NCBI GenBank assembly: GCA_005223125.1 | Contig: NJBH01000052.1 | Coordinates: 1 to 20,656 of the forward strand | Direction: 5' to 3' | DNA from: Promethearchaeota archaeon Loki_b32 | GTDB lineage: Archaea; Asgardarchaeota; Lokiarchaeia; Sigyniarchaeales; SOKP01 | DNA: 20,656 nucleotides | Shown here: one piece after another, positions 1 to 20,656 of the stretch | Position numbering within the stretch: the first letter of the stretch is position 1 | Layout of the letters: each line of letters begins with the position of its first letter | The notes under the pieces: generated by a model | Told to the model about the DNA's origin: nothing | Databases searched by the model: none | Seen by the model: the letters and a program-made list of their open reading frames with translations, nothing else | Made by a program: the position numbers and the translations under genes

Positions 1-282
1 CCTTTACTTCTTGTAGATGTGGATCCAGATCAAAATTTGGGCGAAGCTGTTGGTATAGATCTTGAAGAAGAAGGGAAAGAAACCATTTCTGAATTATTGA
101 TTAACACCTTCTTAGTTGAAGGAGGTACTACTGTTGGAATACCTCCATCTGATAGAATAGAGGGTAAGATTTGGGAGAGAGGAATGTATGAAGGTGAATT
201 TTTTGATTTTATGGCAGTTGGACCAAAATGGTTAGAAGGACCATGCTCACCACGTATGTTCCCATTTTTTAGTAAAAAATAA
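1..282 (+). pseudogene. CooC/AcsF-like (MinD/ParA-type) nickel-insertion ATPase fragment; begins before the window and appears 3'-truncated
   Basis: Frame is open from base 1: PLLLVDVDPDQNLGEAVG matches the CooC 'LLxDxDPxxNL' motif. After FMAVGPKWLEG (ends at 240) the expected GCYC nickel motif and C-terminal half are missing in all three + frames, and a stop follows at 280-282. Confidence 0.6.
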
Positions 283-311
283 TTGACTGAATGGTCATCT
301 ACCAGTTTTTT

Positions 312-683
312 CTAGTCATCATTCTTAGTTAATTTTACGTGTGAGAATACATGTGAGATTGGATAACCACTTTTAGGAAAAATTGCAGCGTGTGTTTCTG
401 CATTGAATTTTGTTCCTAAGATGCATTTTTCAATTTTGTGATCAAGCATAAAAGTTGTTAATGTATTTTTAGCGAGATCATCTTTTGGTTGTGGAAGTGT
501 AGCGGCTAATTCATTACAGTATGCTTCTGCAGTTGCTTTAGTCACATTCACATTATTTATATGGAAATATCTAGGATTATAGTTTTTACTGTGACATCCA
601 TTATCTATTTTGTTATAGTATATTCCTAATAGATGAATGTTGTCTACTATATGTCTAATATTGATTTTTGTATGAGTAATCAA
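312..683 (-). CDS. Hypothetical ORF with a weak C-type lectin-like pattern, possibly a foreign or degenerate fragment
   Basis: RYFHINNVNVTKATAEAYCNELAATLPQP..NTLTTFM..CILG resembles the CLec N-terminal pattern (A..YC..L.A.L..P...N.L..F...G). TTG start lies inside the upstream ORF; the frame stays open past the TAG at 312-314. Confidence 0.3.
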   Translation of the reverse strand: MITHTKINIRHIVDNIHLLGIYYNKIDNGCHSKNYNPRYFHINNVNVTKATAEAYCNELAATLPQPKDDLAKNTLTTFMLDHKIEKCILGTKFNAETHAAIFPKSGYPISHVFSHVKLTKNDD

Positions 684-924
684 TTTTTCTTTTTCGAAAT
701 CTTCGTTTCTTAAAAGTCCATTTAAACAAAATGTTCCAAATAATAGCGAAAAGTGCTAAAAATATGCCAAATGATAAAAATCCTGATAATTCACTTGATG
801 GTAAAAAGTTCCATAATGGGTATGAAATGCAATATATAACAATCAAAATTAAATATACAAGGTGCCCTTCATAATGAAAGAATTCCTTTCTTTCTACTAA
901 TTTCTTTTGTTTATTATCTGTCAT
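655..924 (-). CDS. Small two-TM membrane protein
   Basis: ATG start, two hydrophobic segments, then a strongly basic tail (KKRRFRKRK), consistent with the positive-inside rule. Confidence 0.65.
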   Translation of the reverse strand: MTDNKQKKLVERKEFFHYEGHLVYLILIVIYCISYPLWNFLPSSELSGFLSFGIFLALFAIIWNILFKWTFKKRRFRKRKIDYSYKNQY

Positions 925-1072
925 GAATTATTACCCATTAGTTTATTAGAATTTTATACATTTAAATCTTAGCCAAGAATAATTATTTTCATTGAATATT
1001 AGAAAAACTTTAGAAATTTCATTAATGAAATAAAGGTAAAAATAAAATATTCCCATTTATTATTGTGTAATT

Positions 1073-2803
1073 ATGAAAATTGCGAGAATAAATGGTGAGA
1101 ATGGAGAAATTCAATTTGAAAAGATAACCTCCAATTCAAAATACTACTTATTAGGAGCAAGAGCATTAACTTCTCAGATTATTCACGATGAAGTCCCTCC
1201 CTTATGTAACCCTTTAGGAAAGGAAAATAAATTAATTTTTGCTAATGGAGTTCTTGCTGGGAGCCCATTTCCTTGTTCTGCCCGTACATCAGTTGGATCG
1301 AAAAGTCCCTTGACTAATGGGATAAAGGAAGCTAATGTGGGAGGAAGACCTGCTATGATGTTAGCTAGACATGGCATTAGAGCAATAATATTAGAGGACA
1401 TATCATCAACATTAAAACTTATTTTAATTGATGAGGAGGATATCAGGATTTTACCAGCAGAAGAATATAAAGGCTTAGGTAATTATGAACTTCATTCGAG
1501 ATTAAAAGAAAAATATGGAGAAAAAATCGGTATTTATTCTATTGGACCTGCTGGTGAATATTTAATGAAATCAGCGACGGTTGGAGCAAATGATTTGGAA
1601 GGCTACCCAAGCAGGCATGCTGCTCGAGGAGGATTAGGTGCTGTAATGGGTTCTAAAAGAATTAAAGCTATAGTCATTATTCCACCAAAAATCTCAAAAG
1701 TTAAAATGCATGACATGAAAAAGTTTAGGGAGGTTTCAAAGCCATTTGCTAAATCATTAGCAGAAACCAAACAAATATTTTCCACTTATGGCACACCCCT
1801 TATGATGCGTCCAATGAATGAACATGGAGGTATACCAACAAAAAATTTCCAAATGGGATCATATGAAAAAATCGAAAATATTTCGGGGGAAAAACTTCAT
1901 GATCTCGTGGTTTCAAGAGGGGGTAAAAAGAGGCTAGCTTGTTCTCCAACTTGTGTAATAAAATGTTCAAATTTAGTTGTTGATGAACAGGGAAATCATA
2001 TTACTTCTAGTTTAGAATATGAAACAATGGCTCTAAATGGTACTAACTTGCTTATTGATAATTTGGATAGTTTAGCTAAAATTGATCACTTATGTGATGA
2101 TCTTGGTATTGATACAATTGAGTTTGGGGGATCTGTAGGTGTCGCGATGGATTGCGGAAAAGTAGAGTGGGGAAATGCTGAGAAAGTTTTTGAAATCTTA
2201 GATAATGAAATTCGAAATAATACTGAAGAGGGACAACTATATGGGAATGGAGTAAAAAACATAGGAGAAATTCTCAATGCGAAACGAGTTCCTCAGATAA
2301 AAGGACAAGGTATTTCAGCTTACGATAGTAGAGTTTTTAAAGCAATGGGGGTTACTTATGCTACTTCACCAATGGGGGCAGATCATACTGCAGGAGCAGC
2401 TATTGCTGGGAGAGTCCCGAGTCAGCATAAAGACTATGGAGAATTAACTAAAAATGAAGGTAAGCTTGACTTATCTTTTGAATTACAGATTTATACCGCA
2501 GTAATGGATTCTATGGGTTGTTGTTATTTCATTGGTCCTAGTTTTGAAAATATGGAGATAATCAAAAATTCGATTAATGCTATGTACGGATTAAATTTAA
2601 CAAGAGAAGATGTAATCAAAATTGGCATAAGCATTATAAGAACTGAACTTGATTTCAATGAAAAAGCGGGAATTACTCAAGAAATGAATAATGTTCCGGA
2701 GTTTTTCAGAAAAGAACCCTCGGAACCAACAGGATTAAGATACACTTTTGATATAGCTGATTTGAAAACTTTTTGGAGAAGATTGAATGAACATAATTTT
2801 TAA
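1073..2803 (+). CDS. aor: Aldehyde:ferredoxin oxidoreductase family protein (W/Mo-bispterin, 4Fe-4S)
   Basis: Motifs KSPLTNGIKEANVGG, SIGPAGE, RHAARGGLGAVMGSKRIKAI, CSPTCVIKC, EYET, CDDLGIDTIE, TSPMGADH, DSMGCCYF. Confidence 0.93.
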   Translation: MKIARINGENGEIQFEKITSNSKYYLLGARALTSQIIHDEVPPLCNPLGKENKLIFANGVLAGSPFPCSARTSVGSKSPLTNGIKEANVGGRPAMMLARHGIRAIILEDISSTLKLILIDEEDIRILPAEEYKGLGNYELHSRLKEKYGEKIGIYSIGPAGEYLMKSATVGANDLEGYPSRHAARGGLGAVMGSKRIKAIVIIPPKISKVKMHDMKKFREVSKPFAKSLAETKQIFSTYGTPLMMRPMNEHGGIPTKNFQMGSYEKIENISGEKLHDLVVSRGGKKRLACSPTCVIKCSNLVVDEQGNHITSSLEYETMALNGTNLLIDNLDSLAKIDHLCDDLGIDTIEFGGSVGVAMDCGKVEWGNAEKVFEILDNEIRNNTEEGQLYGNGVKNIGEILNAKRVPQIKGQGISAYDSRVFKAMGVTYATSPMGADHTAGAAIAGRVPSQHKDYGELTKNEGKLDLSFELQIYTAVMDSMGCCYFIGPSFENMEIIKNSINAMYGLNLTREDVIKIGISIIRTELDFNEKAGITQEMNNVPEFFRKEPSEPTGLRYTFDIADLKTFWRRLNEHNF

Positions 2804-2987
2804 TCAATAAATTTTCTTTCTTCGAATCATTGCCCATGATTTAAGCTCAGAAATAGGAATATATTATATTCAATTTGAAATCATATTTTCTTTTTATTGA
2901 ATTAAAATTGGATTTATTAAATAAGATTATCAATAAAAAAGAAAATAAAATATATAAAATATACTAAACAAAAAATACTAATTAATT

Positions 2988-2993
2988 AGGTGA
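2988..2993 (+). promoter_or_regulatory. Shine-Dalgarno-like AGGTGA for nfo
   Basis: Archaeal GGTGA-type SD, 5 nt upstream of TTG 2999. Confidence 0.55.
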
Positions 2994-2998
2994 TTTTA

Positions 2999-3871
2999 TT
3001 GAGAATTGGCGCACACATGAGTGTTTCAGGAGGAAAATATATGGCATTTGAGAGCGGCAAGGAATTAGGTTGTGAAGCAATTCAAATTTTTATCAGGAAT
3101 GTACGTGGTTGGACTTCTGGATCTTTAAAACAAAAAGAGATTGATGATTTTATATCTAAAAAAGAAGAGTTAAAAAATAAGATATGGCCAGTTATTTCAC
3201 ATAATAGTTATTTAGTAAATTTGGCTAGCTTAGATAAAGAAAAATTAGAAAAATCATATAATGCTATGATTGACGAGCTTACTAAAGTAGATCAATTAAA
3301 CATAGAATACGCGAATATGCACCCTGGTGTAATTCCTATAAGTGATAAAAAGGAAATTACTAAATTAGAAGCATTAACTCAAATTGCTGAACAATTAAAT
3401 AAACTGATGGAAGAAACTAAATCATCACAAGTTATTATATTACTTGAAACCACAGCAGGACAGGGAAAGGGATTAGGTAATAAATTCCATCATTTTAAAA
3501 CCATAATAGATAAAATTCAAAACAAAAAACGGATTGGGATCTGTTTAGATACTGCACATTCCTTTGCAGCTGGATATGATTTTAGAACAAAAAAAGGATA
3601 TGAAAAAATGTGGAATGAATTCGATGAAGTTATAGGTTTAAATTATTTATACGCATTCCATCTAAATGACACAGATAAAGAATGTGGCTCAAGAGTAGAT
3701 AGACATACCCACATTGGACAAGGTAAAATTGGTAAAGAACCGTTTGGCTTCTTTATCAACGATGAAAGATTTAAAGATATACCAGGTATTTTAGAAACAC
3801 CTAAAGGTAAAGATTATAAAGAGGATGTTATGAATTTAAAAACACTTAAATCTTTAAGAAAAAAAGGTTAA
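2999..3871 (+). CDS. nfo: Endonuclease IV (AP endonuclease family 2)
   Basis: IGAHMS, HNSYLVNLAS, MHPG, LLETTAGQG, CLDTAHSFAAGYD, HLND, DRHTHIGQG, ILETPK. TTG at 2999 is preferred over GTG at 2990 because AGGTGA (2988-2993) sits at SD distance from it. Confidence 0.95.
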   Translation: MRIGAHMSVSGGKYMAFESGKELGCEAIQIFIRNVRGWTSGSLKQKEIDDFISKKEELKNKIWPVISHNSYLVNLASLDKEKLEKSYNAMIDELTKVDQLNIEYANMHPGVIPISDKKEITKLEALTQIAEQLNKLMEETKSSQVIILLETTAGQGKGLGNKFHHFKTIIDKIQNKKRIGICLDTAHSFAAGYDFRTKKGYEKMWNEFDEVIGLNYLYAFHLNDTDKECGSRVDRHTHIGQGKIGKEPFGFFINDERFKDIPGILETPKGKDYKEDVMNLKTLKSLRKKG

Positions 3872-3872
3872 A

Positions 3873-4277
3873 TTATTCTACATCTTCTACTTCAAACCAT
3901 ACGGGAGATTTATTAAATGGCTCTCCGTTGTAATTTACTGTTATTTCTTCGTCTTTAGAAATATCTCGAATTGTAATATGTTCAATGCATTTATTTTTAT
4001 AATCGTAGACATATTTCACATTCGGATTATAAGAATGATTTATAAACTGGCTAGCACTTAAGGATATTGCTGATTCATATTCTCCTTTACAATTAGGATC
4101 GTCCCATTCATAAGAATAATTAGATAAAACAGTATCTTCAATTAAATCCCATCCTTTATTAGAAATGAGGATAATATGAGCAATATTTATCTTTGTTCCC
4201 TTTCTTATATTCTTTTTAGCAAATACTCCTTTCCCTTTTTTTGCAGAGATATATTTTACCTCTATTAACTTATTCAA
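3873..4277 (-). CDS. SET domain protein-lysine methyltransferase (copy 2)
   Basis: KGKGVFAK (motif I), FINHSYNPN (NHS motif), RDISKDEEITVNY (ELxxxY motif); no post-SET cysteine cluster. Confidence 0.9.
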   Translation of the reverse strand: MNKLIEVKYISAKKGKGVFAKKNIRKGTKINIAHIILISNKGWDLIEDTVLSNYSYEWDDPNCKGEYESAISLSASQFINHSYNPNVKYVYDYKNKCIEHITIRDISKDEEITVNYNGEPFNKSPVWFEVEDVE

Positions 4278-4391
4278 TAAGACATCGCCACACTGACAAA
4301 TAATATAGTTATAATAGGAGGTTTTTTCATTAAACTTTTTACTATAATTATGATTTCTTAATTAAAACAATTATTTTATTAGATTTATAGA

Positions 4392-4787
4392 TTACTCTAT
4401 ATCAAACCATACAGGACTCTTATCGTTAATGAGTCCGTTGTAATTTACTAATAGCTCCTCTCCTTTGGGTATATCTCTAATAGCAGAAAATTCTATTACT
4501 TTATTCTCATAATCGTACAAATATTTAATATTAGGTTCATAAGAATGATTAATAAATTGACTTATACTTAATGTAATTGCATTTGTGAATTCGGGCTCAT
4601 GTTTGGGATCTTCCCAAATATAGCAATAATTAAATAAAATTGTTTTTCTAATTTTTTTATAATCTTTATTTGGAATTGGGACTACATGGGCAATGTCTAT
4701 AATTGCTTCCTTTTCGATATCTCTTTTTGCAAATACGCCTTTACCTTTCTTTCGAGATATAAATTTAACTTCTAACAAATCATTCAT
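4392..4787 (-). CDS. SET domain protein-lysine methyltransferase (copy 1)
   Basis: KGKGVFAK, FINHSYEPN, RDIPKGEELLVNY; colinear with the neighbouring paralogue, including SPVWF near the C-terminus. Confidence 0.9.
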   Translation of the reverse strand: MNDLLEVKFISRKKGKGVFAKRDIEKEAIIDIAHVVPIPNKDYKKIRKTILFNYCYIWEDPKHEPEFTNAITLSISQFINHSYEPNIKYLYDYENKVIEFSAIRDIPKGEELLVNYNGLINDKSPVWFDIE

Positions 4788-4821
4788 ACGTTACACCAAT
4801 AATAAGTATTGAACTTAGAGT

Positions 4822-5433
4822 TTATTCAATTGAGGCGTGCCTATTATCAATATCTTCTTCTGTTACTCCCAATTTTTTCATTAAAATGCCTCCAATTGAG
4901 TCTAAAACTGCAAAAGCGGATATATCAAATAAGCTTGTATAAGGAGCTAAAGTTTCTTGATCTAAAGCCACATCTTTGCTTTTTCCTTTGATTTCAATGA
5001 TATAATCAGATAATTCTCCAATTGTACTTTTAGGATTACTGCTAAGTAATACAATTTTACCCCCAATTTCTTTTGCTTTTTTTGCGATAGCAACGGGAGA
5101 AGTTGTTTCTCCGCTCCCACTTACAATTATTAAAAGATCTTGACTTGAATACTGGTACGTAACCGCATCTGAAACAAAACATGATTTTATACCTAAATAC
5201 ATTAATCTTTGAGCAAAACTCCTTCCAACAAATCCAGATCGCCCTGCTCCATAAACAAAAATTCTATTTTTAGAATTATGTATTTGTAAGATTAACTCAA
5301 TTGTACATGAAATGTCTTCTATATTAATAGTTTGAGCATTTAGTTGTATTTGTCTTGCTAATTCATGTAAAGTGTTATTGAATCTTTCTTTATTTTCTTC
5401 AGAATCCATAATATTGATAAAAAAGTGTATCAT
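4822..5433 (-). CDS. hxlB: 6-phospho-3-hexuloisomerase-like SIS domain protein
   Basis: RIFVYGAGRSG, FAQRLMYLG, VSGSGET, APYTSLFD and C-terminal RHASIE match the PHI family. The true start may be the ATG at 5409. Confidence 0.85.
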   Translation of the reverse strand: MIHFFINIMDSEENKERFNNTLHELARQIQLNAQTINIEDISCTIELILQIHNSKNRIFVYGAGRSGFVGRSFAQRLMYLGIKSCFVSDAVTYQYSSQDLLIIVSGSGETTSPVAIAKKAKEIGGKIVLLSSNPKSTIGELSDYIIEIKGKSKDVALDQETLAPYTSLFDISAFAVLDSIGGILMKKLGVTEEDIDNRHASIE

Positions 5434-6699
5434 TTAATCTTTATATTTTTCAGGATTCACACATCTCCGCCATTGCATAACAGTTTCTAGAGGTCCTAAT
5501 CCTATAAGAAGATCACCTTCTTCGAAAAGAAAATCAGGTTTAAAGCTATAGATCCATTTATCCTCTCTTTTCAAAGCGATAATATGAAATCCACGCCTAT
5601 ACCGTTTATCTTGTAATTCGTTATATGATTTATCTTTAAAGTAAGAATCTTCTGATAATGTTTCTCGAACAACTATTTCTGAAGTTTCGCGAATTGCTTG
5701 CTGAAAAATTCTATGTGGTTCGAAGCCTTTAAGAATATTTTCTGCAATGTGAGCAGCTGAATCAGATATTAATTCACAACTAAAAACAATTCTCATTATA
5801 CCTGTGAGATCACGAGGAGTTTCTACTAATTTTGCTAAATCAAGAAGATCTTTTTCTAAAGCGATATTTAAACCGTCCATTAGTTCTTCCATTTCTAGAA
5901 CATCTTCCGCTACTTCTTCATTATTAAAGAATAAGGCAGCTAAAGCTAATTCAATCATAGTTTCGGAAATATTTGTTATTAAAACATAGTTTCTCTGGAT
6001 TTCCTCAACCTTTTCACATATCTCTAGGTTTTCAAGATCAAGAATTTGTTCTTTCTCCTGTTCTTCAATGTCAAAAGAAAAGGGTTCAAGATCATTGCAT
6101 AGCTTTTTCAATTCAATAATTGGCGGGATTTCTCCTTTTACAATTAAAATATCATCTACCTGCACATTTTGATCTCTTTCAAAAAGCCAATTACCTTCTC
6201 TATGAATTGCGATTAAATCGACTCCGTGTTTTGATCTAAAGTGTATGTCTTTCCTTTTTTGTCCGATAAAACTGCATTCTTTATTTACAGTAATTTTAAC
6301 TATAGGTTTTGGTACATAACTAATATCACTAAATAATTGAATAAAATAAGAAATATCACTATTGATATAAATAACTCTGGCAATATCTGATAAAGCATCA
6401 GAAATTTTGTCAATAGCATAACCCATAACAACTAAGGGTTCCAGTTTTTTAGCTCCATCTAATCCTCTTGGATGTGCTTGAATAATTTGGAAATTGAGTA
6501 AAAAAGTAAGTTCATGAATTCTTTGTTCCATTTTATAAGCTTCATCAGCTAGTTCTTTACTTCCGAATTTAATTGCACTATAAGCCAAATCTATCATTAA
6601 ATCAATATTTTGTTTCATTTCCCTAATGATATCCTTTAGGGAAAGAGGCTTATATTTAAACTTTTTACTCTGCTTAGTCATATTGTTTTTTTCACTCAC
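5434..6699 (-). CDS. Tandem (PhoU-like + TrkA-C/RCK_C) x2 ion-transport regulatory protein
   Basis: Two repeats: MIDLAYSAI..ELADEAYKME / MIELALAAL..EVAEDVLEME helical bundles, each followed by TrkA-C signatures (LIAIHREGNW..DDILIVKG / IIALKREDKW..GDLLIGLG). The start may be ATG 6681, which has GAGTGA upstream. Confidence 0.85.
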   Translation of the reverse strand: MSEKNNMTKQSKKFKYKPLSLKDIIREMKQNIDLMIDLAYSAIKFGSKELADEAYKMEQRIHELTFLLNFQIIQAHPRGLDGAKKLEPLVVMGYAIDKISDALSDIARVIYINSDISYFIQLFSDISYVPKPIVKITVNKECSFIGQKRKDIHFRSKHGVDLIAIHREGNWLFERDQNVQVDDILIVKGEIPPIIELKKLCNDLEPFSFDIEEQEKEQILDLENLEICEKVEEIQRNYVLITNISETMIELALAALFFNNEEVAEDVLEMEELMDGLNIALEKDLLDLAKLVETPRDLTGIMRIVFSCELISDSAAHIAENILKGFEPHRIFQQAIRETSEIVVRETLSEDSYFKDKSYNELQDKRYRRGFHIIALKREDKWIYSFKPDFLFEEGDLLIGLGPLETVMQWRRCVNPEKYKD

Positions 6700-6718
6700 G
6701 TTTGATATAAATTTGATT

Positions 6719-7270
6719 TTATATAAATATTATTATAAATAAAATTAAGAATAGGGGCGTCAGAAAATCAGCAAGAGATGTAACAAAGGGAATCAAAAAA
6801 TTATTTGGATCCATCCCACGCTTAAATAAGAATATTGCACCAATAAATAATGTTATAAACATTATGAAAAAAAGCAATAAAATTGTAAGAGTAATAATAA
6901 AACTCATCAATAATGGATTAATAATTTTAATACCTGAAATAACCCCTACTAAATAACCTAAAAATAATAGAGAAACTAAACTTAATAAAAGAGTTATTAA
7001 TAGTCCATAAAAATCTTCTTTTAATCTTTCTGATATCTTAATTTTTGGAGATAATGTACCAATATAAAGATGCGTAGTTAATCTTGACACAAGAACCGTA
7101 GATATATCTCCAGTTAGAGAATTTAAAGCTGGAATTATTAGCAGCATTATTGGAATACTGTATAATATTTCTTCATTTGAAGATAATAAAGTACCAGAAA
7201 TTAATCCCATTAATGAAGAAAGAATCACAATAATTATGGATTCTTTAATAATCTTTATGTAGTAGTTAAT
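6719..7270 (-). CDS. MgtE/SLC41-type divalent cation transporter, membrane half B
   Basis: IPALNSLTGDIST and GMDPNNFLIPFVTSLADF motifs. The frame is open upstream of the GTG at 7228 to 7270 (INYYIKIIKES...), matching KIIKET of half A; start codon uncertain. Confidence 0.8.
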   Translation of the reverse strand: MNYYIKIIKESIIIVILSSLMGLISGTLLSSNEEILYSIPIMLLIIPALNSLTGDISTVLVSRLTTHLYIGTLSPKIKISERLKEDFYGLLITLLLSLVSLLFLGYLVGVISGIKIINPLLMSFIITLTILLLFFIMFITLFIGAIFLFKRGMDPNNFLIPFVTSLADFLTPLFLILFIIIFI

Positions 7271-7825
7271 TCAAGGCACCCCCAGCATTATAATTGTTAA
7301 GAAAAAGCAAAATACAGTAGAAAAATCGTCAATTGCAGTCATTACAGGATTAACAACATTATTTGGATTTAACCCTTTTTTGAAAGCTAAATAATTTAGA
7401 CCCGTAGAACAAGGAACTGAAATTGATAATGTTAATACGATTGAAATTATTGGTATTGTAATGAAATACTGATTAGAAAGAATATATAATTTGAAGAAAA
7501 TTAGATTTAAGATAATAGAAAAGATACCTATGAAAATTGCCGTAATTATTGAAAGAGTATACGTTGCCAGAACATTTTCAATCCAGGATCTCTTAGAAAA
7601 ATTACCAATAACTAGATCACGGGAGGTTCTAGCAATGAATGGCCCACTTAAATTACCTCTTAAAGACAGGAGAGCAGGAATCATCAAAAGTAAAACAAGA
7701 AAACTATCAAAAGGAAGAATTAAAAGTGATAAAACGATCCCAGCTAATAGATCTCCAACAATCGAGACGACTTCTGATGGGAAGGTTTCTTTAATAATTT
7801 TGCCTTTAGAGTCTTGAGTTTCCAT
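7271..7825 (-). CDS. MgtE/SLC41-type divalent cation transporter, membrane half A
   Basis: IPALLSLRGNLSG and GLNPNNVVNPVMTAIDDF motifs; about five TM segments; GAGGT upstream of the ATG. Confidence 0.85.
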   Translation of the reverse strand: METQDSKGKIIKETFPSEVVSIVGDLLAGIVLSLLILPFDSFLVLLLMIPALLSLRGNLSGPFIARTSRDLVIGNFSKRSWIENVLATYTLSIITAIFIGIFSIILNLIFFKLYILSNQYFITIPIISIVLTLSISVPCSTGLNYLAFKKGLNPNNVVNPVMTAIDDFSTVFCFFLTIIMLGVP

Positions 7826-8260
7826 ATACCAACCTCATCAGATTCCGTTGAGTTTAATTTATCTTTTTCAAGCATTTTTTATAATAAAGTATGGTGAAAG
7901 TTATTAAAAATTTATTGAAACTATTGTTCTAATATAATAATTAGAATTTAGTATATTTAAGAATTTAGGTGCACCTAATTTATTTAAACTTTCTTTAAAT
8001 CTCTATCTATATTTACTCTAATATAATGATTTTATAAATTTTAAAGTCCAAAAACTAATAAATTAAAGAACACCATTTAAATATCATATCACTAATGGCT
8101 TTTTTATAAATTGCAATATATAGACATGATTTCAATAATTCTAATTTTAAAATTAAACATAATCTTAAGAACCTAAACAAATTTTATTTGAAAATAACAA
8201 TTCATAATATTTATTTTAGTAAATTTAAAGTACTTAACAATTTTAGAGAGTAATTGATAA
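7826..8260. promoter_or_regulatory. AT-rich divergent intergenic region (435 bp), presumably two promoters
   Basis: Lies between divergent genes and has several TTTA(A/T)A-like boxes; individual promoters cannot be assigned. Confidence 0.45.
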
Positions 8261-9913
8261 TTGAGTCAATGGAAAACAATAGCCAAAAATGAACTTCGGA
8301 TTAAGACTAATCGATTTAGAAATCATCGACGATTATTTTTCATTATAATTTTTTCACTTTCTTTATTTTGGGGTCTATTTCTTGGGCCATTTTTTATTGA
8401 TGCGATTATCCCTGATATAATCAAAGAGTTTTCTAATCAGTTTGAAAGTCTAGTTGTTCTAATTATTGAATTTACCTTTGCATCATTTTTTTTAATACAA
8501 GTTATGTATCCTTTGTTCGTTCTGTTTAGAAAAACTGAGATAGATAGGAAAGAAATTATATTAGCAACCCCTGTTAAACCAGCTGATGTTATTTTTGGTG
8601 AATTTCTAGGCCAAGCGCCATTTTATTTTCTATTTATTTTGATAATTGGTCCTTTTGGATTAACAATGGTTTCTCAAATTAATCCGGAAATGAACATATT
8701 CCATTATTTAATTTTCTATATATGCTTTTTTGCCTTACAAATGTTTGGTTCGTTAATAGGAGTCGTTTTATCTAATTGGATTGAAAAAAGATTTTTATTA
8801 AGAGAGAAATTAAAGAATTCTGGAAATATGCTTATATTGATAATTTCCATTTTAGTAATCATTATATTTTACTCATTCCATTTCATGTTTAATCTTATAA
8901 GAGATAATCCTGAATTAAAAAACGTTTTCTTATTTTATCCTTCATTTTGGTATTCAAATATTATTTTATTTTTTATAGATTATTCATATGTAGAAACATA
9001 TTTTGTAAATATTAATGCCAGTATAATTTTAGCGATTATTATCCCTCTCCTTTTTTCGTACATTTTCTATAAAAAAGCATCAGTTTTTTATGACTTAAGA
9101 TTAGGAGTTGAAAAAGAATCTAAAACATTTAAGCAAGAAAAAAAATTTTACCAATTTATTAGAAAAATAACTCCCAGGAAATATAAGGGACTTGTTGCTT
9201 TCCAATTTAAAGCATTTATAAGAAAAAAAGAAAATGTAATAAAATTGGTATATATCATTGGAACCATAAGCCTTCTTGGAGTGATTACATATATTACCTT
9301 TGAAAGCTTAATTTTTTCATTAAATATTGAGCCATTCGGTTTTCCAATAGTATTACAGGTTAGGTTTGATAAAAATGTGATAACTGTTATTTTAGCATGG
9401 ATGGGGGGATTGATTTTTGGTTTATTAATGGGAATGTACGATTTTTTTGGTTCTAAAGAGTTGGTATATACCTATAAGAAATCCCCAAGAGGAGTAAAAG
9501 CACTCCTTTATTCGTATATATATAAGTCAATGTATTTACTAATAGTCTATTCTATTATCTTAACTGTTTTTTTTACTGCTGTATTTCAATTGGATGTTAT
9601 TATCTCTTTATTATTTTTCTTAGGATATATCCTAAATAGTATAATTATTATTCTTCAATCTATGGGAATTCAATGTTATAGGCCTCGATTTCATGAACAG
9701 CGTAAAAACCTAGTTATTAATAATTATATGATCTTGTTCTTTCAAATAATATCCTTTTTATTAACTATTTTTATCTTTATACCTACTACTCCAGTTGGAA
9801 TGAGCCCTTATTTAGGGCTTATTTTTATAATACTTATTAATCTTGGAATATCTGGAATAATCGCTTCTATAATATTTTATTTGGGGATAAAAAAACTGAA
9901 TGTACTAGAATAA
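8261..9913 (+). CDS. Polytopic membrane protein, ABC-2/exporter permease-like with two halves
   Basis: Many TM segments; amphipathic WKTIAKNELR start, EIILATPVKPADVIFGEF permease-like motif, second half beginning LVAFQFKAFIRKK. Confidence 0.7.
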   Translation: MSQWKTIAKNELRIKTNRFRNHRRLFFIIIFSLSLFWGLFLGPFFIDAIIPDIIKEFSNQFESLVVLIIEFTFASFFLIQVMYPLFVLFRKTEIDRKEIILATPVKPADVIFGEFLGQAPFYFLFILIIGPFGLTMVSQINPEMNIFHYLIFYICFFALQMFGSLIGVVLSNWIEKRFLLREKLKNSGNMLILIISILVIIIFYSFHFMFNLIRDNPELKNVFLFYPSFWYSNIILFFIDYSYVETYFVNINASIILAIIIPLLFSYIFYKKASVFYDLRLGVEKESKTFKQEKKFYQFIRKITPRKYKGLVAFQFKAFIRKKENVIKLVYIIGTISLLGVITYITFESLIFSLNIEPFGFPIVLQVRFDKNVITVILAWMGGLIFGLLMGMYDFFGSKELVYTYKKSPRGVKALLYSYIYKSMYLLIVYSIILTVFFTAVFQLDVIISLLFFLGYILNSIIIILQSMGIQCYRPRFHEQRKNLVINNYMILFFQIISFLLTIFIFIPTTPVGMSPYLGLIFIILINLGISGIIASIIFYLGIKKLNVLE

Positions 9914-9924
9914 AACCTACTTGA

Positions 9925-10191
9925 TTATTTTTCTTTTAAAAATTTTTTCTTTAAGAATCTAACAAAAGTATCAAATATAAGAGGAAAAAATAATATTAAG
10001 AACCCTATTGGATTAAAGATAAGATGATTAAAAACTAATGTAAGAATTTCGAGAGGACTAAATGAAAATAAGTTGAGAATAAAAAACAAAAAAATCGCCG
10101 AACCAACTACTAATAAAAAAATATTTGATTTAATTGATGAAACAAAAAGTATTATTAACATTAAAAAAATAAGCGAATCGGCGAATTCCAT
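9925..10191 (-). CDS. Small hydrophobic membrane protein
   Basis: ATG start, about three hydrophobic segments, basic C-terminus; fills the gap between convergent genes. Confidence 0.55.
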   Translation of the reverse strand: MEFADSLIFLMLIILFVSSIKSNIFLLVVGSAIFLFFILNLFSFSPLEILTLVFNHLIFNPIGFLILFFPLIFDTFVRFLKKKFLKEK

Positions 10192-10261
10192 ATAATTACT
10201 AATAAATGATTTTTAATAAATTTAAATTAAAAAAAAAAATAAGATTTTTAGTTATTGTATT

Positions 10262-11980
10262 TTACTTGTTTCTTTTTCGAATATAATAGATTATACCAAT
10301 AACTGTTAATGGCATTACAATCATAAGCGTTGTTATTTCATATCCAGGAATAATTTCATCATCTGTTACCAAACTAATGGATATCGCTGTTACTCCCTCA
10401 GAAGATAAACTAGCCTTGCTAAGAAGCCCTAATGAATTCCAGGATGCTGAAAGTTCAAAAGCATTGGTAATTCCACCTGCAGAAATTGTAGCTTCAGTAG
10501 TTATAGTTGACCAATCATAATTCGTTGCGACTATTAAACATTGCGTGAAAACAGCTTGGTCTAATAAAGCAATTTTTGGATCTGAATATGAGGATGGATC
10601 TACAATATAGCCTTCCATTGTTAAATTAAGAAGAAATGCTAATGGCACTATATAAAACTCTTCTTCAGGAGGTGGGTCAGCTAGAGAAAGTGTTGATGTA
10701 AGATTACCGATCAGTTCTTCAAAATCCATCCAAGTTTGCATATCAATACTGATAAAAAGCGTCATTTCTATTTCTGTTGCTCTTTGACCTCCTAAAGTCG
10801 ATGTTGCTTCTGCACCTATATTATCTATTGCTACTTTTATACCCAATGTAGTAGGAATTGTTGCACCTAAAGTCTCTAAAGCCTCATACATTGCATCCCA
10901 TTGTGGCAAAACAGAGGTAGTAAATTGTGTTTTACCTTGTTCAACTAGAAAAATAGCTAATTCTTGAATTGTCATATTTACCCAATTAGGAGGAAACATA
11001 TCTTGAGGCATGGAATAGTTAACAGAGTACATCATCATATCAATTCCCCATTTGAGAATTGCTGACATATTTGCTCCATCAAGCGTCTGATCCATTAAAG
11101 TAAGATTACCATTCATCCAATCAGCTTGATAATCTAAAAGTTCTATAATACTGTCAGATTCCCATCCGGGTGGTGATGTATTATTGATTCCATACCATAG
11201 ACCGTCAAGTATAGTGGAAAGATTCGTATTGAATACTTCAAGTGGCATCATGAAGGGGAATAGATCTTTCATCACTTGGCCTTCTGATCCAGGGAATTCC
11301 ATATAGAATGCAGATAGCAACTGATCCATCATCAAATATGTCAAAAAGCTTTCTGTTGCTAAAGGAAAAGCTTCTGTTATAATAGACTCAAAAAAAATAT
11401 CTAAAGTCAATTGTTCCCATACATCTGGTATTAACCCAAATAGTATAGTATTATTAAATTCATTTATAGCTAGAGGAATTAAGTGTTGAATGGGATGATC
11501 TTCCCATCCTAGAGGCAACGTATAATTAAGCCCTTCAATTGCGTAATCCATAAATGTAGAATAATTTAAAGTTCTCCAATCACCTGGAATATATCCATTA
11601 AGAAATGTAGAATTAAAGTCTTCTACAAATTTCTCAACTGTTTCTTCAAGTAATTCCGATATGTTCAATACTTCCCAACCTAAAGGTAAAATAGTATTTA
11701 ATAATGTATGAGATATGTTTTCCATTGCTTCAGGGAGTGTTTTGGATTCCAAACCGAATAAATCTAATTCTGATATTTTAGTCTGTATTTCGGTCATTAG
11801 GCCTTCAACATTATGCATAGTGTTATTGATACCCTCTAGATTTAAGTCAATTCTCCATTCGTATTCACTTCCTTGTGTAACTCCAACATAACCGTTTGAT
11901 TGTGTTCTTGAAACCGTCGCAAAAGGAATCAAAGTAATTGCAACCACCATAAAAACAGTTAATATTTTAACTTTTTTCAT
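10262..11980 (-). CDS. Secreted or cell-surface glycoprotein with C-terminal sorting signal (Loki-CTERM-like)
   Basis: Signal peptide MKKVKILTVFMVVAITLIPFATVS, then YVGV..G..YEW; acidic body with many N-x-S/T sequons; ends IPGY + TM helix + RKRNK. Confidence 0.85.
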   Translation of the reverse strand: MKKVKILTVFMVVAITLIPFATVSRTQSNGYVGVTQGSEYEWRIDLNLEGINNTMHNVEGLMTEIQTKISELDLFGLESKTLPEAMENISHTLLNTILPLGWEVLNISELLEETVEKFVEDFNSTFLNGYIPGDWRTLNYSTFMDYAIEGLNYTLPLGWEDHPIQHLIPLAINEFNNTILFGLIPDVWEQLTLDIFFESIITEAFPLATESFLTYLMMDQLLSAFYMEFPGSEGQVMKDLFPFMMPLEVFNTNLSTILDGLWYGINNTSPPGWESDSIIELLDYQADWMNGNLTLMDQTLDGANMSAILKWGIDMMMYSVNYSMPQDMFPPNWVNMTIQELAIFLVEQGKTQFTTSVLPQWDAMYEALETLGATIPTTLGIKVAIDNIGAEATSTLGGQRATEIEMTLFISIDMQTWMDFEELIGNLTSTLSLADPPPEEEFYIVPLAFLLNLTMEGYIVDPSSYSDPKIALLDQAVFTQCLIVATNYDWSTITTEATISAGGITNAFELSASWNSLGLLSKASLSSEGVTAISISLVTDDEIIPGYEITTLMIVMPLTVIGIIYYIRKRNK

Positions 11981-12174
11981 GTTTTCTTCAGTTTTGTTTT
12001 TTTTTTCACTTTATTATTAGAATGAAAATTTTATAATAAATATCCAAATCCAGTTATTTAAATTTATATGATTTGGTTTGATATACAAAAATGAATTTTG
12101 TTTTTTTATTATTCTGTGTAGATTTCCCAGGACTATAATTTTTATAATAGATATTATCCTAATTATCCATAATA

Positions 12175-12897
12175 ATGAAATTTATTAGATATGAATCTAG
12201 ATTTAAAGCGGGTAAAATCTTAGCAGAATTTATTGAAAATAGAGAAAACTCTATTAAAAATCTTCTTTTAGAAAATCCATTTAAATTCTTTTGTTTTGCA
12301 ATTCCTAATGGGGGTGTACCAGTTACAGAAGGATTTTGCTCTAAATATGATTTAAACTATGATTTATTAATTGTTCGGAAAATAAAGATTCCATTTAACA
12401 CAGAGGCAGGATTTGGAGCGGTTACAACTGATGGAACTATCCTCATCAATGAACCTTTATTAAATAGATTAAAGTTGTCAAAAAATGCGGTAAAGGAATC
12501 AATTGACTTAACCAAAAAAGAGATTGCTGAGAGATTAACATTTTATAATAAAGACTCAAAAACTGCTCAATTTTATAAGGAAAAAATCCAAAATAAATAT
12601 ATCTTCATACTTGATGATGGGTTAGCTTCAGGTTTTACTATGCTAGCAGCAATCAGCATGTTAAAAAAATATCTCCCATTAAAAATTTTTATCGCTGTGG
12701 CAACAGCACCCCTCAGAACTGTCGAAAGGATTAAAACTGAAATTGATAATATATTTTGTCCGAATATAAGAGATGAATTATGGTTCGCTGTTGCTGATGC
12801 TTATAAGAATTGGTATGATGTACCTGAATCTGAAGTGTTAAAAATAATCAGTGATTCTAAATATTATATATCTAATTTAGAAAAGATTGCTCTTTAA
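12175..12897 (+). CDS. Type I phosphoribosyltransferase (COG1926-like)
   Basis: R..AG..LA, AIPNGGVPV, VRKI..P.N.EAGFGAV, PRPP-binding loop ILDDGLASGFTM, AVADAY..W.DV. Confidence 0.9.
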   Translation: MKFIRYESRFKAGKILAEFIENRENSIKNLLLENPFKFFCFAIPNGGVPVTEGFCSKYDLNYDLLIVRKIKIPFNTEAGFGAVTTDGTILINEPLLNRLKLSKNAVKESIDLTKKEIAERLTFYNKDSKTAQFYKEKIQNKYIFILDDGLASGFTMLAAISMLKKYLPLKIFIAVATAPLRTVERIKTEIDNIFCPNIRDELWFAVADAYKNWYDVPESEVLKIISDSKYYISNLEKIAL

Positions 12898-12908
12898 AGG
12901 AGTTATGA

Positions 12909-12950
12909 TAAAAGAAAAAACGCACTAATAAAAGAAAAGTAAAAAAATAT
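12909..12950 (-). terminator. U-rich terminator-like tract downstream of the 98-codon gene
   Basis: Minus strand reads several T runs (tttttttacttttctttt...ttttttctttt) just after the TAA at 12954, typical of archaeal intrinsic termination. Confidence 0.4.
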
Positions 12951-12953
12951 AAT

Positions 12954-13250
12954 TTAAGCGCTTTCCAATTTGAATAAGATAGAAGCATGGGGAATGTAGA
13001 ATTCATCCTTCTTCTTAATTACGACTGTGTGAAAATATTCAGCAAGACCGAGGAAACCACGAATAACTGATTCATCTTCCTCGAATCTGAAGATTACAGA
13101 AGCAATAGCGGCCCCTGTACTGAAGCTAACTTTATCATAGACTCTTTCGTCAATTAGAGGGATTTTAAGCTCATTTACAATTTCATATACCCTTTTTTCA
13201 CAAACCTAACGAGATGCTAAGCCTATTATGAAGAGTTCACGTTTAGGCAT
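12954..13250 (-). CDS. 98-codon hypothetical protein interrupted by an in-frame TAG at codon 15 (nonsense allele, sequencing error or recoding); absent from the ORF track
   Basis: Manual translation: MPKRELFIIGLASR*VCEKRVYEIVNELKIPLIDERVYDKVSFSTGAAIASVIFRFEEDESVIRGFLGLAEYFHTVVIKKKDEFYIPHASILFKLESA-stop. GGTGA lies 7 nt before the ATG; no in-frame ATG follows the TAG (13206-13208). Confidence 0.75.
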
Positions 13251-13257
13251 ATTTTTT

Positions 13258-13262
13258 TCACC
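13258..13262 (-). promoter_or_regulatory. Shine-Dalgarno GGTGA for the gene starting at 13250
   Basis: + strand tcacc = GGTGA on the minus strand, with a 7-nt spacer to the ATG. Confidence 0.65.
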
Positions 13263-13551
13263 AATGCAGTTTAAACTTTATTGTTCGTGTCTTATTTTTA
13301 AAATTTATTTTAAAATTTATAAAGTAATTAATTTTTAAACTTACTAATGAAATATTTTATATAATATTATTAGTTTAGGATTTTTAATAATTAACGTTTT
13401 TTTAGATGTAAGTAATATTTGGGTATATAGAGTCAATTAAGAATGGAATAAAAATATAAATACATATTAATATAATTAAAATATAAACATTATAAATAGT
13501 AATTTTAATTTTAATCTATTTTTCAATAATATTAGAGGAATTGAGTAGAAC

Positions 13552-14253
13552 GTGGTTTCAAAAGAACAGAAAAAAATTGAACGAGTAATTAATTTTATGA
13601 AAAAAGGGTTAACTTCTTTAGCTGATGATCTAGAAGAAACTGTTAAAGGGTTAAATGATTTTATCAAATCTTTAGCTAAAGCTCAGAAGGATTTGAAGGA
13701 AGTCTCTGTTGTTGACGAAATTCAAACTGTAAGCACTTCCTCTAAAAAAATAGTAACGCCAACAAGTGAGGGTGCTAAAACAGCAGCAGCCAGTACATTA
13801 TTTAGCTTATTAAGCAGCGGTGGAGGTGCTGCTCCTGCAAGCGCTCCTACTCCTGCTGTGGCCTCTACATCAGGTATTCCTGCAGCTCCTGCACCTCCAA
13901 CTGGTGGTGGGCCTCCTAAAGCGCCATCTATTGGCCCTCCAAAAGCACCAACTGGTGGTGGGCCTCCTAAGAAACCAAGTTTACCCCCTGCTCCAAAATT
14001 ACCTCCAACTGGTGGTGGGCCTCCTAAAGCACCAAGTGCTCCTTCTAGCGGTGTCCCCCCGGCAGCGCCCGCGTTTGCAAAACGACCTGCAGTTCCCGGT
14101 GCTCCTCCTGGTGGCGGACCTCCTCGTCCTCCTGCACCTGCTACTCCAGCAGCACCAGCAGTAGCTTCTCAAGCAGGTGGTGGTTTAGGTTCTCTTCGTG
14201 ATGAAATGTTAGATGAATTAAATCGTTTGAAGAAAATTATGAGAGGAGAATAA
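13552..14253 (+). CDS. Coiled-coil + proline-rich + C-terminal amphipathic helix (WH2-like) protein
   Basis: N-terminal heptad-like helix (about residues 8-52), long Pro/Ala/Gly tract with PTGGGPPK x3, C-terminal GGGLGSLRDEMLDELNRLKKIMRGE. GTG start; T-run follows the stop. Confidence 0.8.
   Translation: MVSKEQKKIERVINFMKKGLTSLADDLEETVKGLNDFIKSLAKAQKDLKEVSVVDEIQTVSTSSKKIVTPTSEGAKTAAASTLFSLLSSGGGAAPASAPTPAVASTSGIPAAPAPPTGGGPPKAPSIGPPKAPTGGGPPKKPSLPPAPKLPPTGGGPPKAPSAPSSGVPPAAPAFAKRPAVPGAPPGGGPPRPPAPATPAAPAVASQAGGGLGSLRDEMLDELNRLKKIMRGE
13897..14027 (+). repeat. Three identical 23-bp direct repeats CCAACTGGTGGTGGGCCTCCTAA (coding, PTGGGPPK)
   Basis: Copies at 13897-13919, 13948-13970 and 14005-14027; periods of 51 and 57 bp keep the frame; degenerate copy (PGGGPPR) near 14107. 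Confidence 0.95.
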
Positions 14254-14256
14254 TAG

Positions 14257-14283
14257 TTTCAATTTTTTTTACATATTCTTTTC
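14257..14283 (+). terminator. Oligo-T terminator-like tract after the proline-rich gene
   Basis: T8 run at 14263-14270 plus further T runs shortly after the stop. Confidence 0.35.
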
Positions 14284-14392
14284 GAGTTATCTATTCTCTT
14301 AATTCTATTTTCTAAAATCTTTTTCTTAAATTTATCAATAAAATTTTTAATTTTTAATAAAGTGTATATATTTAATATCAGAAAATCCTCAT

Positions 14393-15121
14393 ATGATTTG
14401 TGATGATAATATTCTGATTATTGTTCCTAGAAGAATAATGGTTTTCGCAGGACATCCTGATGATGAATTAATCTCTTGCGGAGGAACAATCTTAAAATAT
14501 CAAAATCTAGGGTCAGAAATTAAAATTATTATAGCTACATCTGGATCAGGAGGGTATGCAAAAGACCATGAAAAAGATAAAATTCTACAGCAAAGAAAAA
14601 GTGAACTATACCTTATTAAATCAATACTAAATTGCCATTTTGTAGAATTAAATTATTTAGATTTAGAAATAACTAGAGAAAAAATCTCTCAAATAACAAA
14701 TTTAATAAGGGATTTTAAAACACAAATAGTTCTTATTCCACATTATACTGATTTTCATAGGGTTCATAGAAATTTATCATTAATTACAAGGGAAAGTATT
14801 TATCATTGTTCTTCCGGGAAAGCATATGGAGGTCATCAGAGGAGTTGGACTCCTTTAGGAGTATATTATTATGAATCTCCTTCATGCAAGTTTCAATACA
14901 TAGAAGGATCTGTTTTTGTTATAGTGAATATTGAGGATTATTGGGAAAAGAAAAAAGAAATTTTTAATCAAGTATATACTTCTCAAAAAGAAGTCTTAGA
15001 ACGGGTCCTAGAATGGGCAGAGGATATAGCTATTCTAAGGGGAAACGAAATTAATAAGGTTTTTGGCGAAGCTTTTATGCCGGAGACTACTTATACTCCA
15101 TTAAAGATTCTATTAGTGTAG
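14393..15121 (+). CDS. PIG-L/LmbE family N-acetylglucosaminyl deacetylase
   Basis: MVFAGHPDDE..CGGT metal motif, R..E, D.HRVH (variant of HPDH), SQ and EAF near the C-terminus. Confidence 0.9.
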   Translation: MICDDNILIIVPRRIMVFAGHPDDELISCGGTILKYQNLGSEIKIIIATSGSGGYAKDHEKDKILQQRKSELYLIKSILNCHFVELNYLDLEITREKISQITNLIRDFKTQIVLIPHYTDFHRVHRNLSLITRESIYHCSSGKAYGGHQRSWTPLGVYYYESPSCKFQYIEGSVFVIVNIEDYWEKKKEIFNQVYTSQKEVLERVLEWAEDIAILRGNEINKVFGEAFMPETTYTPLKILLV

Positions 15122-15214
15122 AAGTAAGTATATTTTTTTAATAAATAAAATAATATATTAGATATAACTAAATCGAGTAGTATTCTAAAAAATAAATTTG
15201 AACCAAAAAAAGGT

Positions 15215-16336
15215 ATGGGAAATCTAACAGTTGTTCTTGATATTGGGCAGTTCAGTTCAAAGATAGGCCTCGCAGGAGAGGACAGTCCATCGCAAGTGTT
15301 CCTAACGATGGTTGGAAAGCCAAAATATCAAAGTGTTAGTGTTAATTACGAATCTAAGAAATCTAGTGGAGATGAAATATACGTAGGAGATGAAATTCAA
15401 TCAATTGGGTTATATAAAATTTTCCATCCTATAGAAAAAGGCATTATTGTTGATTGGACCCATTTCAAGATTATCCTTGATTATATATTCTATAACTTGA
15501 GAGTAGATCCTACACTTGTTAATATTTTATTCGCTGTTCATCCATTATTTCCTTATAAGGATTTAGAGAAAATCTTTGAAGTTTTCTTAGAACAATTCCA
15601 AGTAATGGGATTTTATCCCGTTCTAGACAGTATGTTAACATTATATTCTGGTGGTTTTCAAACAGGATTGATTGTGGAGATTGGAGATAGTAATACAAGA
15701 ATAGTTCCTATATATGAGGGATATAAATTGGAACACGCAGTAAGGATTTTGGATATTGGAGGCAGAGTATTAACTCGTCACATGGAGCAAACTTTAGAGT
15801 CTATTGGTTGGTCAGTTGATTCCTCAATACGAAGAGAATTAGTTAGGGTTTTAAAAGAAAAGGCGTGTTTTGTCTCATTAGACTATAAAGAAGATCTGAA
15901 ACGTAGTGAACAATATGAGAAAGAATATTCTTTACCAGATGGCTCAACTATTTCACTAAATAAAGAACGGTTTATTGTACCTGAAATACTATTTAAACCA
16001 ACTTCACAATTAGAAGAAGATGCACTACACGTAGCTATAATGGATGTAATTGAAGCATGTGACTTAGATATTCGCCCTGACTTGTTGAATAACATATTTC
16101 TTTCTGGTGGTTCATCTATGTTTCCAAATTTAAAATCACGAATTTATCAAGAATTAGAATTAGAGTTAGCGAGAAGAAAGAAGAAAAGTCAAATGATTAG
16201 AATTATTGCTCCTATGGAACGTACGTTTTCTGTATGGATTGGTGGTTCAATCTTAGCAATGATTCCAGAATTTTCTCAGAATTGGATTACTCGAGCTAAA
16301 TATTTTAATGAAGGAATCCCACCAAATCTTCTATAA
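15215..16336 (+). CDS. Actin-related protein (eukaryote-type actin family, Asgard Arp-like)
   Basis: Colinear with actin: VLDIGQFSSKIGLAGED.P, YVGDE, PIEKGII.DW, VPIYEGY, LDIGGR.LT, LKEKACFV, YSLPDG..I....ERF..PE.LF.P, CDLDIR..L..NI.LSGGSSMFP, IIAP.ER.FSVWIGGSILA. Confidence 0.96.
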   Translation: MGNLTVVLDIGQFSSKIGLAGEDSPSQVFLTMVGKPKYQSVSVNYESKKSSGDEIYVGDEIQSIGLYKIFHPIEKGIIVDWTHFKIILDYIFYNLRVDPTLVNILFAVHPLFPYKDLEKIFEVFLEQFQVMGFYPVLDSMLTLYSGGFQTGLIVEIGDSNTRIVPIYEGYKLEHAVRILDIGGRVLTRHMEQTLESIGWSVDSSIRRELVRVLKEKACFVSLDYKEDLKRSEQYEKEYSLPDGSTISLNKERFIVPEILFKPTSQLEEDALHVAIMDVIEACDLDIRPDLLNNIFLSGGSSMFPNLKSRIYQELELELARRKKKSQMIRIIAPMERTFSVWIGGSILAMIPEFSQNWITRAKYFNEGIPPNLL

Positions 16337-16457
16337 TAAGTATCATCTCACTTCTTAGAAAATATCCCCATAATATTATGATATTACATTTTGTTAAATA
16401 ATAATTTTCAATAATATTTCATATTGTAAACACTCTTTTTTAAAGGGATAAAAGAAT

Positions 16458-16796
16458 ATGGAAGATTTCGAAGAAAATAAGTTTTACAAACCGAGTTATT
16501 CAAATTTATTTAATAAAATTAAAGATATCAAAACCCCAATAAAAAACGAAATACTTATAGCATTACTTGACGGACATTGGCATTCTGAATTAGAATTAAT
16601 AAGAGTTACAAAGAAACAATATGGATTTGTTGGGCCTGTAACTTTAGGAACTATGGTTGGCGCTTTAAATCATACTATCAAAAATAATTACTTACAGAAG
16701 AAATTTGTAAATAGTAAGCTTTATTATAAAATATCAGATAATTATATCGGTTTAACACGAGCAGCCTATCGTTTTGATTCAAATGATTTTCTTTAG
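16458..16796 (+). CDS. Putative winged helix-turn-helix protein
   Basis: EILIALLDGHWHSELELIR helices, recognition-helix-like VTLGTMVGALN, wing LQKKFVNSKLYYKIS. Confidence 0.6.
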   Translation: MEDFEENKFYKPSYSNLFNKIKDIKTPIKNEILIALLDGHWHSELELIRVTKKQYGFVGPVTLGTMVGALNHTIKNNYLQKKFVNSKLYYKISDNYIGLTRAAYRFDSNDFL

Positions 16797-16833
16797 AATA
16801 AAAAACTAAATATGTAAGATTTTATTTGAAAAA

Positions 16834-17310
16834 CTATTCTTTCTTTAAACTCCTTAACGCAAATAGATTTAAAATTAAAATAATTATTGTAAAATAATAA
16901 CCAAAACCAATCACGTTAAGAAAAAAGGCGATATTAACTAAGACTAAAAAGAAGATAATAATGCCAAAAATTATCAAGATTAAACTTGATAATAATATAT
17001 TTATCTTAAATAATTTCAGAGAATTATTAAATTTAGCTTTCTTTGTTGACGCCATTATTGAACTCACTCCTATAAAGAAAATCATAAGCCATATACAAAG
17101 AGAAATAAAACTTTCAGGTATTAATCCAATAAGAGATGTAATTATAGTTCCACCATTAATATTATAACCCCAAAAATAAAAATCTATATTTTCTGAAGCA
17201 AAAATCTTAAAACTCACTATTAAATTCTCTGGTGGATAAATAGGTATTTCTGCTATAAAGGCTATTATCAACGCAAGTATTCCCGCGAAAATTCCTGATT
17301 TTATTGCCAT
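16834..17310 (-). CDS. Four-TM membrane protein (paralogue B)
   Basis: TM1, beta-rich loop with FYFWGY, TM2, basic loop, TM3, then IGFGYY leading into TM4; GAGGT upstream of the ATG. Confidence 0.75.
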   Translation of the reverse strand: MAIKSGIFAGILALIIAFIAEIPIYPPENLIVSFKIFASENIDFYFWGYNINGGTIITSLIGLIPESFISLCIWLMIFFIGVSSIMASTKKAKFNNSLKLFKINILLSSLILIIFGIIIFFLVLVNIAFFLNVIGFGYYFTIIILILNLFALRSLKKE

Positions 17311-17324
17311 TTACCAACCTCTTT

Positions 17325-17825
17325 CTATTGGATGGGATGTTTAATATTGGCTATTAAAGCCAAGATTAGATTAATTAATAAGATGAAAAAGCCATAATTG
17401 AGATGTGAAAAAATGTCAAAATAGCTAAATTGAACTCCAAGTATTTCTTCACTATAGATTGGAATTCCAATAATCGAATATAGCAAAATTACTAATAAAA
17501 AAATAAAATTCGCATTCATCAATTTCTTACCAGTTTTATTTTCTTTCCAAAATCCAAAAATTGTTAAAATACCAGCTAAGGGAAGTAATACTAAAAAGAA
17601 TATTCCTGTTAAGATATTCACTTCAAACCAATTTTGAAAAACACCATTAGTTACCATCCCCCAAATAAATAATTTATTGTCTTGAAAAGTAAATAACTGA
17701 ATTGGTATTCGAACATGGCTGTTCACAAAAGGATTTTCAAATTGAAAATAAACACCTAAGGGTATAAACTGCAGAAAAAACAATACACATGTTAGTATTA
17801 AAGAAATTAAGCCATATTTATTCAT
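17325..17825 (-). CDS. Four-TM membrane protein (paralogue A)
   Basis: Same layout: TM1, loop with LFIWGM, TM2, KENKTGKKL, TM3, then LNYGFF leading into TM4. Confidence 0.75.
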   Translation of the reverse strand: MNKYGLISLILTCVLFFLQFIPLGVYFQFENPFVNSHVRIPIQLFTFQDNKLFIWGMVTNGVFQNWFEVNILTGIFFLVLLPLAGILTIFGFWKENKTGKKLMNANFIFLLVILLYSIIGIPIYSEEILGVQFSYFDIFSHLNYGFFILLINLILALIANIKHPIQ

Positions 17826-17879
17826 AATAAAGAAATTATATCATAAACTTTTTCATTTTTATAATAATAAATATTTAAT

Positions 17880-20009
17880 TTATTTTTTTATGCATTTTCC
17901 TTTAGAAATTTTATATTCATTGCAATTAGAACAAAACTTGGAATGGTCATTGGACCAACATTTAGGGCATAAATAATAAGTATAGGATTTATTATTTTTT
18001 TTAAGAATAACTCTAAAAATATTAAAATTGCAAATTGAACAAATAGAATCTAATAATTCTAGCTTTCCATTCTTTGGTAAGGATAAAAATTGTTTACAAT
18101 TTTCATCAGAACAAACTAAAAATCTTTTATTTTTTGCATTAATGAATTTCATAGGATTTTTATCGCAAAATGGGCAATTTGATGATGTTAGAGGATTAGT
18201 GTACTCCATTTTATAATTATCAATTTTAGAAATTAATTTATGCTTATTTATTAAGAATTTATCAAATAGTTGTAGAAACTCATTCCTTATCTCATTTATG
18301 ACATTATTCATTTGACTTTTACTTTCTTTAATTTGTTCAAGTTTTAATTCCACTCTTTTAGTAAAATCGGGTTTCAAAAACGGGAGCCATATTTCAATTA
18401 AGTTTTCAATAAGAAATTTTCCTAAATCAGTAATAATATAATTATATTTAATTCTTTTTATTAAAGTGCGAGTTTGTAGCAACTTGATTATAAAAGGTCG
18501 AGTTGATTTTGTTCCAAGATGGTTTTTTTCCATTAATTTGAGTAAGGAAGTATCTGTATATCTTGGTCGGGGTTTTGTTTTTTTTTGTTCAAATATTATC
18601 TCTTTTACAGAGATCTCATCACCAGTAATCTGAATCTCCTTTTCATACTTAGGTTTAAGAAATGGAGCAATCTCCAGAAATCCGGGTGAAATTAATGATA
18701 CTAATTGAGCTACAAATGGCTCCTCTTTAATAAGTATTTTTAATCTTTGTTTCGATTCCAAAGCGGATTCTCCAAAAAGAGCTAAGTAATGACGTGTAAG
18801 TAATTCATACACTTTTTTTTGTATATTGTTCTCAAATTTTAAATTATCAAACTCTAAGCTTTCAAGTGGAGTAATTGGAGGATGATCTCCCATATCCTTT
18901 TTTCCCCTAGTGGGTGTCATCCTCTTATCCTTTAATAAATTAAGAGTATAATCTTTAAACTTTGAATGTAAAGTGAATTTTTTTAGTATTTCTTCATGAT
19001 TAAAATCTGATTTGTAGACATCACTATCAGTTCTCGGATATGAAATGATCTTGTTAAGATATAATGCATTCATTGCTCGCATTGCACTACTAGCTGAAAT
19101 TCTAAGAATTCTAGTGAGTAAAACTAAGGCTTTTGACGTATTTAATGGAGTAGGAGGAGATCTTTTAATAGTATTCTTAGAATTATCAATTATATTCCCA
19201 ATTTTCTCATTTTTAATTTTTCGATATATTTGCTTTGCTTGTACTTCTTGAGATTTTGAAAAAGGATTAAAATGATGATGAGATCTAATAATTCCTTTAG
19301 TATGAACTAAATCAGCATCAATTAAATAATAAGGTTCTGGAACGAAATTCGTAATTTCTTGTTCTCGGAGATAAAATAAGTAAAGAAGACTTGTTTGAAC
19401 TCGACCAATTGAAGTAAACCTAACTCTAAATTTATTTAACAGAGGTCTTAAAGTATTTGTTATTTCTCTAGTTGCGGAGAATCCGATAAATGCATCAATT
19501 ATGGCTCTTACTTCTCCTGATTCTCCCCAACTATATTTTGGGGGTATTAGATTATTAAATTTATTTATAATTTCATTTTTTTGGAGGGAGCTAAGCCATA
19601 GTTGTGATATTTTTATTGTAGGATTTATTTGCTTTACAAATGGTAAGGCATCAAATAACCCAATATTACACCCTTCTATATCAGCATCAGTCCCAATGAT
19701 GCAGTGATTTGAAATTTTTGAATATTCCTTCAATGTTTTTATATATGGACCAGCATAACTTGCAGGAACTTTTTCAATTGCATTGGGATTAGTAATAATT
19801 TCTCGAGGGTTTGAATTTGTCCAACTTTTAAAAGCATTCGTGTTTCTATATTCAAGAATATGCCCTCTTAAGGGAATTACATAAATATCCTTTAAAGGTA
19901 TGAAATATACCTTCAAATATTTTGCTTTTTTGATTATTTTAACTGTCCCTATTGCGTTTGCGATGGCTTCTGCGGCTTTATTTTTTTCTGTGATTATTAT
20001 TGTTGCCAT
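17880..20009 (-). CDS. topA: Type IA DNA topoisomerase (topoisomerase III-like) with C-terminal zinc-ribbon region
   Basis: TOPRIM IITEK, LRGHI, DADIEG; SIGRVQT; catalytic ISYPRTDS; DHPPITP; LGTKSTR; multiple C-terminal CxxC pairs. Confidence 0.95.
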   Translation of the reverse strand: MATIIITEKNKAAEAIANAIGTVKIIKKAKYLKVYFIPLKDIYVIPLRGHILEYRNTNAFKSWTNSNPREIITNPNAIEKVPASYAGPYIKTLKEYSKISNHCIIGTDADIEGCNIGLFDALPFVKQINPTIKISQLWLSSLQKNEIINKFNNLIPPKYSWGESGEVRAIIDAFIGFSATREITNTLRPLLNKFRVRFTSIGRVQTSLLYLFYLREQEITNFVPEPYYLIDADLVHTKGIIRSHHHFNPFSKSQEVQAKQIYRKIKNEKIGNIIDNSKNTIKRSPPTPLNTSKALVLLTRILRISASSAMRAMNALYLNKIISYPRTDSDVYKSDFNHEEILKKFTLHSKFKDYTLNLLKDKRMTPTRGKKDMGDHPPITPLESLEFDNLKFENNIQKKVYELLTRHYLALFGESALESKQRLKILIKEEPFVAQLVSLISPGFLEIAPFLKPKYEKEIQITGDEISVKEIIFEQKKTKPRPRYTDTSLLKLMEKNHLGTKSTRPFIIKLLQTRTLIKRIKYNYIITDLGKFLIENLIEIWLPFLKPDFTKRVELKLEQIKESKSQMNNVINEIRNEFLQLFDKFLINKHKLISKIDNYKMEYTNPLTSSNCPFCDKNPMKFINAKNKRFLVCSDENCKQFLSLPKNGKLELLDSICSICNFNIFRVILKKNNKSYTYYLCPKCWSNDHSKFCSNCNEYKISKGKCIKK

Positions 20010-20202
20010 AATAAGATTTCAAATATATAAAATAGAATATTATTGTTTAATTTCTGAAAGAATATTAATAATTTATTACAGATATATAAATTTCTGTTTA
20101 GTATTAAAGAAAAAGTGGATATTATGGAATTTGAATTATTGTAATATCTTTCAAAACAATCATGAAATTTATATTATTGTAAATCTAAATTTCTTGTAAA
20201 AA

Positions 20203-20655
20203 CTAGATTGGTAATGTAAAAGAAAATGAAGATCCTTTATTCTGTCCTTCTGAGCTTGCCCAAATTTCTCCTCTATGAGCATTAATAATTCCTTTAGTAA
20301 TATAGAGTCCTAGTCCTGTCCCAGAATCTTTAATATGAATACTATTACTTAATATTGGCTGTTTAATTCTTTCAAATTTTTTAAATAACCTTCCTATCTC
20401 ATCTTCAGCTAATCCAACTCCATTATCTTTCACTTCAAAAATGTAGTTGTTATCTTTCTTCGTAGCGGAAATTTCTATCCACCCATAATCTGGAGTGAAT
20501 TTAATAGCATTTGAAAGTAAATTAGTGAAGACTGCAAATATCCGTGTTGGATCTACATCTAATATGATCTCACTCTCAATATTCAATATTATTTCAAGAT
20601 TTTTTTCATTAATTAAATAGCTCAATTCATCCAGACAATCATTGATTATTTTACT
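20203..20655 (-). CDS. Sensor histidine kinase, C-terminal HATPase_c domain (5' part outside the window)
   Basis: N box NLLSNAIKFT, G1 VKDNGVG, F box LFKKF, G2 GTGLGL, final FSFTLP; the frame is open to the window edge (SKIINDCLDELSY...). Confidence 0.93.
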   Translation of the reverse strand, partial: SKIINDCLDELSYLINEKNLEIILNIESEIILDVDPTRIFAVFTNLLSNAIKFTPDYGWIEISATKKDNNYIFEVKDNGVGLAEDEIGRLFKKFERIKQPILSNSIHIKDSGTGLGLYITKGIINAHRGEIWASSEGQNKGSSFSFTLPI

Positions 20656-20656
20656 G

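What the first reader, a model, noticed from the sequence alone, without database searches (positions are those of the whole stretch)
12954..16796. Candidate Asgard actin-nucleation module: NPF-like protein plus divergent Arp in one locus
Seen: a coiled-coil/Pro-rich/WH2-like gene lies under 1 kb upstream of, and co-oriented with, an actin-related gene. A PIG-L deacetylase sits between them, a wHTH gene follows, and a small unknown gene is divergent. Established: eukaryotic WASP/WAVE/WIP/VASP proteins combine an oligomerisation or targeting region, a proline-rich linker and WH2 motifs, and Asgard archaea have actins, profilins and gelsolins. I know of no characterised Asgard nucleation-promoting factor. 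Inference: a primitive nucleator or filament-end module, perhaps ancestral to NPF-Arp systems. Gene proximity may be coincidental, and a T-tract after 14253 suggests separate transcripts.
Basis: partly seen in the sequence, partly recalled or inferred. Interest (0 to 1): 0.85.

Follow-up and report, generated by a model that had tools for sequence, protein, structure and literature searches.

The report
Pan-Asgard proline-rich tether beside actin paralog
The genes are as described, but the proline-rich protein is not a dedicated partner of the neighbouring actin-like gene: it is an undescribed, usually single-copy protein found in most Asgard archaea, and the partner of its near-invariant end helix (possibly the main actin) is untested.

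Summary
Observation confirmed. All five genes exist at the stated coordinates.

The "NPF plus Arp module" reading fails its own test.
- The proline-rich gene (PRO) sits next to the actin paralog only in one Lokiarchaeial family, where about 20 kb is collinear.
- In the sister family both genes exist but are unlinked.
- The locus joins two older pairs: small gene c4 with PRO (adjacent in at least 6 families), and PIG-L with the actin paralog (also adjacent in a sister-family genus).

PRO's 20-residue C-terminal helix occurs in 210 of 251 Asgard genomes, usually once per genome. It is carried on a soluble helical head (these lineages also have c4), on a membrane anchor, or rarely on small GTPases or in tandem arrays.

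It is not a WH2 domain: no Pfam match, a linker that is too short, and no acidic tail. My ESCRT MIM1 idea failed an independent scoring test.

The two multi-genome families without the motif have a divergent actin with an altered barbed-end cleft. This is weak support for the main actin (Lokiactin) as partner, in the manner of arcadin-2.

The neighbouring actin paralog is actin-like rather than Arp2/3-like, with substituted catalytic residues.

The scan found this protein before on other genomes, with similar conclusions. Binding is untested.

The parts
12954..13250 (-). c4: small conserved alpha/beta protein (about 88 aa in most relatives), divergent from PRO. Here it is interrupted by a 30-nt insertion at 13197-13226 that carries the in-frame TAG at 13206-13208.
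   Evidence: Translation. Insertion-free alleles in most relatives. Adjacent to the soluble-type PRO gene in families f1, f5, f6, f15, f22 and f24 (and 3 kb away in f2). AlphaFold pLDDT 90.6, with no solved fold match.
13552..14253 (+). PRO: pan-Asgard proline-rich, helix-tipped protein of the soluble type.
   Evidence: (alignment A1).
13552..13716 (+). N-terminal helical head of PRO (about residues 1-55).
   Evidence: Conserved across the order (A1). Lineages with this head also have c4. Lineages with a membrane anchor in its place mostly lack c4.
13783..13827 (+). Short conserved hydrophobic motif (Leu-Phe-x-x-Leu-Leu type, residues 78-92) before the proline-rich tract.
   Evidence: Invariant A79, A80, L83 and L87 in A1. 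Similar motifs occur in distant soluble and multi-pass membrane forms.
13834..14181 (+). Proline-rich spacer. It includes the conserved Leu-Pro-Pro-x-Pro-Lys-Leu-Pro-Pro element at 13981-14007.
14185..14250 (+). Near-invariant C-terminal amphipathic helix, the defining motif of the family (invariant L215, M219, E222).
   Evidence: Alignment A3 of 20 sequences from 16 or more families. Found in 210 of 251 Asgard genomes. 99 clusters in 1.84 billion representatives.
14393..15121 (+). PIG-L/LmbE-family deacetylase. Present between PRO and the actin paralog in 49 of 76 related loci.
   Evidence: PF02585, 73 bits. Weak BshB1-like match. Directly upstream of the actin paralog also in sister-family genus g5. 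Locus counts.
15215..16336 (+). Divergent actin paralog (an 'ARP' in the loose sense), 42% identical to the genome's own Lokiactin.
   Evidence: PF00022, 294 bits. Four actin-family genes in the genome. Best solved relatives are actins. Substitutions N12I, S/T14Q, G15F, Q137D, D154E and H161R, plus changed cleft residues.
16458..16796 (+). Winged-helix-like small protein. It follows the actin paralog in 75 of 76 family loci but not in the sister family.

Best explanation
The locus is a family-specific juxtaposition of two older gene pairs, c4 with PRO and PIG-L with an actin paralog, followed by a winged-helix gene. It is not a dedicated NPF-Arp module.

PRO is the local representative of a near-universal, usually single-copy Asgard protein built as a tether:
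- An anchor. This is a soluble helical head that travels with the small protein c4 in Loki- and Odin-size lineages, and one or about ten transmembrane helices in other classes.
- A short hydrophobic motif.
- A floppy proline-rich arm of 100-150 residues.
- A near-invariant cytoplasmic end helix of 20 residues.

Inferred mechanism: the end helix docks on a highly conserved cytosolic partner. The most likely partner is the barbed-end hydrophobic cleft of the main actin (Lokiactin), as the C-terminal helix of arcadin-2 does on crenactin and WH2, gelsolin or cofilin helices do on actin. This would tie actin monomers or filament ends to the anchor.

Shown: architecture, distribution, synteny and the failure of WH2 and MIM1 membership. 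Inferred: the partner and the effect on actin.
For: **Synteny**
- 76 of 80 related loci keep PRO and the Arp together, but the whole block from the phosphoribosyltransferase gene to topoisomerase III is collinear there.
- In the sister family the two genes are unlinked.
- c4 is adjacent to PRO in 6 families of several classes (and 3 kb away in f2). Its distribution matches the soluble type: 0 of 26, 0 of 16, 0 of 5 and 0 of 5 in four membrane-type families.
- PIG-L abuts the Arp in the sister-family genus g5.

**Distribution of the motif**
- 210 of 251 genomes, and 82 of 89 high-quality genomes, mostly one copy each.
- All confirmed genome hits are Promethearchaeota.
- The protein falls in an unnamed 357-member cluster.

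**Architecture**
- Membrane-anchored forms have basic residues after the transmembrane helix, so the helix faces the cytoplasm.
- Tandem arrays of 2-3 motifs and fusions to Ras/Roc GTPases exist.

**Link to actin**
- The only multi-genome families without the motif (0 of 5 and 0 of 7) have an actin only 51-53% identical to Lokiactin, against 66-74% in the four other families compared. Cleft positions 148, 351, 355 and 356 are changed.
- One of these families keeps ESCRT-III.
- Precedent for an archaeal linker-tethered C-terminal helix in the actin cleft: PMC5173319.
Against:
- No sequence similarity to WH2, and none detectable to any solved peptide.
- PRO is not linked to the Lokiactin gene, which lies on contig C38 while PRO is on C20.
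- The two motif-less families look related to each other, so the actin covariation is probably one evolutionary event in small genomes that may have lost much else.
- Two single-genome families without the motif have a normal actin.
- A Lokiactin co-immunoprecipitation in L. ossiferum reported gelsolins, a profilin and an Arf GTPase, but no such protein (10.1101/2025.11.30.690169).
Confidence: 0.4

Rival explanations
1. PRO is a tether whose end helix recruits some other conserved cytosolic partner, not actin. Candidates include a component of the Asgard small-GTPase/roadblock-longin machinery, or another polymer. The proline-rich arm and the second hydrophobic motif would bind further factors.
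For: - The motif occurs inside Ras/Roc-GTPase proteins and next to a Cys-rich module, with a longin- or roadblock-like tail by eye.
- No actin, profilin or gelsolin gene is a conserved neighbour in any lineage. Neighbours of the membrane type are housekeeping genes (rpiA, PIN-KH ATPase, EndA).
- The steady genomic partner is c4, of unknown fold.
Against: - The partner must be present and highly conserved in nearly all Asgard classes, since L, M and E of the helix are invariant. Few proteins other than Lokiactin are known to fit (PMC9834061).
- c4 itself cannot be the universal receptor, because membrane-type lineages keep the helix without c4.
Confidence: 0.35
2. The end helix is a MIM1-like motif that binds the MIT domain of Vps4, so PRO would be an ESCRT adaptor.
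For: - A proline-rich linker before a terminal Leu-rich helix is the layout of ESCRT-III tails.
- A hand-made pattern shared with the two ESCRT-III C-termini of this genome hits only 4 of 3664 proteins.
- Asgard ESCRT-III carries MIM1-like helices (PMC7240154).
- In one closed genome PRO lies 10 kb from ESCRT-III genes.
Against: - The pattern was post hoc. A scoring matrix built only from 15 ESCRT-III C-termini of other Asgards ranks PRO 391st of 3664.
- Registers differ upstream of the 10-residue core.
- There is no linkage in the other genomes.
- Family f23 has ESCRT-III but no motif.
Confidence: 0.07
3. One reading: PRO and the neighbouring actin paralog form a dedicated nucleation or filament-end module in this family, with PRO's helix binding the paralog.
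For: - Co-oriented adjacency in 76 of 80 family loci, with gaps as short as 129 nt where PIG-L is absent.
- The paralog has lost canonical catalytic residues, as regulatory Arps have.
Against: - The linkage is no deeper than general synteny and is lost in the sister family.
- PRO is far more widespread than the paralog.
- The helix is invariant across lineages that lack the paralog.
- The paralog's cleft residues differ from Lokiactin's (R147F, T148Q, T351E, M355N).
- T-runs suggest separate transcripts.
Confidence: 0.08
4. The end helix is a membrane-binding or self-associating amphipathic helix rather than a docking peptide.
For: Its hydrophobic positions follow an 11-residue periodicity (3-4-4-3-4 spacing), which is seen in lipid-binding and straight-bundle helices (read from A3).
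Against: - Invariant acidic residues and an invariant Met point to specific protein recognition.
- Many carriers are already membrane-anchored.
Confidence: 0.1

Closest known systems
Arcadin-2 of Pyrobaculum (crenactin regulator; PDB 5LY3; PMC5173319)
   Same: An archaeal protein with a core, a non-conserved unstructured linker and a small conserved C-terminal helix. In arcadin-2 that helix alone binds the hydrophobic groove of the archaeal actin.
   Different: - No detectable sequence relation.
- Arcadin-2 is encoded in the arcade cluster beside its actin; PRO is not linked to Lokiactin.
- PRO has a long proline-rich arm, alternative membrane anchors and a second motif.
- Actin binding by PRO is untested.
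WH2-domain proteins (WASP/WAVE, WIP, Spire, Cobl)
   Same: - A proline-rich region precedes a short amphipathic helix ending in a basic Leu-Lys-Lys-type element.
- Rare relatives carry 2-3 tandem copies, as tandem-WH2 nucleators do.
- Some carriers are fused to small GTPases, which echoes GTPase control of NPFs.
   Different: - No WH2 profile match even at E 10.
- The helix is about 5 turns and runs straight into the basic element, with a 2-residue rather than a 5-6-residue linker.
- The Lys-Lys is not conserved across the family.
- There is no central/acidic region for Arp2/3.
- No eukaryotic homologues were found.
ESCRT-III C-terminal MIM1 helices (Vps2/24/46 class, including the Asgard ones; PMC7240154)
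   Same: A flexible linker followed by a terminal Leu-rich amphipathic helix with a similar 10-residue core.
   Different: - The independent ESCRT-III-derived matrix does not single PRO out (rank 391 of 3664).
- PRO lacks an ESCRT-III core.
- PRO has extra conserved hydrophobic residues at both ends of the helix.
Asgard gelsolins with an internal WH2-like motif (2DGel; PMC9433394, 10.1101/2025.11.30.690169)
   Same: The only WH2-like elements reported so far in Asgard actin regulators.
   Different: Those motifs sit between gelsolin domains. PRO has no gelsolin domain and a different, much longer conserved helix.

Membership tests
WH2 domain (PF02205) | Match to the WH2 profile | tested here: not met
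   No Pfam hit for the whole protein at E 0.01. No hit for the last 40 residues of three family members at E 10.
WH2 domain (PF02205) | A 2-3-turn helix, then a linker of about 5-6 residues, then a conserved Leu-Lys-Lys-Thr/Val element | tested here: not met
   The linker is 2 residues. Across 20 sequences the basic pair varies (Lys-Lys, Lys-Glu, Arg-Glu, Lys-Ala), while the invariant positions lie in the helix (L215, M219, E222).
WH2 domain (PF02205) | Binds monomeric actin in the barbed-end cleft | not testable with these tools
   No multimer prediction or assay was available.
WASP/WAVE-type NPF (VCA) | Central helix and acidic Trp-containing tail that engage Arp2/3 | tested here: not met
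   The protein ends 3 residues after the helix and has no acidic or Trp tail.
WASP/WAVE-type NPF (VCA) | The partner is an Arp2/3-type complex | tested here: inconclusive
   The neighbour's 60 best solved relatives are all actins, none Arp2 or Arp3. No phylogeny was run. ARPC subunits were not searched.
Dedicated PRO-Arp gene module | Linkage or co-occurrence conserved beyond general synteny | tested here: not met
   Adjacent only in family f1, where about 20 kb is collinear. Unlinked in 7 of 7 sister-family genomes. The motif is in 210 of 251 genomes, whereas the paralog clade is restricted.
MIM1 (MIT-interacting motif 1) | Consensus acidic-x-x-Leu-x-x-Arg-Leu-x-x-Leu-Lys/Arg | tested here: not met
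   Positions 4, 8, 11 and 12 fit (with Met for Leu). Position 1 is Arg and position 7 is Glu. The genome's own ESCRT-III tails also have Glu at position 7.
MIM1 (MIT-interacting motif 1) | Scores like Asgard ESCRT-III C-termini | tested here: not met
   A matrix built from 15 ESCRT-III tails ranks PRO 391st of 3664 proteins, while an ESCRT-III of this genome ranks first.
Arcadin-2-like tethered-helix actin regulator (functional class) | Core, unstructured linker and small conserved C-terminal helix | tested here: met
   Alignments A1 and A3. The ESM Atlas model is mostly low-confidence (mean pLDDT 0.52), as expected for a largely disordered protein.
Arcadin-2-like tethered-helix actin regulator (functional class) | The helix binds the hydrophobic groove of the cognate actin | not testable with these tools
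   Only indirect evidence: the motif-less families f20 and f23 have changed cleft residues. The 17-residue arcadin-2 peptide is below the length limit of the solved-structure search.
Actin family (PF00022), for gene 15215-16336 | Match over the curated cut-off | tested here: met
   294 bits against a cut-off of 27.
Lokiactin (main Asgard actin), for gene 15215-16336 | Orthology and conserved catalytic residues | tested here: not met
   42% identity to the genome's Lokiactin, which scores 441 bits. Substitutions Q137D, H161R, G15F and D154E are conserved in families f1 and f2.
PIG-L/LmbE deacetylase (PF02585), for gene 14393-15121 | Match over the curated cut-off | tested here: met
   73 bits against a cut-off of 28. 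Below the cut-off for every NCBIfam equivalog.
Winged helix-turn-helix fold, for gene 16458-16796 | Helix-helix-helix-hairpin wing fold | tested here: met
   AlphaFold pLDDT 77. The top Foldseek hits are almost all winged-helix proteins (probability 1.0, E about 0.014, TM 0.5-0.65). No sequence family matches.

The most novel reading that the evidence does not exclude
PRO is the Asgard solution to spatially controlled actin assembly. A membrane-, c4- or GTPase-anchored protein has a proline-rich arm (possibly a profilin or SH3-like landing pad) and a terminal actin-cleft-binding helix. Together these deliver or hold Lokiactin at membranes. It would be a pre-eukaryotic analogue, conceivably a forerunner, of the WASP/VASP/formin logic, with tandem-helix relatives acting as nucleators.
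Probability: 0.15. Interest if true: 0.9.

Novelty: new variant of a known kind. Interest (0 to 1): 0.55.

Why it matters
Published work holds that Asgard archaea regulate their actin mainly through profilins and gelsolins. How filaments are tied to the membrane of their protrusions is open.

A usually single-copy protein present in about 84% of sampled Asgard genomes is a concrete, cheap-to-test candidate for that link, or for another core Asgard interaction. Its cytoplasmic end helix is near-invariant and hangs from membrane anchors, GTPases or a soluble head.

It also matters negatively. The attractive "NPF next to Arp" picture, noted repeatedly in this scan, is an accident of synteny in one family. 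It should not be used as evidence for an archaeal Arp2/3-like system.

Tried and rejected
1. **WH2 membership.** No Pfam WH2 hit, even for the isolated C-terminus at E 10.
2. **MIM1/Vps4 idea.** A hand-made pattern looked striking. An independent matrix from ESCRT-III tails ranked PRO 391st of 3664, and there is no consistent linkage to ESCRT genes. I dropped it to a minor rival.
3. **Profile of the helix against all solved chains.** Only chance GCN4-type coiled-coil matches.
4. **c4 fold.** The model is confident, but Foldseek E is at least 0.27 and VIA Z is at most 4.5. No assignment was possible, and the alpha-beta-beta-alpha-beta-beta-beta order did not retrieve roadblock proteins.
5. **Neighbours of membrane-type relatives.** Only housekeeping genes.
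6. **Phyletic test against ESCRT-III and actin presence.** Both are almost universal, so only the f20/f23 contrast was informative.
7. **Search for the L. ossiferum orthologue.** I wanted to check the published co-immunoprecipitation list, but the low-complexity query gave 20 unnamed hits. I did not pursue it.
I reran it without motif strings.
10. **Bacterial promoter and terminator scan.** Uninformative for an archaeon.
11. **A strict bulge-helix-bulge drawing of the c4 insertion** could not be made by hand.

Full report
**What is there**

The window is contig C20 of a 4.13-Mb Asgard (Promethearchaeota) genome with about 30% G+C. The finding's stretch holds five genes.
- c4, a small minus-strand gene at 13250-12954.
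- PRO, a 233-aa proline-rich protein at 13552-14253, with no Pfam or NCBIfam family.
- A PIG-L family deacetylase at 14393-15121.
- An actin-family gene at 15215-16336.
- A 112-aa gene at 16458-16796.

AlphaFold and Foldseek support a winged-helix fold for the last gene. T-runs follow the PRO and PIG-L stop codons.

**The actin-family gene**

The genome has four actin-family genes, as reported for cultured Lokiarchaeia (PMC9834061).
- The main actin (Lokiactin) is on contig C38 and scores 441 bits. The window's gene scores 294 bits and is 42% identical to it.
- Its 60 best solved relatives are all actins, not Arp2 or Arp3.
- Against Lokiactin it carries N12I, S/T14Q, G15F, Q137D, D154E and H161R. 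It also has a three-residue D-loop insertion and changed barbed-end cleft residues (R147F, T148Q, T351E, M355N). These changes are conserved in its orthologues.
- Clear orthologues were seen in the window's family f1 (83-92% identity within the genus, 71-93% across the family loci) and in the sister family f2 (47-58%). A fragment occurs in f3. None exceeded the Lokiactin level in f4.

**Is PRO linked to it?**

Within family f1, yes.
- Of the 80 best loci from a scan of 185,579 species genomes, 76 hold both genes, co-oriented.
- PIG-L lies between them in 49 loci and is absent in 27, where gaps go down to 129 nt.
- The winged-helix gene follows in 75 of the 76.

In those loci everything from the phosphoribosyltransferase gene to topoisomerase III is collinear, so the linkage carries no specific information. 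In all seven genomes of family f2 both genes exist but are 44 kb apart, 70 kb apart on opposite strands, or on different contigs.

Two deeper pairs emerge instead.
- PIG-L abuts the actin paralog in f2 genus g5, with a 22-nt gap.
- c4 lies next to PRO in families f1, f5, f6 (1.4-Mb, Odin-size genomes), f15, f22 and f24, and 3 kb away in f2.

The locus thus joins two older pairs in one family.

**What PRO is**

Alignments A1 and A3 show five parts:
- a helical head of about 55 residues
- a short Leu-Phe-x-x-Leu-Leu-type motif
- a variable proline-rich arm
- a conserved Leu-Pro-Pro-x-Pro-Lys-Leu-Pro-Pro element
- a terminal 20-residue amphipathic helix with invariant Leu215, Met219 and Glu222, and near-invariant Glu218, Arg225 and Leu226

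A profile of that helix finds a match in 210 of 251 Asgard genomes (82 of 89 high-quality ones), in 23 of 30 families. There is almost always one match per genome, at the very end of an open frame. All confirmed genome hits are Promethearchaeota; one record bears a bacterial label.

The carrier differs by lineage.
- Some have the soluble head.
- Others have one N-terminal transmembrane helix plus a coiled coil (about 255-340 aa).
- Others are multi-pass membrane proteins with about ten helices (556-628 aa).

Basic residues after the transmembrane helix place the arm and the helix in the cytoplasm.

c4 was found in the soluble-type families and in almost none of the membrane-type ones: 0 of 26, 0 of 16, 0 of 5, 0 of 5 and 3 of 59. 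So c4 probably works with the soluble head. It cannot be the universal receptor of the helix.

Among 1.84 billion protein representatives, 99 clusters carry the helix. Exceptions to the C-terminal rule are tandem arrays of two or three copies, and proteins in which a Ras/Roc GTPase is joined through a proline-rich stretch to the helix and a Cys-rich module. That Cys-rich module is specific to family f1. The window's genome has one member with a degenerate helix, at C10:20701-21186.

The family is unnamed in the ESM Atlas. I found no paper describing it. [quoted passage not shown]

**What the helix binds**

- *WH2: rejected as membership.* There is no profile match. The linker is too short. The Lys-Lys pair that prompted the idea is not conserved. 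There is no acidic tail.
- *MIM1: my own lead.* The two ESCRT-III proteins of this genome end in a similar 10-residue core, and a pattern covering them and PRO hits only 4 of 3664 proteins. But that pattern was post hoc. A matrix trained only on ESCRT-III tails from other Asgards ranks PRO 391st, and ESCRT genes are not consistently nearby.
- *Solved structures.* A profile search gave only chance coiled-coil matches.
- *Arcadin-2.* This lead came from earlier notes of this scan. In arcadin-2 a conserved C-terminal helix on an unstructured linker binds the hydrophobic groove of crenactin (PMC5173319). The layout is the same, but the sequences are unrelated.

One new piece of indirect evidence bears on actin.
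- The only multi-genome families without the motif (f20, 0 of 5; f23, 0 of 7) have an actin just 51-53% identical to Lokiactin. The four other families compared show 66-74%.
- In these families cleft positions 148, 351, 355 and 356 are changed.
- f23 keeps ESCRT-III.

This favours Lokiactin over Vps4 as the partner. It is probably a single evolutionary event in small genomes, so it counts for little.

**Verdict**

- The gene-module interpretation is not supported (probability about 0.08).
- PRO is a real, conserved and apparently undescribed pan-Asgard tether.
- That its helix grips Lokiactin is the best single guess (about 0.4) but is inferred.
- An unknown other partner is nearly as likely (about 0.35).

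The scan found the same protein earlier in other genomes (e1-5605315, e1-5577571) and reached similar conclusions. New here are:
- the complementary distribution of c4 and membrane anchors
- the PIG-L-Arp pair
- the census with the helix profile
- the GTPase and tandem forms
- the tested and failed MIM1 idea
- the f20/f23 actin contrast

**Limits**

- No multimer prediction was available.
- No actin phylogeny was run.
- The N-terminal coiled coil was not formally predicted.

Noticed in passing
window 13197-13226 (minus strand), within gene 13250-12954: The in-frame TAG of the small gene c4 lies in a 30-nt insertion that most relatives lack; those read straight through.
- The same insertion, or 30-33-nt variants, sits at the same site in at least 8 other genomes.
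- A different stop-carrying insertion of about 33 nt sits at a second site in two genomes.
- The insert folds into a hairpin whose stem shows compensatory changes between genomes.
- Both junctions fall in an internal loop between an exon-exon helix and the intron hairpin.
- The downstream reading frame stays conserved.

This looks like a mini-intron or another excised element, not pyrrolysine or readthrough.
   Followed up: partly
window 14393-16336; L180 and L183 (sister-family genus g5): The PIG-L deacetylase gene directly precedes the actin paralog (22-nt gap) in a sister-family genus as well. This pair is therefore older than the PRO-paralog adjacency. A functional link between a sugar or thiol deacetylase and an actin paralog is unexplained.
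   Followed up: partly
G000:C10:20701-21186 (same genome, another contig); L186-L197: A Cys-rich (zinc-ribbon-like) module family is confined to the window's family (49 of 54 genomes). It is often fused to Ras/Roc small GTPases and sometimes preceded by one or two copies of PRO's terminal helix. The copy in this genome carries a degenerate helix.
   Followed up: partly
L201-L204 (families f20 and f23): Two Asgard families have only a divergent actin (51-53% identical to Lokiactin). It has changed barbed-end cleft residues, a different D-loop and a different C-terminus. These families lack the PRO helix. In f20 no ESCRT-III was found either (genomes 81-83% complete).
   Followed up: partly
L063 (record DATKTW010000083.1): A contig labelled as a Nanopelagicaceae bacterium carries the full Lokiarchaeial block: c4, PRO, PIG-L, actin paralog, winged-helix gene and topoisomerase III. 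It is probably mis-binned or mislabelled.
   Followed up: no
G032:C7:4008-5174, G043:C97:541-1704 and relatives (family f7): Long open frames of 582-754 aa match the actin profile in permuted order: positions 68-409 come first, then positions 5-69. This suggests circularly permuted or rearranged actin-fusion genes.
   Followed up: no
P0196 (metagenomic representative): One relative has a transmembrane helix, a complete Loki-type PRO and a C-terminal TIR domain (PF13676, 66 bits).
   Followed up: no

Follow-up and report, generated by a model that had tools for sequence, protein, structure and literature searches.

A conserved Asgard archaeal protein with a proline-rich arm and a C-terminal helix resembling ESCRT-III tails

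Introduction

MIM1, or type-1 MIT-interacting motif, forms the tail of Vps2/24/46-class ESCRT-III proteins (CHMP1/2/3, IST1), where it is read by the MIT domain of Vps4; it follows the consensus (D/E)xxLxxRLxxL(K/R), and the eukaryotic motif has Arg at +3. A different short element, the WH2 motif, consists of a short helix of about three turns, a short non-helical linker and an extended LKK(T/V).

In Pyrobaculum calidifontis, the crenactin regulator arcadin-2 (PDB 5LY3) has a core from which an unstructured linker separates a conserved C-terminal helix, and it is the last 17 residues of arcadin-2 that bind the groove of crenactin (PMC5173319). As regards Asgard archaea, WH2-like motifs in the literature searched are found only within gelsolins (LVDV, LKDV, LRRV; PMC9433394, the preprint of PMC13716822), and profilins of Loki and Odin lineages reportedly lack polyproline binding (PMC8410842). 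Co-immunoprecipitation of Lokiactin in L. ossiferum recovered profilins, gelsolins, an ARF GTPase and BAR proteins (PMC13716822).

Here we analyse a gene in a stretch of 20,656 nt from Promethearchaeota archaeon Loki_b32 (assembly GCA_005223125.1, contig NJBH01000052.1, positions 1-20,656, forward strand), hereafter the window. The window is AT-rich (~24-34% G+C), and among its other genes are those of archaeal metabolism, a pair encoding SET-domain proteins, and one each for a topoisomerase and an actin-family protein. The gene under study encodes a coil / proline-arm / docking-helix protein, for which we coin the name PRW. It is a real, undescribed Asgard archaeal protein that joins a likely assembly helix to a floppy arm rich in proline and, at its end, a helix that is nearly invariant; keyword searches of the literature returned no description of the family among the papers reached.

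Results

Conservation and predicted architecture of PRW

PRW is present in a single copy in the 4.13-Mb genome of Loki_b32 and is translated from a GTG start into 233 aa, with the N-terminal start kept among homologues as M/V/L-VSKEQKK. Around 200 full-length homologues were recovered, all annotated as 'hypothetical proteins' and originating from Promethearchaeota, Loki-, Odin- and Hermodarchaeota metagenome bins; their number and near-invariant tail place the features of PRW far beyond chance. Scanning the whole protein against Pfam (hmmscan) matched no family, PF03357 (Snf7) included. Conservation was assessed in alignment A1, comprising 20 close PRW homologues, and in alignment A3, in which an A1-type set was extended with loci from other Asgard families and classes. 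Archaeal families are referred to below by labels (f1, f3 and so on). The gene and its parts are located in the window as follows.

13552-14253, + strand: PRW gene (open reading frame, ~200 full-length homologues)
13561-13701, + strand: predicted N-terminal helix, residues 4-50 (AlphaFold2, pLDDT ~93; heptad-like hydrophobic pattern)
13774-13815, + strand: short helix A (AAASTLFSLLS; consensus xxLFxLLSG), from conservation and AlphaFold2
13816-14184, + strand: predicted disordered proline-rich arm with GGPPKAP-type repeats (AlphaFold2, alignment)
13981-14007, + strand: LPPAPKLPP, a class-level motif of the proline arm, with FAKRP as the second; both invariant in A1
14185-14241, + strand: putative C-terminal amphipathic docking helix, residues 212-230 (AlphaFold2, one continuous helix, pLDDT 80-93)

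Among the 20 close homologues, residues 1-60, the TLFSLLS stretch, LPPAPKLPP together with FAKRP, and the final 25 residues are highly conserved or invariant. The N-terminal helix, modelled by AlphaFold2 on A3 as a single helix of 47 residues, is likely an assembly or anchoring coil; it is strongly kept inside Lokiarchaeia, and transmembrane anchors take its place in other lineages. Short helix A is predicted with low confidence at residues 75-88, and two of its residues, L83 and L87, are invariant across Asgard classes (A3). Stretches akin to it (ESLFVEALG, DSLFDFLEG) precede the proline arm in the membrane-anchored forms and in those of family f19. The arm itself spans ~120 residues (about 89-211), which AlphaFold2 left without secondary structure and for the most part at low pLDDT (~42-71 as means per 10 residues). 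The number of GGPPKAP-type repeats differs between orthologues, several prolines are invariant across A3, and the PRW repeats contain at most two prolines consecutively.

The features on which an initial annotation of this locus had drawn are all present: the tail GGGLGSLRDEMLDELNRLKKIMRGE (residues 209-233, within 14176-14253), the GGG at 14176-14184, the STLFSLLSS stretch (residues 81-89) and the proline tract. The layout that it had proposed, with an N-terminal coiled coil, a short helix, a proline arm and a terminal helix, agrees with the AlphaFold2 model, in which the N-terminal helix is consistent with a coiled coil; the WH2 function given to the terminal helix is not supported.

The C-terminal helix

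The predicted terminal helix (residues 212-230, with RDEMLDELNRLKKI at nt 14197-14238) follows the disordered arm and stops 3 residues before the C-terminus. Six of its residues are invariant across Asgard classes in A3, namely L215, E218, M219, E222, R225 and K227. When projected on a helical wheel, L215, M219, L220, L223, L226, I229 and M230 would line a single wide face with E218, E222, R225 and K227 at its borders, with the variable D217, D221, N224 and K228 on the face opposite the conserved residues. The conserved unit derived from 49 distinct motif versions is 16 residues long, LRxEMLxELxRLKxIM, and Met occupies its position 5 in 49/49 of them. Conservation of the LKK, which the initial annotation had proposed as a check, proved partial: L226 and K227 are kept and K228 is not, lineages showing LKS, IKE or LKR (A3). 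Overall, the third LKK position holds K, S, E, R, A or T among others, and the fourth I/V/L/F/A.

A tandem-monomer actin nucleator carrying a WH2-like motif had been the initial reading of this protein. The likeness to WH2 proteins (PF02205; WASP, WAVE, WIP, thymosin beta-4) lies in a short amphipathic helix close to an L-K-K-hydrophobic tetrad, with a proline-rich region before it. Unlike those proteins, PRW shows no WH2 profile match, linker or conserved second K, has I/L/V/F rather than T/V at the fourth position, and is devoid of C and A regions. The observation that helix and LKK lie about three residues closer together than in WH2 was correct, L223 to L226 being a step of +3; since LKKIM additionally falls inside the predicted helix, the linker of WH2 is absent, and the hydrophobic periodicity continues unbroken over L226, I229 and M230. 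Hmmscan with the PRW tail (32 aa) and 15 orthologous tails returned no Pfam family at E<=10, WH2 (PF02205) and VASP_tetra (PF08776) included, a threshold to be read with the loss of many matches above E ~0.1 to the HMMER filters. A PDB sequence search with the tail gave insignificant matches only, free of WH2, CHMP or VASP chains, and such chains were likewise not found in a PDB search with the tail profile. Together with the restriction of actin linkage to one archaeal family described below, these results leave the nucleator reading unsupported; judged from its sequence and predicted fold, the end helix of PRW is not a WH2 actin-binding motif.

The suggestion of a VASP-like oligomerisation helix fared no better, neither the 15 tails nor the whole protein matching VASP_tetra at E<=10. 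PRW does share with Ena/VASP and WAVE-type scaffolds the combination of a putative oligomerising helix, a long proline-rich region and a terminal helix, but its domain order differs from that of VASP, it lacks EVH1, EVH2, WHD and VASP_tetra matches, and its proline repeats have only two consecutive prolines. Because of these short proline runs, and because Loki and Odin profilins reportedly do not bind polyproline (PMC8410842), a VASP- or formin-like arm, or one feeding profilin, is unsupported in the lineages that carry PRW.

Could the tail be a short zipper, self-associating or pairing with copies of the motif in other proteins, as a VASP-like element or network? Its a/d/e/g hydrophobic pattern with flanking Glu and Arg/Lys resembles a leucine zipper, the motif occurs on many different proteins and in tandem, and the sole weak matches of the PDB profile search were zipper-type helices such as GCN4 EVARLKKL, but with these matches insignificant (E 0.2-1.7), only ~2.5 heptads available, Arg216 in a core position, neither VASP_tetra nor another Pfam family matching at E<=10 and a near-invariance across classes unusual for a simple zipper, we consider this improbable.

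Similarity to the MIM1-like tails of Asgard ESCRT-III

The genome of Loki_b32 encodes a Vps4 with an MIT domain (G000:C64:87456-88685, minus strand) and two ESCRT-III proteins; PRW lies outside the ESCRT cluster, which is on contig C64. The C-terminus of the Vps2/24/46-like ESCRT-III protein reads ...AELEKELKRLKSDE (longer ending ..DEKIAELEKELKRLKSDE), and 13 tails of the same class from 10 other Asgard genomes have ..ELEKEIKKLKE.. in common. A search of the ORFs in all six reading frames, 1.74 million residues for the whole genome, gave exactly two occurrences of the pattern E[LIM]..E[LI].R[LI]K, each at a C-terminus, one in PRW and the other in this ESCRT-III; the pattern was derived after both tails had been seen, so its uniqueness is supportive only. 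When the two tail profiles were aligned with hhalign, they matched over 11 columns with P 3.9e-4 and a probability of 36-42%. None of 300 column shuffles of the ESCRT-III tail alignment reached the real score of 17.6 (mean 7.1, sd 1.8, maximum 15.3), which indicates that the similarity lies in residue order and not in composition alone. When 10,544 ORFs were scanned with the motif HMM, the ESCRT-III tail came 5th overall and first among non-family C-terminal matches, at only 5.9 bits and an iE of 9, E-values being inherently weak for motifs of 16-29 residues.

Position by position, M219, L223, L226 and K227 of PRW fit L(0), L(4), L(7) and K(8) of MIM1; both tails are C-terminal amphipathic helices, the PRW one as predicted, on flexible proline-containing linkers with hydrophobic residues spaced 0/+4/+7 and followed by Lys. 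Departures from the consensus are Glu instead of Arg at +3, as in Asgard ESCRT-III tails, and Arg216 in place of an acidic residue at -3. With the Asgard tails, PRW has the core E-phi-x-x-E-phi-x-(K/R)-L-K in common. The initial annotation had offered an ESCRT MIM1-like, MIT-binding helix (MxxELxxLK) as an alternative, and this resemblance withstood comparison with Asgard ESCRT-III tails by hhalign and shuffling. On sequence grounds, the closest relative of the PRW tail found here appears to be the MIM1-like tail of Asgard Vps2/24/46 ESCRT-III. PRW nevertheless differs from MIM1 proteins in having no ESCRT-III (Snf7) core, its N-terminal part being the single 47-residue helix. Its terminal helix is also longer and more hydrophobic than MIM1 tails, and since the conserved L215, L220, I229 and M230 are missing from those tails, the site that it binds may be larger or different.

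Occurrence of the motif on other proteins

A search of 1.84 billion representative proteins with the tail profile gave 93 matches only, PRW orthologues included, and every motif carrier that bears a name belongs to the Asgard archaea (Hodarchaeales, Heimdall-, Sigyn- and Lokiarchaeota). Multi-pass membrane proteins 509-610 aa long (P0160, P0167, P0196) terminate in the motif, a short helix and a proline arm leading into ..ELRGEMLKELRRLKEILKEE, as do single-pass coiled-coil proteins (P0197, L050); the membrane-anchored motif proteins belong to families f9 and f28. Searching three membrane-anchored forms against Pfam at E<=5 revealed no CdvA / steadiness-box hairpin. In Ras/Roc GTPases (P0159, P0185), one or two copies follow the GTPase domain and precede a Zn ribbon, and two to three tandem copies stand ahead of a Zn ribbon in P0163, P0166 and P0180. 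This occurrence on unrelated scaffolds and in tandem sets PRW's motif apart from MIM1 tails, and it fits a short docking motif.

The genome of Loki_b32 itself contains one further, degenerate copy of the motif, located before a Zn ribbon on contig C10. A gelsolin, guessed by eye as the neighbour of that gene, was unsupported by Pfam. Nor was the ARF GTPase co-purified in L. ossiferum identified as a carrier, the tail profile giving no second significant locus in that genome.

Genomic neighbourhood

Adjacency was counted by comparing listed coordinates by eye, together with ~25 fetched loci. Two neighbours of PRW in the window are considered here.

12954-13250, - strand: partner-90 (name coined here), a conserved PRW neighbour (neighbour cluster, alignment A2, phylum survey)
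15215-16336, + strand: actin-family paralogue, two genes downstream of PRW (PF00022, 294 bits)

The main Lokiactin is encoded on another contig (G000:C38:37918-39030, 441 bits). Seven other f1 loci share the gene order PRW, (PIG-L), actin paralogue, small gene, topoisomerase, and MgtE/PhoU-type genes recur beside this block in 6/7 loci, so that the f1 region as a whole is syntenic. No actin-family gene was found near PRW homologues within the fetched flanks (~3-8 kb a side) of f3, f5, f7, f19 and f27 loci; family f3 takes in the L. ossiferum genome and probably MK-D1 too. The linkage between PRW and the actin paralogue is confined to one archaeal family, f1, and the paralogue represents context, not a shown functional partner. 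Linkage to ESCRT or actin in distant lineages was also considered and rejected, the neighbours found there being housekeeping genes instead: tRNA synthetases, RNA polymerase/NusA, and ribosomal and purine genes.

Partner-90, with 88-96 aa across relatives, is the steadiest neighbour of PRW. In Loki_b32, 30 nt are inserted into its gene (13197-13226), and this insertion contains an in-frame TAG (13206-13208); an orthologue free of such damage lies at L055:8976-9239. A stop codon of partner-90 is recorded as shared in the phylum survey. Every pair compared in genera g1 and g11 of f1 has partner-90 divergent from PRW at ~230-300 nt, and the arrangement varies elsewhere: co-directional in genus g2, downstream in f5, convergent in f7, f19, f21 and f27, at 1.5 kb in f6, and unlinked in f3 (3 to 262 kb). 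It is missing from f9 (0/3 genomes) and f28 (0/5 genomes), where the genomes are mostly 94-100% complete. The survival of adjacency through changes of orientation argues for PRW and partner-90 being a functional pair.

AlphaFold2 modelled partner-90 with a pLDDT of 92 as a helix, strands, a helix and three strands. Searches for relatives yielded nothing convincing: no Pfam match, a best Foldseek E of 0.27, a best Z of 4.3 in a wide VIA-align search and, from the ESM Atlas, unnamed Asgard proteins alone, probably the cluster to which partner-90 itself belongs. The model matched none of the profilin, MIT, SepF or roadblock folds, with distant kinship still possible. Partner-90 and the N-terminal helix were each considered as the binding partner of the tail, and both are unlikely, because the transmembrane-anchored proteins of f9 and f28 retain the tail in lineages without either. 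More probably, partner-90 would be a component of the end that anchors soluble PRW.

Discussion

Starting from the observed gene, its conservation, a continuous predicted helix, a portable motif and a likeness to Asgard ESCRT-III tails that depends on residue order, we propose that PRW is a soluble member of a so far undescribed family of adaptors spread across the Asgard archaea. Its 47-residue N-terminal helix would assemble or anchor the protein, probably together with partner-90, and the ~120-residue proline-rich stretch would serve as a flexible arm. The last 19 residues would form a transferable peptide (LRxEMLxELxRLKxIM) that docks on a conserved hub in the cytoplasm. Most likely, this hub would be the MIT domain of Vps4, reading the peptide as it reads the MIM1 tails of Vps2/24/46-class ESCRT-III, and a PRW oligomer could offer several tails to the hexameric ATPase. 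We favour docking to Vps4 MIT over binding in an actin groove because a MIM1-like ESCRT-III tail is the closest relative found. Drawn as it is from sequence resemblance, a tethered docking helix with Vps4 MIT as its reader is nonetheless a tentative reading that may well prove wrong.

By analogy with arcadin-2 and, in a looser sense, with WH2, the tail helix could instead bind the barbed-end hydrophobic groove of an Asgard actin or of the paralogue although it is no WH2 domain, and PRW would then tether, sequester or deliver actin. The layouts match: in both proteins, a conserved C-terminal helix is set off by a non-conserved unstructured linker, and in arcadin-2 this helix acts alone as the binder, its last 17 residues occupying the crenactin groove (PMC5173319). 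The broad hydrophobic face predicted for the PRW helix would suit a deep groove, the basic R225 and K227 could meet an acidic actin surface, the repeated motifs of some proteins are reminiscent of nucleators with WH2 in tandem, and an actin paralogue lies two genes downstream both here and at seven other f1 loci. This proximity falls within the syntenic block shared with the topoisomerase and MgtE/PhoU-type genes, however, and has no counterpart in the flanks from f3, f5, f7, f19 and f27; arcadin-2, by comparison, lies in the arcade actin cluster. Arcadin-2 further differs from PRW in having neither a proline-repeat arm nor a known spread onto membrane anchors, and the two are likened by layout, not by sequence. 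Adding the absent WH2 profile match, an LKK buried inside the helix with a variable second K, and an arm for which profilin feeding is unsupported (PMC8410842), we regard groove binding as unlikely.

The Lokiactin co-immunoprecipitation is neutral on this point, because the NCBI record of L. ossiferum annotates only an antisense ORF of 230 aa at the PRW locus (UYP44328.1, NEF87_000613, 'collagen-like'), the PRW frame being its complement (G138:C1:729373-730164, minus strand). The co-immunoprecipitation and proteome data for L. ossiferum are public (PXD068820, PXD074767). If the gene set used in that study (GNAMCCOK tags) calls the locus likewise, the experiment could not have detected PRW. Two start variants of L. 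ossiferum PRW were absent from a collection of 15 billion proteins, and proteomic searches against gene sets with the antisense call at this locus would miss the protein.

About as unlikely, in our estimate, is docking to another conserved Asgard hub, such as a small-GTPase regulator, a BAR-domain protein, an ESCRT-I/II component or some other protein, in which case the MIM1 likeness would be convergent. The fusion of the motif to Ras/Roc GTPases and Zn-ribbon proteins would agree with such a hub, as would the shortness of the similarity to MIM1 tails and, outside f1, a neighbourhood with no tie to ESCRT or actin. Against it, no test here singles out any candidate, and partner-90, as the membrane-anchored proteins of f9 (0/3) and f28 (0/5) show by keeping the tail in its absence, is itself an unlikely one.

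The analysis removes a tempting but unsupported claim, that of a WH2/WASP-type nucleator in Asgard archaea. If real, a near-invariant docking helix on soluble, membrane-anchored and GTPase-linked proteins would constitute a concrete and testable mechanism for recruiting Asgard ESCRT or actin at membranes, and a 20-residue peptide suffices to fish for the partner. It is conceivable, and at present rather doubtful, that LRxEMLxELxRLKxIM, as a short linear motif borne by proline-rich arms, is an Asgard-wide docking code with which soluble coils, membrane proteins of the multi-pass kind and modules with small GTPases all call in a single remodelling machine, be it Vps4/ESCRT or the actin system. 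If true, such a code would represent a eukaryotic-style, motif-based recruitment network older than eukaryotes.

The gene beside PRW carries an in-frame stop codon

The small conserved gene divergent from PRW (the protein of coil, proline arm and putative docking helix), here called partner-90, is interrupted in the window by a 30-nt in-frame insertion (IGLASR*VCE), which directly follows MPKRELFI when compared with intact orthologues (MPKRELFIKRVYEIV...).

12954-13250, minus strand, partner-90 gene
13197-13226, minus strand, insertion
13206-13208, minus strand, in-frame TAG

Downstream of the TAG, no canonical start codon was found in the window copy. A stop at the same position is TAG in five other genomes of the same genus (G198, G183, G206, G204 and G180) and TAA in G205; because it recurs at the same place in these genomes, sequencing error is ruled out. 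The predicted fold of the insertion (-18 kcal/mol, z -2.2) consists of an 11-bp hairpin with internal loops and an outer helix on its flanks. The insertion might be a small intron-like element, the stop might be read through, or the N-terminus might be decaying.

Partner-90 also occurs in family f31, where its divergent neighbour is a 525-aa coiled-coil protein in place of the proline-arm protein, and no PRW homologue was detected in genomes G331 and G333 of this family.

L103:3269-4846, minus strand, coiled-coil protein gene beside partner-90
L102:5417-6995, coiled-coil protein gene beside partner-90

The N-terminus of the 525-aa protein is acidic, and its C-terminal domain, judged by eye, looks like a winged helix.

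Annotation of the PRW locus

The PRW orthologue of L. ossiferum B-35 (L047:7995-8867, equivalent to G138:C1:729373-730164) was missing from the protein collection with either of two start variants, and the annotated ORF at that locus is an antisense, Gly-rich one of 230 aa (UYP44328.1, NEF87_000613, 'collagen-like'). In the window, the Pro-rich region of PRW likewise yields long spurious ORFs, one in the +2 frame (13820-14164, plus strand) and one on the minus strand (13999-14172). Elsewhere in the window, at 3873-4787 and 6719-7825 (both minus strand), lie a tandem pair of SET-domain genes and an adjacent pair of MgtE-type half-genes.

The terminal motif in other proteins

Besides the PRW tail itself, the source genome contains one more version of the C-terminal helix motif; it is degenerate, scores 18 bits, reads FLRNEMLDELNNLSNIIKN and is followed by a Zn-ribbon-like module (CPxCG...CCxCY).

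G000:C10:20653-21183 (L090:6731-7183), plus strand, gene with the degenerate motif copy

Elsewhere, in Hod, Sigyn and Loki proteins, this motif-plus-Zn-ribbon unit stands after Ras/Roc GTPase domains or before an unknown C-terminal domain. Separately, a 549-aa metagenomic protein (P0125) is a fusion running from a transmembrane segment through a complete PRW unit, tail included, to a C-terminal TIR domain (PF13676, E 6e-18).

In several Asgard genomes, the MIM1-like helix of Vps2/24/46-class ESCRT-III tails is immediately preceded by a Pro motif, LPxVP or LPEPE, as in these two examples.

L070:2068-2154, Asgard ESCRT-III tail
L081:1492-1578, Asgard ESCRT-III tail

This arrangement recalls the LPPAPKLPP and terminal helix of PRW, although in the ESCRT-III tails the Pro motif adjoins the helix, whereas in PRW ~60 residues lie between the two.
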